Source of the DNA: an uncultured delta proteobacterium
GTDB taxonomy: Bacteria > Desulfobacterota > Binatia > UBA9968
NCBI GenBank assembly: GCA_963737905.1
Contig: CAVTUQ010000031.1
Coordinates: forward strand, 16,971-80,970
Direction: 5' to 3'
Length of the DNA stretch: 64,000 bases
Of this stretch, positions 1 through 64,000 are shown one piece after another. A program made the translations under genes and the position numbers. Numbering within the stretch: position 1 is the stretch's first letter; every line of letters starts with the position of its first letter. The notes below the pieces were generated by a model that was not told the DNA's origin, ran no database searches, and saw only the letters and a list, made by a program, of their open reading frames with translations.

Positions 1-2
1 GA

Positions 3-248
3 AAAGCCGCCGTTGAATTTTTATCCAAAGAATTTCAACTCACACCCAGCCTCGCTGAAAGGGGACTCGATTATTATCTTGCTAACCAGGCTTGGCCTCC
101 GGAGCTGGAGATTGATATGGATGGATTAAGGACGGTGGTTGATATCTACGCCGAGCAGACGGGAATGAAGGGACCGCTCCCCAATCCGGAAAAATATGTC
201 GATTCGAGCTACTTGAAACAGGCCTGGAAGGAGCTGGGGTGGAGATAA
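3..248 (+). CDS. 3' end of an NMT1/SsuA-type ABC substrate-binding protein (5' end outside window)
   Basis: Frame 3 reads KAAVEFLSKEFQL...GLRTVVDIYAEQTGMKGPLPNPEKYVDSSYLKQAWKELGWR*. This matches the C-terminus of the paralog at 59686..60672 (GLQVVLQIYAEQTQAKGPPPNAAKFVDQSYLKEALKELG). Confidence 0.85.
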   Translation, partial: KAAVEFLSKEFQLTPSLAERGLDYYLANQAWPPELEIDMDGLRTVVDIYAEQTGMKGPLPNPEKYVDSSYLKQAWKELGWR

Positions 249-310
249 GTTCTAACCCAACATATTTGAATTTGCCTTCTTTTTGAATTAGCGAATCGGA
301 AGAAGATGAC

Positions 311-388
311 TCGCGCAAAGACGCAAAGGACGCCAAGTTCGGAGAAATAGGAAGATCCTTTTCTTTGCGCCTTGGCGTCTTGACGCGA
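311..388. repeat. Intergenic imperfect palindrome built from 9-nt (cgcaaagac-like) units
   Basis: Arm tcgcgcaaagacgcaaagg (311-329) pairs with ccttggcgtcttgacgcga (370-388) at 16/19. Related elements occur at ~33605-33690, ~37097-37175, 40246-40333 and ~42509-42568. Confidence 0.7.
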
Positions 389-454
389 TAAATTTTCTCG
401 AAGTGGTTTTGTGCAATATTTGAAAGTTTAGAATCTAATGCTGAGGAGGAAAGC

Positions 455-1261
455 ATGATTAATGTCGAAGGGGAACAGATCGAGGTCGTCGACGCGCACT
501 CGCACATGGGGGCGCGCAAGAAACTTGCCATTCACCAGATTCCCCCCATCATGAAATTCATGGCGGAGGACATGCTGCAGTCGATGGATGATGCCGGAGT
601 GGACGGGGTGGTCACGTTTGCGATCGGTATCGGTGAGCCATCGGATTACCGGGAAACCAACCAGTATATCGCCGACACCATGAAACAGCATCCCGGACGC
701 ATTCATGGTTTTATGAGGCTGAGCCCCGGGAACGGGCCAAAGGATACGCTCCAGGTGCTGGAAGAAGGAGTCAAGCTGGGACTCAAAGGCATCAAGATTC
801 ATCCTTTGATCGAACATTGTCCGGCCAACGACAAAGAAAAGGTCTATCCGCTGATGGAAGCAGCGCAGCACCACGGCCTGCCCGTGCTTTTTCACTGCGG
901 CCTGGGAGAAGACGCCAGTCCGAAACGGATCGGCGAAGTGGCCAAAGACTTTCCCAAGCTGCCCGTCATCATGGGTCATTCGGGGTTAGTGGAGGGTGTG
1001 AGAGACGTCGTCGAGATTGCCAAGAAATGTGAAAACGTTCACATGGACAGCTCGGGGGTTGGATGGTTGCCGTTCTTCTGCGAGTCCATTTCCTGGGCCG
1101 GACCCGATCGAGTCCTCTACGGCTCGGACACGCCGTTCAACCCGATGGAATGGGAGATCGAGAAAATCGTCAAACACGCGCAGCGGCACCTGAAGCTCAA
1201 GATCGAAGATCTCCGCCTGATCATGTCAGGCAACATCAAGCGGCTCCTGAAGCTAACCTAA
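455..1261 (+). CDS. Amidohydrolase family protein (Amidohydro_2 TIM barrel)
   Basis: VDAHSH metal motif, GIKIHP, PVLFHCG, IMGHSG, VLYGSDTPF; GAGGAG RBS upstream. Confidence 0.9.
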   Translation: MINVEGEQIEVVDAHSHMGARKKLAIHQIPPIMKFMAEDMLQSMDDAGVDGVVTFAIGIGEPSDYRETNQYIADTMKQHPGRIHGFMRLSPGNGPKDTLQVLEEGVKLGLKGIKIHPLIEHCPANDKEKVYPLMEAAQHHGLPVLFHCGLGEDASPKRIGEVAKDFPKLPVIMGHSGLVEGVRDVVEIAKKCENVHMDSSGVGWLPFFCESISWAGPDRVLYGSDTPFNPMEWEIEKIVKHAQRHLKLKIEDLRLIMSGNIKRLLKLT

Positions 1262-1808
1262 CTCCGGCGAAAACGGAGACACCGTGGTTAGCGGGCTGGC
1301 AATGGATCCGGGCCGGAGAGTTTTTTGAATTCTTTACGTAATTCGGGCTCCTCATAGGCTTTCTCATCGCCTGGCGAAGAATCTGTACCCGCGCCTTTGG
1401 GTTATACCCGGGCGCTGCATATCGCCAAGGCCGCCGCCACCGCCGATTTGTACACCCGTAAGGGTCTTGCCTTGATAGAGGGAGACTGATAAGACCCCTA
1501 CTCCAGTCCGAAATGAATCGGCGCCCCAAAAAAACCGAGACGAAAAGAATCCCCGGCTTGCTCGGGCCATATATCGAATCGAAGCGCTCCCGGAGGCGAG
1601 AATGTTTTTCATAGAGAATGAAAAATTTGTAGGAAAACAAAACTTTGTTTTTCGTTCCAGAACGAAACGCCAGCGATTTACAGAAACGAGTAGTATGCAA
1701 GAAAGCTCTTGTTGCATGTAGGGGAAATCCTTCATCTGCTTATCGTTTTCTCTTAGTCCCCCTAAGAACATTCCGGAAAAACGAGCAAAAGTTCTTCAAT
1801 TAGCAAAG

Positions 1809-1824
1809 TGGCATCATTGTTGCG
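1809..1824 (+). promoter_or_regulatory. Putative sigma54 (-24/-12) promoter of the glycan locus
   Basis: TGGCAT-CATTG-TTGC gives exact GG-N10-GC spacing, ~80 nt upstream of the 1906 ORF. An AT-rich tract (~1600-1800) precedes it. Confidence 0.7.
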
Positions 1825-1905
1825 CATGCAGTGTAGGTTATTCGCTTCACGTGCGCTTTCCACAACTATGGGACATTCACTGGTTCTTCGAAGGAGTAGT
1901 TTATC

Positions 1906-4473
1906 GTGAGTGTCCCAATGCAATTGCCTATTGAGTCTCCTCTCGCGCCACTGACGAGCTCGGGGAAAGTCAGGCCATTCGGTAGATCTTTTTGCCTCAA
2001 CTCAGAAAAGTTCTTTCTAAAAGGAGTGACGTATGGGCCGTTCGCGCTTTCACGAAACGGCGCTCCGTTTCCCGAAGCTGCGACGATTGAGATCGATTTT
2101 GCTTTGATGTCAGAGCTCGGAGTCAACAGTTTTCGCACCTTTACTCCGGCTCCGAATTGGCTCCTCGATAAGGCCGCCGCTTATGGTCTTAGAGTCATCA
2201 CCGGAATTCCTTGGGCGCAACATATCTCTTTTCTTGACTCCTCCCGCACTCGAGCAGAAATCCGTAACACTATTGCTGATAGTGTCCGTGCCAGTAAACA
2301 ACATCCTGCGGTGTTGGCTCACCTGGTGGGCAATGAGATTCCTCCTGAGATCGTGCGCTGGTACGGCGCCAAGCGCATTCGCAGATTTCTTCGTGAGTTG
2401 GTTGACGTAGCCAAAACGACCGATCCCGATGTGCTGGTAAGTTATGCCAATTTTCCTTCGACGGAATATCTTGAGGCCGACTTTACGGACTTCTTGGCCT
2501 TCAATGTTTATCTTCATCGAGAAGAGGATTTTCGGCGCTATCTATTTCACCTCCTCAATTTAGCCGGCGAACGGCCGTTGGTTTTGACGGAGATCGGGAT
2601 GGATTCCATCCGAGAAGGACTCAAACCTCAGGCCGAAGCACTGTCTCGGCAACTCGGCGCTAGCTACGAAATGGGTGTTGCGGGGACTGTAATTTTTTCC
2701 TGGACCGATGATTGGCACGCCTTCTCGGGCGCAGAGGGATTTCAAGTTGACGACTGGGCCTTCGGTTTAGTGGAGCGCAGCCGCCGAAAGAAGCCCGCTT
2801 TCTGGGCGGTGAAAAATTTCTACGATGGTCCTCTCCCTCCCGCTCTTCCCCGCTATCCTAAGGTCTCGGTGATTGTATGCGCTTACAACGGCGAGCGAAC
2901 CATAGACCGCTGTCTCGCCTCATTGGAAACCCTCAACTATCCCAACTATGAAGTTGTTGTCGTCAATGACGGCTCGACGGACGGGACGCGGGAAATTGCC
3001 GAGCGCTACGCCTATATTCGTCTGATCAACCAGGAGAATCAGGGGCTAAGCGCAGCGCGTAACGTCGGACTGCGCGCGGCGCGCGGCGATATCATTGCCT
3101 ATACCGATTGTGACTGCATGGCCGATCCGGATTGGCTGACCCATCTGGTAGCGCGCTTTCTCTCATCGGACTTTGGTGCCGTAGGGGGGCCGAACCTCCC
3201 CCCGCCGGACAGTTCATTGGTCGCCAACTGCGTGGCTGTCTCGCCGGGCGGGCCGACTCATGTGTTGTTGGATGATGAAGTTGCCGAGCACATCCCGGGC
3301 TGCAACATGGCTTTTCGGCGGGAAGCGCTGGAGGCGATCCATGGGTTTGATCCGGTATTTCGGTCCGCCGGAGATGACGTAGATCTCTGTTGGCGACTGC
3401 AAAACAAGGGCTACAAGATCGGTTTCAGCGCGGCTGCGGTCGTATGGCATTTTCGCCGGAACACGGTGCGAGACTATATCAAGCAGCAGCAGGGGTACGG
3501 CAAAGCCGAAACTCTCCTATTCTTTAAGCACCCCTCTCGTTTTAACGTGCTTGGTCAATCGCGTTGGTTCGGAAGAATTTACGGCGATCTCTCTTCTTTT
3601 CTGGCGAGCCGGCAGCCGCGGATTTACACCGGAGTTTTTGGCAGGGGCCTTTTTCAGACACTATATCAGCCTCCTCCTTCAATAATCTCATGCCTGCCTC
3701 TCACGTTGGAGTGGAGTCTGCTCTCTACACTACTTCTGGTTTGCGCGTTTGTGTTCGGCGGCGTTTTCTGGGTGGGGCTTGCGCCCTTCTTTCTTACTCT
3801 CAGCCGCTGTGTCGCAAGCGCTTTAAAGGCTCGAATGGCTCCGCCATTTCGCGGCTTGCGAGCGACGCTTCTGGTGGCTCTGTTGGTCTATATTGGACCT
3901 CTCATCCGTACACTCGAGCGCTATCGCTGGCGCATTCGCAGGCATCGAGAAGTGAAGCCGGTCGAATATAATGGGCCCAGGCAAGTCCCGAGGATCTTGT
4001 GGCACGAACGCGCCTTTTATCTCTCCTACTGGAACGAGGAAGGACGGGAAAAGGAGAGTTTGCTTTATTCGGTCATGGACTTTCTCCTGCCGCGCAAATA
4101 TCTAATTGCCGTGGACCAGGGATGGAGTCACTGGGACCTGGAAATTTGCCAAGGTCCGTGGGCCAAAGCACAAATCCGAGCGGCTACGGAAAATCACGGC
4201 AGTGCAAAGCGTCTGTTGAGGGTGCGATGTGCGCTTCGGATGTCGAGGATTTCTTTTACCTGTCTCTGCCTTTATGCTGTGTTGATGGCGGTGGCAGCTT
4301 TCCTTTCCATGCCGCAGGTCGCCGCTGCGGCGTTCGTCACTGGTCTGATTCATGGTAGTGCGATTGCGTACCAAAAATTTCGTCTCGGGCGCGTACTCTA
4401 CCATGTTGTGGAATCTCTAGCGCACAAGCTCGATTTCTTGCCGGTGCAAAAATCATCGGAAGAGGCGCAGTGA
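1906..4473 (+). CDS. Fusion of an N-terminal GH-A clan (GH2-like) TIM-barrel domain, a GT2 glycosyltransferase and C-terminal membrane helices
   Basis: N-terminal LVGNEIP (acid/base) and LTEIGMD (nucleophile) motifs; GT2 motifs VSVIVCAYN, VNDGSTD, YTDCD, GDDVDLCWRL, QQQGY; hydrophobic C-terminus. Confidence 0.88.
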   Translation: MSVPMQLPIESPLAPLTSSGKVRPFGRSFCLNSEKFFLKGVTYGPFALSRNGAPFPEAATIEIDFALMSELGVNSFRTFTPAPNWLLDKAAAYGLRVITGIPWAQHISFLDSSRTRAEIRNTIADSVRASKQHPAVLAHLVGNEIPPEIVRWYGAKRIRRFLRELVDVAKTTDPDVLVSYANFPSTEYLEADFTDFLAFNVYLHREEDFRRYLFHLLNLAGERPLVLTEIGMDSIREGLKPQAEALSRQLGASYEMGVAGTVIFSWTDDWHAFSGAEGFQVDDWAFGLVERSRRKKPAFWAVKNFYDGPLPPALPRYPKVSVIVCAYNGERTIDRCLASLETLNYPNYEVVVVNDGSTDGTREIAERYAYIRLINQENQGLSAARNVGLRAARGDIIAYTDCDCMADPDWLTHLVARFLSSDFGAVGGPNLPPPDSSLVANCVAVSPGGPTHVLLDDEVAEHIPGCNMAFRREALEAIHGFDPVFRSAGDDVDLCWRLQNKGYKIGFSAAAVVWHFRRNTVRDYIKQQQGYGKAETLLFFKHPSRFNVLGQSRWFGRIYGDLSSFLASRQPRIYTGVFGRGLFQTLYQPPPSIISCLPLTLEWSLLSTLLLVCAFVFGGVFWVGLAPFFLTLSRCVASALKARMAPPFRGLRATLLVALLVYIGPLIRTLERYRWRIRRHREVKPVEYNGPRQVPRILWHERAFYLSYWNEEGREKESLLYSVMDFLLPRKYLIAVDQGWSHWDLEICQGPWAKAQIRAATENHGSAKRLLRVRCALRMSRISFTCLCLYAVLMAVAAFLSMPQVAAAAFVTGLIHGSAIAYQKFRLGRVLYHVVESLAHKLDFLPVQKSSEEAQ

Positions 4474-4486
4474 GAACATCCTGCAG

Positions 4487-6274
4487 ATGAGACGCACGGT
4501 TCGATCCTACCTACGCCCGTACCTTCCGGCTTTCGTGTTCGCCCTGGCACAGGTCGTTTTCATCAGCGCCCTGGAGCTCCTCAAGCCGTGGCCGCTTAAA
4601 GTCATCATCGACCATGTTTTGACCGGAACACCCGTACCCTGGGAGTTCGTTCAGACCTGGTCCTCACAAAGCATTCTCTGGTTTGCTTGCACGGGTCTGG
4701 TCGTCATTTATCTCCTCCTTGGAGGGCTCCGCATACTCAACGACTATACGACGATCAGAATTGGTCAGAAGATGGTCAACGACCTACGACGGGATCTTTA
4801 CAGCCAAATCCAGCGTCTGTCTCTTTCTTTTCATCACCGCCGTCAGGTCGGCGATTTGCTCTACCGGTTGACCTCGGACACTTACGCGATCCAGACCATC
4901 ACAATGAACGGCCTTTTCCCTGTCTTGTGCTCGCTTACGCTTTTTGCCGGCATGCTCTTGGTCATGGTCCGCCTGGATCCACATCTCACCTTTTTTGCTC
5001 TCATCGTGTGTCCGATCTTAGCGGTCCTCGTTACTATCTCGCCTCTACGTGGCTGGCTTATCGCTTCCGCTACCCACATGCACCAGCAGAAGAGCAGTGT
5101 TTTTTCTCTCGTCCAGTGGGCCATTCCGGCTATCCGGGTGATTCAGGCCTTCACGAAAGAGGAAGAGGAACACCGCCGTTTCATGGCCCAAAGTCAAAAA
5201 AGCCTACGGGCCGACCTTCACTTTTACCTGCTAGAAAACTTTTATGCAGGCGCGGTCAGTGTCGTGATCGCAATCGGAACCGCCACCGTCATTTGGGTGG
5301 GGGCCCGCCACGTACTCGCGGGTACGCTCACCATCGGCGGCCTTATTGTGTTTGCCGCTTATTTGACGTCGCTCTATGGCGCCGTAGACTCCATCAGCCA
5401 GGCCTACGGCTCTATTCAGGGTGCGAAAGTGAGTCTGCAAAGAGTGTTCGAGATCATAGAAGAGGAAAACGATCTCAAGGAGGGCTCCAGAGTTATTCCC
5501 GATGGTGGAGCCAAGGGAGAAGTAGCCTGGAGCGGGGTTTCTTTTCACTATAGCGCCGGCCAGCCCGTCTTGAGGCACGTTGACCTTCATGTTCATCCGG
5601 GCCAAAAAGTGGCGATCGTTGGCCGAACCGGAGCAGGCAAATCGACATTGGTAAGCCTACTCCCGCGTTTCTATGATCCTCGAAGCGGCCGGGTGACCAT
5701 CGATGGCATTGATATTCGCGAATTCCAGCTCAAATCGTTGCGTCGTCAGATCGCAATGGTACTTCAACCTCCGCTGGTGTTTCCGCTCACTATCCGCGAG
5801 AACTTAACTTATGGCCGGCCCGAAGCTACCGAAGAAGAAGTTATCACTGCCGCCCGCCTTGCCCGGATCCATGAGTCTATTATGGGCTTTCCTCAGGGTT
5901 ACGATACCGTCGTCGGCGAGCAAGGAGCGACACTGTCTGAAGGGGAGAAGCAACGACTCACGATAGCCCGCGCTATCCTCTTCAATGCTCCCATACTCAT
6001 TCTGGATGAGCCGACTTCTTCGGTCGATGCCGAGACCGAGGCTCTGATTATGGAAGGCCTGCGGGAACTGACTGCCGGCCGCACCACGTTGATCATCGCG
6101 CACAGGCTCTCTACGGTCCGCCAGGCCGATCTGATCGTGGTCGTGCGCGGAGGAAGAATCATCGAGCAAGGCTCATTCGATGTGCTCATGCGTCGCCAAG
6201 GCGATTTCGCCAAGCTCTATCGCACCCAATTCAGCGCTCAAGAAGAAAGAGCACATGCGCTCGTATCAACTTAA
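4487..6274 (+). CDS. ABC exporter, fused permease and ATPase (MsbA/MdlB-like)
   Basis: N-terminal TM helices; Walker A GRTGAGKST; signature LSEGEKQR; Walker B ILILDE; AHRLST. Confidence 0.93.
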   Translation: MRRTVRSYLRPYLPAFVFALAQVVFISALELLKPWPLKVIIDHVLTGTPVPWEFVQTWSSQSILWFACTGLVVIYLLLGGLRILNDYTTIRIGQKMVNDLRRDLYSQIQRLSLSFHHRRQVGDLLYRLTSDTYAIQTITMNGLFPVLCSLTLFAGMLLVMVRLDPHLTFFALIVCPILAVLVTISPLRGWLIASATHMHQQKSSVFSLVQWAIPAIRVIQAFTKEEEEHRRFMAQSQKSLRADLHFYLLENFYAGAVSVVIAIGTATVIWVGARHVLAGTLTIGGLIVFAAYLTSLYGAVDSISQAYGSIQGAKVSLQRVFEIIEEENDLKEGSRVIPDGGAKGEVAWSGVSFHYSAGQPVLRHVDLHVHPGQKVAIVGRTGAGKSTLVSLLPRFYDPRSGRVTIDGIDIREFQLKSLRRQIAMVLQPPLVFPLTIRENLTYGRPEATEEEVITAARLARIHESIMGFPQGYDTVVGEQGATLSEGEKQRLTIARAILFNAPILILDEPTSSVDAETEALIMEGLRELTAGRTTLIIAHRLSTVRQADLIVVVRGGRIIEQGSFDVLMRRQGDFAKLYRTQFSAQEERAHALVST

Positions 6275-6331
6275 ATCTTGCTGTGGATTTCCGCGGGAGC
6301 GCGCACACGAGGAAAGAAGCGGGCTGGTAAA

Positions 6332-7503
6332 ATGAGTCAAAAACTGAGGCTCGTTGTTTTGGGAATGATGGGCCGGTGTCCTTTTGGCGGTCAGAGCTGG
6401 CTTTACCTTAACTGGCTCCGAGGACTCCATCGGTTGGGCCATGAAGTCTGGTACGTCGAGGATGACACGGTCTGGCCCTACGATCCGCAGCGTAACAGCG
6501 TCACGGACGACTGCTCGTATGCCGTCCGCCATATTGCGGGTTGCATGAAGCAGGCGGGCATGCCGGACACCTGGGCCTTTCGTCCAGCCTACCGGACCGA
6601 AGAATGCTACGGCATTACCAATTCAAAGCTCGATGAGCTGTACCGGACATGCGATGCGCTGCTTAACGTGGTCGGTGCCACCGATTTGCGCGAGGAGCAT
6701 CTCACCGCCCGTTTCCGGGTCTATGTGGAATGCGATCCGGTCATTGCTGAGCTACAGCTCGCCAACGGCGATCCTCATACGGCAGTCGCACTCTCGAACC
6801 ATCACGCGATCGTCACCTACGGCGAAAACTTTGGCTCGGCCGACTGCGGGGTTCCCCTCAATGGTCACCGTTACGGGAAAACGCGACAGCCGGTGGATTT
6901 GAATCTTTGGCCGATGGCCTACGAGCACGAAGCGCGTTTTTTTACTACCATCGGCAACTACCGCCAGGACGGCAACGATGTGGAGTACCGCGGCGAGATC
7001 TATCACTGGAGCAAGCATCACGAGTGGGAAAAATTTCTCGATTTGCCGCGACACACGAACCAACCGTTTGAGCTCGGGATGCGCCCGAAGACCCTGCGGA
7101 TCGCCAGCGGCTGGAGGCGCACGGTTGGAAATTGGTGCCTCCGTTCCGCATGTCGCTGGACGTATTCGGCGACTATCCGGCGTACTTCCGTCGCTCGCGC
7201 GCTGAATTGACCGTGGCCAAGGACATGAATGTTCGACTCCGGAGCGGATGGTTCAGCGAGCGGGACGCCTGCTATCTAGCTTCCGGCAAGCCGGTGGTCG
7301 CTCAGGACACAGGGTTCGGGAATATTCTGCCGACAGGTGAAGGGCTTTTCGCCTTTTCGACGATGGACCAGGCAGTCGCTGCTATCGATCAGATCAACGG
7401 TGACTACCGGCGTCAGTGTCTCGGCGCTCGCGCAATAGCCGAGGAATATTTTGAAGCCGGCAAGGTTGCGGCTCGTCTGCTCGCCGATCTCGGGATGGCG
7501 TGA
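6332..7503 (+). CDS. Glycosyltransferase-like protein (GT-B type), split by a frameshift near 7085
   Basis: MSQKLRLVVLGMMGRCPFGGQSWLYLNWLRGLHRLGHEVWYVED...FELGMRP continues in another frame as EDPADRQRLEAHGWKLVPP...SGWFSERDACYLASGKPVVAQDTG...ARAIAEEYF. One missing base restores a ~390-aa ORF. Confidence 0.7.
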
Positions 7504-7649
7504 AGTTGACTGCTCTCCTAAGACGTGAGGCAGGTGAATATGTCATTGCGAAAGAACTAGGACAGTCAAACGCGATACCGCCATGGCCAAATCGCGCGAG
7601 CTTCTTAAACAGACCCGCAACACGAAGTTGACGAATTTTAGAATGTAAG

Positions 7650-9557
7650 ATGTTTGCAGATAGCCCAAATTCTCCTGGCTCCGTCCTGCAGCGTGAGGCC
7701 AATGATTGGGGACTTACGGTGGAGAATGGAGTGCATTGGTTTCTCGCCCCTAACGGTGAAAAGTTTTTTGGCGCCGGGGTGAACGGGGTCGATGCGGGAT
7801 GCTCCCCTGAAGACATTGAAGGACGGCCGGCTTACTATCTTTGGCACCTCTACGCTTCGACGGACACCTGGGCAGCAACCGTCCGCAAGCGTCTCCTGAA
7901 CTGGGGCTTCAATCACCTGGGTGCCTGGAATTTTTGTGAAGAAAAAATCGGTCTCCCTTATATTGCCAATCTCGATCTCGGACGGTTGAGTGAAGCGCTT
8001 TGGTTCGATGCCTTTGATCCGGCGTTACCGTCGCGGGTAATGGACTGGGCAGAGCGCCTCACGGCTCCGCACCGTCAACACGGATTGCGTATCGGTTACT
8101 TCCCTGACAATGAAGTCGGATGGTGGAATGCGGCACTCTTTGAATTCTATCTTGCTAAAGGATGGCGAAATCATACGAAGCAGTTGCTTTGGCAGCTTCT
8201 CCACGACCGCTATGGAGGAAAATGGCCGGAGCTGCTGCGAGACTGGGCGCCATCGGAAAAAGTTGACGGCTTCAAATCTCTCCGCCGTGCTGGCGCCGCG
8301 CTCAAGATACGTCCCGGTGGTGCGGGGATTAAGTTAATCAACGAGTTCACCTATCTTTGTGCAGAGAGATATTACAAGCTGGTCCATGACGCTCTCCGTG
8401 CTGCTGATCCGGGGGCTTTGATTTTCAGCGACAGGTTGCCGATTTACTACTCGCAGGATGCGGTGCGGGCGATGGCTCCATACGTGGACGTGATTGCGTC
8501 AAACTATGATTTGGATGGACCGGACGGCTGGGTGGCACATTATTTCTTCGAGGGGCTGGCAGGGCTCGCGGGCAAACCTGTTTTAGTTTCCGAATTTTTC
8601 TGTGCCGCGATGGAAAACCGGAGCGGCAACAAAAACACGGGGCATCTCCTTAAAGTGCCCACCCAAACACAGAGGGCGATGGTTGTTCAGCAGGCTCTCC
8701 AGAATTTCGCCCGCCGTCCCAATATTATCGGCACACACTGGTTTCAATATTACGACGAACCCCAGGGCGGGCGGGCGGATGGCGAAGACTACAACATGGG
8801 ACTCGTCGATATTTATGACCAACCTTACGAAGAAGTAGTCGCCGCCTTTCAACGCACTAATTCGTCGCTCCCGCGCCTGCACGCGCAAACCGGCCACGCT
8901 CGTCCCCGCATGGACGATGCGCCATTGGGCACTATTCCCCGGGCTTCACGCATGATCGACGTTACCGATGCTTCGCTGACGGATTGGGACAAAGACAGAA
9001 CTCTTATGCGGGGATTTACCGCCGAACCGCCATACGTTCCTTTCGCCGACATCTATCTCGCATGGCATCCCAACGGATTGTACCTCGCCACAATCGGCAT
9101 GGATTACATGCATCCAGAAGACGTGTCTTATGAAAATAACTTTCCCTTGTCTGAAACTTACCAACTGCATCTCCTGGCGTTCATTCGAGGGCAAGCTTAC
9201 CATTTTGCGATTCATTTCATGCCCCATGAGGTAACCTTTGCTCCTGATGCCGCCACGAACGCGAGCAAAAGTATCGCCCTTATTCCTTGCCTATACACCT
9301 ACTCTCTAGATGGCCAAAGTCGGCCACTATCAGGAGCGACAGTGCAGCACCTCAACGCGGAGGCCCCACGTATTTCGTGTGAGGCGCACTTTCCGTCCCA
9401 GCTCTTCCAATTACCCTTTTTCAAGAAAGGGATGAGACTGAAGATGAACATTGTCGTGGTTTCCCATTACCGCGGGCAGGAAATGTTTTGGAGCGAAGGA
9501 ACGGCACGAAAGACATTTAGTCGACCTGAGGGCTGGCGTGCTGTAACGCTCAGCTAG
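7650..9557 (+). CDS. GH50 (beta-agarase-like) glycoside hydrolase with a C-terminal sugar-binding-like domain
   Basis: WFLAPNGEKFF, WGFNHLGAW, IGYFPDNE, PVLVSEF, HWFQYYDEPQGGRADGEDYNMGLVD resemble GH50 motifs. No obvious signal peptide. Confidence 0.7.
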   Translation: MFADSPNSPGSVLQREANDWGLTVENGVHWFLAPNGEKFFGAGVNGVDAGCSPEDIEGRPAYYLWHLYASTDTWAATVRKRLLNWGFNHLGAWNFCEEKIGLPYIANLDLGRLSEALWFDAFDPALPSRVMDWAERLTAPHRQHGLRIGYFPDNEVGWWNAALFEFYLAKGWRNHTKQLLWQLLHDRYGGKWPELLRDWAPSEKVDGFKSLRRAGAALKIRPGGAGIKLINEFTYLCAERYYKLVHDALRAADPGALIFSDRLPIYYSQDAVRAMAPYVDVIASNYDLDGPDGWVAHYFFEGLAGLAGKPVLVSEFFCAAMENRSGNKNTGHLLKVPTQTQRAMVVQQALQNFARRPNIIGTHWFQYYDEPQGGRADGEDYNMGLVDIYDQPYEEVVAAFQRTNSSLPRLHAQTGHARPRMDDAPLGTIPRASRMIDVTDASLTDWDKDRTLMRGFTAEPPYVPFADIYLAWHPNGLYLATIGMDYMHPEDVSYENNFPLSETYQLHLLAFIRGQAYHFAIHFMPHEVTFAPDAATNASKSIALIPCLYTYSLDGQSRPLSGATVQHLNAEAPRISCEAHFPSQLFQLPFFKKGMRLKMNIVVVSHYRGQEMFWSEGTARKTFSRPEGWRAVTLS

Positions 9558-9717
9558 AGTCCCGGGGAACGCAAAATTTGAAGAGGCTTACATTCAGCCC
9601 TCGATTTGAGATAGTCTCTAACTGGTAGGGAAAATCCTCGGGCGCCAAGGGGCGGGAATGTTTTTTTACGCTGAGGCGATGCTCGCCTCGTCATCGAAGA
9701 TCTAACGACTGTGACCC

Positions 9718-10464
9718 ATGAGCGGTGAAAAGTATCTCATCGTTAGTGCTGACGATTTCGGTCAAAGCCTGGGGATAAATAAGGGCATCATAGAAGCGTT
9801 CGAGCATGGCATCGTAACCAGCACCAGTCTGATGACCCGATGGCCTGCCGCCGGCGAAGCGGCCATCTATGCCAGGCAACACCCCAAGCTTAGCGTCGGG
9901 CTTCATCTTGATCTGGGCGAGTGGGTTTGCCGCGACGGAAGTTGGACGCAGCTGTATAGCGTGATTCCCCTGGACGATAAGTCGGCTGTAGAGCGTGAAG
10001 TTTCTCAACAATTCGATGTCTTTCAGGAGTTAATGGGCAGACCTCCCACTCATGTCAACTCTCATCAACATATCCATATACGCGAGCCGGTTCGTTCTGT
10101 TACTCTCCAGATTTGTCAGAGTCTTGGAATTCCGCTAAGAGACTTGTCTCCTGAAATTCATTATTTTACGAAATTCTATGGTCAAACGCCGGAAGGGCTG
10201 CCTATACCCAGCTATATAAGCCTGGACCGCCTGATCGAAATCATCTCGACCCTTCCAACCGGGTTAACCGTTATCACCTGCCATCCCGGCTACGCGGACG
10301 ACCTGAAAACAATGTATCAGACGGAGCGTCGTGACGAACTAAGAGTTCTGTGTGATCCTCGGGTTCGGGCGACGCTCGACGCGCTTCGGATAAATCTTTG
10401 CTCATTCAATGACTGGGACAATCTCAAGAGTTCGCTTAACCAGCCGAGCTCTGACCTGGTTTAA
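9718..10464 (+). CDS. ChbG/HpnK/YdjC family carbohydrate deacetylase
   Basis: LIVSADDFG, GIVTSTSLM, VGLHLDL, PTHVNSHQHIH, TCHPGY. Confidence 0.92.
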   Translation: MSGEKYLIVSADDFGQSLGINKGIIEAFEHGIVTSTSLMTRWPAAGEAAIYARQHPKLSVGLHLDLGEWVCRDGSWTQLYSVIPLDDKSAVEREVSQQFDVFQELMGRPPTHVNSHQHIHIREPVRSVTLQICQSLGIPLRDLSPEIHYFTKFYGQTPEGLPIPSYISLDRLIEIISTLPTGLTVITCHPGYADDLKTMYQTERRDELRVLCDPRVRATLDALRINLCSFNDWDNLKSSLNQPSSDLV

Positions 10465-10517
10465 TCTTCTCATGCTGCATAGCTCTTGTTGCGTGCGGAT
10501 CTGTATCGGAGGAGCCC

Positions 10518-11174
10518 ATGACTGAACGCGAACAAATTTGCCGCAAAGCGGAGTCTTTCTTCAATGACCTGTGGATGCGCGGCGATCCCTGGGAGCTTGA
10601 AACCTCAAATTGGGAGCACGAAAGGTATGCGCGCCTGCTGGCAATGCTCGATCAGCCCCGATACGGGCGCGTCCTCGAAATCGGCTGCGGCGCGGGAACA
10701 TTCACGCGGCGGCTGGCGGGTCTGGCTGATAAGGTACTCGCTCTGGATGTCTCGTCGGAAGCCATCGACAGGGCGCGGGCGGCCCAATCGGATCTCAAAC
10801 AGATTGAATTCCGCGTCGGAAACATCATGGATTACAACCTCAGGGAGGAAGAGCCATGGGACCTCATTGTAATGAGTGAGACCGTTTACTTTCTCGGCTG
10901 GCTTTATTCCTTCTTTGATGTTTCCTGGTTAGCCGCAGAGATGTTCGAGGCGACTCGCCCGGGCGGCCAGATGCTCTTGGCCAACACACAATTCGAAACC
11001 GGGGAACCTCTTCTTCGTCCTTGCATCATTCGCACCTACCGCGACCTGTTCCTGAACGTCGGGTACGAATTAAACGCAGAGAAGATACTTCCCGGCGAAA
11101 AACACGGGGTTCGTCTCGAGGTTTTGATGTCGCTCTTTCGCAAAGTCGACTCAACGGCCGGAACCCCTTCATGA
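10518..11174 (+). CDS. NodS-like SAM-dependent methyltransferase
   Basis: DPWELETSNWEHERY, VLEIGCGAGTFT, DLIVMSETVYFL, as in NodS-family N-methyltransferases. Confidence 0.8.
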   Translation: MTEREQICRKAESFFNDLWMRGDPWELETSNWEHERYARLLAMLDQPRYGRVLEIGCGAGTFTRRLAGLADKVLALDVSSEAIDRARAAQSDLKQIEFRVGNIMDYNLREEEPWDLIVMSETVYFLGWLYSFFDVSWLAAEMFEATRPGGQMLLANTQFETGEPLLRPCIIRTYRDLFLNVGYELNAEKILPGEKHGVRLEVLMSLFRKVDSTAGTPS

Positions 11175-11831
11175 AGCTGTATCGGCCGCACGGCGAATCA
11201 CTTCATAGATTATATTCTGCTGGTCCCCCCAAGGATATCGGGCGTCACTACGGCCCTGTCGCGGGTGAATCCGAACCTCGCGCGGCCGTGGCGAAAGCTC
11301 ATTCAAAATATGATCGAGGAATGTTCCCAAGTCATAGGTATGGGTATAAAATCCTCGCTGATAGTGTTCGTCACGCTTGCGTTTTGAACGAAGGGGTTGA
11401 GGGGGCAAATAAAAAACCAGGATGAGCTTTTTTGCCGCGCACGAATACAGAGACTGAATGGCTGGAACATAGTCAGGCAAATGCTCCAGCACGTGACGGC
11501 AAATGACGGCATCAAACTTGCGGCGAAGCTTTTTGGTCTCATAGAGCGACATCCGCCGAAACCGATGGCGATCCCCGGGATGGACGCTTTGGGCAACCTC
11601 TAGAAACTTCTCCGTGACATCGATGCCAAGATAATCAATATTCAGTCCGAGATCGCGAATCAGATCGAACATCACTCCGGTTCCGCAACCCACATCGAGA
11701 ACCGATGACATGCCATCGAGCAGGCTAAGGGTTTTCGTTCGCGACGGGTGGGTTTTCCCCTCCGGACCTGAACGCAAAAAATCCTTGGATTGCTCGGTAC
11801 TCCAACGATGCCAGTTTTCTTTCAGTTTCAT
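11169..11831 (-). CDS. Class I SAM-dependent methyltransferase
   Basis: SVLDVGCGTG, YLGIDV, FDAVICRHVLEHL. Confidence 0.85.
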   Translation of the reverse strand: MKLKENWHRWSTEQSKDFLRSGPEGKTHPSRTKTLSLLDGMSSVLDVGCGTGVMFDLIRDLGLNIDYLGIDVTEKFLEVAQSVHPGDRHRFRRMSLYETKKLRRKFDAVICRHVLEHLPDYVPAIQSLYSCAAKKLILVFYLPPQPLRSKRKRDEHYQRGFYTHTYDLGTFLDHILNELSPRPREVRIHPRQGRSDARYPWGDQQNIIYEVIRRAADTAS

Positions 11832-12114
11832 GTTGACCCCAACTTAGTTCGATAAAGCGGCCTATGCCCTCGATCGGTTAGAACGAGAAGGGTAGCAATT
11901 TCGATAACAATATTAAACCGTGCATACCCACTCGATGCCTGATAGTGAGTCTTTAGGCATGTCAGATCGTCGCTCCGTTCCCCCTAAGTCCGTGAATATG
12001 CGGTTCTTAGACAAGGACGGTCCGAAGACCGAAGCGCGCGGTTACCGCCTCAGTTGGGGTATCGCTCGCTGTCTCGTTATTTGCGGGTGTTTGAAACAGA
12101 ACGAAAGATATCTT

Positions 12115-12256
12115 ATGAAGACTGTCACAGCTCGTGATTTACAGAAGAACCGTTCAAGAATCCATGGGTGCCTCTCAACACGACCGGATTGTGGTTCCAG
12201 GCCGAGGCAAACCGGCCGCCGTGCTGGTGGCGGCCGAGGGCAGTGACCGGAAAGAG
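12115..12256 (+). pseudogene. Decayed Phd/YefM antitoxin remnant
   Basis: MKTVTARDLQK, then after a frameshift TVQESMGASQHDRIVVPGRGKPAAVLV, which follows the Phd/YefM 'v-i-t-r-r-G-K-P-a-A-V-L-V' pattern. No C-terminus and no toxin gene. Confidence 0.65.
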
Positions 12257-12259
12257 CCG

Positions 12260-13444
12260 ATGAGCATCGAGAGCGGTCCTTCGGTCATGGAGCGCGACCT
12301 CCGGCTCGATTTTTTCCGCGGCCTCGCCCTCTTCTGCATCTTCATCGATCACCTTCCCAACAATATCCTGTCGGAGTTTACGCTCCAATCGGTGATGTTC
12401 TCCGATGCGGCCGAAGTGTTTATCCTGATCTCCGGCTACACCGCCGGCCTGGTGTACAGTCGTGCCATGGAGCGCCAGGGTTTCCTGATAGGTGGGGTCC
12501 GCATCTACCACCGGGTGTGGCAGCTCTATGTCGCCCATGTCTTTCTGTTCATGATATTCCTCGCGACAGTGGCGTACACGGTCGGTGCACTTAACAACTC
12601 GCTCTACGCCGAGGAGTTCGGCGCTGCCAACTTTCTCGGCGAGCCCGGTGTGGCGGTGGTCAAGGCCCTGACCTTGCAGTTTCAGCCGGCCTTCATGCAC
12701 ATCCTGCCGCTCTACATTGTCCTGCTGGCGGTTCTACCCTTTGTGCTAGCCGGTTTTCGATCCTGGTCGGGGGTGATAATTTTCGCATCGTTCGTGCTGT
12801 GGCTCGCCGTCCAGTTCGACAAACGGATCGCGCTGCCCGCCTATCCTGGCCCCGACCGGGTGTGGCCTTTCAACCCGCTCGCCTGGCAGGCTCTGTTCTT
12901 CCTGGGAGCATGGCTTGGCTGGCGGGGTACCCGCGGTGGGGTTTCCTGGCTCAGCCGTCGCTGGCTATTCTGCCTCGCGGCGGGCTTCTCGGTGGCCGGA
13001 TTCTTAATTCGGTTCAGTTGGACGCTCCATGGCTTCTACGATCCGATTCCAGTCCTACTCAGCGGCAAGCCGTTGTGGCTGTTCTTGAGCAAAACAGACC
13101 TAGGCCCCCTTCGGTTCGCCAACGTACTCGCCGTCGCACTGCTCGTCGCACGTCTGATCCAGCCACAGGCGCGGTTTTTGGCCAGCCAAGCCGCGCGCCC
13201 CTTTGTTATCTGCGGGCGCAACTCCCTCCATATCTTCTGCCTCGGCATCTTGCTCTCGGTGCTGGGGCAACTGGTGCTCAACGAATTCTTCGGTGGCATC
13301 CCCATGCAGTTCGCCGTATCCGCGGCCGGCATCGCGATCATGATTGGCATCGCCGCATTTATGGAGTGGTTCGCCGCCGCACAGCGCTCGTCAGACGGCA
13401 AGGGCCTGAGGGCACCGATAGCCGGCAAAGGAGCGCCAGGATGA
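12260..13444 (+). CDS. opgC: OpgC-domain membrane acyltransferase (periplasmic glucan modification, alphaproteobacterial type)
   Basis: ERDLRLDFFRGLAL, FSDAAEVFILISGY, ILPLYIVL, FNPLAWQALF, GRNSLHIFC; ~10 TM helices. Start taken at ATG 12260. Confidence 0.85.
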   Translation: MSIESGPSVMERDLRLDFFRGLALFCIFIDHLPNNILSEFTLQSVMFSDAAEVFILISGYTAGLVYSRAMERQGFLIGGVRIYHRVWQLYVAHVFLFMIFLATVAYTVGALNNSLYAEEFGAANFLGEPGVAVVKALTLQFQPAFMHILPLYIVLLAVLPFVLAGFRSWSGVIIFASFVLWLAVQFDKRIALPAYPGPDRVWPFNPLAWQALFFLGAWLGWRGTRGGVSWLSRRWLFCLAAGFSVAGFLIRFSWTLHGFYDPIPVLLSGKPLWLFLSKTDLGPLRFANVLAVALLVARLIQPQARFLASQAARPFVICGRNSLHIFCLGILLSVLGQLVLNEFFGGIPMQFAVSAAGIAIMIGIAAFMEWFAAAQRSSDGKGLRAPIAGKGAPG

Positions 13445-14235
13445 GACCACCTGCCTTCCTCCGTTATATTATTATCCTGATCACCGTGGCAGGCATGGGG
13501 TTTGTAGCCACACCGGCCGGCGCCCTCGACCAGGAACACGAGTGCTCTGTGCCCGAGAGTTTCTATACGTTTGAGCCGACATTGGCAAAGACGACCAAAG
13601 CGCTCGCCGACGGCCGGGAGGTCGTCATCGCTGTCCTCGGCGGATCGTCCACACTGGGGCGAGCTGCTGGCGGGGCCGGCTTCGCCTGGCCCGCACGCCT
13701 GGGCGCTGCGCTTGCCGTGAGATTCCCGTCCGCGCGCGTCAAGGTGGTCAACCTTGCCGTCGCGCGCCAGACGGCGAAGGGGACGGTCGATAGCTTGGCG
13801 CGCGACGTCCTTCCCCTGAAGCCGACCCTTGTGATTTGGGAGACCGGCACAGTGGAGGCGGTTCAGGGCAGTGATATTGACCAGTTCCGGGAAACTATGC
13901 AGGCTGGGATTGACGCATTGCGCACCGCCGGGGCAGAGGTGGTGTTGATGAACATGCAGTTCGCGCGCGCTACCGACGCGATGATCCACTTCGAGCCCTA
14001 TCTTATCGCGATGCGCCAGGTGGCGGACGCCGACGATGTGGCACTGTTCCGGCGCCACGGCATCATGCGCTATTGGGCCGAGAACGGCTTATTCGATCCG
14101 ACGGTGAGAGACGGTGAGAAGAGCCGCCAGCTCGCCGCGAAGCTTTATGATTGCATCGGCCGCGCGATGGCCAACTTTGTGACCCACGGCATTCCTGCTG
14201 CAAAGCCCGCGACTAACGTTGGGAGCGATCGATGA
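13441..14235 (+). CDS. SGNH/GDSL family hydrolase, exported
   Basis: Signal peptide; VLGGSST block I; LVIWETGT. ATG 13441 overlaps the opgC stop (ATGA). Confidence 0.8.
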   Translation: MRPPAFLRYIIILITVAGMGFVATPAGALDQEHECSVPESFYTFEPTLAKTTKALADGREVVIAVLGGSSTLGRAAGGAGFAWPARLGAALAVRFPSARVKVVNLAVARQTAKGTVDSLARDVLPLKPTLVIWETGTVEAVQGSDIDQFRETMQAGIDALRTAGAEVVLMNMQFARATDAMIHFEPYLIAMRQVADADDVALFRRHGIMRYWAENGLFDPTVRDGEKSRQLAAKLYDCIGRAMANFVTHGIPAAKPATNVGSDR

Positions 14236-15029
14236 GCATGCCTCGATGGGCGGTTTCCTCCGCTGCGATTCTCTGGCTGTTCACGTCCGCGTCCGCCGAG
14301 CCCTTGCATACTGCTCTGAGTTGCAACGCACCTCAGGAGCTGACGCGTTTTACGGTACCGCTGCCCAACACCGCCCGCGCGATCCGCTCGGGCAAGGAGC
14401 TTGTCATACTCGCCATCGGTTCCTCCTCGACCAAGGGAGTCGGTGCTTCCGATCCGGCGCATACTTATCCCGCCCGGTTCGCCGAAGAGCTCCACCAACA
14501 CTGGCCGAAGCTCGCGGTGACCGTGATCAATAAAGGTGTCGGCGGCGAGATCGCCTCCCAGATGTTGGAGCGCTTCGAACGCGACGTGTTGCCTTATCAC
14601 CCGCAGCTCGTCATCTGGCAGACGGGAAGCAATCAGGCGCTGAGAAGCGGAAACATCAAGGAATTTGTCGCCACCATGCGTGAGGGGATCAACCGTCTCA
14701 AGGCGGCCCACGTCGACGTCGTGCTGATGGATCCGCAGTTCGCTCCGCGCGTGCTCGCACGGCCGCTGCATCTGTTCATCGTGGATTCCATCGGCGCCGT
14801 CGCTAACGAAACGAAGGTGGCCGTGTTCCACAGGTTCGCGGTGATGCGACACTGGATATGGAGCGGCCAGTACAAGATAGAAGACATCATCTCAACCGAC
14901 GGCCTGCACATGAACGACGTGAGCTATAGTTGCATCGCCCGTCTGCTGGCCGATAGCCTAGTGGCGGCAACCGAGTCCGAGACCCCCGGCCGGCCGCGAA
15001 ACGAGGCGGCGAGAAATGCGAGCAGATAA
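14232..15029 (+). CDS. SGNH/GDSL family hydrolase, exported
   Basis: Signal peptide; AIGSSST, NKGVGGE, WQTGSN, DGLHMND. Confidence 0.88.
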   Translation: MSMPRWAVSSAAILWLFTSASAEPLHTALSCNAPQELTRFTVPLPNTARAIRSGKELVILAIGSSSTKGVGASDPAHTYPARFAEELHQHWPKLAVTVINKGVGGEIASQMLERFERDVLPYHPQLVIWQTGSNQALRSGNIKEFVATMREGINRLKAAHVDVVLMDPQFAPRVLARPLHLFIVDSIGAVANETKVAVFHRFAVMRHWIWSGQYKIEDIISTDGLHMNDVSYSCIARLLADSLVAATESETPGRPRNEAARNASR

Positions 15030-15090
15030 CGAGTGTGTAGTGCTGGCTTCGGAAAGGCCCACTCGGGATTGCAGGGGACACTTATCTGGG

Positions 15091-16133
15091 CTAAATCCGA
15101 TAAAATTCCTTAGCGTTGTCGTAAAGGATCTTCTGCTTTGCTTGATCGGCAAGATCGGTGCGGGAAAGCAACTCAGGTATGTCCTTCAAGAATTCTCCGT
15201 AGACGCGTTCATGCGGATAGTCCGAAGGGAACATCACTCGATCTTCACCGATTACCTGAATCACATGACTTAAAGACGTTTCTTCCGGCTCGCAGGTGAC
15301 GTAAACCGGGCACTCTTTGATATAGACGCTGGGCTTTTTCTTCATGTTCGGGAACGAGCGCCCTCCGCGGGTTTCGTATTCGTAGTCGAGGCGGTCCATC
15401 ATGTAGGGGAGCCAGCCGCAACCGGCTTCGAGGAAAGCGATCTTCAGACGGGGAAACTTTTCTAAAACCCCATCGCAAACGATGCTGGTGAATTGGATCA
15501 TGAGCGGAAAAGGGTGCTCCAAAGCGTGGACCTGGCCCTGGTCTTCGAAATAGTCGAAGCCGAAACCGCGGCTCGGGGCGCCGTGGACGCCGAGGGGAAC
15601 TCCAAGATGTTCCGCCTCGCGAAAGATCGGATGGAAATCGGGATGACCGAAGGCTTTGTTCATTACCGTGGCCGACGGTAGAAAAGCGCCGACCATGTCG
15701 AGTTTTTCCACCGCGTAGCGCAACTCCTCGACTGCGCCCTGCGGGTCTTGAACGGGTAGAATGGCGACTGCCCTTCAAGCGCGAGTCTTTCTTGATGTAG
15801 CGGTGCGTGGAACCAATTGTTATAGGCCCGTGCGATCGAACATGCCCATTCCGGATTTTGCACGAGGCCGATGGCAAGGCCGGCGGTGGGATAAAGCACG
15901 GTGCTTTCGAGCCCCATGTTATCGACGAACTTGATCACGTCTTCCGGTCTTGTCTCGGTAACCTTGTCGGGGCGCCCGGCGCCCAAGCCACGCGGCCAGC
16001 CATCCAGCGAAGGGAAGAGTGGGTAAGCGCGCGCCCGCCGCATGCCGCGGTATTTGCCTTCGAAGTATTCCTCGATCTCTTCGTGATTTTCGTAAATATG
16101 CCCGTCGGCATCGATAACTTTGGGATTCTGCAT
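15091..16133 (-). CDS. Amidohydrolase family protein with two +1 frameshifts (~15806, ~15769)
   Basis: MQNPKVIDADGH...RAYNNWFH / RYIKKDSRLKG / VAILPVQDPQGAVEELRYAVEKL...LEAGCGW...FPSDYPH. Removing two single extra bases gives one intact protein. Confidence 0.8.
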
Positions 16134-16290
16134 GAGTGACCTCTTTGTTGGGTTCAATATCTGGGCGCACAGTAGGCCGTGAATTTTTTGGTGTCAAGTA
16201 TCGTCATGCCGGGCGAAGACTCACCGGGTGTAAGGCAAGTTGAATTGGTGTATATGTTGCCTAGGAAACCGCTAAAAGGAGGGCAGGATT

Positions 16291-17376
16291 ATGGCTTGGA
16301 ACGAAATTCCGGTGGTCGATGGCGACGGCCATGTGATGGAAGATTGGGATTCGCTTTTGCAGTACATGCCGGAGCCGTACATCAAGAGCGGCCGATTTCG
16401 TGGCCGAATCTTTCCGCCTTTGGATCACCTTCATTCCGCAAGTCTATTCCAGTTGGTCCCCGGGGCCTTCAGGCAAGTTGGAATGGACGGTTGGTTGGAA
16501 TTTATGGACGATGTAGGAATTCAACGAGCGGTGCTGTACACGACGGGCGGCCTTGCTTTCGGTAAAGTCATCACCGGGGAGTTCGCTATTGACGTGGCGC
16601 GCGCGTGGAACAACTGGTTCCATGACACCTATCTCAAGAAGAGCGCGCGTTTCCAGGGGCTCGCGCTGATTCCGTTGCAGGAACCGGAAGAAGCTGTAAA
16701 AGAATTGCGCCGGGCGGTAACGGAGCTCGGTTTCTGCGGCGCGATGATTCCGTCCACCGGCTTCAAAGGACATTTGGGTGCCAGAGAGTACTGGCCGGTT
16801 TATGCTGAGGCCAATAGGTTGGGTTGCGCCTTGGGAATCCATGGCGGTGCCCATGAGAATTTGGGCATGGACTATCTCACTCCCTACGCGCCGATCAACG
16901 CGCTAGGCCATCCCTTCGGCCAGATGGTGGCGTTCGCGGGTATCATCTTCAATGGGATTTTCGATAGGTTTCCCAACTTACGCATCGGTTTCATGGAAGC
17001 CGGGGTTTCGTGGTTGCAGACCTGTCTCGAACGATTCGACCGTGGGTGGGAAACCCACATCCAGTACGATCCTCGCGAAGAGTATATCCGGCTCCAACCC
17101 GGAGAAAGCATAAGCGCCTATATCCGAAGACACGTAGAGGCCGGGAGGATATTCGTCGGTTGTGAAGGCACTGAAAAGGCGCTGCATCTCCTGATCGAAG
17201 CGGTCGGAAACAAGGCCTTCATGTTCTCCAGCGATTTTCCCCACGAAGTGAATAACGAATACTGCAAGCATGAAATTGCGGAGATCGTTGAGAACGAGCA
17301 TCTTACCGACGACGACAAGCACGCTGTTCTGCACCGCAACGCCGAGCGCTTTTATAGCCTCAAGCCGTTAGGTTAG
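16291..17376 (+). CDS. Amidohydrolase family protein
   Basis: VDGDGHV, ARAWNNW, LGIHGG, MEAGVSW, FSSDFPH; GGAGGG RBS. Confidence 0.92.
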   Translation: MAWNEIPVVDGDGHVMEDWDSLLQYMPEPYIKSGRFRGRIFPPLDHLHSASLFQLVPGAFRQVGMDGWLEFMDDVGIQRAVLYTTGGLAFGKVITGEFAIDVARAWNNWFHDTYLKKSARFQGLALIPLQEPEEAVKELRRAVTELGFCGAMIPSTGFKGHLGAREYWPVYAEANRLGCALGIHGGAHENLGMDYLTPYAPINALGHPFGQMVAFAGIIFNGIFDRFPNLRIGFMEAGVSWLQTCLERFDRGWETHIQYDPREEYIRLQPGESISAYIRRHVEAGRIFVGCEGTEKALHLLIEAVGNKAFMFSSDFPHEVNNEYCKHEIAEIVENEHLTDDDKHAVLHRNAERFYSLKPLG

Positions 17377-17575
17377 TTTGATTTCTGCGGCAGGTTTTTA
17401 TCGTCTTCCTTCAGTCACAAACTGCGGAGCAGTTGAATATGCCTTTTTCGACCAGGATATTCACGCATAATACGCTGCTTGGGATGGGACTGTTTGAAAA
17501 AAACGGGTGCGAAGATGGGACGGCCGGCTTTTTTCGAGTCTAGGAGGCTCTGCGGAGCGTCTCGACGCCCGCTTC

Positions 17576-17833
17576 TTATACTGCCCTGCGAAGGTGACGC
17601 GCGCGGACTTTCAACGCAAACTGATGGAGCTTTGCCCCATGCTCGCGGATATACTTCTCTACGGCTGGCTCTGTCTCAGCGCGATACGCAGCGATCATCC
17701 TAACCTCGTCAATTAAGCGTTGCTCGAATTCTTCATGCTCGGTGGACGTGAAGATCTCTAGTTCGGACTCCGCAATCAGGTTCTCTAGCGTCTTTTCTAT
17801 CGAATCCTGTATGAACCAACCGTTCTTAAGCAT
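17576..17833 (-). CDS. Small hypothetical helical protein
   Basis: 85-aa ORF with GAGGT RBS before the ATG; no recognisable motif. Confidence 0.45.
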   Translation of the reverse strand: MLKNGWFIQDSIEKTLENLIAESELEIFTSTEHEEFEQRLIDEVRMIAAYRAETEPAVEKYIREHGAKLHQFALKVRARHLRRAV

Positions 17834-18082
17834 CTTTTACCTCGTCCTAGAAGAACGCGATGAAATCATTGTAGACTGGAAACCCTTGCAAGTTCCAGCA
17901 TTAACGGAAAGTTTCCTACAATATCAACGGCCCTCTGATTGACGACTTTACCGATAGTCTTCGGGCTTTTTGTAGGGAATGATGTCAGAGATGGCCGAGA
18001 AGTGTTCGTCGTATGCCCCTCTCTGCCAATATGAATGAGACACTTACCCGCCAATAGTTTAGTGTAGAGGGCGAGTAAGGAA

Positions 18083-18484
18083 TTGAAGGTGGAGACAGGA
18101 ACATCAACGGAGGTGGAGGTAGTGGGCAAGGCGGAGCGGCGGCGGTTCACGGCGGAATACAAGCAGAAGGTTTTACGGGAAGCAGATAAATGCCAGCGGC
18201 CGGGAGAGATCGGGGCGTTTTTGCGCCGGGAGGGATTGTACTGGTCGAATCTTAGTACCTGGCGCAAGCAGCGGGAGAGCGGGGAATTGGCGGGGCTATC
18301 AGCAAGAAAGCGCGGGCCTGAGCGCCGGGAGAAAAACCCGTTAGCGGATCGGGTGAGAGAGCTGGAACGGGAGAATGGGCGGCTTAAGCGGCGGGCGGAG
18401 CGTGCGGAGGGGATAGTGGAGCTGCAAAAAAAAGTCTCGGAGATTTTGGGGATCGAACTGGCAGAGAGCGCCGAGAAGGACTGA
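18083..18484 (+). CDS. IS3 transposase OrfA (HTH)
   Basis: RRRFTAEYKQKVL, GEIGAFLRREGLYWSNLSTWRKQ, coiled coil. An A8G slippery run at 18426-18434 suits -1 frameshifting. Confidence 0.9.
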   Translation: MKVETGTSTEVEVVGKAERRRFTAEYKQKVLREADKCQRPGEIGAFLRREGLYWSNLSTWRKQRESGELAGLSARKRGPERREKNPLADRVRELERENGRLKRRAERAEGIVELQKKVSEILGIELAESAEKD

Positions 18485-19614
18485 TGGCGGTGGTGAGAGA
18501 GAACCAGGCAAGGTATTCGGTGGAAACGATCTGTGCGGGACTGGGAATAGCGCGGGCCAGTTACTACCGGATGGAGCGACCGAGGCGAGCCCTTGTAGCG
18601 GAGCGTGTTCATCCCCGGGCGCTGTCGGCTAACGAACGGCAAGAGGCGCTCGGGGTTCTTAACAGCGAGCGGTTTTGGGACCAGGCACCTGGGGAAGTGT
18701 ATGCGACGCTGCTGGACGAAGGTAGGTATCTGTGCTCAGAGCGGACCATGTACCGGATCTTGGCAGAGAATCAGCAAGTCAGAGAAAGAAGAGATCAGAT
18801 CCGACATCCGTGTTATCAAGCCCCCGAGTTGATCGCCAGTGGGCCCAACGAGGTGTGGTCATGGGATATTACGAAGATGTTGGGGCCAGCGAAGTGGACG
18901 TATTTTTATCTCTACGTGATCCTGGATATCTTCAGCCGCTACGTAGTGGGTTGGATGCTGGCGTATCGGGAATCGGCCGAGTTGGGAAAGAAACTCATTG
19001 AGCAAACCATCGAGCGGCAAAGTATCTGTCCGGGGACTCTCACGGTGCATGCGGATCGGGGGGCGCCGATGACATCCAAGGCGGTGGCATTTTTGTTGGC
19101 GGGGCTGGGAGTGACCAAGACCCACAGCCGCCCGTATGTCTCCAATGACAACCCGTATTCGGAGAGCCAATTCAAGACCATGAAGTACCGTCCCGAGTTT
19201 CCCGAACGCTTTGGTTGTTACCAAGATGCGCACCGATTCTTGACCGAGTTTTTCCCCTGGTACAACCACGAGCATCATCACTCTGGCTTGGGATACTTAA
19301 CGCCGTACGAGGTTCACTATGGGCTGGCGGCAAACCGACGCGAACAGAGGACCGAAGTACTCAAGCAAGCCTATGAGAAAAATCCCCACCGTTTTGTGCG
19401 TGGCTTGCCAAGCCCCGCTCTGTTACCGACTGCCGCATGGATCAACAAACCCAGAGAAATCTCTCGGCCGCAGAGCCCAGAGGTTATGAATTCATCGATG
19501 ACGGGCATCGAGCACAAAAACGGCTTCCATAATTGCCCTATAACGAACGATCAGCCATCGGGTAAGGGTCTGGCTAGGGGGGAAAATCAGCTGAGCGAGG
19601 ATATTGTAGTCTAA
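18484..19614 (+). CDS. IS3 transposase OrfB (DDE integrase core)
   Basis: PNEVWSWDIT, LDIFSRYVVGW, HADRG, DNPYSESQFKTMK, WYNHEHHHSGL. Confidence 0.93.
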   Translation: MAVVRENQARYSVETICAGLGIARASYYRMERPRRALVAERVHPRALSANERQEALGVLNSERFWDQAPGEVYATLLDEGRYLCSERTMYRILAENQQVRERRDQIRHPCYQAPELIASGPNEVWSWDITKMLGPAKWTYFYLYVILDIFSRYVVGWMLAYRESAELGKKLIEQTIERQSICPGTLTVHADRGAPMTSKAVAFLLAGLGVTKTHSRPYVSNDNPYSESQFKTMKYRPEFPERFGCYQDAHRFLTEFFPWYNHEHHHSGLGYLTPYEVHYGLAANRREQRTEVLKQAYEKNPHRFVRGLPSPALLPTAAWINKPREISRPQSPEVMNSSMTGIEHKNGFHNCPITNDQPSGKGLARGENQLSEDIVV

Positions 19615-20023
19615 TTTCTCAATCGGGCGTGTCTCATTTCATTGACAGGCTCCGTGCGACGATTGCTTCACATCCATAGACGAATGCGGCAATAGCATGC
19701 GGTACATCGCTGGAGTCTCGCAAACGAGTGAACCTGCGGGCATGCCGTGTCCGCTCCACGCGAGATACAAAGGGAAGTATTTGCAGGGGAAATGAGAAAA
19801 TCTTCTCCAGTGCGGCTTTGCCGAAAGCGGCTCCCTGGGTGAAGCCGGGCGCGTTATTTAGGGCAAACACATATAGTTCATGCAGGGCATAGAACGAGGT
19901 AGCAGCGGACAGCGAACCGTCAGTGATTCGAGCGAATAATCTTTCTGTGTGCGGATATCTGTCTTGTTCGACTGCTTGAGTGAGGGTGTAGACCAAGAGA
20001 ACGGACGTGTCGATATAGAGCAA

Positions 20024-20182
20024 CTATCTGGATCCTGCCCGCTTCTTCGTGTGCTTTTTACGTGAGGCCTCTATCGTTTCTTCGTGGGCCAAGATGCGCT
20101 TGAGACTGGCTTTTCGTGCTCGGTGAAGCAGTACGGACGTGGGTACCGTCCGAATAAATTTGCCAAATTCCTTAAGGTTCAT
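20024..20182 (-). CDS. Putative small antitoxin upstream of the PIN toxin
   Basis: 52-aa basic ORF MNLKEFGKFIRTV... that abuts the toxin start. Called by position only. Confidence 0.55.
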   Translation of the reverse strand: MNLKEFGKFIRTVPTSVLLHRARKASLKRILAHEETIEASRKKHTKKRAGSR

Positions 20183-20285
20183 CGTAGGAATAGAGTAACA
20201 GCCGGCAAACAGTCGGTCAACCAAGCGTCTTATGAGTCAAAGATCGTGGCGGAGTACAGGTGGCGGAAAGGCCGTTAGCGTCAGA

Positions 20286-21307
20286 CTATTGCGCGAATTT
20301 TTTTCTCATCTCCGGCAAGAAGCCGCTCTCCTCGAGATTCTCACGGCGCTGGTCACAAGCAACTGGTCCAGTTCGACTTCCTGAACCTTCGGATTGATGC
20401 GCGAGACTATGCGCTGAATGAGTCGCCAGACCTCCGTGCTCGGCGCGACATCCAGACTCGGCATCTGCTGGCGCGTGACTTTGTAAGAAGCCTCGATATC
20501 TTCCTCCTTGCTCAGGCGAAGGTTTTTTTTCAAAACTTCCATGACATCGTGTTTGTGAGTCGGGTCTTGAATATAGACCAGCGCTTCCACCAGACCTTTG
20601 GTCAACCCAACCATGATCTCCAGCGAGACGGCGCTGGAGTCTTTTTGGGAACAAATCGCCGTTGCTTGATAGTTGATTTTCACCGCCCCAACGTCCGCCA
20701 GAGAACGGGCGCCGGCTCGCTTAGCCATATCGGCGAAACTGTAGGGAATGACCGCCGCATCGACATTTCCTGACATTAGCGCCTGAGTCACCGTGGTGGT
20801 ATCTCCAAGGACTCGCATGTTGAGCTTGTACTTGTCCGGGTCGAGACCGAGCCCGTCGAGGGCAACCATGGTGGACAACCAGAAGCCGCCGCCGATGCTC
20901 TGCACGCCGAAAGTCTTGCCGCGCAGATCTTCAATTGAGTCGATTCCTTTTCTGACGATTAATTCACGGGGCATCTTGTTGCTGCCGACGGCAAAGCAAC
21001 CGAGTTTCATGCCGCCCACTGTCGCGCTGAGAGCGCTGCTGGGTGCCGCCCAAACCAAAGGCGCCCCGCCCGAGGCGAGGGTCGCCATCATGATCGGACC
21101 GCTACGTGTTTGCAGCACCCTGGGATCGAGCCCGTGCTTTCTGAACAATCCCTTTTCTATTCCCACCCATAAGGGGGCCATGGTCTCATTATGGCCGCCG
21201 TAGGCGATGAGCAGCGGGCCGGCGGCATGGGCACTGCCGAAGATCGAGAGAAAAAAGATGATAAGAGATAAAGCCAGGCACGAGTGTCTCAAATTCGCCA
21301 GGTTCAT
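20286..21307 (-). CDS. NMT1/SsuA-type ABC substrate-binding protein (frameshift near 20340)
   Basis: Signal peptide; LWVGIEKGLFRKHGLD, DLRGKTFGV. The paralog-like ending NLEESGFLPEMRKKFAQ* lies in the adjacent frame. Confidence 0.85.
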
Positions 21308-21386
21308 TATTCAACTCCTCTTTGTAGTTATTGCCGCTCCTATTACCACAACTTTTGCTGGTTAAGGAATAGCCTTGTTCGTTGAA

Positions 21387-22367
21387 TCATTTTGCCGTCG
21401 CTAGTTCGGCGAAGCATGTCTGTGCTTCCACCGGCTTGTCGATTACCTTTAACTCAACAAGCTGTTGCACCAGCGTTTGCCAACGATCGAGGGTCATCGT
21501 TCCCAGGCCCGACCGCTTTGTCTCTGGGCTCTCAATTAGCGGCTCCTGGGCTGCCGCACTGTCCTTGAACGTCTGTGCATCCATCGTCGGATTGAGCCGG
21601 GCCATATATTCGTTGGCTTTCGCCGGGTCGGCAAGGTAGGCCTGCCATCCTTCGCGCACCGCGTCGATCATCGACTTGACGATCTCCGGATTCGATTTCA
21701 GATAACTCTCGCTGGTGGCCAGGACAGTCGTGTATGGATTGTAGCCCGATTCGGCGATCAGAAATGTCTGAGGCTCGATGCCGGTTTTCTTCGCCGCCAG
21801 CGGCTCGGACGTGACGAAGCATTGCATCGCATAGTTTTCCTCGGTGCGATACAGACTCAGATCACCGAAGGGCGAAGGGACGATTTTCAACTTGCCGAAG
21901 CCGTATTTTTTCTGGAGAAAATCGGAATACGGGAGCCCACGCTCCATGGCCAGTATGCCTGGGTGGGTGAAGACGTCTGCCAGGGTTTTGAATCCGCGCG
22001 AGGCGCGGGTCATGATCCCCTGCGGGTTGGTCTGGTAGACGGCAAACAGCGCGACCACTGGATTGCCGACGAAACGCGCGCGCACGATCTCATCGGCACT
22101 GACGATGGCGAACGGTACCGTGCCAGCGCCGATCATATCGACGGTTGGCGCGCCGGCACCCCCCGCAGTGATGGTCACGTCCAGTCCATGGCGCGCATAG
22201 ATGCCATCCACTTGAGCGGCATAAAATCCTCCGAACTGAGGCTCGGGCTTCCAGTTGAGTTGTAAGGTGACCTCGGAGCGATTCCCGCCACCAGATGAAT
22301 CGTTTCCCTTTCCGCATCCTCCCAAAAAAGCCGCCACCGTTATTCCAACCACGATCATCTTGAACAT
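21387..22367 (-). CDS. NMT1/THI5-like ABC substrate-binding lipoprotein
   Basis: Lipobox-like FLGGC; LQLNWKPEPQFGGFYAA; GYNPYTTVL. Confidence 0.9.
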   Translation of the reverse strand: MFKMIVVGITVAAFLGGCGKGNDSSGGGNRSEVTLQLNWKPEPQFGGFYAAQVDGIYARHGLDVTITAGGAGAPTVDMIGAGTVPFAIVSADEIVRARFVGNPVVALFAVYQTNPQGIMTRASRGFKTLADVFTHPGILAMERGLPYSDFLQKKYGFGKLKIVPSPFGDLSLYRTEENYAMQCFVTSEPLAAKKTGIEPQTFLIAESGYNPYTTVLATSESYLKSNPEIVKSMIDAVREGWQAYLADPAKANEYMARLNPTMDAQTFKDSAAAQEPLIESPETKRSGLGTMTLDRWQTLVQQLVELKVIDKPVEAQTCFAELATAK

Positions 22368-22388
22368 TTCTTTTACCTTTCAATCGCA

Positions 22389-23156
22389 TCAAGTTTCGGC
22401 TTCGGACGTGTGCCAGCGCCGGAGCGCCAGCCAGCTGGTGAGATTGACCAGCGTGAACAACACAATACCCAGAAGCGATGCCAGCAGCAGGCCGGCGAAG
22501 ACTTTATCGACGCGGTTCTGCTGGCGCGAAACCATGATGGCGCCGCCGATGCCGCTGCCGGTGATGAATTCGCCGACGATGGCGCCAATGACCGCAAGGC
22601 CCGCGGCGATGCGCATTCCAGTCATCACCTGAGGCAGCGCAAAGGGCAGGCGCAGCTTCACCAATGTCGCCAGACGCTTCGCGTCGTATAGTTTGAACAG
22701 GTCGCGCAAGGCCGGGTCGGTGGACAATAAACCGGTCAAGGTATTCGCGATAACCGGGAAAATCGATACGATGAATGCGGACGCGACCACCGTGCGATCC
22801 CAGCCGAACCAGATGACCAGCAGTGGCGCGATGGCGATGATCGGCACCGTCTGAAAAAACACCGCATACGGATAGAACGCGCGCTGCACCCAGGCCGCCG
22901 AAGACAGTGCAATCGCGATCAGGGTGCCGATGATTGCGCTCATGCCGAAGCCGATAAGAGATGCGTTCGCGGTATTCAACGTTGCCCGCCAGAGCTCCGG
23001 CCAATCACGAAACAGGGAGAGAACCACGCTCGATGGCGCCGGAACCAGAAATGAGGGTATCCACCTTTGGTTCACGGCGAGTTCCGTAGCCAGGCTCACC
23101 ACGACGAACGGGACAATGGGCGGAAGCACCGTGCGCACCAAGTTATGCGCGTTCAT
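22389..23156 (-). CDS. ABC transporter permease (SsuC/TauC-like)
   Basis: QTVPIIAIAPLLVIWFG, KLRLPFALP, GAIVGEF. Confidence 0.93.
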   Translation of the reverse strand: MNAHNLVRTVLPPIVPFVVVSLATELAVNQRWIPSFLVPAPSSVVLSLFRDWPELWRATLNTANASLIGFGMSAIIGTLIAIALSSAAWVQRAFYPYAVFFQTVPIIAIAPLLVIWFGWDRTVVASAFIVSIFPVIANTLTGLLSTDPALRDLFKLYDAKRLATLVKLRLPFALPQVMTGMRIAAGLAVIGAIVGEFITGSGIGGAIMVSRQQNRVDKVFAGLLLASLLGIVLFTLVNLTSWLALRRWHTSEAET

Positions 23157-23941
23157 GCCTGTCTCCCGTCACCGCGCTCTAAGGCCTCGAACAAAACGCG
23201 CATTTGCTGTGAGAACTGCGGCTCGGTACGGAGCGCGGCAGCGCGCGCTTCGGGCAAATCGAGCCTGTGATCTAAAATCACACGGGCCGGACGGCGCGTG
23301 AGCACGACCGCGCGCTGCGCCAGAAACGTCGCTTCCACGATGGAATGCGTGACAAAGATCACCGTCATTCGCCGTTCAAACCAGAGCTGGTGCAGGTGCT
23401 CGTCGAGCTGCTGGCGGGTAATCTCATCAAGCGCGGCAAAAGGCTCGTCGAGCAGCAATAATAACGGACTGGTGACCAGCGCCCGAGCCAGGGACACGCG
23501 CATACGCATCCCTCCGGAAAGCTCGGCGGGATAGCGCGTGATCGCGTCCACTAATTCGACCCGCTCGATGGCCTGAGCAGCGGCCGCCAAGCGCTCGGCG
23601 CGCGGTACGCCGCTCAACTCGAGCGGTAGCGCCACGTTGTTCAAAGTGTTGCGCCACGGCAATAGATAGGCATCCTGAAAGACGTAACCGATGTGACGGT
23701 GAGCGGTTCCACCGGAACCGGTTTGAATCGAACCGGAGTCGGGTTTGTCTAGACCGGCGATGATGCGCAGGAGGGTCGATTTACCGCAGCCGGAGGGACC
23801 CAAGATTGCGACGAACTCGCCAGGGGTAATGCGGAGATCGATGGCGTCGAGGGCAGTGACCGGCCCGGGAAAGACCCGCCGGATCCCGCGCAAATCTACT
23901 GAGATGCCTGACAGCGGCGCTGCCGTGGGATCAAGCTGCAT
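23153..23941 (-). CDS. ABC transporter ATP-binding protein (SsuB/TauB-like)
   Basis: GPSGCGKST, LSGGMRMR, LLLLDEPF, FVTHS. Confidence 0.95.
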   Translation of the reverse strand: MQLDPTAAPLSGISVDLRGIRRVFPGPVTALDAIDLRITPGEFVAILGPSGCGKSTLLRIIAGLDKPDSGSIQTGSGGTAHRHIGYVFQDAYLLPWRNTLNNVALPLELSGVPRAERLAAAAQAIERVELVDAITRYPAELSGGMRMRVSLARALVTSPLLLLLDEPFAALDEITRQQLDEHLHQLWFERRMTVIFVTHSIVEATFLAQRAVVLTRRPARVILDHRLDLPEARAAALRTEPQFSQQMRVLFEALERGDGRQA

Positions 23942-24152
23942 AGTTGGAACGTTTGAAGGAGTTTAATTGGCTTGCAGGCAACGGACAGAACCGCGATTTT
24001 CCTTAGCGTAAAAGTTCTTTTGAAGAGATACTGCAGTGGTCGATTGCCTGTCAAGTTACACTCTAGTGCAAAGTGGTGGGTTAGTGTATACGTTGTACGG
24101 CTCTCCAACCACTCTAGAACCAACGGTCGAGGCAACGCGGAGCGATAACGAG

Positions 24153-25134
24153 ATGAACATTGACTTGCACTCTCATTTTTTTCCCATCGAGGCATTATCC
24201 AATCCCGGTAAGTACCAGGATCGCGCGCCCAAGATCATGCTGGATAATGGAAAGTTGAAGGTCACATCGCAAATAGGAATGAGGGCGGGTCTCGGGGAAG
24301 GAGCCTACGATGCGCTGGCGCGGACTCAAAGCGCTGGACGACATGAGCATCGATCTGCAGGCGATTTCGCCGTCGCCGATCTTGTTATTTTATTGGGAAG
24401 AGCCGGCGATAGCGGCACACTTTTCACGCAAGCAGAACGAGGCGATCCAAGAGATTGTCAAGAAACATCCGGATCGGTTCGTCGGCTTTGGCAGCGTGCC
24501 TTTACAGAGCATTCCCGAAGCCGTCGCCATTGCCGAAGAGGCAAAGAGTATGGGCCTTAGAGGTTTGGAGATCGGCAATGCCGTTGGAGAGCGGCAGCTC
24601 GACGAGCCGATCTTTGAGCCGTTTTTTGACGCGGTCCAGGCGCTAGATATGTTGTTATTCGTTCATCCTTTGGAAGGCGGCGTCGACGCCGGCGATCCGA
24701 TCGCCGGCGTGCTCGGGAACGTATTGCAGTTTCCGTTTCGGACGACGTTGATGATCGAGCGCATGATTCTCAAAGGAATGTTCGAGAAATACCCGAACCT
24801 TCGCCTCTGCCTCTCTCACGGCGGGGGATTGCTGGCGTTTAATATTTGGCGCCTCGACCACTCATACGATTTACGGCCCCACCTCAAAAAGACTATTCCC
24901 CAGAAGCCTTCGGCGTACCTGAAGAAATTTTACTTCGATTCCATCGTCCATTCCGGCGCGGCTTTACAATACTTGATCCAGGTTGTCGGGGCGGACCGTG
25001 TAGTAGTGGGCACGGACTATCCCATGGCGATGGGTGATTTCGAGCCCGTCCACAAGATCAATTTGCTGACCCTCACGGATGAAGAGCGGAACCAAGTCCT
25101 TGGCGCGAACGCAGCAACAGCCTTGAAACTTTAG
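24153..25134 (+). CDS. Amidohydrolase family protein, ACMSD-like decarboxylase (frameshift near 24323)
   Basis: MNIDLHSHFFP...YDALAR(+1 base)LKALDDMSIDLQAISP...LFVHP...LSHGGG...GTDYPMAMG. Confidence 0.82.
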
Positions 25135-25188
25135 GACCAAAAGAATAAGAGAGCTGATCGCGTCAATAGATCGAGGTCTGTCAAGCTG

Positions 25189-25968
25189 ATGGCCCCGCTG
25201 CTGTCCATCGAAGGAGTCTGCAAGGAATACCAGGTTCGGGGGAGAAGAGTTTTAGCCCTCGATTCGGTGGACCTTAGCGTCGCTGAGGGCGAGTTCGTCA
25301 CGATTGTTGGCCCCTCCGGATGCGGCAAATCGACATTGTTGAATCTCATCGTGGGGCTGCTGCGTTCCAGCTCCGGGCGTATTCTTTTTCACGGCAAAGC
25401 GATCGACGGCATATCGACGAAGATCGGTTACGTGACGCAAAAAGATAATCTCCTCCCTTGGCGCAGCCTGATCGAAAATGTGGAGATCGCGTTGGAGATC
25501 CGAGGCCTGGAGAAAAGTCAACGACGGCAACGAGCGGGCGATCTGATTGCGCAGGTCGGACTGCACGGATTCGAAGACCATTATCCCCACGAGCTTTCCG
25601 GAGGGATGCGCCAGCGGGCTAACATCATTCGCACATTGATCTACGATCCTGAGCTGATCCTCATGGACGAGCCGTTCGGCCCTCTCGACGCCCAGACCCG
25701 AGTTGTGCTGCAGGAGCAGTTGCTCGCTCTTTGGTCCAGCACGAAAAAAACGATCGTCTTTATCACTCACGACCTCGTGGAAGCGATTTCCCTGGCTGAT
25801 CGTGTCGTGCTGATGACTTCCAGACCGGGAAAAATCAAGTCCATTGCAGAGGTCGGTATTCCCAGGCCGAGAAATGTGTATCAAATTCATGAACACCAGG
25901 AGTTCCGCGCAGTCTATGAGAATTTGTGGCGAGAGCTGCGCCCGGAAGTCAAAATGGCGGAAGTCTAA
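25189..25968 (+). CDS. ABC transporter ATP-binding protein (TauB-like)
   Basis: GPSGCGKST, LSGGMRQR, ILMDEPF, FITHD. Confidence 0.95.
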   Translation: MAPLLSIEGVCKEYQVRGRRVLALDSVDLSVAEGEFVTIVGPSGCGKSTLLNLIVGLLRSSSGRILFHGKAIDGISTKIGYVTQKDNLLPWRSLIENVEIALEIRGLEKSQRRQRAGDLIAQVGLHGFEDHYPHELSGGMRQRANIIRTLIYDPELILMDEPFGPLDAQTRVVLQEQLLALWSSTKKTIVFITHDLVEAISLADRVVLMTSRPGKIKSIAEVGIPRPRNVYQIHEHQEFRAVYENLWRELRPEVKMAEV

Positions 25969-25992
25969 AAGAAATAAAGAAAGGAAAATTGT

Positions 25993-27006
25993 ATGAAACA
26001 TCTCATCTGCATCATCTATGGGCTGGTTTCTTTTCTCGTGTTCTTTCCCGCGGACCTTCGCGGCCAGACCCCCAGGAAAGTCAAGTTGACTATTCCGGTC
26101 GTAGCACTTTCAATGACGCCGGTGTATCTGGCTCAAACAAAAGGTTTCTTTGCGGAAGAAGGGTTGGATGTGGATGTGACGTCCACGGGTGGAGGCGGTC
26201 CCGACATCAGAGCCCTGATAGCCGGGGAGGTGGATTTCAGCTTTACCACCGGAGACAATGTGATTCTGGCCTATCAGGAGGGCAAACCCCTCGTCATGGT
26301 CGCGAGCGCTCTCAACAGACTGTTCATCAATTGGGCGATTCACAAAGAGTCGGCAAAAGCCAAGGGAATCACCGAGACCAGCCCGCTCGAGCAAAAGCTT
26401 AAATCGCTCAAGGGACTCACGGTGGGGGTCACGAACCCAGCGGCTCTGACGGCACATTTGGCCCATTTTGTGATCCGCAAGGCGGGGTATACCCCCCAGC
26501 AAGACGTGCAGATCATTCCTGTCGGCGCCGGACCGACCTGGCTCGCCGCCCTCGAAAACCGCAAAGTCGATGTGGCATTGACGGCTCCTCCAGTCCCCGA
26601 GACCGCAATCAATCGAGGGTTCGCCATGATGTTCATAGAAAACACTAAAGGCGAAGATCCTTCGATCTCCGAATTTCTCATGGAGAATCTCATTGCGCGT
26701 CCGGAGACACTAAAAAAAGATCCGGATCTGGTGCGCAGAATGGTACGGGCCTTAACTAAGGCCAACAAGTGGGCGCTTAGCAGTACCCCGGAACAGGTCG
26801 CGGATGCCCTCAGACCGACCTTCGCGAAGACAGATCCAGCGATTCACCTGGTCGGGGTGAGAGCGGTCCTCCCGACGTTAAGCAAGGACGGCCGAACCAC
26901 CGAGAAAAGCGTTCAAGCAACCCAAGACGTCCTCGAGCAAGCGGGACTGCTCAAAAAACGAGTGGCTTACGGCGACGTCGTCAGCAACGAATTTTTACCG
27001 AAATGA
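25993..27006 (+). CDS. NMT1/SsuA-type ABC substrate-binding protein
   Basis: Signal peptide; PVYLAQTKGFFAEEGLDV; LKGLTVGV; lies between ATPase and permease genes. Confidence 0.9.
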   Translation: MKHLICIIYGLVSFLVFFPADLRGQTPRKVKLTIPVVALSMTPVYLAQTKGFFAEEGLDVDVTSTGGGGPDIRALIAGEVDFSFTTGDNVILAYQEGKPLVMVASALNRLFINWAIHKESAKAKGITETSPLEQKLKSLKGLTVGVTNPAALTAHLAHFVIRKAGYTPQQDVQIIPVGAGPTWLAALENRKVDVALTAPPVPETAINRGFAMMFIENTKGEDPSISEFLMENLIARPETLKKDPDLVRRMVRALTKANKWALSSTPEQVADALRPTFAKTDPAIHLVGVRAVLPTLSKDGRTTEKSVQATQDVLEQAGLLKKRVAYGDVVSNEFLPK

Positions 27007-27788
27007 TTTCGCGCGGTCGATTATTTCTTTATCGGCTGCTCTTCGGTCTCGTGCTTCTGGCTTTGTGGGAGCTGAGCTCGGGAAGATGGATCGATCCCTT
27101 TTGGGTGTCGAGCCCGTCGCGAGTTTTCGGCTATCTCTACGAGGTGATTGCCGACGGCTCGATATTCGGTCACGTCGCGATCACGTTGTATGAAACCTTT
27201 ACCGGGTTTTTTATTGGAGCCATCTGCGGCATCGGTTTAGGCTTTCTGCTCGGCCAGCGGGAGACGCTGGCTCAAATTATTGATCCTTACATCGTTGCGT
27301 TTAACGGCATTCCGCGCATTGCCCTGGCGCCTTTGTTTATTATCTGGTTCGGCATTGGTTCGACTTCAAAGGTCGTGCTCGTCGTAATCGTGGTGTTCTT
27401 TCTCACTTTTTTCAATACGTACGCCGGGATCAAAGGCGTGGATGCGGAGCTCAAGAACATACTGCGTATCATGGGAGCGACGGAACGGCAAATTTTGATG
27501 AAAGTCACGATTCCGGCGATCGTTCCGTGGATCACCACGGGATTAAAGATCAGCGTTCCCTACGCCATCGTGGGCGCAGTCGTGGGAGAATTCATCGCCG
27601 CCAGCAAAGGATTGGGTTATCTGATTAACTACCAAACGTCGCTCTTTTCCACCACGGGCGCCTTGGGCGGCATTCTGGTTCTGGCTCTGGTCGTTGTGGT
27701 GTGCAACGAAGCGATCAACCGGGCGGAAGCTTATTTGCTCCGCTGGCGCCCGAAAGAAGAGAGAAAAAGCGAGGGCGAATTGTTTTAG
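27003..27788 (+). CDS. ABC transporter permease (TauC-like)
   Basis: IPRIALAPLFIIWFGIG, GAVVGEFIA. Confidence 0.93.
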   Translation: MISRGRLFLYRLLFGLVLLALWELSSGRWIDPFWVSSPSRVFGYLYEVIADGSIFGHVAITLYETFTGFFIGAICGIGLGFLLGQRETLAQIIDPYIVAFNGIPRIALAPLFIIWFGIGSTSKVVLVVIVVFFLTFFNTYAGIKGVDAELKNILRIMGATERQILMKVTIPAIVPWITTGLKISVPYAIVGAVVGEFIAASKGLGYLINYQTSLFSTTGALGGILVLALVVVVCNEAINRAEAYLLRWRPKEERKSEGELF

Positions 27789-27799
27789 CGGGTAAACCG

Positions 27800-28294
27800 A
27801 TGGCCAAGAAAGAAAGCGCCGGTATCCTAATGTATCGATTCCGTAATTCGATACTGGAGGTTTTTCTCGTGCATCCGGGCGGTCCCTACTGGGCGAAAAA
27901 GGACTTGGGATCGTGGTCTATACCCAAGGGCGAATTTGAACAGGGTGAAGATCGTCTCAACGCGGCGAAGCGGGAGTTTCAGGAGGAAACAGGATTTCTC
28001 CCGGAGGGGAATTTTGTTGCTCTTGTCCCGATCAAACAGGCGGGCGGAAAAGTCGTCTACGCGTGGGCGGTTAAAGGCGACGGCGATGCGAAAACGATCG
28101 TGAGCAACACGTTCTCGATGGAGTGGCCGCCGCGCTCCGGTAAGCGTCAGGAGTTTCCCGAAATAGATCGCGCTGAATGGTTCACGCTGGCAGCGGCGAA
28201 GGAAAGGATTTTGAAAGGTCAGGCAGGTTTGCTCGAAGAACTGTGTGAAATAGTTGAAAAGGATTTCAATGCGGAAAACAAGCAAGCCTGGTAG
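27800..28294 (+). CDS. NUDIX hydrolase
   Basis: SAGILMYR, VHPGGPYW, Nudix box GEFEQGEDRLNAAKREFQEETG. Confidence 0.92.
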   Translation: MAKKESAGILMYRFRNSILEVFLVHPGGPYWAKKDLGSWSIPKGEFEQGEDRLNAAKREFQEETGFLPEGNFVALVPIKQAGGKVVYAWAVKGDGDAKTIVSNTFSMEWPPRSGKRQEFPEIDRAEWFTLAAAKERILKGQAGLLEELCEIVEKDFNAENKQAW

Positions 28295-28361
28295 GCGTAA
28301 TTTCCTCCCTGACGGCCGAGGATTAAGGTCTGGATGAAAAACGGATACCCATGACACCTCT

Positions 28362-29198
28362 TTACTTCCCAGCCCGGGTCGCGCTCCAGTTGCCGTTACT
28401 TCCGCCTTTGATGGTTCCCTCCATGGAATTGCCGCTCACCCGCCCGGCGTATTGCGTCTCCCCCGCAGTGAATGTGATTTGATCACCATTGAGCCTGCCG
28501 TTGACCGGTGTGATGACATTACCGTCCTTAATGGTTCCCGAAACCATCTGGAAAGTCTGTTTGAGGTTTAGCTCTCCTTGCGGCAGTTTCCACGTGCCCC
28601 CGACTTTTGCCGGCACGATCCAAAGATGCGCCGTGCACCAATGGTCACAGCCGCTGACTGTGGCGTCCTCGTCGGGTTTCCAGTCTTCCATATCGAAAGA
28701 ATTCGATACGATGCGTGTGCCGGGCTTGAGATCGAGAATCTTCGGGCGCAGCTTGATATTGATGCTCGGCAGCAGAAACATCGTAATCACTGTGGCCTGG
28801 GAAAAGTCGGTTTCGAACAGATCGGCTTTCGTGAAAGTGGCTTTGTCACCAACGCCTTCCTTGGCGGCGTTCCGTTTGGAAAGCTCCACCATGTCCGGGT
28901 TGTATTCGATACCGAGCGCCTTGGTGCCTCGCTTCGCCGCGGTGATGACCGTGCGACCATCCCCGGAGCCGAGATCGATCACATAATCTTTCGGCGTGAC
29001 TTTGGCCATGTCGAGCATTTTGTCCACGAGCGCTTGCGGGGTCGGGACCCACACCACATCTTTACCCTCCTGGCCGACTGACGGCTGGTATTCCTTCGCC
29101 GGCTGCGCCTGGGCAAGGCCATGACCAAGAAGCGGAGTGAGACATAACGCCCAAAACAATTGGCGCAAAAAACGAGATTCATTATTCATATTAAACAT
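28362..29198 (-). CDS. SAM-dependent methyltransferase with a signal peptide and C-terminal beta domain
   Basis: GGAGG RBS before ATG 29198; signal peptide ending AQA; DVVWVPTP, VIDLGSGDGR. Confidence 0.85.
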   Translation of the reverse strand: MFNMNNESRFLRQLFWALCLTPLLGHGLAQAQPAKEYQPSVGQEGKDVVWVPTPQALVDKMLDMAKVTPKDYVIDLGSGDGRTVITAAKRGTKALGIEYNPDMVELSKRNAAKEGVGDKATFTKADLFETDFSQATVITMFLLPSINIKLRPKILDLKPGTRIVSNSFDMEDWKPDEDATVSGCDHWCTAHLWIVPAKVGGTWKLPQGELNLKQTFQMVSGTIKDGNVITPVNGRLNGDQITFTAGETQYAGRVSGNSMEGTIKGGSNGNWSATRAGK

Positions 29199-29504
29199 CT
29201 GTCTCCTCCCAATGTTTGCCAAGGAATTTACTCCATATCCCAAGGCCAAGAAAATGTCCAGAAACGGACTTCCTTGAGGAAAAGTAAATGTCAAAGGGTT
29301 ACAGCTCAGTCATGCGATCTCATGGCGGAAGAGGCCGACAGTTAAGGAAGCCCTATCACGAACCCGGAAGACGTGATCGATCACAGCATTTGCAGGAATC
29401 CGGAGACACGATGACGGATCCCTTTAAAGATGTTTGGCAGGCGACAATTCGCATGGTCAAGCAATGATTGAGGACGACGGGACCGGGCCCAAGATTCCAG
29501 GTAA

Positions 29505-30581
29505 TTAAGGCGCGTTAACAAGCCCCTCATCAACCAGGTAACGTTTAATTGCCTCAGCGACGGTGAGATGACCTGCGGGTTCCCAGTGTCCTCCCGATTT
29601 GAAGGTTTTTCCTTTGGCTATTTCCTCAGCAAAGTATGGCCTAGTAGAAAAGCACTTGGCTCGTTCGTTTAACTGGCACACCGAGAACATGTATTTCTCA
29701 TCTTGCGTCACGGCGACGTCCAGGGCGATTTCTCGCCCGCGTGGAAGATAGGCGAGTATTGGAATTGCGTGGATACTCTCCACCGACCGTATTAGCTCCA
29801 TCAATATGGCAGTCGTAATCGCTTCCATCTCTCGCTGTTGGAGCCCTGAAAATTTTTCGACTGAATGACGGATAAGTGAAAATAGATCTATTATCCTGGG
29901 TCTGGTCCAATCCCATTGCAGGATGTCCTCAGGACGTGGAACCGGGTTGCCTGTGAGTCTAAGCTCCCCTCCTTCTAGAACGAAACGCGGTTTCGCAAAG
30001 TCTCTGAATTTGAGTATATTTCTAGACATGTCTAAAGCAAGGAAACCCAAGATGACGATGTCCGGCTGGTATTTGACTCCTTCTTCCTTAAGAAGAATCA
30101 GCATTTGATCATGACCATAACCGTGCACACCCATGTTGATGACTTCGGTATGAGGGAGCATTTCTTGGAGATAGTAAGAATAGGTCTCATCATCGCTTAC
30201 TTCATCCCCGAAAGTAAATGAGTCTCCCAGTATCAATATTCGTAACTTTTCTTTGCTCTTAGTATACGGAAAGTCCTTCTTACCTCTAAAACCTTTAGAG
30301 TTGGTACTCAAAATCTTGTTGTCGAATGCCTTCACATCTCTAAGATTTGGCTTTGGTCTCCATCCTTTGGAGGAATTGTACATGTCAAATGCATAATACG
30401 CTTCCATTCCGTACTTTTGATGTTCCTGAACCCAATTGCGACGGTAGGTGTACTCCTCGTTCGCCTGTAGATGCTTAGCCACTTGAGGTATCGAAAGAGC
30501 CAGCCTTGCAGATCCCTCAAACAGAACGGCTAAGAAAACCAGATATGTAAAAACGAAAATAAATCTGTTTTTCCTGCTCAT
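29505..30581 (-). CDS. Membrane-anchored SGNH/GDSL family protein
   Basis: N-terminal TM; TNSKGFRG, ILGDSFTFG, NMGVHGYG, GHWEPAGH. More AT-rich than its neighbours. Confidence 0.85.
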   Translation of the reverse strand: MSRKNRFIFVFTYLVFLAVLFEGSARLALSIPQVAKHLQANEEYTYRRNWVQEHQKYGMEAYYAFDMYNSSKGWRPKPNLRDVKAFDNKILSTNSKGFRGKKDFPYTKSKEKLRILILGDSFTFGDEVSDDETYSYYLQEMLPHTEVINMGVHGYGHDQMLILLKEEGVKYQPDIVILGFLALDMSRNILKFRDFAKPRFVLEGGELRLTGNPVPRPEDILQWDWTRPRIIDLFSLIRHSVEKFSGLQQREMEAITTAILMELIRSVESIHAIPILAYLPRGREIALDVAVTQDEKYMFSVCQLNERAKCFSTRPYFAEEIAKGKTFKSGGHWEPAGHLTVAEAIKRYLVDEGLVNAP

Positions 30582-30770
30582 TGTGCGTCAATTGCAATAA
30601 GGGATGTGTTTGCCGTGGTTGAATGATTCGCCCTACGCATCCGTCGGGAATTACCACATTCTGCGAGTCAGTATCAATCTCAGGATTCTGAAAAGCAGTA
30701 CGAACGTTGACAGCGGCCATAAACAGGCGTTATGACGTACCGAGAAATTCGAAGTCACGGGAGGCAGCCA

Positions 30771-32426
30771 ATGCTTGGAGGTCATGCAGTCGCTCAGTGT
30801 CTACGCAATGAAGGGGTAAAACACGTCTTTAGCGTGCCTGGCGAAAGCTACATCGCGGTCGTGGATGGACTGGTAGACTTTCCGGAAATCAAACTTATTA
30901 CCAACCGTCAAGAAGGCTGTGCCGCATTCATGGCGGAGGGGTACGCCAAGGCCACACGCAGACCCGGCGTCTGCATCGTCACCCGTGGTCCCGGCGCTAC
31001 CAATGCGAGCATCGCCGTTCATAGCGCCAAGTACGATTCGGTACCGATGGTGCTGCTAGTCGGACAGGTCAGCCGCGGAGCGCGCGGGCGGGAAGCAGGC
31101 CAGGAGATGGATTATGGTCAATTTTTCGGCAGCATCGCCAAGTGGGTTATCGAGATCAACGATCCTAAGCAGATTCCGCGGATTGTGAGCCGCGCATTTC
31201 ACATCGCGCGCACGGGCCGTCCCGGACCGGTGGTTGTGTCACTGCCGCGCGATGTGATCGAACAGAACGCCGAAATATCGATGATCGAGCCGTATCCTGA
31301 AGTAAAGCCCAATCCCGATCCGGCGGCAATTGATACTTTGATCGGGCGCATCAACGCGGCGCGCAAGCCCGTGCTCCTGATCGGGTCAGGGACACAATAT
31401 ACTCGGGCATGGGAAGAGGTGATCGCCTTTGCCGAGAGATTTCAGCTCCCGGTGCTTACTTCCTATAAACGGCAAGATGCCTTTCCGAATAATCATCCCA
31501 ACTACGCCGGCAATCTTTTAACATCGAACAAAGAGGCACAAAGGCTTGCCTACGATGAAAGTGACCTATTGATTGTCCTCGGTTGCAGGCTCAACCAGCA
31601 GACGACGGGCGCCTTTACCTTCCCGCGACCGGGACGGCCGTTTGTGCAGATCGACGCGGACGAGGAGAACATCGGCCAAAACGCGCGCCCGGAAGTGGGC
31701 ATCGTCGCCGACGCCAAACAGACGTTGCTCGCGGCGCTGAAGCATCCAGGACCGCGGCCCAACGAGAATCGCGCTGCGTGGATTGCCGAGCAACACGCTA
31801 AACAAAAACATTTCTGCACACCCAAGGATCGTCCCACACCCAAAGTCTCCATGGAACGGATCATGAAGGACATAAAATCGGCCATGCCCGCCGATGCGAT
31901 CACGACGACCGATGCCGGCAGCTTTGGCCAATGGCCGCAGCGCTACATCGAGTTTGATTATCCGGACTCTTACATTTCACCGACCCTGGGATGCATGGGT
32001 CCCGGCGTGCCTTCCGCAGTGGCCGCCAAGTTGGCGCATCCGGGTCGCACAGTCATCGCCCACGTGGGCGACGGCGGGTTCCTCATGACCGGGCAAGAAA
32101 TGGCCACGGCCAAGCAATACGGCGCGAACATAATTACGATTGTGTACAACAATGAGGGTTACAATTCGATTCGGATGCATCAGGAAGCCCAGTACCCCGG
32201 CCGTCAATACGGGGTCGGCCTAGAGAATCCCGACTTCGCCATCATGGGCGAATCCTACGGCGCGCTGGGTTTGAAAGTCACGCGCGACGAGGAATTCTTG
32301 CCGGCTTTTAGAAAAGCGCTGGCTGCCGATCGCTCGGCGTTGATCGAAGTGCAAACGGACTACGAATACGTGACGCCCTCGGCAACGCTGTCCGAGCTGG
32401 CAGGAAAGAAACTGGCGGGGGATTAG
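30771..32426 (+). CDS. Thiamine diphosphate-dependent enzyme (acetolactate synthase large subunit-like)
   Basis: VPGESY, RQEGCAAFMAEG, TRGPGATN, GDGGFLMTGQE...YNN; GGGAGG RBS. Confidence 0.92.
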   Translation: MLGGHAVAQCLRNEGVKHVFSVPGESYIAVVDGLVDFPEIKLITNRQEGCAAFMAEGYAKATRRPGVCIVTRGPGATNASIAVHSAKYDSVPMVLLVGQVSRGARGREAGQEMDYGQFFGSIAKWVIEINDPKQIPRIVSRAFHIARTGRPGPVVVSLPRDVIEQNAEISMIEPYPEVKPNPDPAAIDTLIGRINAARKPVLLIGSGTQYTRAWEEVIAFAERFQLPVLTSYKRQDAFPNNHPNYAGNLLTSNKEAQRLAYDESDLLIVLGCRLNQQTTGAFTFPRPGRPFVQIDADEENIGQNARPEVGIVADAKQTLLAALKHPGPRPNENRAAWIAEQHAKQKHFCTPKDRPTPKVSMERIMKDIKSAMPADAITTTDAGSFGQWPQRYIEFDYPDSYISPTLGCMGPGVPSAVAAKLAHPGRTVIAHVGDGGFLMTGQEMATAKQYGANIITIVYNNEGYNSIRMHQEAQYPGRQYGVGLENPDFAIMGESYGALGLKVTRDEEFLPAFRKALAADRSALIEVQTDYEYVTPSATLSELAGKKLAGD

Positions 32427-32551
32427 AGACAGCCAACACTGAAGGGTCAAACGCGAGTGTTCTGTTAGCAACAAGAAAAATTTTGCCGAGACTAACACCG
32501 ACAATAATTTCTCCCCTTTGAAGAAATTCTACGAGAAAGGAGACCGGTGTC

Positions 32552-33598
32552 ATGAAGGATACTAATTTCATCATCTTGGCTCTTTTGCTGTTGTCGTCAG
32601 AGGCATGGGCGCAAGCGCAGAAGCCAGCGTCGATCGCGGAGCTTGCGAGCTACCGTGGGGCCGATCGCGAACAGGTTCTTTATGCTGGGGCAAAGACCGA
32701 AGGTAAAATAATCTGGTACACGTCTCTGGCCGGCGACTCGTACAAAGAAATGGTCAAAGCGTTCGAAGCCAGGTATCCAGGGATCAAGGTTGAATCGTTT
32801 CGGGCCCCAGGAGCTGATTTGGTTGTCCGGCTGGAAGAAGAGGCCAAAGCAGGGCGTAATATCGCGGACACCATTGAGACAACTGAGGGGAGCCTTATAT
32901 TTCTGCGCGACGAGAAACTGCTTCGTCCCTATGATTCGCTGTACCTGGACAAATATCCGGAAGACGGAAAGGAGCGAGCCAGTAAGAACCTCGTTTATTG
33001 GGCCCTAGCCAGAGAATCTTATATTGGTTTGACTTACAACACGACGCTTGTACCCAAAGACGCGGTCCCGAAGAATTTCGACGGTCTTTTTCATCCGCAA
33101 CTCAAGGGGAAAATGGGCATCAGCATCGGCCAGACAAGTGACAAAATCATCGGCGCCATGATTAAAACCAAAGGGGAAGAGACGGTTAAAAAGCTCAAAG
33201 GGCAGGAGATAAAGCTTTATTCGATCGAGGCCCCGGCGCTCGTCAACAACATCGCCGCAGGGGAGATCGTCGCGTCTCCGGCGATATTTCAGACCCACAC
33301 CTTGCTCGCGGCATCCAAGGGAGCGCCGGTGGAGTGGGTTCCTATGGATCTTGTGCCGACCAATGTGGGCAGCGCCGCCATCGCGGCCAATCCGCCCCAT
33401 CCCCATGGGGCGTTGCTCATGGCAGATTTTCTTCTTAGTCCTGAGGGACAGGGGGTGCTGGAAAAATTTTACTACGGCAGCGGCACGAAAGAGTATGGAT
33501 TCAAAAAGTGGCGTCCCGAACATGGTTTGACGACAGACCAGTATGAGAAAGAACTGAATCGCTGGGACAAATTATTGCATTCGATTACTCGCAAGTAA
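32552..33598 (+). CDS. Extracellular solute-binding protein (Fe3+/polyamine-type SBP)
   Basis: Signal peptide; AKTEGKIIWYTS, FEARYPGIKV, PHPHGALLMADFLLSPEGQ. Confidence 0.88.
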   Translation: MKDTNFIILALLLLSSEAWAQAQKPASIAELASYRGADREQVLYAGAKTEGKIIWYTSLAGDSYKEMVKAFEARYPGIKVESFRAPGADLVVRLEEEAKAGRNIADTIETTEGSLIFLRDEKLLRPYDSLYLDKYPEDGKERASKNLVYWALARESYIGLTYNTTLVPKDAVPKNFDGLFHPQLKGKMGISIGQTSDKIIGAMIKTKGEETVKKLKGQEIKLYSIEAPALVNNIAAGEIVASPAIFQTHTLLAASKGAPVEWVPMDLVPTNVGSAAIAANPPHPHGALLMADFLLSPEGQGVLEKFYYGSGTKEYGFKKWRPEHGLTTDQYEKELNRWDKLLHSITRK

Positions 33599-33715
33599 AA
33601 GAAATCATCGCAGAGTCACTAGAGTGCGCAGAGTGAAATGTCGGCATTCGCATTTTTCCATCTCGGCGTCCTCCGCTCGTCCGCGGTGAATAACCCAGGA
33701 CAAGGAGAGCCGCCA

Positions 33716-34798
33716 ATGAACAACCTACGTATTATTGACGCCGACGGACATGTACAAGAACGGGATGCCAACTGGCAGGATCTCTTAGACCCGCCGTATC
33801 GAAACCAGGCGCCGGCGATGGTGGAATTCAACGGCCGCAAGCATCTCTTGTTGGAAGGAAAGGTCTGGGCGAAGCCGAGCGGCATCGGCTGCGGCATCGG
33901 CACCGCGCCGATTACTCGCAGGCCACAGTCGACCACCGGTATGTTCGATCCGGTACAACGCATAAAAGACATGGATATGGAAGGCATCGACACGGCGGTC
34001 AACTTTGGAACCACGGTGTTCCTGAGTCTGCCATTTCTAGAGAATCATGACCTCGCTTGCGCCATCGCGCGAGGGTACAACACGTGGCTCGCGGGTTATT
34101 GCCGGACCGATCCCAGGCGGTTGAAGGGGGTTGCCTTGGTCGCGATGCAAGAGCCGGCAGAAGCGGTCAAAGAGCTGACGCGTTGCGTGAAAGAGTTGGG
34201 GTTTGTCGGCGTCGCCGTCGCTGGACACTCCGCCGGGAGAAATCTCGATCATCCTGACTTTTATCCGTTCTATGCGAAAGCCGAGGAGCTCGGCGTACCG
34301 GTCTGTGTCCATGTCGGCTCGGGCCGCCCGGCTGCGGCGGCGGAACGATTCGACAATCCGTTTTTCGTTCACGCCACGACACACGCATTCGAACAAATGA
34401 TCGGCGTCATGTGCATCGTCGGAGGCGGTATTCTCGAACGGTATCCAAAGTTGAAAGTGGTGTTTTTGGAAGCCGGCGCGGGTTGGGTACCCTATTGGAT
34501 GGAGCGGTTGGATGAGCATTATGAATACATGGCGCCCGCCGTCCCGCTGATGAAAAAACCCTTTAGCGATTATATGCGCAGCGAACAGGTTTACTATTCG
34601 TTTGAGCCGGACGAACACACGTTGAACTTTGTCATGGATTACGTCGGCGAAGATCGTTTGGTATTCGCATCGGACTACAATCACGGCGACAGCAAATTTC
34701 CGCACACCGTCGAAGCTGTGACCGGCCGCAAGAATTTGAGCGAGAGTCAGATGCATAAATTAATGGGGGACAACGCCGCGCGGCTGTACAATCTTTGA
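33716..34798 (+). CDS. Amidohydrolase family protein
   Basis: IIDADGHVQE, YNTWLA, PVCVH, LEAGAGW, FASDYNH; AAGGAG RBS. Confidence 0.92.
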   Translation: MNNLRIIDADGHVQERDANWQDLLDPPYRNQAPAMVEFNGRKHLLLEGKVWAKPSGIGCGIGTAPITRRPQSTTGMFDPVQRIKDMDMEGIDTAVNFGTTVFLSLPFLENHDLACAIARGYNTWLAGYCRTDPRRLKGVALVAMQEPAEAVKELTRCVKELGFVGVAVAGHSAGRNLDHPDFYPFYAKAEELGVPVCVHVGSGRPAAAAERFDNPFFVHATTHAFEQMIGVMCIVGGGILERYPKLKVVFLEAGAGWVPYWMERLDEHYEYMAPAVPLMKKPFSDYMRSEQVYYSFEPDEHTLNFVMDYVGEDRLVFASDYNHGDSKFPHTVEAVTGRKNLSESQMHKLMGDNAARLYNL

Positions 34799-34868
34799 GG
34801 TCGTTCAAGTCGTTCAAACCGTTCCAATCGTTCAAGCCGTAGGTCATGAATCACAGGTCGGAGGTCGG

Positions 34869-35867
34869 ATGAACAAAAAGATTCTCTGTCTGGTGCTGTC
34901 TTCGTTGTTTATAGGTTGGCACGCGGGCTATGCTCAAAACAAGCCGTTTAAGAAAATCATCTGGGGAGTCACTTCGCTTTCAGCGTCGCAGTGGATCCCC
35001 TGGATCGCCAAGGACGCCAAGATCTATGAGAAGTATGGGCTCGACACCGAGCTTGTCCTGCTGCGCGGCTCGGGACAATCCGCCCAGGCGATTATCGCCA
35101 ATAGCATTCTCGCCGCGCCTTGCACCTTGACCACCGTGATGGGCGCGGACTTGAGCGGAGCTGATCTCGTGACTGTGGCCCATACGGTTCCAGGGGTGCA
35201 AAGCAAGTTGCTGGTTAAACCGGAGATCAAACGGCCGCAAGATCTGAAAGGCAAAAAACTAGCCGTCTCCGGCTTCGGGTCTCTGGGGGATTTTCTCGAA
35301 CGTTACATTTTAAAGAAATATGGGCTGGAGCCTGGCCGAGACGTCATCATGCTTTCCATTGGGAACCAACCGGAAAGAATCCAGGCTCTGGAAACGGGAG
35401 CTGTCGATGCCGCGGACCTTTCCTTTCCCGTCGACGTGCAGGCGACGCGCAAAGGATTCAAAGTTTTGTGGGATGCTAAAAAGGAAGTCTCGTATCCGTC
35501 CATGTCGGTGGTGCTGCGGCGCAAATCCATTATCGACGATCGCGACACCGTCATGCGCATGGTCAAGGCCCACGTGGAAGCCATTCAATTTCTAAAAGCG
35601 AACAAGGAAGCCAGCACCAAAATTTTGGGGAAGTATTTAAAAACGAGCGACCGCGAGCTGCTCGACGGGGCATATGAAATTTATCGTGACGACTTTATCT
35701 CAGTTCCGTACCCGATTACGCAGGGATTACAGCCGACCTACGACTACGTCGCGCTCCAGCGGCCTGACATATGGAATCACAAACCCGAAGAGTTCATGGA
35801 CCCGAGTTTCATCGCGGAGCTGGACAAGACCGGCTTTATCAAACGGCTCTCCGAGGGCCAGCGTTAG
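34869..35867 (+). CDS. NMT1/SsuA-type ABC substrate-binding protein
   Basis: Signal peptide; WIAKDAKIYEKYGLD, DLKGKKLAVS, FMDPSFIAELDKTGFI. Confidence 0.9.
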   Translation: MNKKILCLVLSSLFIGWHAGYAQNKPFKKIIWGVTSLSASQWIPWIAKDAKIYEKYGLDTELVLLRGSGQSAQAIIANSILAAPCTLTTVMGADLSGADLVTVAHTVPGVQSKLLVKPEIKRPQDLKGKKLAVSGFGSLGDFLERYILKKYGLEPGRDVIMLSIGNQPERIQALETGAVDAADLSFPVDVQATRKGFKVLWDAKKEVSYPSMSVVLRRKSIIDDRDTVMRMVKAHVEAIQFLKANKEASTKILGKYLKTSDRELLDGAYEIYRDDFISVPYPITQGLQPTYDYVALQRPDIWNHKPEEFMDPSFIAELDKTGFIKRLSEGQR

Positions 35868-35952
35868 CCGACGGCCCCGAGAAATAGCGGGCGGCGACCG
35901 TGGAATTTTTTCGCGGCGTAGGTTAGTTCTAAGGTGAAAGGAGGTTGTTAAG

Positions 35953-37035
35953 ATGCGCATTATTGACGCAGATACCCATATCGATGAGACCGAAGACACT
36001 TGGGAATACATGGAAGAATCTGATTTGCAGTTTAAACCGACTACGGCCTATCCTTCCAACCGCAATCCGAATATGTTGCCGACGCGTTACTGGGTGATCG
36101 ATGGCAAACGCCAGCTACGTTTTATTCGCGGCGACGACGAGTCGGGTACGGTTGTAGAATCAAGGGAACTATTGGATGTGCAGGTTCGGCTCAAACATAT
36201 GGACGAGTTGGGAACCGATATCCAAGTCATCTATCCAACCCTTTTCCTGATGGAGGCCACCGAGCGCCCGGAAGTCTCAATCGCCCTGCGTCGGAGCTAC
36301 AACCGTTGGCTGGCTGACCGCTGTGGCCAATCCAATGGGCGGTTGCGCTGGATCTGTCTTCCCCCTTTGCAGCACATGGATGAAACGCTCAAAGAATTGC
36401 GCTTTGCCAAGGAGCACGGCGCTTGTGGCGTTCTCAAGAAAGGAGATCGTGAGGCCGGAAAATGGCCGGCGGATCCCTATTTCTTCCCTTTCTATGAGGA
36501 AGCAGAACGGCTTGACTTGCCCGTCTGTTTTCATACAGGTTCAGGAATCCCCGATTTCTCGCCGGCACGGGAATTTACTCTCGGGCAGTTCATGCGGACT
36601 AAGGCGGCGGCCGTCAACGGCATCGAGACGATACTCGTGAATAACATTCCAGCAAAGTACCCAAGGCTCCGTTTCGGCTGCATTGAGGCAGGCGCGTCGT
36701 GGGTGTCGTTCGTTGACTATGATCTGCGTAGACGTGTGCAATCGCGGAGCAACCGTATCAGCATACTTGGCGGCCCAAATACTATCCTCGCGAGCAATTT
36801 GTTCAAGGACAACCGTGTCTTCATCACCTGTCAGGTCGATGAGGACCTTCCTTATATTCTGAAATATGTCGGCGAGGACAACCTGATCGTTGGCTCCGAC
36901 TACACGCACCGTGACCCGTCCATGCAACTCGAATTTCGGGAGTTGTTGCAGCAGCGGGCAGATGAAGGAGAGATCCCACAATCCGTGGTGCAGAAGATTC
37001 TTTATGACAATCCAAAAGCGTTTTACGGTCTGTAG
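35953..37035 (+). CDS. Amidohydrolase family protein
   Basis: IIDADTHID, YNRWLAD, PVCFH, IEAGASW, GSDYTH. Confidence 0.92.
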   Translation: MRIIDADTHIDETEDTWEYMEESDLQFKPTTAYPSNRNPNMLPTRYWVIDGKRQLRFIRGDDESGTVVESRELLDVQVRLKHMDELGTDIQVIYPTLFLMEATERPEVSIALRRSYNRWLADRCGQSNGRLRWICLPPLQHMDETLKELRFAKEHGACGVLKKGDREAGKWPADPYFFPFYEEAERLDLPVCFHTGSGIPDFSPAREFTLGQFMRTKAAAVNGIETILVNNIPAKYPRLRFGCIEAGASWVSFVDYDLRRRVQSRSNRISILGGPNTILASNLFKDNRVFITCQVDEDLPYILKYVGEDNLIVGSDYTHRDPSMQLEFRELLQQRADEGEIPQSVVQKILYDNPKAFYGL

Positions 37036-37301
37036 TCCGAAAGAAATTTCACCACGAAGGCCAAGCTGCCCTCAGAACGCAGGGACGGAAATACATCCCG
37101 CAAAGACGCAAAGGCCGCAAAGAAATATAGGGCGGGTTTCCGAACTTCGTGTCCTTCGCTATCTTTGTGGCGAGCAAATTCTCGTTGATCTTGCGGCTAA
37201 GAAAGCCGGATTGCCAAAAGCCAAGTGGAAAACCATTCTGCTCATTGCACTGCGGTGCAATCTCTTACGGTGGCGGCGTTGCAAACCCGCTCTTATCGTT
37301 C

Positions 37302-38282
37302 TTAAACATTCACTCGTTCCATGTCGCGAGTGCGCGGGCCGGCGGCCGCGCCGGGTTTGAAAAGCTTGTCGAGCCGGGCGAGATCGTCTTGGGTCAGTTT
37401 GATGTCGATGGCCTTTAAGTTTTCTTCCAGGTGACGGCGGCTTTTGTTGCTGGGAATCGGGATGATGTCCTTACCCTGGGCTATCAGCCATGCCAATGCC
37501 AGTTGCGCCGGCGTTGCTGATTTCTCTGTAGCTATCCTTTCGAACTCGTCGAGCAATTTCAGGTTGTGCTCGAGGTTGCCGGGCTGAAAGCGCGGGTGGT
37601 GGCTGCGGCCATCGCTTTCGGCAAGGTCCTTGGGATTGTGCACTGCGCCGGCAAAAAAGCCGCGGCCCAACGGGGAATAGGCCATGAAGCCCATGCCGAA
37701 TTCGCGGCAAGCTTGAATATTGCCGCCCTCGGGATCGCGAGACCAAAGTGAATATTCCATCTGCAAGGAGACGATGGGATGCACTTTCCGCGCTCGCCGG
37801 ATGGAGTTTGCGCTGGCTTCCGATAAGCCGATATAACGGGTCTTTCCCTGTTCCACGAGGCGCGCCATGGCGCCGACGGACTCTTCTACCGGTACTTTAG
37901 GATCGACCCGCGACATGCAGAATATGTCGAGGGAGTCGATGCCGAGCCGCTTCACGCTTTGCTCGCAATTCTGCGTGAGATATTCGGGCGAGCTGCCGCT
38001 GCGATTCCCGCTGGCATCGGGGGCGCGCGGGCTGCCGGACTTGGAATGAATAACGATCCGTTCGCGCCTGCCCTTGAGAGCCTTGGCGATCAGTTCGTGG
38101 TTGTGGCCGCTGCCGTAACTGGCCGACGTGTCCAGGAAATTGATTCCCAGATCAAAAGCCCGGTGCAAGGTAGCGATGGACTCGGCATCATCGGCGGGCC
38201 CGTAAGCCCCTGACATGCTCATGCAGCCGACCCCCATGGGTGAAACTTTGAATTCCGTGGTTCCAAATTGGCGGTACTCCAT
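37302..38282 (-). CDS. Aldo/keto reductase
   Basis: MGVGCMSMS, FLDTSASYG, IGLSEAS, EYSLWSR, AYSPLGRG, PAQLALAW. Confidence 0.93.
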   Translation of the reverse strand: MEYRQFGTTEFKVSPMGVGCMSMSGAYGPADDAESIATLHRAFDLGINFLDTSASYGSGHNHELIAKALKGRRERIVIHSKSGSPRAPDASGNRSGSSPEYLTQNCEQSVKRLGIDSLDIFCMSRVDPKVPVEESVGAMARLVEQGKTRYIGLSEASANSIRRARKVHPIVSLQMEYSLWSRDPEGGNIQACREFGMGFMAYSPLGRGFFAGAVHNPKDLAESDGRSHHPRFQPGNLEHNLKLLDEFERIATEKSATPAQLALAWLIAQGKDIIPIPSNKSRRHLEENLKAIDIKLTQDDLARLDKLFKPGAAAGPRTRDMERVNV

Positions 38283-38391
38283 TGCGTGCCCTCCATTGTT
38301 TTCGGGCCCACAGTTATCGCAAATGGAATAACCAAGTCAAATCTTTTGGCTCCAATCCGAAATTCGCTTGATTTTCAACGCCAAAACGCCT

Positions 38392-38421
38392 TTGACACAA
38401 GCATCCGCACCGATTTATAGT
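38392..38421 (+). promoter_or_regulatory. Putative sigma70 promoter of UGSC module 1
   Basis: TTGACA-N18-TATAGT, followed by a GAGGAGG RBS and ATG 38460. Confidence 0.55.
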
Positions 38422-38459
38422 CGGTGTTGTCTTCTTATAACTGAGGAGGAACACTAATC

Positions 38460-39002
38460 ATGATTGTTTTGAGTCCCGAAGGGAAAGCCAAAACTTCTGC
38501 AACCCGTGTCGCCGCGCTGCCGAGGTTCGCAGATCTGAATGGGAAAGTCGTCGGGCTGCTGGACAACAGCAAGCCCAATGCAGACAAACTCGGGGAGCGA
38601 TTCGCTCAACTGTTAAGAGAGCGATTGGATGTCGGAAAGGTTGTCACGCGGCGCAAGATCAGCGCGCAGCAGGGTGCCCCCAAGGAGTATTTAGACGAGC
38701 TCGCGTCCCAGGCTGATTTTATTCTCAGTGGCCTTGGCGATTGAGGGTCCTGCACGTCGTGGAGTATCCACGACTCGATAGAGCTACAAAAGCGCGGCAG
38801 GTTTGCCGTGACGTTAATTACCCACGCTTTCGATGCTTTGGCCAAATCAGAGAAAGAGGCATTTGGCGCGCCGGATCATCCAGTGCTGGTCGTCCAGCAC
38901 CCTATCGGCACGGTGAAGGTGGAAGAAGTCAACAAACGCGCCGATGCTGCTTTCGATCATCTGGTGGAACTCTTGGTCGAGCAAAAGACAGGTAAAGATT
39001 AG
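38460..39002 (+). CDS. UGSC-family selenoprotein, copy 1 (180 aa; Sec at TGA 38742-38744)
   Basis: ORFs 38460..38744 and 38808..39002 are in one frame. Reading through TGA gives ...FILSGLGD-U-GSCTSWSIHDSIELQKRGRFAVTLITHAF... A SECIS-like hairpin follows, and a paralog shows the same arrangement. Confidence 0.9.
38756..38774 (+). promoter_or_regulatory. Putative bacterial SECIS element
   Basis: Perfect 8-bp stem GTCGTGGA-GTA-TCCACGAC starting 11 nt after the TGA; loop begins with G. Confidence 0.8.
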
Positions 39003-39011
39003 GTGCAAGTA

Positions 39012-39091
39012 CAGGTGTCAGGTTTCGGGTTTCAGGCGTCGCAGTAAAGTTTTGAAGTTGAACTGAAACCTGACACCCGACACCTGAAACC
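39012..39091. repeat. Inverted pair of 7-nt tandem arrays (caggtgt/tttcagg ... cctgaaa/cctgaca)
   Basis: caggtgtcaggtttcgggtttcag (39012-35) matches the reverse complement of ctgaaacctgacacccgacacctg (39063-86) at 21/24. Confidence 0.8.
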
Positions 39092-39113
39092 TCGAAGATT
39101 GAACGAGAGCAAC

Positions 39114-40166
39114 ATGGACGCAAGTGCAATGCAATCTGACCGAATCGAAGTTGCCGACGATCTTTGGGCCGTAAATGCCTTCTTCGAAGAGAAGGGTTGG
39201 ACGGACGGCTTGCCGATCATTCCTCCCACGGAAGAGCGGGTGGGGCAGATGATCGCGACGGGGAAACGCAATCCGCAGGACGTGATCGGGGTTGTGCCGC
39301 CTCGCTGGGCGCCGGCGACTGTAGAAAAGATCGCTATCAACGCGGTAATGGCGGGCTGCTTGCCGGAATATATGCCCGTCCTTATCGCGGCGGCGGAGGC
39401 TTTGACCGATCCCAAGCTGAATCTATACGCGCTGCAAGCGACCACGGGCGGACCGGCGATCATGTTGATCGTAAACGGTCCGATCAGAAAACAAATCAAT
39501 ATCAATGGTGGTTCCAATGTTCTCGGGGAAGGCTGGCGCGCCAACGCGACCATCGGCCGTTGCATTCGTCTCATTCAACGGAATATCGGCGGTTCCTATC
39601 CCGGAACCACATGCAAGGCAACACTAGGCTGGCCAGGTAAATACAGTCTCTGCGTTGCGGAAAACGAAGAGGCAAGTCCGTGGGCGCCGCTCCACGTCGA
39701 GCGCGGATTCGCCGCAGGCACGAGCACGGTGACGGCTATCAGCGCGGATAGCTCGGTGCGCGCGTCGGATCTCGACAGCACCAAGGGTGAAGGGATACTC
39801 AGCAATTTCGCCCGCCGGATGGACGGACCGTCGGGACCGGAAGCGATCATGGTGATCTGCCCGGAGCATGCGAAGATTATCGCCGGTGACGGTTTTAGCA
39901 AGGCCGATGTGAAGAAGTTTGTTTGGGAGCGGGCGGGCCATCGCATGAGTGAAGTGCCGGAGGAGACGTTCAACCAGAGGGTAAAGCGCCGGCCGGATTT
40001 GAAGTTGACTCGCGACAGCGTGATTCCAGTTACCGATACGCCGGAAGATATTATCGTCGTGGTAGCTGGCGGTGACGGCTCCCAGTCGCAGTATATCCAC
40101 GTCTGGGGGCAGAGCACGCCGGAAGGCGGTTCGACGCGGTCGGTGACGAAGGCGATACAGCTTTAG
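39114..40166 (+). CDS. Uncharacterised UGSC-partner protein, copy 1 (~350 aa)
   Basis: WTDGLPIIPPT, ATVEKIAINAVMAGCLPEY, ANATIGR, GWPGKY; strongly similar to 50587..51654. Start codon uncertain (39099, 39114 or 39129). Confidence 0.85.
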   Translation: MDASAMQSDRIEVADDLWAVNAFFEEKGWTDGLPIIPPTEERVGQMIATGKRNPQDVIGVVPPRWAPATVEKIAINAVMAGCLPEYMPVLIAAAEALTDPKLNLYALQATTGGPAIMLIVNGPIRKQININGGSNVLGEGWRANATIGRCIRLIQRNIGGSYPGTTCKATLGWPGKYSLCVAENEEASPWAPLHVERGFAAGTSTVTAISADSSVRASDLDSTKGEGILSNFARRMDGPSGPEAIMVICPEHAKIIAGDGFSKADVKKFVWERAGHRMSEVPEETFNQRVKRRPDLKLTRDSVIPVTDTPEDIIVVVAGGDGSQSQYIHVWGQSTPEGGSTRSVTKAIQL

Positions 40167-40399
40167 CTGAAGGTCTCGAGTTTCGGGTTTCGAGTCTCGG
40201 GTTGAAGAACCGCTTGCGCGGATATGGTTCGGATCCAGAAGAGAATTCACCGCGGAGCCGCTGATGGCGCAGAGTAAAGAGTTCTTGATCAAGAAATAGT
40301 CCGATCTCTTGAACTCTGCGTCTCTGCGGTGAAGATCGATTCCGGTTTCGGTATTCCGATTCCGCATTTTGTTTCTGAAGACGATAAGAGGGGAGATTC

Positions 40400-41398
40400 A
40401 TGTTGATAGCGAAGCGATTTGCGATTCTTTTCGTTTTTATTATAGCGGCTTCCGCTAGCCCAGCGCAGGCCCAAAGCCTGCCGAAAGTCCGCGCCGCCTA
40501 TACGTCCATAGGCATTCAATTTGATCCGGTCTACATCATGAAGGAACTCAACCTGCCGCGTAAATATGGTCTCGATGTCGAGATGCTTTTTGTCCCGGTG
40601 AGCTCGCGGGCCGTGCAAGCGGCCTTGGCGGGCGAGTTGCAGTTTATTACAAGTGGCGGCGTGGCCAATATCAACGCGAATGTGACGGGCGCCGATTTCA
40701 CCGGGCTGACGGCGACGCTCAATACGTTCGTGTTCAAGATCATTGCGAACCCGGAGCTCAAAAAGCCTGAGGATTTGAAAGGAAAGAAGATCGGGATTTC
40801 TCGGCTGGGCGGTGCCAGCGATTTTTCCATCCGCTATGCGCTGACTCACTGGGGCCTGGTTCCTGATAAAGACGTGGCCCTTATCCAGGTAGGCGGTGAG
40901 CCCGAAGAGGTTCTGGCGCTGCAAAACAAGGCCGTGGACGCGGTGATTCTATCGGAGCCGTTTGCCACCGTTGCGAGGCGGGCGGGCGCCGTTGTGCTTG
41001 CTGACCTAAGTCAGCTCGGTGCGCCTTACACGATGCATGGCATCGGAGTGCGAAAGAGTTATATTAAGGCCAATCGGGACGTCGTCGTTCGTTTCATGAA
41101 AGCCTATCTCGAGGGCATCTATGTCTTCAAAACGAACAAAGAAGTTGCGCTGAACGTCCTGAAAAAATATACGCGGCTCGACGATCTCTCGCTGGTGCAA
41201 GTGTCTTACGACGAGATGTCCCAGAGATTGATCCGTAGAGTTCCTTACCCGGAGCCCGAAGGCATTCAAACCATCATCGATCAACTCGCCAAGACCCGCC
41301 CGCAGATGAAAAATCTCAATCCCAACGACTTCATCGATCCGACGATTTTGAAGGAGATCGAAGACAGCGGTTTCGTCAAGAAGCTATATGGAAATTGA
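40400..41398 (+). CDS. NMT1/SsuA-type ABC substrate-binding protein
   Basis: Signal peptide ending AQA; DLKGKKIGISRLG; FIDPTILKEIEDSGFV. Confidence 0.9.
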   Translation: MLIAKRFAILFVFIIAASASPAQAQSLPKVRAAYTSIGIQFDPVYIMKELNLPRKYGLDVEMLFVPVSSRAVQAALAGELQFITSGGVANINANVTGADFTGLTATLNTFVFKIIANPELKKPEDLKGKKIGISRLGGASDFSIRYALTHWGLVPDKDVALIQVGGEPEEVLALQNKAVDAVILSEPFATVARRAGAVVLADLSQLGAPYTMHGIGVRKSYIKANRDVVVRFMKAYLEGIYVFKTNKEVALNVLKKYTRLDDLSLVQVSYDEMSQRLIRRVPYPEPEGIQTIIDQLAKTRPQMKNLNPNDFIDPTILKEIEDSGFVKKLYGN

Positions 41399-41416
41399 TT
41401 AACCAGGGGGTTTGCA

Positions 41417-42493
41417 ATGATCATTGACGCCGATGCTCACGTCGAAGAGTCGCAGGCGATGTTCGATCGCCTGGATAAAGAGTATTACAGCCGCCGGCCG
41501 CTGCCGGTCCGCTTCGATGGCGATACGATTTTCGGTAAGTACAACGCGGTGTGGCTTATAGAAGGGGAGACTTATCCCAAGCTGGTCGGTAAAGGCGGGA
41601 CCATTTTCCGCACGCCTACTCTTATGGAAGCCGCGTCGTTGAAGCGGGAGAGTATTGACGCTCAGGAGATGACCGACATCGATGCGCGGCTCAGGGATAT
41701 GGACAAGGTCAAGATCGACATACAGGTCGTCTTTCCCAGCCTTTTCTTGACGACTACCGCTGACGATTTACGCCTGGAAGCAGCCCTGCTGCGGGCCTAC
41801 AATAGTTTTCTTGGGGAATGCAGCGCTGCATCGAAAGGAAGAATTCGGTTTGGCGCGCTGGTGCCGATCCGGGATATCGATGCATCGATAAAAGAAATCA
41901 AGCGGGCGGCAAAAATCGGTGCGGCAGGGATCATGTTGCACGGCATGGCATGGGACAAGCTCTTGGGTGACGAAAGCTTGTTCCCGTTCTATGAGGAGGC
42001 GGCCAATTTGAACCTACCCATTTGTGTCCACCTCGGCTGGGGCTGTCCCGCCATGACCGATATCTTTGATGCCTCGACGAATTTTTACAGTGCCATACTG
42101 CCGGTCACCATGGGGTTTCACAGCATTCTAACTTCGAATGCGTTCGAAAGAATTCCGAATCTCAGGTTTGGCTTCTTGGAAGCCGGCTGCGGCTGGGTGC
42201 CTTATGTCGCAAGACAAGTGAGAAGAGACAACGCCCGGCGCAGGGAAGCCAAGGACCCGATCGAGTACTTTCAGGCCGGCCGCGTCTTCGTCACTTGCGA
42301 AGCGGACGAGGACATCAACGGTGTCGCCCAAGTGATTGGCGAGGATTCGTTTGTGCTTGGCTCAGACTACCCCCACGGCGATCCGTCGCGCCAGGAAGAC
42401 ATGGTGGCAGAGTTCCGAGAAAGAAAAGATCTCTCGTCCCGCCTGGTCGAGAAAATGCTTTCCGATAATCCGAAAAGGCTCTACGGTCTATAA
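41417..42493 (+). CDS. Amidohydrolase family protein
   Basis: MIIDADAHVEE, PICVH, LEAGCGW, GSDYPH. Confidence 0.92.
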   Translation: MIIDADAHVEESQAMFDRLDKEYYSRRPLPVRFDGDTIFGKYNAVWLIEGETYPKLVGKGGTIFRTPTLMEAASLKRESIDAQEMTDIDARLRDMDKVKIDIQVVFPSLFLTTTADDLRLEAALLRAYNSFLGECSAASKGRIRFGALVPIRDIDASIKEIKRAAKIGAAGIMLHGMAWDKLLGDESLFPFYEEAANLNLPICVHLGWGCPAMTDIFDASTNFYSAILPVTMGFHSILTSNAFERIPNLRFGFLEAGCGWVPYVARQVRRDNARRREAKDPIEYFQAGRVFVTCEADEDINGVAQVIGEDSFVLGSDYPHGDPSRQEDMVAEFRERKDLSSRLVEKMLSDNPKRLYGL

Positions 42494-42640
42494 GGGGAAA
42501 TTGGGGTCAACCACAAAGATCGCAAAGGGCATAAAGAAAATTTGTCTTCTGTGCGTACTTTGCGGTTAGGGCCTGTGAAACCTCTTCCCCCTCGACGGGG
42601 GAAGACAGAGATATAAGGGTGATAACCCAGGGTGTCTCAA

Positions 42641-42664
42641 ATTTGATTCACCCCTGAATCAAAT
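42641..42664. repeat. Perfect 10-bp inverted repeat upstream of the binding-protein array
   Basis: ATTTGATTCA-CCCC-TGAATCAAAT. Confidence 0.75.
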
Positions 42665-42916
42665 CCGCTACGCCTGGTGGTTGACGCCCAGGGTCCACCC
42701 AATTCTCGTCGTGAAAATCTTCCATCATTACAATATGTTTCTGGTCCATTCTCTTTCTGCCAAACTGTGGTATATCGCTTGCTCCATAAACTGACACGTC
42801 ATCGTATAGGTGGGAGGCGGTGGGGGCGACGACTTGAACGTCTTGCACGGTTTGAACCACTTGAACTATTTTAGCTCGGTGTTCGGCGGTCTCACCTTTA
42901 GAAAGGGGGAGTCCTG

Positions 42917-43921
42917 GTGCAAACTCAAAGTTCCAAAATAATTAACCTCATAATCGTACTAATCGTGATGATTCTTTTGTGGACACCTCTCATCGAGGCG
43001 CAGCCGACGCAGAAGACTGCTCGGATTGGGCTCCTAGGCGGCATGTCCGCTTCGACCTTTGCGGAGCGGATGGAAGTATTCCGCCAGCAGCTCTTGGAAC
43101 TAGGTTACATAGAGGGAAAAAATATGATCTTCGAAGAACGTTGGGCGGAGGGAAAGCTGGAACGTCTTCCCCATCTCGCGTCCGAATTGATCGGACGGAA
43201 GGTCGACGTGATGGTCACGTTCGGCGGTGCCGCACCCGCTACGGTCGCCAAGAAAGCGACCAGCACCATTCCCATTGTCATGGCGGCGGGCGGCAGTGAT
43301 CCTGTGAAAGCAGGTTTAGTCATGAGCTTTGCTCGTCCGGGCGGGAATATCACTGGGCTCGCGAACAGTTTCACGGAGTTACGCGGCAAGCAAATGGAAC
43401 TCCTCCAAGAGACCATCCCCAAACTCTCTCGGATCGCGGTTATCTGGAACCCTGAGAGTCCTGCAGGCGCCACTCGGTACCGAGAGACGCAAGAAGAGGC
43501 GCGAGCACTAGGACTTAGGTTGCAAAGCCTCGAGGTGCGTAAAGCCGACGATTTTGAGAATGTGTTTCAGGCCGCAAAGAAACAACGTGTCGGTGCGCTT
43601 CTCGTAACCGCCAACCCATTGATGTTTACAAACTTCAGCCGCATCGCTGGGCTCGCGACAAAGAACCACCTGCCCGCCATCCATTCGCAGAGAGAATTTG
43701 TCGAAGCCGGCGGATTGATGATGTACGGACCGAGCGAGGCAGAGATCTACCGTCGCGCGGCCATTTACGTTGACAAGATTCTAAAAGGTGCGAAGGCCGC
43801 CGAGTTGCCGGTGGAACGACCGTCAAAGTTTCAACTCATATTTAATCTCAAAACCGCCAAACAGATCGGGTTAACAATTCCTCCTAATGTTTTGGCGAGA
43901 GCCGACAAAGTAATCCGATGA
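42917..43921 (+). CDS. ABC_sub_bind family substrate-binding protein
   Basis: [54 protein letters not shown]. Confidence 0.92.
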   Translation: MQTQSSKIINLIIVLIVMILLWTPLIEAQPTQKTARIGLLGGMSASTFAERMEVFRQQLLELGYIEGKNMIFEERWAEGKLERLPHLASELIGRKVDVMVTFGGAAPATVAKKATSTIPIVMAAGGSDPVKAGLVMSFARPGGNITGLANSFTELRGKQMELLQETIPKLSRIAVIWNPESPAGATRYRETQEEARALGLRLQSLEVRKADDFENVFQAAKKQRVGALLVTANPLMFTNFSRIAGLATKNHLPAIHSQREFVEAGGLMMYGPSEAEIYRRAAIYVDKILKGAKAAELPVERPSKFQLIFNLKTAKQIGLTIPPNVLARADKVIR

Positions 43922-44064
43922 TGAGCACTGCGTGCGTTCCAATGGTTCCAAATGTTCCAGTTCCAGCCGTTCTAATCGTCTGAGAACGAAATCAAGCAAA
44001 AAGCACAAGCGCGTGACGTAATGACTCAAGCTTTCTAAACACTAATTTAATCCGGGGGAAACCG

Positions 44065-45045
44065 ATGCCCACTATCCTCTTCCTCGCTCTCCTCGCTTCT
44101 TTAATCTCGGTGTCTTCACAAGTGGTCGAGGCACAACAGACAAAGAAGGTCCCACGGATCGGTATTTTGCGAGCGGGCGGGCCGCCTCCCAGTGGCTTTC
44201 CCGATGAATTCCTTCAGGGGCTTCGGGATCTCGGCTACATAGAACACAAAAATATGGTTATAGAGATCCGCTATGCCGAGGGTAACCGAGATCGATTGCG
44301 CGAATTAGCAAAGGAACTCGTCCGCCTGAAGGTGGATGCAATCTTTACCGCTTCCAGTCCAGCTGTTTTTGCTCTCAAACAAGCGACGAACACCATCCCG
44401 ATCATCATCGTAAGCTCGACCGATCCGGTTCAGGCTGGTATCGTCGCTAGTTTGGCAAACCCCGGTGGTAATATCACAGGCATGTCTCTGATTGCGTCAG
44501 ACCTTTGGCCCAAGCGATTGGAGTTGCTTAAGGAAATTCTCCCTAAAGCCTCAAAAATCACCATGTTTTGGAATAAGAGCAATACCGGCATGGCGATTGA
44601 GGCGAAAGCAACCCGAGAGGCAGCCGGAGTAATGGGGGTTACGTTGCAGGACGGAGGTGTGAAAGACGACGGGGAGATCGACGCGGTTTTTGAGGCAATA
44701 AATAGGGAGAGACCGGACGCGTTTCTCGCGTTAATGGATATAACGCTCCGTGCTCACCGGAAACGGATTTTGGAGTTTTTAGAAAGAAATCGCTTGCCGG
44801 CAATATTCGAAAGCAAAGACTGGGTCGAGGCCGGCGGACTTATATCCTATGGGGCAGACAGTTCTGCGGTTACACGGCGAGCCGCCCTTCAAATGGACAA
44901 GATCCTCAAAGGCGCAAAGCCCTCTGAGATTCCTGTCGAGCAGCCAATGAAATTTGAGCTCGTGATCAATCTCAAAACCGCCAAGCAAATTGGCCTGACG
45001 ATTCCACCGAACGTGCTGGCCAGAGCGGACAGGGTCATAAGATAG
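44065..45045 (+). CDS. ABC_sub_bind family substrate-binding protein
   Basis: Same family motifs; closest in the window to 46364..47341 (shared SLxASDLWPKRLELLKE, FWNKSN). Confidence 0.92.
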   Translation: MPTILFLALLASLISVSSQVVEAQQTKKVPRIGILRAGGPPPSGFPDEFLQGLRDLGYIEHKNMVIEIRYAEGNRDRLRELAKELVRLKVDAIFTASSPAVFALKQATNTIPIIIVSSTDPVQAGIVASLANPGGNITGMSLIASDLWPKRLELLKEILPKASKITMFWNKSNTGMAIEAKATREAAGVMGVTLQDGGVKDDGEIDAVFEAINRERPDAFLALMDITLRAHRKRILEFLERNRLPAIFESKDWVEAGGLISYGADSSAVTRRAALQMDKILKGAKPSEIPVEQPMKFELVINLKTAKQIGLTIPPNVLARADRVIR

Positions 45046-46183
45046 CAGGGAGCAAGGAGCATGGAGCGGTACAACGCGGGAGGAATCCATGAGAAAAATA
45101 TTCTTCGGTCTTAAGATTAGCCCTTTGCCCTTTGCGCTTAGCTCAGTCGGCGCTCTGCTTTTTGCACTTTGCTCGTCGGTTGAGGCGCAGCAGCCGGGCA
45201 AAATCCCGCGGATCGGATTTTTGCAGCGAAGAGTGGCACCTACCCCTACCAATCCCGATCCGCTTTGGGACGCTTTTCGGGAAGGGCTAAGCGAGCTTGG
45301 TTACATAGACGAAAAGAATATCAAGATAGAGCACCGCTATGCGGAGGGAAGGACGGACCGTCTGCCGGGACTCGTCGCCGAATTTCTGCAACTGAAGGTC
45401 GATGTGATTGTGGTGCCAGGTGGCCCGGCAATCCGTGCAGCCAGAAAAGCGACTACTACCACTCCGATTGTTATTGTGACTCAAGAAGATCCAGTGACGG
45501 CTAAGTTCGTTCAAAGTCTGGCGCGCCCCGGCGGTAACATCACTGGTCTTACCAGACTTACCAGCGAATTGAGTGGCAAACGGCTAGAGTTATTCAAAGA
45601 AGCGGTCCCGGCGATCTCGCGCGTTGCGATTCTTATAGGAGGCGGGGATTTTCGGGGAAATGTTGAAGACTACGAGGGAGCTGCCCGTGGCCTCAATGTA
45701 ACTCTGTTGCCGGTACGTCTGACTGGTCCCAAGCCCAATCTTGAAGATCCGTTTCAATCCGCTGTCAAAGCGGGCGTAAACGCTGTTGTTACTAACCGCG
45801 ATGCGCTGACCGCAAGTTACGCGAAACAGATCGCGGACCTTTCGATAAAGCACCGGCTGCCCTCGATGAACGAGGATAGTCCGTACGTAGAAGCCGGCGG
45901 CCTCATGTCTTATGCAGCCAACGACGCCGAACAATTCCGACGCGCCGCGTACTACGTGGACAGAATTTTAAAGGGAACCAAGCCTGCTGATCTGCCCATT
46001 GAACAGCCGACAAAGTTCGAGTTCGTCATCAATCTCAACACAGCGAAGCAGATCGGCCTGACGATCCCGCCGAATGTGCTGGTTAGAGCGGACAGAGTCA
46101 TCAAATAGCATGGAGCAGGGAGCAAGGAGCATGGAGCGGCACAACGCGGGAGGAATCCATGAGAAAAATATTCTTTGGTCTTA
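45044..46183 (+). repeat. 70-bp direct repeat (45044-45113 and 46114-46183) covering heptamer array, RBS and first codons
   Basis: agcagggagcaaggagcatggagcggYacaacgcgggaggaatccatgagaaaaatattcttYggtctta, 68/70 identical. Confidence 0.9.
45089..46108 (+). CDS. ABC_sub_bind family substrate-binding protein
   Basis: [42 protein letters not shown]. Confidence 0.92.
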   Translation: MRKIFFGLKISPLPFALSSVGALLFALCSSVEAQQPGKIPRIGFLQRRVAPTPTNPDPLWDAFREGLSELGYIDEKNIKIEHRYAEGRTDRLPGLVAEFLQLKVDVIVVPGGPAIRAARKATTTTPIVIVTQEDPVTAKFVQSLARPGGNITGLTRLTSELSGKRLELFKEAVPAISRVAILIGGGDFRGNVEDYEGAARGLNVTLLPVRLTGPKPNLEDPFQSAVKAGVNAVVTNRDALTASYAKQIADLSIKHRLPSMNEDSPYVEAGGLMSYAANDAEQFRRAAYYVDRILKGTKPADLPIEQPTKFEFVINLNTAKQIGLTIPPNVLVRADRVIK

Positions 46184-46347
46184 CGCTTAACCATTTGCTC
46201 TTTGCGCTTTGCTCGGTCGGCGCTCCGCGCTTTACGCATCGCCGAGGCACAGCGGCCGGAGAAAACTGCTCGGATTGGGCTTCTAGGCAGCATGTCGGCT
46301 TCGACATTCGCGGATGGGGTTCGATAACCGTGCAGGCAGTTAATTAA
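46159..46347 (+). pseudogene. Truncated chimeric ABC_sub_bind 5' fragment
   Basis: Leader resembles the 45089 gene. The segment ~46244-46314 (gaggcacagcggccggagaaaactgctcggattgggcttctaggcagcatgtcggcttcgacattcgcgga) matches the 42917 gene at ~42994-43064. Frameshifted and truncated. Confidence 0.8.
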
Positions 46348-46363
46348 TTACCAGGATAATACC

Positions 46364-47341
46364 ATGAAAAAAAACATCGGCGTTTTAACCTTGGTCGCGC
46401 TTGTTATTTTCCCGATATATGCTGCCACTGCGCAGCAACAATCAACGATTCCCCGGATCGGGATTTTGCGAGCGGGGGCGCCTCCAGACGCCACTCTGCA
46501 ATCCTTCCTGCAGGCGATGCGAGAACTCGGTTATCTCGAAGGGAAAAATATCCTCATTGAAATACGATACGCGGAAGGCAACCAAAAACGTTCTGCCGAA
46601 CTTGCAAGGGAGCTGGTCAAACTCAACGTTGACGCGCTCTTCACCTCGGGTACGCGAGCCATTCTCGATCTTAAGGAGGCGACGAAGGTTATCCCCATTG
46701 TCTTTGTCAGCACGAGTGATCCGATTGGCACTGGCATGGTCGAGAGTCTGGCGCAACCCGGAGGCAACCTGACAGGTATGTCCCTGCTCGCCTCTGATCT
46801 CTGGCCCAAACGCTTAGAGCTGCTTAAGGAGATGCTTTCCAAGCTTACACGCGCGGCGATGTTCTGGAACAAGAGCAATGCTGGGATGGGGCTCGAAGCG
46901 AAAGCAACGTTGGAATCAGCGGGTACATTGGGTGTCGTTTTGCAAGATCGGGGAATGAAAGACACGAATGAGCTCGAGACGGTTTTAGGAATGATAACAA
47001 AAGATCCTCCCGATGGGTTACTCGCTATGATGGATTTAAGTCTGAGGCCACACCAAAAGCGGATTCTTGAATTTTTAGTAACCGCCCGCATTCCGGCGAT
47101 TTTTGAAGATAAGAACTGGGTGGAGACCGGGGGACTGGTGTCCTATGGGCCAAGCTCTGTTGACGTGATTAGACGCGCGGCCATCAAGATGGACAAGATT
47201 CTCAAAGGCGCCAAGCCGGCCGATCTTCCGGTTGAGCAGCCGATGAAGTTTGAGTTTGTTATCAATCTGAAGACTGCAAAGCAGATCGGCCTAACCATTC
47301 CGCCCAACGTGCTGGCGCGGGCGGATCGAGTCATAAAATGA
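46364..47341 (+). CDS. ABC_sub_bind family substrate-binding protein
   Basis: [42 protein letters not shown]. Confidence 0.92.
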   Translation: MKKNIGVLTLVALVIFPIYAATAQQQSTIPRIGILRAGAPPDATLQSFLQAMRELGYLEGKNILIEIRYAEGNQKRSAELARELVKLNVDALFTSGTRAILDLKEATKVIPIVFVSTSDPIGTGMVESLAQPGGNLTGMSLLASDLWPKRLELLKEMLSKLTRAAMFWNKSNAGMGLEAKATLESAGTLGVVLQDRGMKDTNELETVLGMITKDPPDGLLAMMDLSLRPHQKRILEFLVTARIPAIFEDKNWVETGGLVSYGPSSVDVIRRAAIKMDKILKGAKPADLPVEQPMKFEFVINLKTAKQIGLTIPPNVLARADRVIK

Positions 47342-47535
47342 AGCAAGATCCTTCACGTTCGTTCAGGACAAGTTTTGGATTTTAGATTGCCGATTTTCGA
47401 TTTAGGGAAAAACAAATTCGTGAGCGAACCTTCCCTTTGAGGAGTCAACCAAAGTATTTCGTAGTCACGCTTATCACAGATGGGTGAGAATTTGGAAGCT
47501 TGCGTGGATGTGGGCATGACTTGTAATCTGGCCCA

Positions 47536-47880
47536 ATGCTTCTGCCAAACGGCGAGCGGGCAATCGTGGATATCAGTAAATTGCGCGACTATTGCCTTAA
47601 TCCGGATAATGCCCGGGGAAGCCGCAAGGCACGCGTTTTTAGATCTGCCCTGGGAATGACAAAAGTCGATGCGCCGGCGCTTCGGCAAAGGTTGTTGCGA
47701 GTCGCTGCTTCGGGACAAGCAAAGGTGGGCGAGCTTGACAGGTATGGCCAACGGTACACGATAGACTTCGAATTGCCGAAAGGGACGCGAAAAGTAGTCG
47801 TGCGCAGCGGTTGGATTATTTTAAGCAATGAGACTGTGCCGCGTCTCACGACGTGTTACGTTATAAAGAGGAGCAGATAA
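47536..47880 (+). CDS. DUF6883-like protein (putative toxin/nuclease-fold)
   Basis: LPNGERAIVDISKLRDYCLNP...KARVFRSALG...YGQRY...SGWII...PRLTTCYV; coupled to a DUF4926 gene. Confidence 0.75.
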   Translation: MLLPNGERAIVDISKLRDYCLNPDNARGSRKARVFRSALGMTKVDAPALRQRLLRVAASGQAKVGELDRYGQRYTIDFELPKGTRKVVVRSGWIILSNETVPRLTTCYVIKRSR

Positions 47881-48110
47881 TGGCGAAGCGAAAAATTAAA
47901 CTGCTGAGCACGGTGGCATTGAACGAGGATTTACCTGGACGCAAGCTCAAGCGCGGCGAAGTCGGGACTGTTGTTGAAGTTCTCGCCCCGGATGTATACG
48001 AGGTTGAGTTTTGTGACGAAGACGGGCAAACGTACGCTGAACTGGCGCTAAGAGGCGACCAACTCATACCCCTCCATAATCAAGGAGACCCGCTGAAGAT
48101 CGTTGCATGA
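47880..48110 (+). CDS. DUF4926 domain protein (putative antitoxin/immunity)
   Basis: IKLLSTVALNEDLP...GEVGTVVEVLAPDVYEVEFCDEDGQTYA; TAATG coupling and GAGGAG RBS. Confidence 0.82.
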   Translation: MAKRKIKLLSTVALNEDLPGRKLKRGEVGTVVEVLAPDVYEVEFCDEDGQTYAELALRGDQLIPLHNQGDPLKIVA

Positions 48111-48155
48111 TCGTTCCACGTCGGTCCAGGAGTGAGTCAGAGCGACATCACTTAC

Positions 48156-48287
48156 GACAGGATTCTCAAAGGCGCTAAGCCGGGGGAGCTTCCGGTGGAG
48201 CAACCGAAGAAATTTGAGTTCGCCAAACAGATCGGCCTGACGATTCCGCCGAATGTTTTGGCGCGGGCGGATCGGGTGATTCGGTGA
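48156..48287 (+). pseudogene. Orphan 3' end of an ABC_sub_bind gene
   Basis: [43 protein letters not shown], lacking the VINLKT hexapeptide; no 5' portion. Confidence 0.88.
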
Positions 48288-48357
48288 GGAGTGATATGTG
48301 AAGGGTTAGCCGAAAAACGCGCTAGGTAAAGAAAAGGAAATGGATAGTTGTTCCGGA

Positions 48358-48771
48358 TTAGGGGATGATTTGGAAAGCTCGGTTTCGATGCATTCTGTAG
48401 ATGGAAAAGCCCCGGCGGTCCAACGTGAACACCCACTCGGTTTCAAGTTCTTCCGCCAAAACAGCCAGCGTGGCGTCCGCGAAATCCATCGGGACGTTGC
48501 GGTACTTTTCCATCAGGACCGTGACTCGTTGGAGACTTTTCGTCGACGAAGGCACCAACTGAAAGGCGCCTCTGAGGATAAACTGAAGACAAGTTTTTTG
48601 CGCGTGCCACCCCGGTCCGACCAAGTAAAGGGTTTCGGTCAATACCGCTTCCGTGGTGACGACGGGGCCGGTCCATTGTTCCAACGCGGCGACGCAGTTA
48701 TCGTGTAGCCTCTCGTCACGGTCCACGAGCGCCACAAAGGCTCCTGTATCGAGCAGAAGTTCAGCGGCCAC
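48358..48771 (-). CDS. vapC: PIN-domain toxin
   Basis: LLLDTGAFVAL, TTEAVLTE, PMDFADA, FTLDRRGF. Confidence 0.92.
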   Translation of the reverse strand: MAAELLLDTGAFVALVDRDERLHDNCVAALEQWTGPVVTTEAVLTETLYLVGPGWHAQKTCLQFILRGAFQLVPSSTKSLQRVTVLMEKYRNVPMDFADATLAVLAEELETEWVFTLDRRGFSIYRMHRNRAFQIIP

Positions 48772-49009
48772 GGCGTAACCGACGGGTCAGGTACTCGCGA
48801 TGGCGCTGACCCAAGTCGGGCCGGCCGCTGGCAACACTGCCGAGAAGATCGCGTACACGTTCGATGGGCCGCATCTCCGGCTGGGTGTCAAGGTATTGTT
48901 CCAGAGCCTCGCGTACCACTTCCGAGCGCTTGCGTTTTAGCAGTTTGGCTGACCGTTCTAATTTGGTGGCAAGATCCGCCGACAATCGCATGGTTAATTG
49001 GCGTTCCAT
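48761..49009 (-). CDS. vapB: Ribbon-helix-helix (CopG-like) antitoxin
   Basis: MERQLTMRLS...KRSEVVREALEQYL; overlaps the toxin start; GGGAG RBS. Confidence 0.88.
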   Translation of the reverse strand: MERQLTMRLSADLATKLERSAKLLKRKRSEVVREALEQYLDTQPEMRPIERVRDLLGSVASGRPDLGQRHREYLTRRLRRGR

Positions 49010-49023
49010 AAAATGTCTCCCAT

Positions 49024-49042
49024 TGTATTGCAGTGTAATGCA
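49024..49042. promoter_or_regulatory. Putative autoregulatory operator of vapBC
   Basis: Imperfect palindrome TGTATTGCA-G-TGTAATGCA just upstream of the antitoxin RBS. Confidence 0.5.
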
Positions 49043-49086
49043 GTGAATTGCAAAAGTCCAACTCAACATGACGAACGTCCAGCAGC

Positions 49087-49296
49087 GGCCTGACGATTAC
49101 GCCCAACATGTTGGCGCGCAATCCGTTTAACCCCTTGGGTGTCAAGGGCGTAGGCGAGGCCGGATGTAACGGGGCGCCGCCGGCGGTGGCCAACGCTGTC
49201 ATGGACGCGTTAGCGCCGCTCGGTATCGACCACATCGACATGCCCTACACCGCGCCCAAACTCTGGGCGGCGATATGGCAGGCCGAAGGACACTGA
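49087..49296 (+). pseudogene. Chimeric remnant: ABC_sub_bind 3' motif fused to the C-terminus of a CoxL/XdhB-family molybdopterin subunit
   Basis: GLTITPNMLAR followed in frame by NPFNPLGVKGVGEAGCNGAPPAVANAVMDALAPLGIDHIDMPYTAPKLW. Confidence 0.8.
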
Positions 49297-49549
49297 CGCG
49301 CGGTTTCATTTTCGCTCGTATTGAGTCTTGTGCTGCCACCAAACACACCGCCCATTTCAAACGCCTCCGAGAAATCGACTTCTCTCGCGCTCGCATCGGA
49401 AATTTTGTGAACAGCCTAGAAGTCGAATTTTCCGACGTTCAATCAATAGAGAACAGGAATCAAGTTTGCGGCGAGGACGTTAGTTTGCATATATAAGGGG
49501 CGGACAAGTTCATGTTAAGCAGCAGTATTTTCGTAGGAGGATGTAGTTC

Positions 49550-58428: not shown

Positions 58429-59643
58429 GTGCATAGCACCAGCGAAATTCTCAAAGGCGTACGGATTTTGACCTTCACGACGGGTTACGCCGGCCCTTAT
58501 GCGGGCAGGTTGTTGGCCGGCTACGGCGCCGAGGTGATCAAGATCGAGTCACGCAAAGGCGGGCTCGACACCTTCCGGCACTATGGTCAACACAAGGATA
58601 TCGACGCGGCGCCCAGATTCATCGAGTGCAATCTCGGCGTGCGTTCGCTGAGCATCAATCTCAAACATCCCACCGGCGCGAGGCTCATCCGGGAGCTGGC
58701 GGGTAAATCGGATGCGATATTGCAGAATTTTCGTCCCAGGGTGCTCGACAAACTTGGCTTGGGCGATGACGAACTCAGAAAAAGTAATCCGAAGCTTGTG
58801 ATTGTAAAACTACCGGGATTCGGCTCTGAAGGTCCTAAAAGCAGCTACGGCACCTGGGGGTTTAATCTCACGGCATTTTCCGGAATGACCTATCTCTGGA
58901 ATCATCCCGACCAAGATCGTCCCATCGGGAGCCAGGGAGTCTACCCTGATCATCTGGGTTTTATCATGGGGCCTACCATTATGGTCGCGGCGCTGCTGCG
59001 CAGTCGTTTGACAGGGAAGGGTGTGTCCATCGATCTGGCACAAATCGAGGGGACGGCCTACACGCTCGGCGTGACCTACTTGGACGCCGCGGTCAATAGC
59101 CATGATCCGCAGCCGAGGGGCAACCGCGATCCGGTCGCGGCGCCGCATGGCTGCTATCGTTGCCAAGGCGAAGATCGCTGGTGTGTGATCTCCGTTCGCA
59201 CCGATGAAGAATGGCGCAACTTCTGTCGGGTCATCGGTCAGGAAGAACTCACCGGTGATGCTCGCTTCGCAAGTGTTCAAGCGCGGGCGCAACACGCATC
59301 GGCGCTCGACGCCATCGCGCAGCAGTGGACGGCAGCGCGAAGCGCGGAGGAAGTGATGACGAAGCTCCAGTCCGCAGGGGTTCCCGCCGGCGTGGTACAG
59401 ACCGGCGCCGATCTCCTCAAGGATGCGCAACTCCGCCACCGAAATTACTTCGCTTCGTTTTCAGACTCCTTGATCGGACCGTTTGAAATTCCCCGCAGCG
59501 GGATCTTGTTCAGAGGAATGACGGAAGGGCCCCTGCGGCTGCCCAATAGGCTTGGCTCCGACAATGATCAAATTCTCGGGGAAATTCTCGGCTACGACAG
59601 GGCGACGATCGACCAATGGCGCGCGGAAGAAATTCTCAGTTAA
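58429..59643 (+). CDS. Class III CoA-transferase (CaiB/BaiF), probable catalytic subunit
   Basis: YAGPYAGRLLAGYGAEVIKIES, QNFRPRVL, PGFGSEGP, GVYPDH with the putative catalytic Asp. Confidence 0.9.
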   Translation: MHSTSEILKGVRILTFTTGYAGPYAGRLLAGYGAEVIKIESRKGGLDTFRHYGQHKDIDAAPRFIECNLGVRSLSINLKHPTGARLIRELAGKSDAILQNFRPRVLDKLGLGDDELRKSNPKLVIVKLPGFGSEGPKSSYGTWGFNLTAFSGMTYLWNHPDQDRPIGSQGVYPDHLGFIMGPTIMVAALLRSRLTGKGVSIDLAQIEGTAYTLGVTYLDAAVNSHDPQPRGNRDPVAAPHGCYRCQGEDRWCVISVRTDEEWRNFCRVIGQEELTGDARFASVQARAQHASALDAIAQQWTAARSAEEVMTKLQSAGVPAGVVQTGADLLKDAQLRHRNYFASFSDSLIGPFEIPRSGILFRGMTEGPLRLPNRLGSDNDQILGEILGYDRATIDQWRAEEILS

Positions 59644-59685
59644 TCGATCTTCAGTGTCGATTCACCGCTGCTGCAGGAGTACAAC

Positions 59686-60672
59686 ATGTGGACTAAATTC
59701 TCTCCCATCGCAATCCTTCTCGTCTTTCTCTTGCAAACTTTGCCGTGCGGCGCCCAAGAGCCCGTCAAACTCCGCGCGAGCGTGGTCGCCAAGACTTTCG
59801 GTTTCGGGCCGCTCTGGGTTGCATCGAAGCAAGGTTTCTTCGCGCAGCAAAAACTGGACGTGGAAATTCTGCTTATCCGCGGTTCTGATGTATCTACCCA
59901 AGCGCTCGCGGGCGGTTCGCTCCAAGTATCGGGTGCCGCTTCCGACGCGCCCATCGCTGCCATCGAACGCGGCCTCGACATGGTGATTGTCGGGGGCATT
60001 ATCAACGGCCTCAGCCAGTCGGTCATGGGGGGCAAGAACTATAAGACCTACGAAGATCTGCGGGGCGCCACCCTCGGAGCTAACAGCCTGACTTCGGGAA
60101 CGGCCTTCGCTTTCCGGCGCGTGCTGAAGGCCAAGGGATTGGAGTACCCGCGGGATTACAAATTGATCAACGTCGGCGGCTCGCCACAACTCCTGGCCGC
60201 GCTGGCTTCCGGCCAGATCGCCGCGGCGCCGCTTTCGCTCCCGCTGAATTATGCTGCGGAAGAACAGGGCTTCAACACCATCGGGCGGTTCATCGACGTC
60301 ATACCGCACTATCAGCTGTCCGTGTATTCGGTTCGGCGTCCCTGGGCTGAAGAAAACCGGCCGGTCATGGTCCGTTTCATGAAAGCCATCGCCCTTGCCA
60401 GCCGTTGGCTCTATGCCAACAAAGATGCAGCAGCGGACCTGCTCGCCAAAGAAGTGGGTCTCAAGCCGTTGTGGGCGCGCAAGGGATGGGAGTTCTACAC
60501 GGAAAAAGGACTCTGGAATCCTGACGGTGATGTCACTCTCGAAGGTCTCCAGGTGGTCTTGCAGATTTACGCCGAGCAAACCCAAGCGAAGGGGCCGCCG
60601 CCCAACGCCGCCAAGTTCGTGGATCAGAGCTATTTGAAGGAAGCGCTAAAGGAATTGGGTGGGCCAAAATAG
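59686..60672 (+). CDS. NMT1/SsuA-type ABC substrate-binding protein
   Basis: Signal peptide; GPLWVASKQGFFAQQKLDV; DLRGATLGA; FVDQSYLKEAL. Confidence 0.9.
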   Translation: MWTKFSPIAILLVFLLQTLPCGAQEPVKLRASVVAKTFGFGPLWVASKQGFFAQQKLDVEILLIRGSDVSTQALAGGSLQVSGAASDAPIAAIERGLDMVIVGGIINGLSQSVMGGKNYKTYEDLRGATLGANSLTSGTAFAFRRVLKAKGLEYPRDYKLINVGGSPQLLAALASGQIAAAPLSLPLNYAAEEQGFNTIGRFIDVIPHYQLSVYSVRRPWAEENRPVMVRFMKAIALASRWLYANKDAAADLLAKEVGLKPLWARKGWEFYTEKGLWNPDGDVTLEGLQVVLQIYAEQTQAKGPPPNAAKFVDQSYLKEALKELGGPK

Positions 60673-60812
60673 CCTATGGCTTATTGCATATAGCTTATGG
60701 CATGTGGATGGTGCCTTTGCCTTCGGTGAATTTCCGAGACGAACCATAAGTCTTGATTAATCTGGCCGTCACCCCTATAAATCAGCGATCATATGTACTG
60801 GATCTACGCTGA

Positions 60813-61349
60813 GTGATTAGCCCGCCTGAGTCTTTTGAAACAGAACGCTTGCGACTAAGGAAGCCGGTCATGGGAGATGCCGACGTCATCTTCGACAAGT
60901 ATGCCCAAGACCCGGACATTACCAAGTATCTCACCTGGCGTCCTAACCGAAGCGTTCGGGAAACCCGAGAATTTCTGCGAGCCATTCTGATCGCTTGGCG
61001 AGAGGGCCGGTCATACCACTGGACGATTGTGCGTAAGGAGGACCAGGAGCTAATGGGAATGATCAATGCCAGAGTCGAGAATCACAAATGGCAGATAGGC
61101 TACATATTAGCTCGTGCCTACTGGGGTAAAGGATACATGACGGAAGCGCTTCGAAAATTGGTTGGATGGGCGCTCGAGCAACCTGAAATCTCCCGGATCT
61201 GGTCGGTGTGCGATATTGAGAATCGGGCGTCTGCCCGTGTGATGGAAAAGGCGGGCATGAGGCGCGAAGGGACTTTGCCTCGCTGGTCAGTCCATCCGAA
61301 CCTGAGTCCGGAGCCGCGGGATTCTTATTGCTATTCGGTCGCTAGGTAG
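60813..61349 (+). CDS. GNAT (RimJ/RimL-like) N-acetyltransferase
   Basis: ETERLRLR, IGYILARAYWGKGYMTEA, NRASARVMEKAGM. Confidence 0.92.
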   Translation: MISPPESFETERLRLRKPVMGDADVIFDKYAQDPDITKYLTWRPNRSVRETREFLRAILIAWREGRSYHWTIVRKEDQELMGMINARVENHKWQIGYILARAYWGKGYMTEALRKLVGWALEQPEISRIWSVCDIENRASARVMEKAGMRREGTLPRWSVHPNLSPEPRDSYCYSVAR

Positions 61350-61404
61350 ATTAGGTTGGCGCGAAGCATTTTTGTGGACGGAGAGCGTCCAGGAGTCTGA
61401 AACC

Positions 61405-62394
61405 ATGCTGAAAATTTTTCTGTCAGTTTTGCTGGCCTTCACTTCAAGTTTTATTTGTTTTGATCCGGTCACCGCGCAGGACCGGGTGCGGGTCGGTTGG
61501 GCGGCGATGACTGCTTCGCACACTCCACTTTGGGTGGCGCAGGAAAAAGGATTTTTAGCTAAGCAAGGCTTGTCGGCGGAACTGATCTTTTTCGGCGCCG
61601 GTCCCCCGGCGATGCAGGCGCTGGTGGCAGGCGACCTCGACATCGTCGTCACGTCCGCGCCCAATGTGGTGAATCCCCGGCTTGGCGGCGCCGATACGGT
61701 GATGATTCTGTCGATCATTCCGACTTTTATCGATCACATTATCAGCGCGCCTAGCATCACGAGCGCTGAACAACTAAAAGGGAAAATCGGGGCGGTCAAT
61801 CGATTCGGCAGCATCTCGGAAATGGGGCTTCGTCTTTCCCTCAGGCGGCTTGGCATCGATCCGGAGAAGGACGTGCGGATCGTTCCCGCGGGGGGAAACC
61901 CAGAGCGGCTAGCGGCCATTTCTAAAGGCATTTCTCAATTTACGATCATGAACGAGCCGTTCATCAAGGAAGCCGAGCGCCTCGGATTTCGCGATCTGGT
62001 CAACATGGCTACGTTAAAAATTCCGTTGCACGGAAACGGCATCGTTACCCGGGAAGCGATCATCAAGACCAAGCGCCCTATGGTGACGAAGTTCGCGCAC
62101 GCCATAACCGAAGCGATCTATTACATTAAGGCCGATAAGGAAGGTACGAAAGCGATCATCGGCAAGTACACCAAATTTACCGATCCCGAGGGGCTGGAGC
62201 GAACTTATAAGAACTACACTTCGGTACTTTTGGATGTGCCTTATGCCGATCCCGCCGGCATGAAAACCTTGCTCGACGATATGGCGCCGAAAAATCCCAA
62301 GGCTGCCGCCGCCGATCCGAAAACATTCGTGGACCCGAGCTTTGTGCAGGAAATGGAGTCGTCAGGATTTATCAAGCAGCTGGCGAAGAGGTGA
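61405..62394 (+). CDS. NMT1/SsuA-type ABC substrate-binding protein
   Basis: Signal peptide; PLWVAQEKGFLAKQGL; QLKGKIGAVNRFG; FVDPSFVQEMESSGFI. Confidence 0.9.
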   Translation: MLKIFLSVLLAFTSSFICFDPVTAQDRVRVGWAAMTASHTPLWVAQEKGFLAKQGLSAELIFFGAGPPAMQALVAGDLDIVVTSAPNVVNPRLGGADTVMILSIIPTFIDHIISAPSITSAEQLKGKIGAVNRFGSISEMGLRLSLRRLGIDPEKDVRIVPAGGNPERLAAISKGISQFTIMNEPFIKEAERLGFRDLVNMATLKIPLHGNGIVTREAIIKTKRPMVTKFAHAITEAIYYIKADKEGTKAIIGKYTKFTDPEGLERTYKNYTSVLLDVPYADPAGMKTLLDDMAPKNPKAAAADPKTFVDPSFVQEMESSGFIKQLAKR

Positions 62395-62784
62395 GGGGTG
62401 AGAAGTGAGGCGAAGCCTGAAGCCTCGGCTGAGCAGGGAATAGCGAGGGAGAGTCGATGAAGCCAAAAGCTTCTTCTGGTGGCTGGCAACATGCCTTTCG
62501 GGCCGAGGCCAAGCAGGCGGAGAGGTAGCTAAGATGGGGTGGCTTACATCCCGTTCGCTAATTGGTACAGACGCAAGATCCGAATTTCTCCGACGGGAGT
62601 TGATGGCGCGGGCACAGAGAGCGATCAAGTAGACGTCGCCGCTGACGCTTACGACCAAAGATCGGCGAGCATAATGGAGAGACCGGGGAAGAGAGTCGGG
62701 TTAAACGGCTCCGCGTTTGAGCTTTGAAGGCGAGGTTATATTGGTCCATGGATAACTCAAGTGGATGAAGACAGGGCAAAAGAC

Positions 62785-62943
62785 ATGAAGACAAAAATCA
62801 CGGTCCTTACTCTTTGCGCTATGCTCTTTGCGCTTTGTATGTCCGCCGAAGCGCAGCAGCCAACGAAAGTCTCCCAGTTAGGATATCTAAATGCTAGCTC
62901 CTATATGTCTTATTTGCGTTTTGCGCTATCATTTGGCTCATGA
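62785..62943 (+). pseudogene. Orphan 5' end of an ABC_sub_bind gene
   Basis: MKTKITVLTLCAMLFALCMSAEAQQPTKVSQLGYL is nearly identical to the start of the gene at 63567; homology stops at ~62890. Confidence 0.85.
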
Positions 62944-63179
62944 GTCCTACCGTTTTCCGAGAGAAGGGTTATCGGTTTTTCTTCTTCTCTCGTGAGGAAT
63001 CGCGGACGCATGTCCACGTCTACTGTGGAGACGGGGAGGCAAAATTCTGGTTAGAACCACACATCGAGTTGGCGAAGAATGTTCGCTTGTCACGCAGTCA
63101 AATCAAGGAGATCGAGCAAATTATCGAGGGGCACTACGATGAGCTTAAGCGCGCTTGGAAAGAACACTTTCCCGATTGA
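62940..63179 (+). CDS. DUF4160 domain protein (putative TA component)
   Basis: MSPTVFREKGYRFFFFSREESRTHVHV...EAKFWLEP...AWKEHF. Confidence 0.9.
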   Translation: MSPTVFREKGYRFFFFSREESRTHVHVYCGDGEAKFWLEPHIELAKNVRLSRSQIKEIEQIIEGHYDELKRAWKEHFPD

Positions 63180-63399
63180 AGTTACACATGTTTCGAATCA
63201 TGGCGTCTGGTTGTTGGCAGGCGACCACGAGTTGTTCATGTCCTATGAAGATTTTCCATGGTTTAAAGACGTGCCAGTGGGAACAATTCTAAACGTGGAA
63301 GAGCCAACGCCGGGCCACTTCTACTGGCCCGATCTCGATGTTGATTTGAGCGAAGAAATCATCTCTCACCCAGAAAGGTTTCCTCTTAAAGCCAAGTAA
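63139..63399 (+). CDS. DUF2442 domain protein (putative TA component)
   Basis: EVTHVSNHGVWLL...YEDFPWFK...HFYWPDLDVDL...HPERFPL; overlaps the DUF4160 gene. Confidence 0.9.
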   Translation: MSLSALGKNTFPIEVTHVSNHGVWLLAGDHELFMSYEDFPWFKDVPVGTILNVEEPTPGHFYWPDLDVDLSEEIISHPERFPLKAK

Positions 63400-63420
63400 C
63401 TCAGGACTGGTGCTAACCGG

Positions 63421-63513
63421 ACGAAGTTCGAGTTCATCATCAATCTGAAGACAGCCAGATAGATAAGCCTGACGATTCCACCGGACGTGCTCGCACGAGC
63501 GAACAAGCTGACT
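63421..63513 (+). pseudogene. Orphan decayed 3' end of an ABC_sub_bind gene
   Basis: TKFEFIINLKTAR*ISLTIPPDVLARANKLT. Confidence 0.85.
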
Positions 63514-63566
63514 ATGCGAGAAGGGGCGAGTGTCAAGTGACAAGTGGAGAGAGACAGGCAAAAAAC

Positions 63567-64000
63567 ATGAAGACAAAAATCACCGTCCTTACTCTTTGCG
63601 CTATGCTCTTTGCGCTTTGCGTTTCCGCTCAGGCGCAGCAGACGATGAAGGTCCCCCAGATTGGATACCTAGGGGGTGTCTCCCTTTCCGCTAACACGGC
63701 CCGCCACGAGGCATTCCGCCAGGGACTGCGCGAGATTCACTACGTTGAGGGTAAAAACATCGTCATTGATTGGCGATCCGCCGACGGAAAACTCGAGCGC
63801 CTTCCCGCACTCGCGGCCGAAATGGTGCATCTCAAGTTAGACATCATCGTCACGAGCGGTGCGAGCGCAACCCGTGCCGCCAAGGAAGCGACCACTACGA
63901 TTCCCATTGTTATGACGAACGATCCCGATCCCGTTGGCGACGGTATCGTTCCCAGCCTGGCGCGGTGTGGTGGAAACATCACGGGACTGTCTACCCTTGC
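63567..64000 (+). CDS. ABC_sub_bind family substrate-binding protein (runs off window end)
   Basis: Open frame MKTKITVLTLCAMLFALCVSAQAQQ...VPQIGYL...YVEGKNIVID...TIPIVM...GGNITG. Confidence 0.9.
   Translation, partial: MKTKITVLTLCAMLFALCVSAQAQQTMKVPQIGYLGGVSLSANTARHEAFRQGLREIHYVEGKNIVIDWRSADGKLERLPALAAEMVHLKLDIIVTSGASATRAAKEATTTIPIVMTNDPDPVGDGIVPSLARCGGNITGLSTL

Follow-up and report, generated by a model that had tools for sequence, protein, structure and literature searches.

A UGSC-family selenoprotein gene of an uncultured Binatia bacterium, its apparent kinship with GrdB/PrdB and its linked partner gene

The window analysed here, that is the whole stretch of 64,000 nucleotides, probably carries a real selenocysteine (Sec) gene of the UGSC family, whose product has a GrdB-like Sec module and would make up a two-part redox enzyme together with the partner protein encoded beside it. 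The main competing explanation, which we consider rather unlikely, is that the UGSC protein is a dedicated electron carrier only, taking the part of a thioredoxin with another fold, its U95/C98 pair feeding a catalytic cysteine in the partner without ever meeting the substrate. The features of the window on which the analysis is based are collected in Table 1.

Table 1. Coordinates of the UGSC genes, their partners and associated elements within the window.
Feature	Position	Strand	Details and basis
Shine-Dalgarno-like GAGGAGG	38443..38449	+	10 nt upstream of ATG 38460; read directly
UGSC-family selenoprotein gene	38460..39002	+	180 codons plus TAG (39000-39002); translation, HMM matches, AlphaFold model
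In-frame TGA, predicted Sec codon U95 of the U-G-S-C98 motif	38742..38744	+	Conservation in relatives, register with the GrdB-like Sec
SECIS-like hairpin, 8-bp stem GUCGUGGA/UCCACGAC, loop GUA	38756..38774	+	Begins 14 nt past the UGA, counted from its U; RNA fold
Long intergenic hairpin of GGTGTCAGGTTTC-like repeats	39012..39086	+	In the spacer that separates the UGSC and partner genes
Partner gene, 350 aa	39114..40166	+	From ATG 39114; alternative TTG 39099; unnamed family, invariant Cys87 (355-aa numbering)
Second UGSC gene, 179 codons	49550..50089	+	TGA 49835-49837; hairpin about 49850-49866
DUF559 endonuclease-like gene	50178..50552	+	PF04480, E 1.3e-41; separates the second UGSC gene from its partner
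Second partner gene, 355 aa	50587..51654	+	47% identical to the first partner

The UGSC gene and the reading of its TGA

Translation table 11 splits the reading frame of the UGSC gene into two ORFs (38460-38744 and 38741/38808-39002), which an earlier note on this DNA had joined over the TGA at 38742 into a protein of 180 amino acids containing GLGD-U95-GSCTSWSIHD. This was confirmed from the frame and from a full-length family match: with TGA translated as U, 38460-39002 yields 180 residues with a single TGA, reading ...LSGLGD-U95-GSCTSWSIHDSIELQKRGRFAVTLIT..., and PF24696 (Pfam UGSC) matched residues 3-173 of the 180 residues of the joined protein (E 4.8e-46; 157.5 bits against a cut-off of 25). 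The NCBIfam model NF041046, named 'UGSC family (seleno)protein', was matched with 129.5 bits (cut-off 125), and the gene is a member of this known, uncharacterised family. Since the PF24696 match spans both sides of the TGA, homology continues past this codon, one of the two points on which the earlier note had let the selenoprotein proposal depend. Within the motif, S97 and C98 were invariant among 16 sequences. The close database homologs were of three kinds, namely proteins ending at the TGA codon (approximately 52% query coverage), proteins with W printed at this position and proteins with Cys there; the TGA column of the UGSC gene aligns to Cys in the last group, and the Cys homologs that the earlier note had suggested looking for are indeed present.

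The gene corresponds to what Zhang and Gladyshev described as 'UGSC-containing protein' (PMC1976440; PMC2398784), with the U-G-S-C motif, a length of about 180 aa and adjacency to or fusion with a second domain in common, the 'Unknown_1' of those authors, of which the partner is presumably a representative. Recognition of the family goes back to the Sargasso/GOS surveys, and its fusion to the domain 'Unknown_1' was noted in 2008 (PMC2398784). A UGSC gene is recorded for Hyphomonas neptunium in PMC1976440. Nothing essential differs between our gene and the published family, and only the fold assignment departs, being 'likely Trx-like' in the literature and flavodoxin/CheY-like in our model. The literature found on UGSC together with selenoprotein or glycine reductase consisted of surveys and reviews only. 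UGSC is listed as uncharacterised in a 2026 review (PMC13188914), in agreement with the earlier note, which had described a family known from surveys and having no assigned function.

Conservation of the TGA was evaluated within the order, using 41 genomes that include the host genome and two genomes flagged as unpublished (G006 and G012). UGSC was present in 35 of the 41 genomes, and exactly one TGA was observed in 80 of the 84 UGSC matches, these genomes being kin and the counts hence not independent; the remaining four matches were contig-end fragments that do not reach the Sec column. The host genome has three UGSC genes, all of them intact and each with one TGA. The hairpin downstream of the TGA is found at the identical offset in all three paralogs, and the GrdB-like selenoprotein genes of the host genome carry a hairpin at the same offset as UGSC. 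Over 32 loci with 26 distinct sequences, pairing was seen in 93.8% of cells compared to 19-51% when the partner columns were slid, four of the eight pairs showed changes on both sides and none of 500 shuffles reached the covariation score, statistics that support the hairpin but do not prove it, as they were obtained computationally from kin sequences within coding DNA. Furthermore, selA (606.9 bits), selB (409.8 bits) and selD (381.4 bits) were all detected above their cut-offs and are clustered on contig C29. This cluster of selD, selB and selA extends over C29:71024-75669, and its selD has an in-frame TGA of its own (Sec-containing SelD). Together, the conservation of TGA and hairpin, the full-length homology and the presence of selA, selB and selD indicate that the TGA is read as Sec; judged from the sequence, the TGA at 38742 is a genuine selenocysteine codon, read with the help of the downstream mRNA hairpin.

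The earlier note had also called for a check of the Sec machinery in the genome, the outcome of which was divided: selA, selB and a selD that itself contains Sec were all located, whereas selC was not found in the assembly, which is 87.5% complete and consists of 46 contigs. ARAGORN reported no tRNA-Sec among the 44 tRNAs of the assembly, and the 'tRNA-SeC' candidates obtained at a low threshold were dropped due to poor stems. The best matches to RF01852 reached 46.6 bits against a cut-off of 47 and were Leu/Ser tRNAs. None was found near the sel cluster on contig C29, and no tRNA is present at the syntenic selC site on contig C10. A 95-nt tRNA-Sec was identified in four of the five relatives searched, one of them belonging to the same genus (73-78 bits; 97% conserved), and BLAST of these sequences against the assembly gave no match. 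Because of the incompleteness of the assembly, the missing tRNA-Sec is most likely an assembly gap.

The missing tRNA-Sec gene is also what would favour reading the TGA as a true stop, in which case the locus would consist of two small genes, or be a decayed pseudogene, and yield no selenoprotein. We regard this as very unlikely in view of the full-length Pfam match over the TGA, the TGA and hairpin conserved in 32 loci, the intact state of all three paralogs, the presence of selA, selB and selD and the tRNA-Sec found in four of the five relatives, including one of the same genus. The chance that TGA encodes a standard amino acid genome-wide (tables 4 or 25, with Trp or Gly as the residue), as the W printed here in homologs by several metagenome gene callers would have it, is negligible, since five of the 20 well-supported genes of the window end at an ordinary TGA stop with complete Pfam domains, making the recoding site-specific and ruling out general reassignment, and since dedicated Sec machinery is present and homologs of the Cys form have their Cys in this column.

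Relation to GrdB/PrdB and predicted fold

The GrdB/PrdB family (GrdB/GrdF/GrdH/PrdB; TIGR01918, TIGR01917, TIGR04483 and PF07355) comprises selenoprotein B of glycine/sarcosine/betaine reductase and of D-proline reductase. A resemblance of UGSC to the Sec region of these proteins, pointed out in the earlier note, gained support from both HMM searches and profile alignments. The UGSC protein of the window itself showed no match to any of the four models up to E 10. Its paralog P0002 matched TIGR01917 (E 0.019; residues 81-162 on profile positions 326-402) and the GrdB-like protein matched NF041046 (E 0.0041; residues 334-412 on profile positions 55-134), matches that are reciprocal but weak. 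The score of P0002 was 13.9 bits against a GrdB/PrdB family cut-off of 602.2, and no GrdB/PrdB model's cut-off was reached. When 48 UGSC sequences were aligned by hhalign to 32 GrdB-like sequences (29 loci of relatives, with L082 left out, and three from the host genome), a probability of 94.5% was obtained (E 7.5e-8), superseding an earlier hhalign run with three GrdB-like sequences only (13.9%). The C-terminal halves alone gave 96.3% (E 1.5e-9), with UGSC residues 85-174 on GrdB-like residues 338-423 and Sec on Sec, and the controls gave 0.5% for reversed GrdB, 0.4% for reversed UGSC, 0.1% for the partner family and 0.2% and 0.5% for the crossed halves. The N-terminal halves are collinear (VGLLDNS-KPNAD vs VMLITDGGLVPKGNPD) at 3.6% and E 0.012, which is suggestive only, and the confident alignment is limited to the C-terminal half. 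In a homolog search with the GrdB-like C-terminus, one of 79 proteins covered the region and nearly all others ended at the TGA.

Common to GrdB/PrdB and UGSC are a hydrophobic strand followed by Sec, G-[ST]-x-T, a helix ending in E-L-x-K-x-G, a strand and an H-x-x-G turn, and in both a second subunit is encoded next door. In contrast to GrdB/PrdB, UGSC is devoid of the 200-residue N-terminal GRDB region and of an insert of approximately 60 residues, and its neighbour is not the GrdE/PrdA pyruvoyl proprotein (PF09338). Assignment of UGSC to GrdB/PrdB as a member was rejected, as no family cut-off was reached and a pyruvoyl-subunit neighbour is absent. From these comparisons, UGSC looks like a PrdB-sized core, distantly homologous to the C-terminal GrdB/PrdB portion that bears Sec and shortened relative to these proteins.

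Three full-length GrdB-like genes are encoded in the host genome, with the motif ILTST-U-GTSTRSG...ELEKAGIP and a TGA at U, and a GrdE-like PF09338 gene is located upstream of each (pairs at C34:76609-79284, C9:237848-240556 and C38:872-3510 of the host assembly). Clostridial GrdB has Cys where the motif ILTST-U-GTSTRSG of the host has Ser. GrdB-like genes were present in 32 of the 41 genomes, with up to 20 per relative genome, and represent a large, apparently non-Stickland expansion of reductase B-type selenoproteins.

The AlphaFold2 model of the UGSC protein, built from a 16-sequence alignment (pLDDT 89.8, pTM 0.84), has the topology b-a-b-a-b-[U]-a-b-a-b-a, corresponding to five alternating strand/helix units. 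In this model, U95 would directly follow strand 3 (87-93) at the point where helix 3 (96-111) begins, with Cys98 one turn on. Foldseek against the PDB returned flavodoxin-like neighbours (AzoR, flavodoxin, PTS IIB and receiver domains; TM 0.33-0.51), and VIA-align over 48,161 chains returned generic alpha/beta domains (Z 8.7-11.6); no thioredoxin-fold chain was among the matches listed by either program, which is not proof alone. A sequence search of the PDB gave a best E of 1 for UGSC and 0.19 for the GrdB-like protein, the PDB copy used containing no GrdB/PrdB chain. Like the thioredoxin-fold UxxC/CxxC oxidoreductases (Trx, Prx-like and DsbA-like proteins), UGSC has its UxxC at the N-terminus of a helix, and real thioredoxin-fold modules are fused to the partner family of UGSC in some organisms. 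However, the redox motif of the thioredoxin fold precedes helix 1, whereas that of the UGSC model precedes helix 3 and no beta-beta-alpha motif is present. Since the predicted topology is without this motif, the 'likely Trx-like' fold given for UGSC in PMC2398784 and PMC13188914 is not supported by the model. The earlier note had likewise argued against a thioredoxin fold, and the alternating beta/alpha, flavodoxin/CheY-like prediction sides with it.

The partner gene, its pairing with UGSC and the surrounding region

In the host genome, the three UGSC genes are matched one-to-one by three partner genes, with a partner after each UGSC gene. In all of 32 loci (three of the host and 29 of relatives), the partner was the neighbour of UGSC and shared its strand, mostly downstream and in four cases upstream, and both genes occurred in the same 35 of the 41 genomes and neither in the same six. 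The second pair of the window (49550-51654) lies 11 kb downstream of the first and is split by the insertion of the DUF559 gene. In the copy on contig C19 (L023:1465-3153), UGSC and partner are fused in frame to approximately 560 codons with one internal TGA, and under table 11 this fusion is cut into ORFs of 100 and 431 aa.

Fusions were scanned in 71 partner representatives of more than 380 aa, chosen by eye from 150 clusters listed of 5573. UGSC was found in the same ORF as the partner in 46 of the 71 (E <= 0.001) and in both domain orders, with six of these 46 ORFs being post-TGA fragments below the 25-bit cut-off. The architectures comprised full UGSC-partner fusions, partners preceded by just the post-TGA piece of UGSC, and partner-UGSC fusions ending at the TGA, and six further long representatives were tandem duplications of the partner. 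An N-terminal AhpC/TSA-Redoxin domain was observed on the partner in P0287 and P0318. The catalytic-chain domain of ferredoxin-thioredoxin reductase (FTR; PF02943, FeThRed_B) was present at the N-terminus of P0286 and, together with UGSC, at the C-terminus of P0295, and these FTR-domain fusions hint at a ferredoxin-linked electron supply.

The partner showed no Pfam or NCBIfam match even at E 10. A word-based search identified more than 7985 homologous proteins, typically of 350 aa and all annotated as 'hypothetical', and an exhaustive search grouped the family into 5573 clusters at 50% identity. Residues P39, G86, C87, G127, G153, R154, E188 and G324 were invariant in 61 sequences, and the near-invariant residues include the DGLPxxPPT motif, C185 and E190. 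Using the AlphaFold model of the partner (pLDDT 95.4), Foldseek found nothing at E <= 0.001, the best E being 0.011 with a TM of 0.2 (rows for fumarate hydratase and cyanuric acid hydrolase). VIA-align gave partial matches only, with a best Z of 6.3 over 87 residues, mostly within residues 142-346 and barely covering the N-terminal third. No whole-chain fold match was thus found for the predicted structure, for which we do not claim a new fold. A protein-atlas search with the partner led only to further clusters of its own family, either without a name or with an automatic 'thioredoxin family' label, which we take as a lead only. The partner was also considered as a diverged pyruvoyl subunit, a candidate that was dropped when hhalign against the GrdE-like protein of the host gave 0.4%.

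The intergenic hairpin between UGSC and partner is 75 nt long and near-perfect (-37.8 kcal/mol, z -3.57), and the GGTGTCAGGTTTC-like motif occurs within the window only at this site; the hairpin may serve as a REP-like element, as an attenuator or to stabilise the mRNA. The local context of the UGSC pair consists of binding-protein genes, Amidohydro_2 genes and one aldo-keto reductase. Solute-binding-protein (SBP) genes are abundant in 32552-47341 of the window, where SBP and Amidohydro_2 genes alternate three times (32552-37035, 40400-42493) and four consecutive ABC_sub_bind (TrpX-like) genes are found at 42917-47341.

Proposed function and its significance

The UGSC protein and its partner most likely constitute a two-part selenol/thiol reductase. 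UGSC would be one subunit of this enzyme and the 350-aa neighbour (39114-40166) the other, contributing Cys87 and invariant Arg, Glu, Asn and Thr residues. In a first step, the selenolate of Sec95 would work at the active site of the partner, the Cys87 pocket, where its target would be a bound substrate or else a cysteine of the partner in oxidised form, the substrate option being modelled on the PrdB Sec acting upon PrdA-bound proline. Cys98 would subsequently resolve the adduct to leave an internal Se-S bond, which may then be re-reduced via a thioredoxin-type or a ferredoxin-thioredoxin-reductase-type system. We infer the physical contact between UGSC and partner as well as the chemistry and the electron donor.

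In D-proline reductase, the Sec of PrdB attacks PrdA-bound proline and a U151C variant is inactive (PMC11229817). By analogy, a PrdB-like variant of the UGSC reaction, with Sec95 attacking the substrate, is a possibility that we hold tentatively. Since the partner is without likeness to GrdE/PrdA (0.4%), GrdB-style chemistry is not simply transferable, and a redox-relay role for Sec fits the fusion data equally well as a substrate-attacking nucleophile.

A role of UGSC as electron carrier only would agree with the UxxC motif and its invariant Cys98, with the AhpC/Redoxin or FTR-like modules that are fused to the partner in place of, or beside, UGSC, and with two cysteines of the partner itself, of which Cys87 is invariant and Cys185 nearly so. 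Against such a role stands the homology toward GrdB/PrdB, where Sec works on the substrate (PMC11229817). Moreover, the Global Ocean Sampling (GOS) table in PMC2398784, which places UGSC among the most abundant selenoprotein families, gives 255 Sec forms and 21 Cys forms, and such an excess of Sec is unusual for a mere carrier.

Returning to the two-part reductase, we speculate that UGSC and its partner may be a separate and very widespread class of selenium-dependent reductases, in which the Sec module of GrdB/PrdB was kept, the pyruvoyl subunit was swapped for a cysteine enzyme with no whole-chain fold match, and electrons are delivered by thioredoxin- or FTR-type modules. Two elements did not appear in the accessible portions of the UGSC literature, namely a quantified GrdB-like Sec-module homology set against a non-thioredoxin fold prediction, and partner fusions to FTR-like modules. 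For annotation, it matters that gene callers cut UGSC genes at the TGA, as many database entries start or stop there and the fused forms are halved. The kinship with the GrdB/PrdB module combined with a predicted fold other than that of thioredoxin, an obligate partner with an invariant cysteine and the alternative fusions to thioredoxin-fold or FTR-like modules make the biochemistry of UGSC testable. If the proposal of a separate reductase class is true, a selenoprotein that ranks among the most abundant in aquatic environments would perform reductive cleavage and not generic thiol-disulfide exchange.
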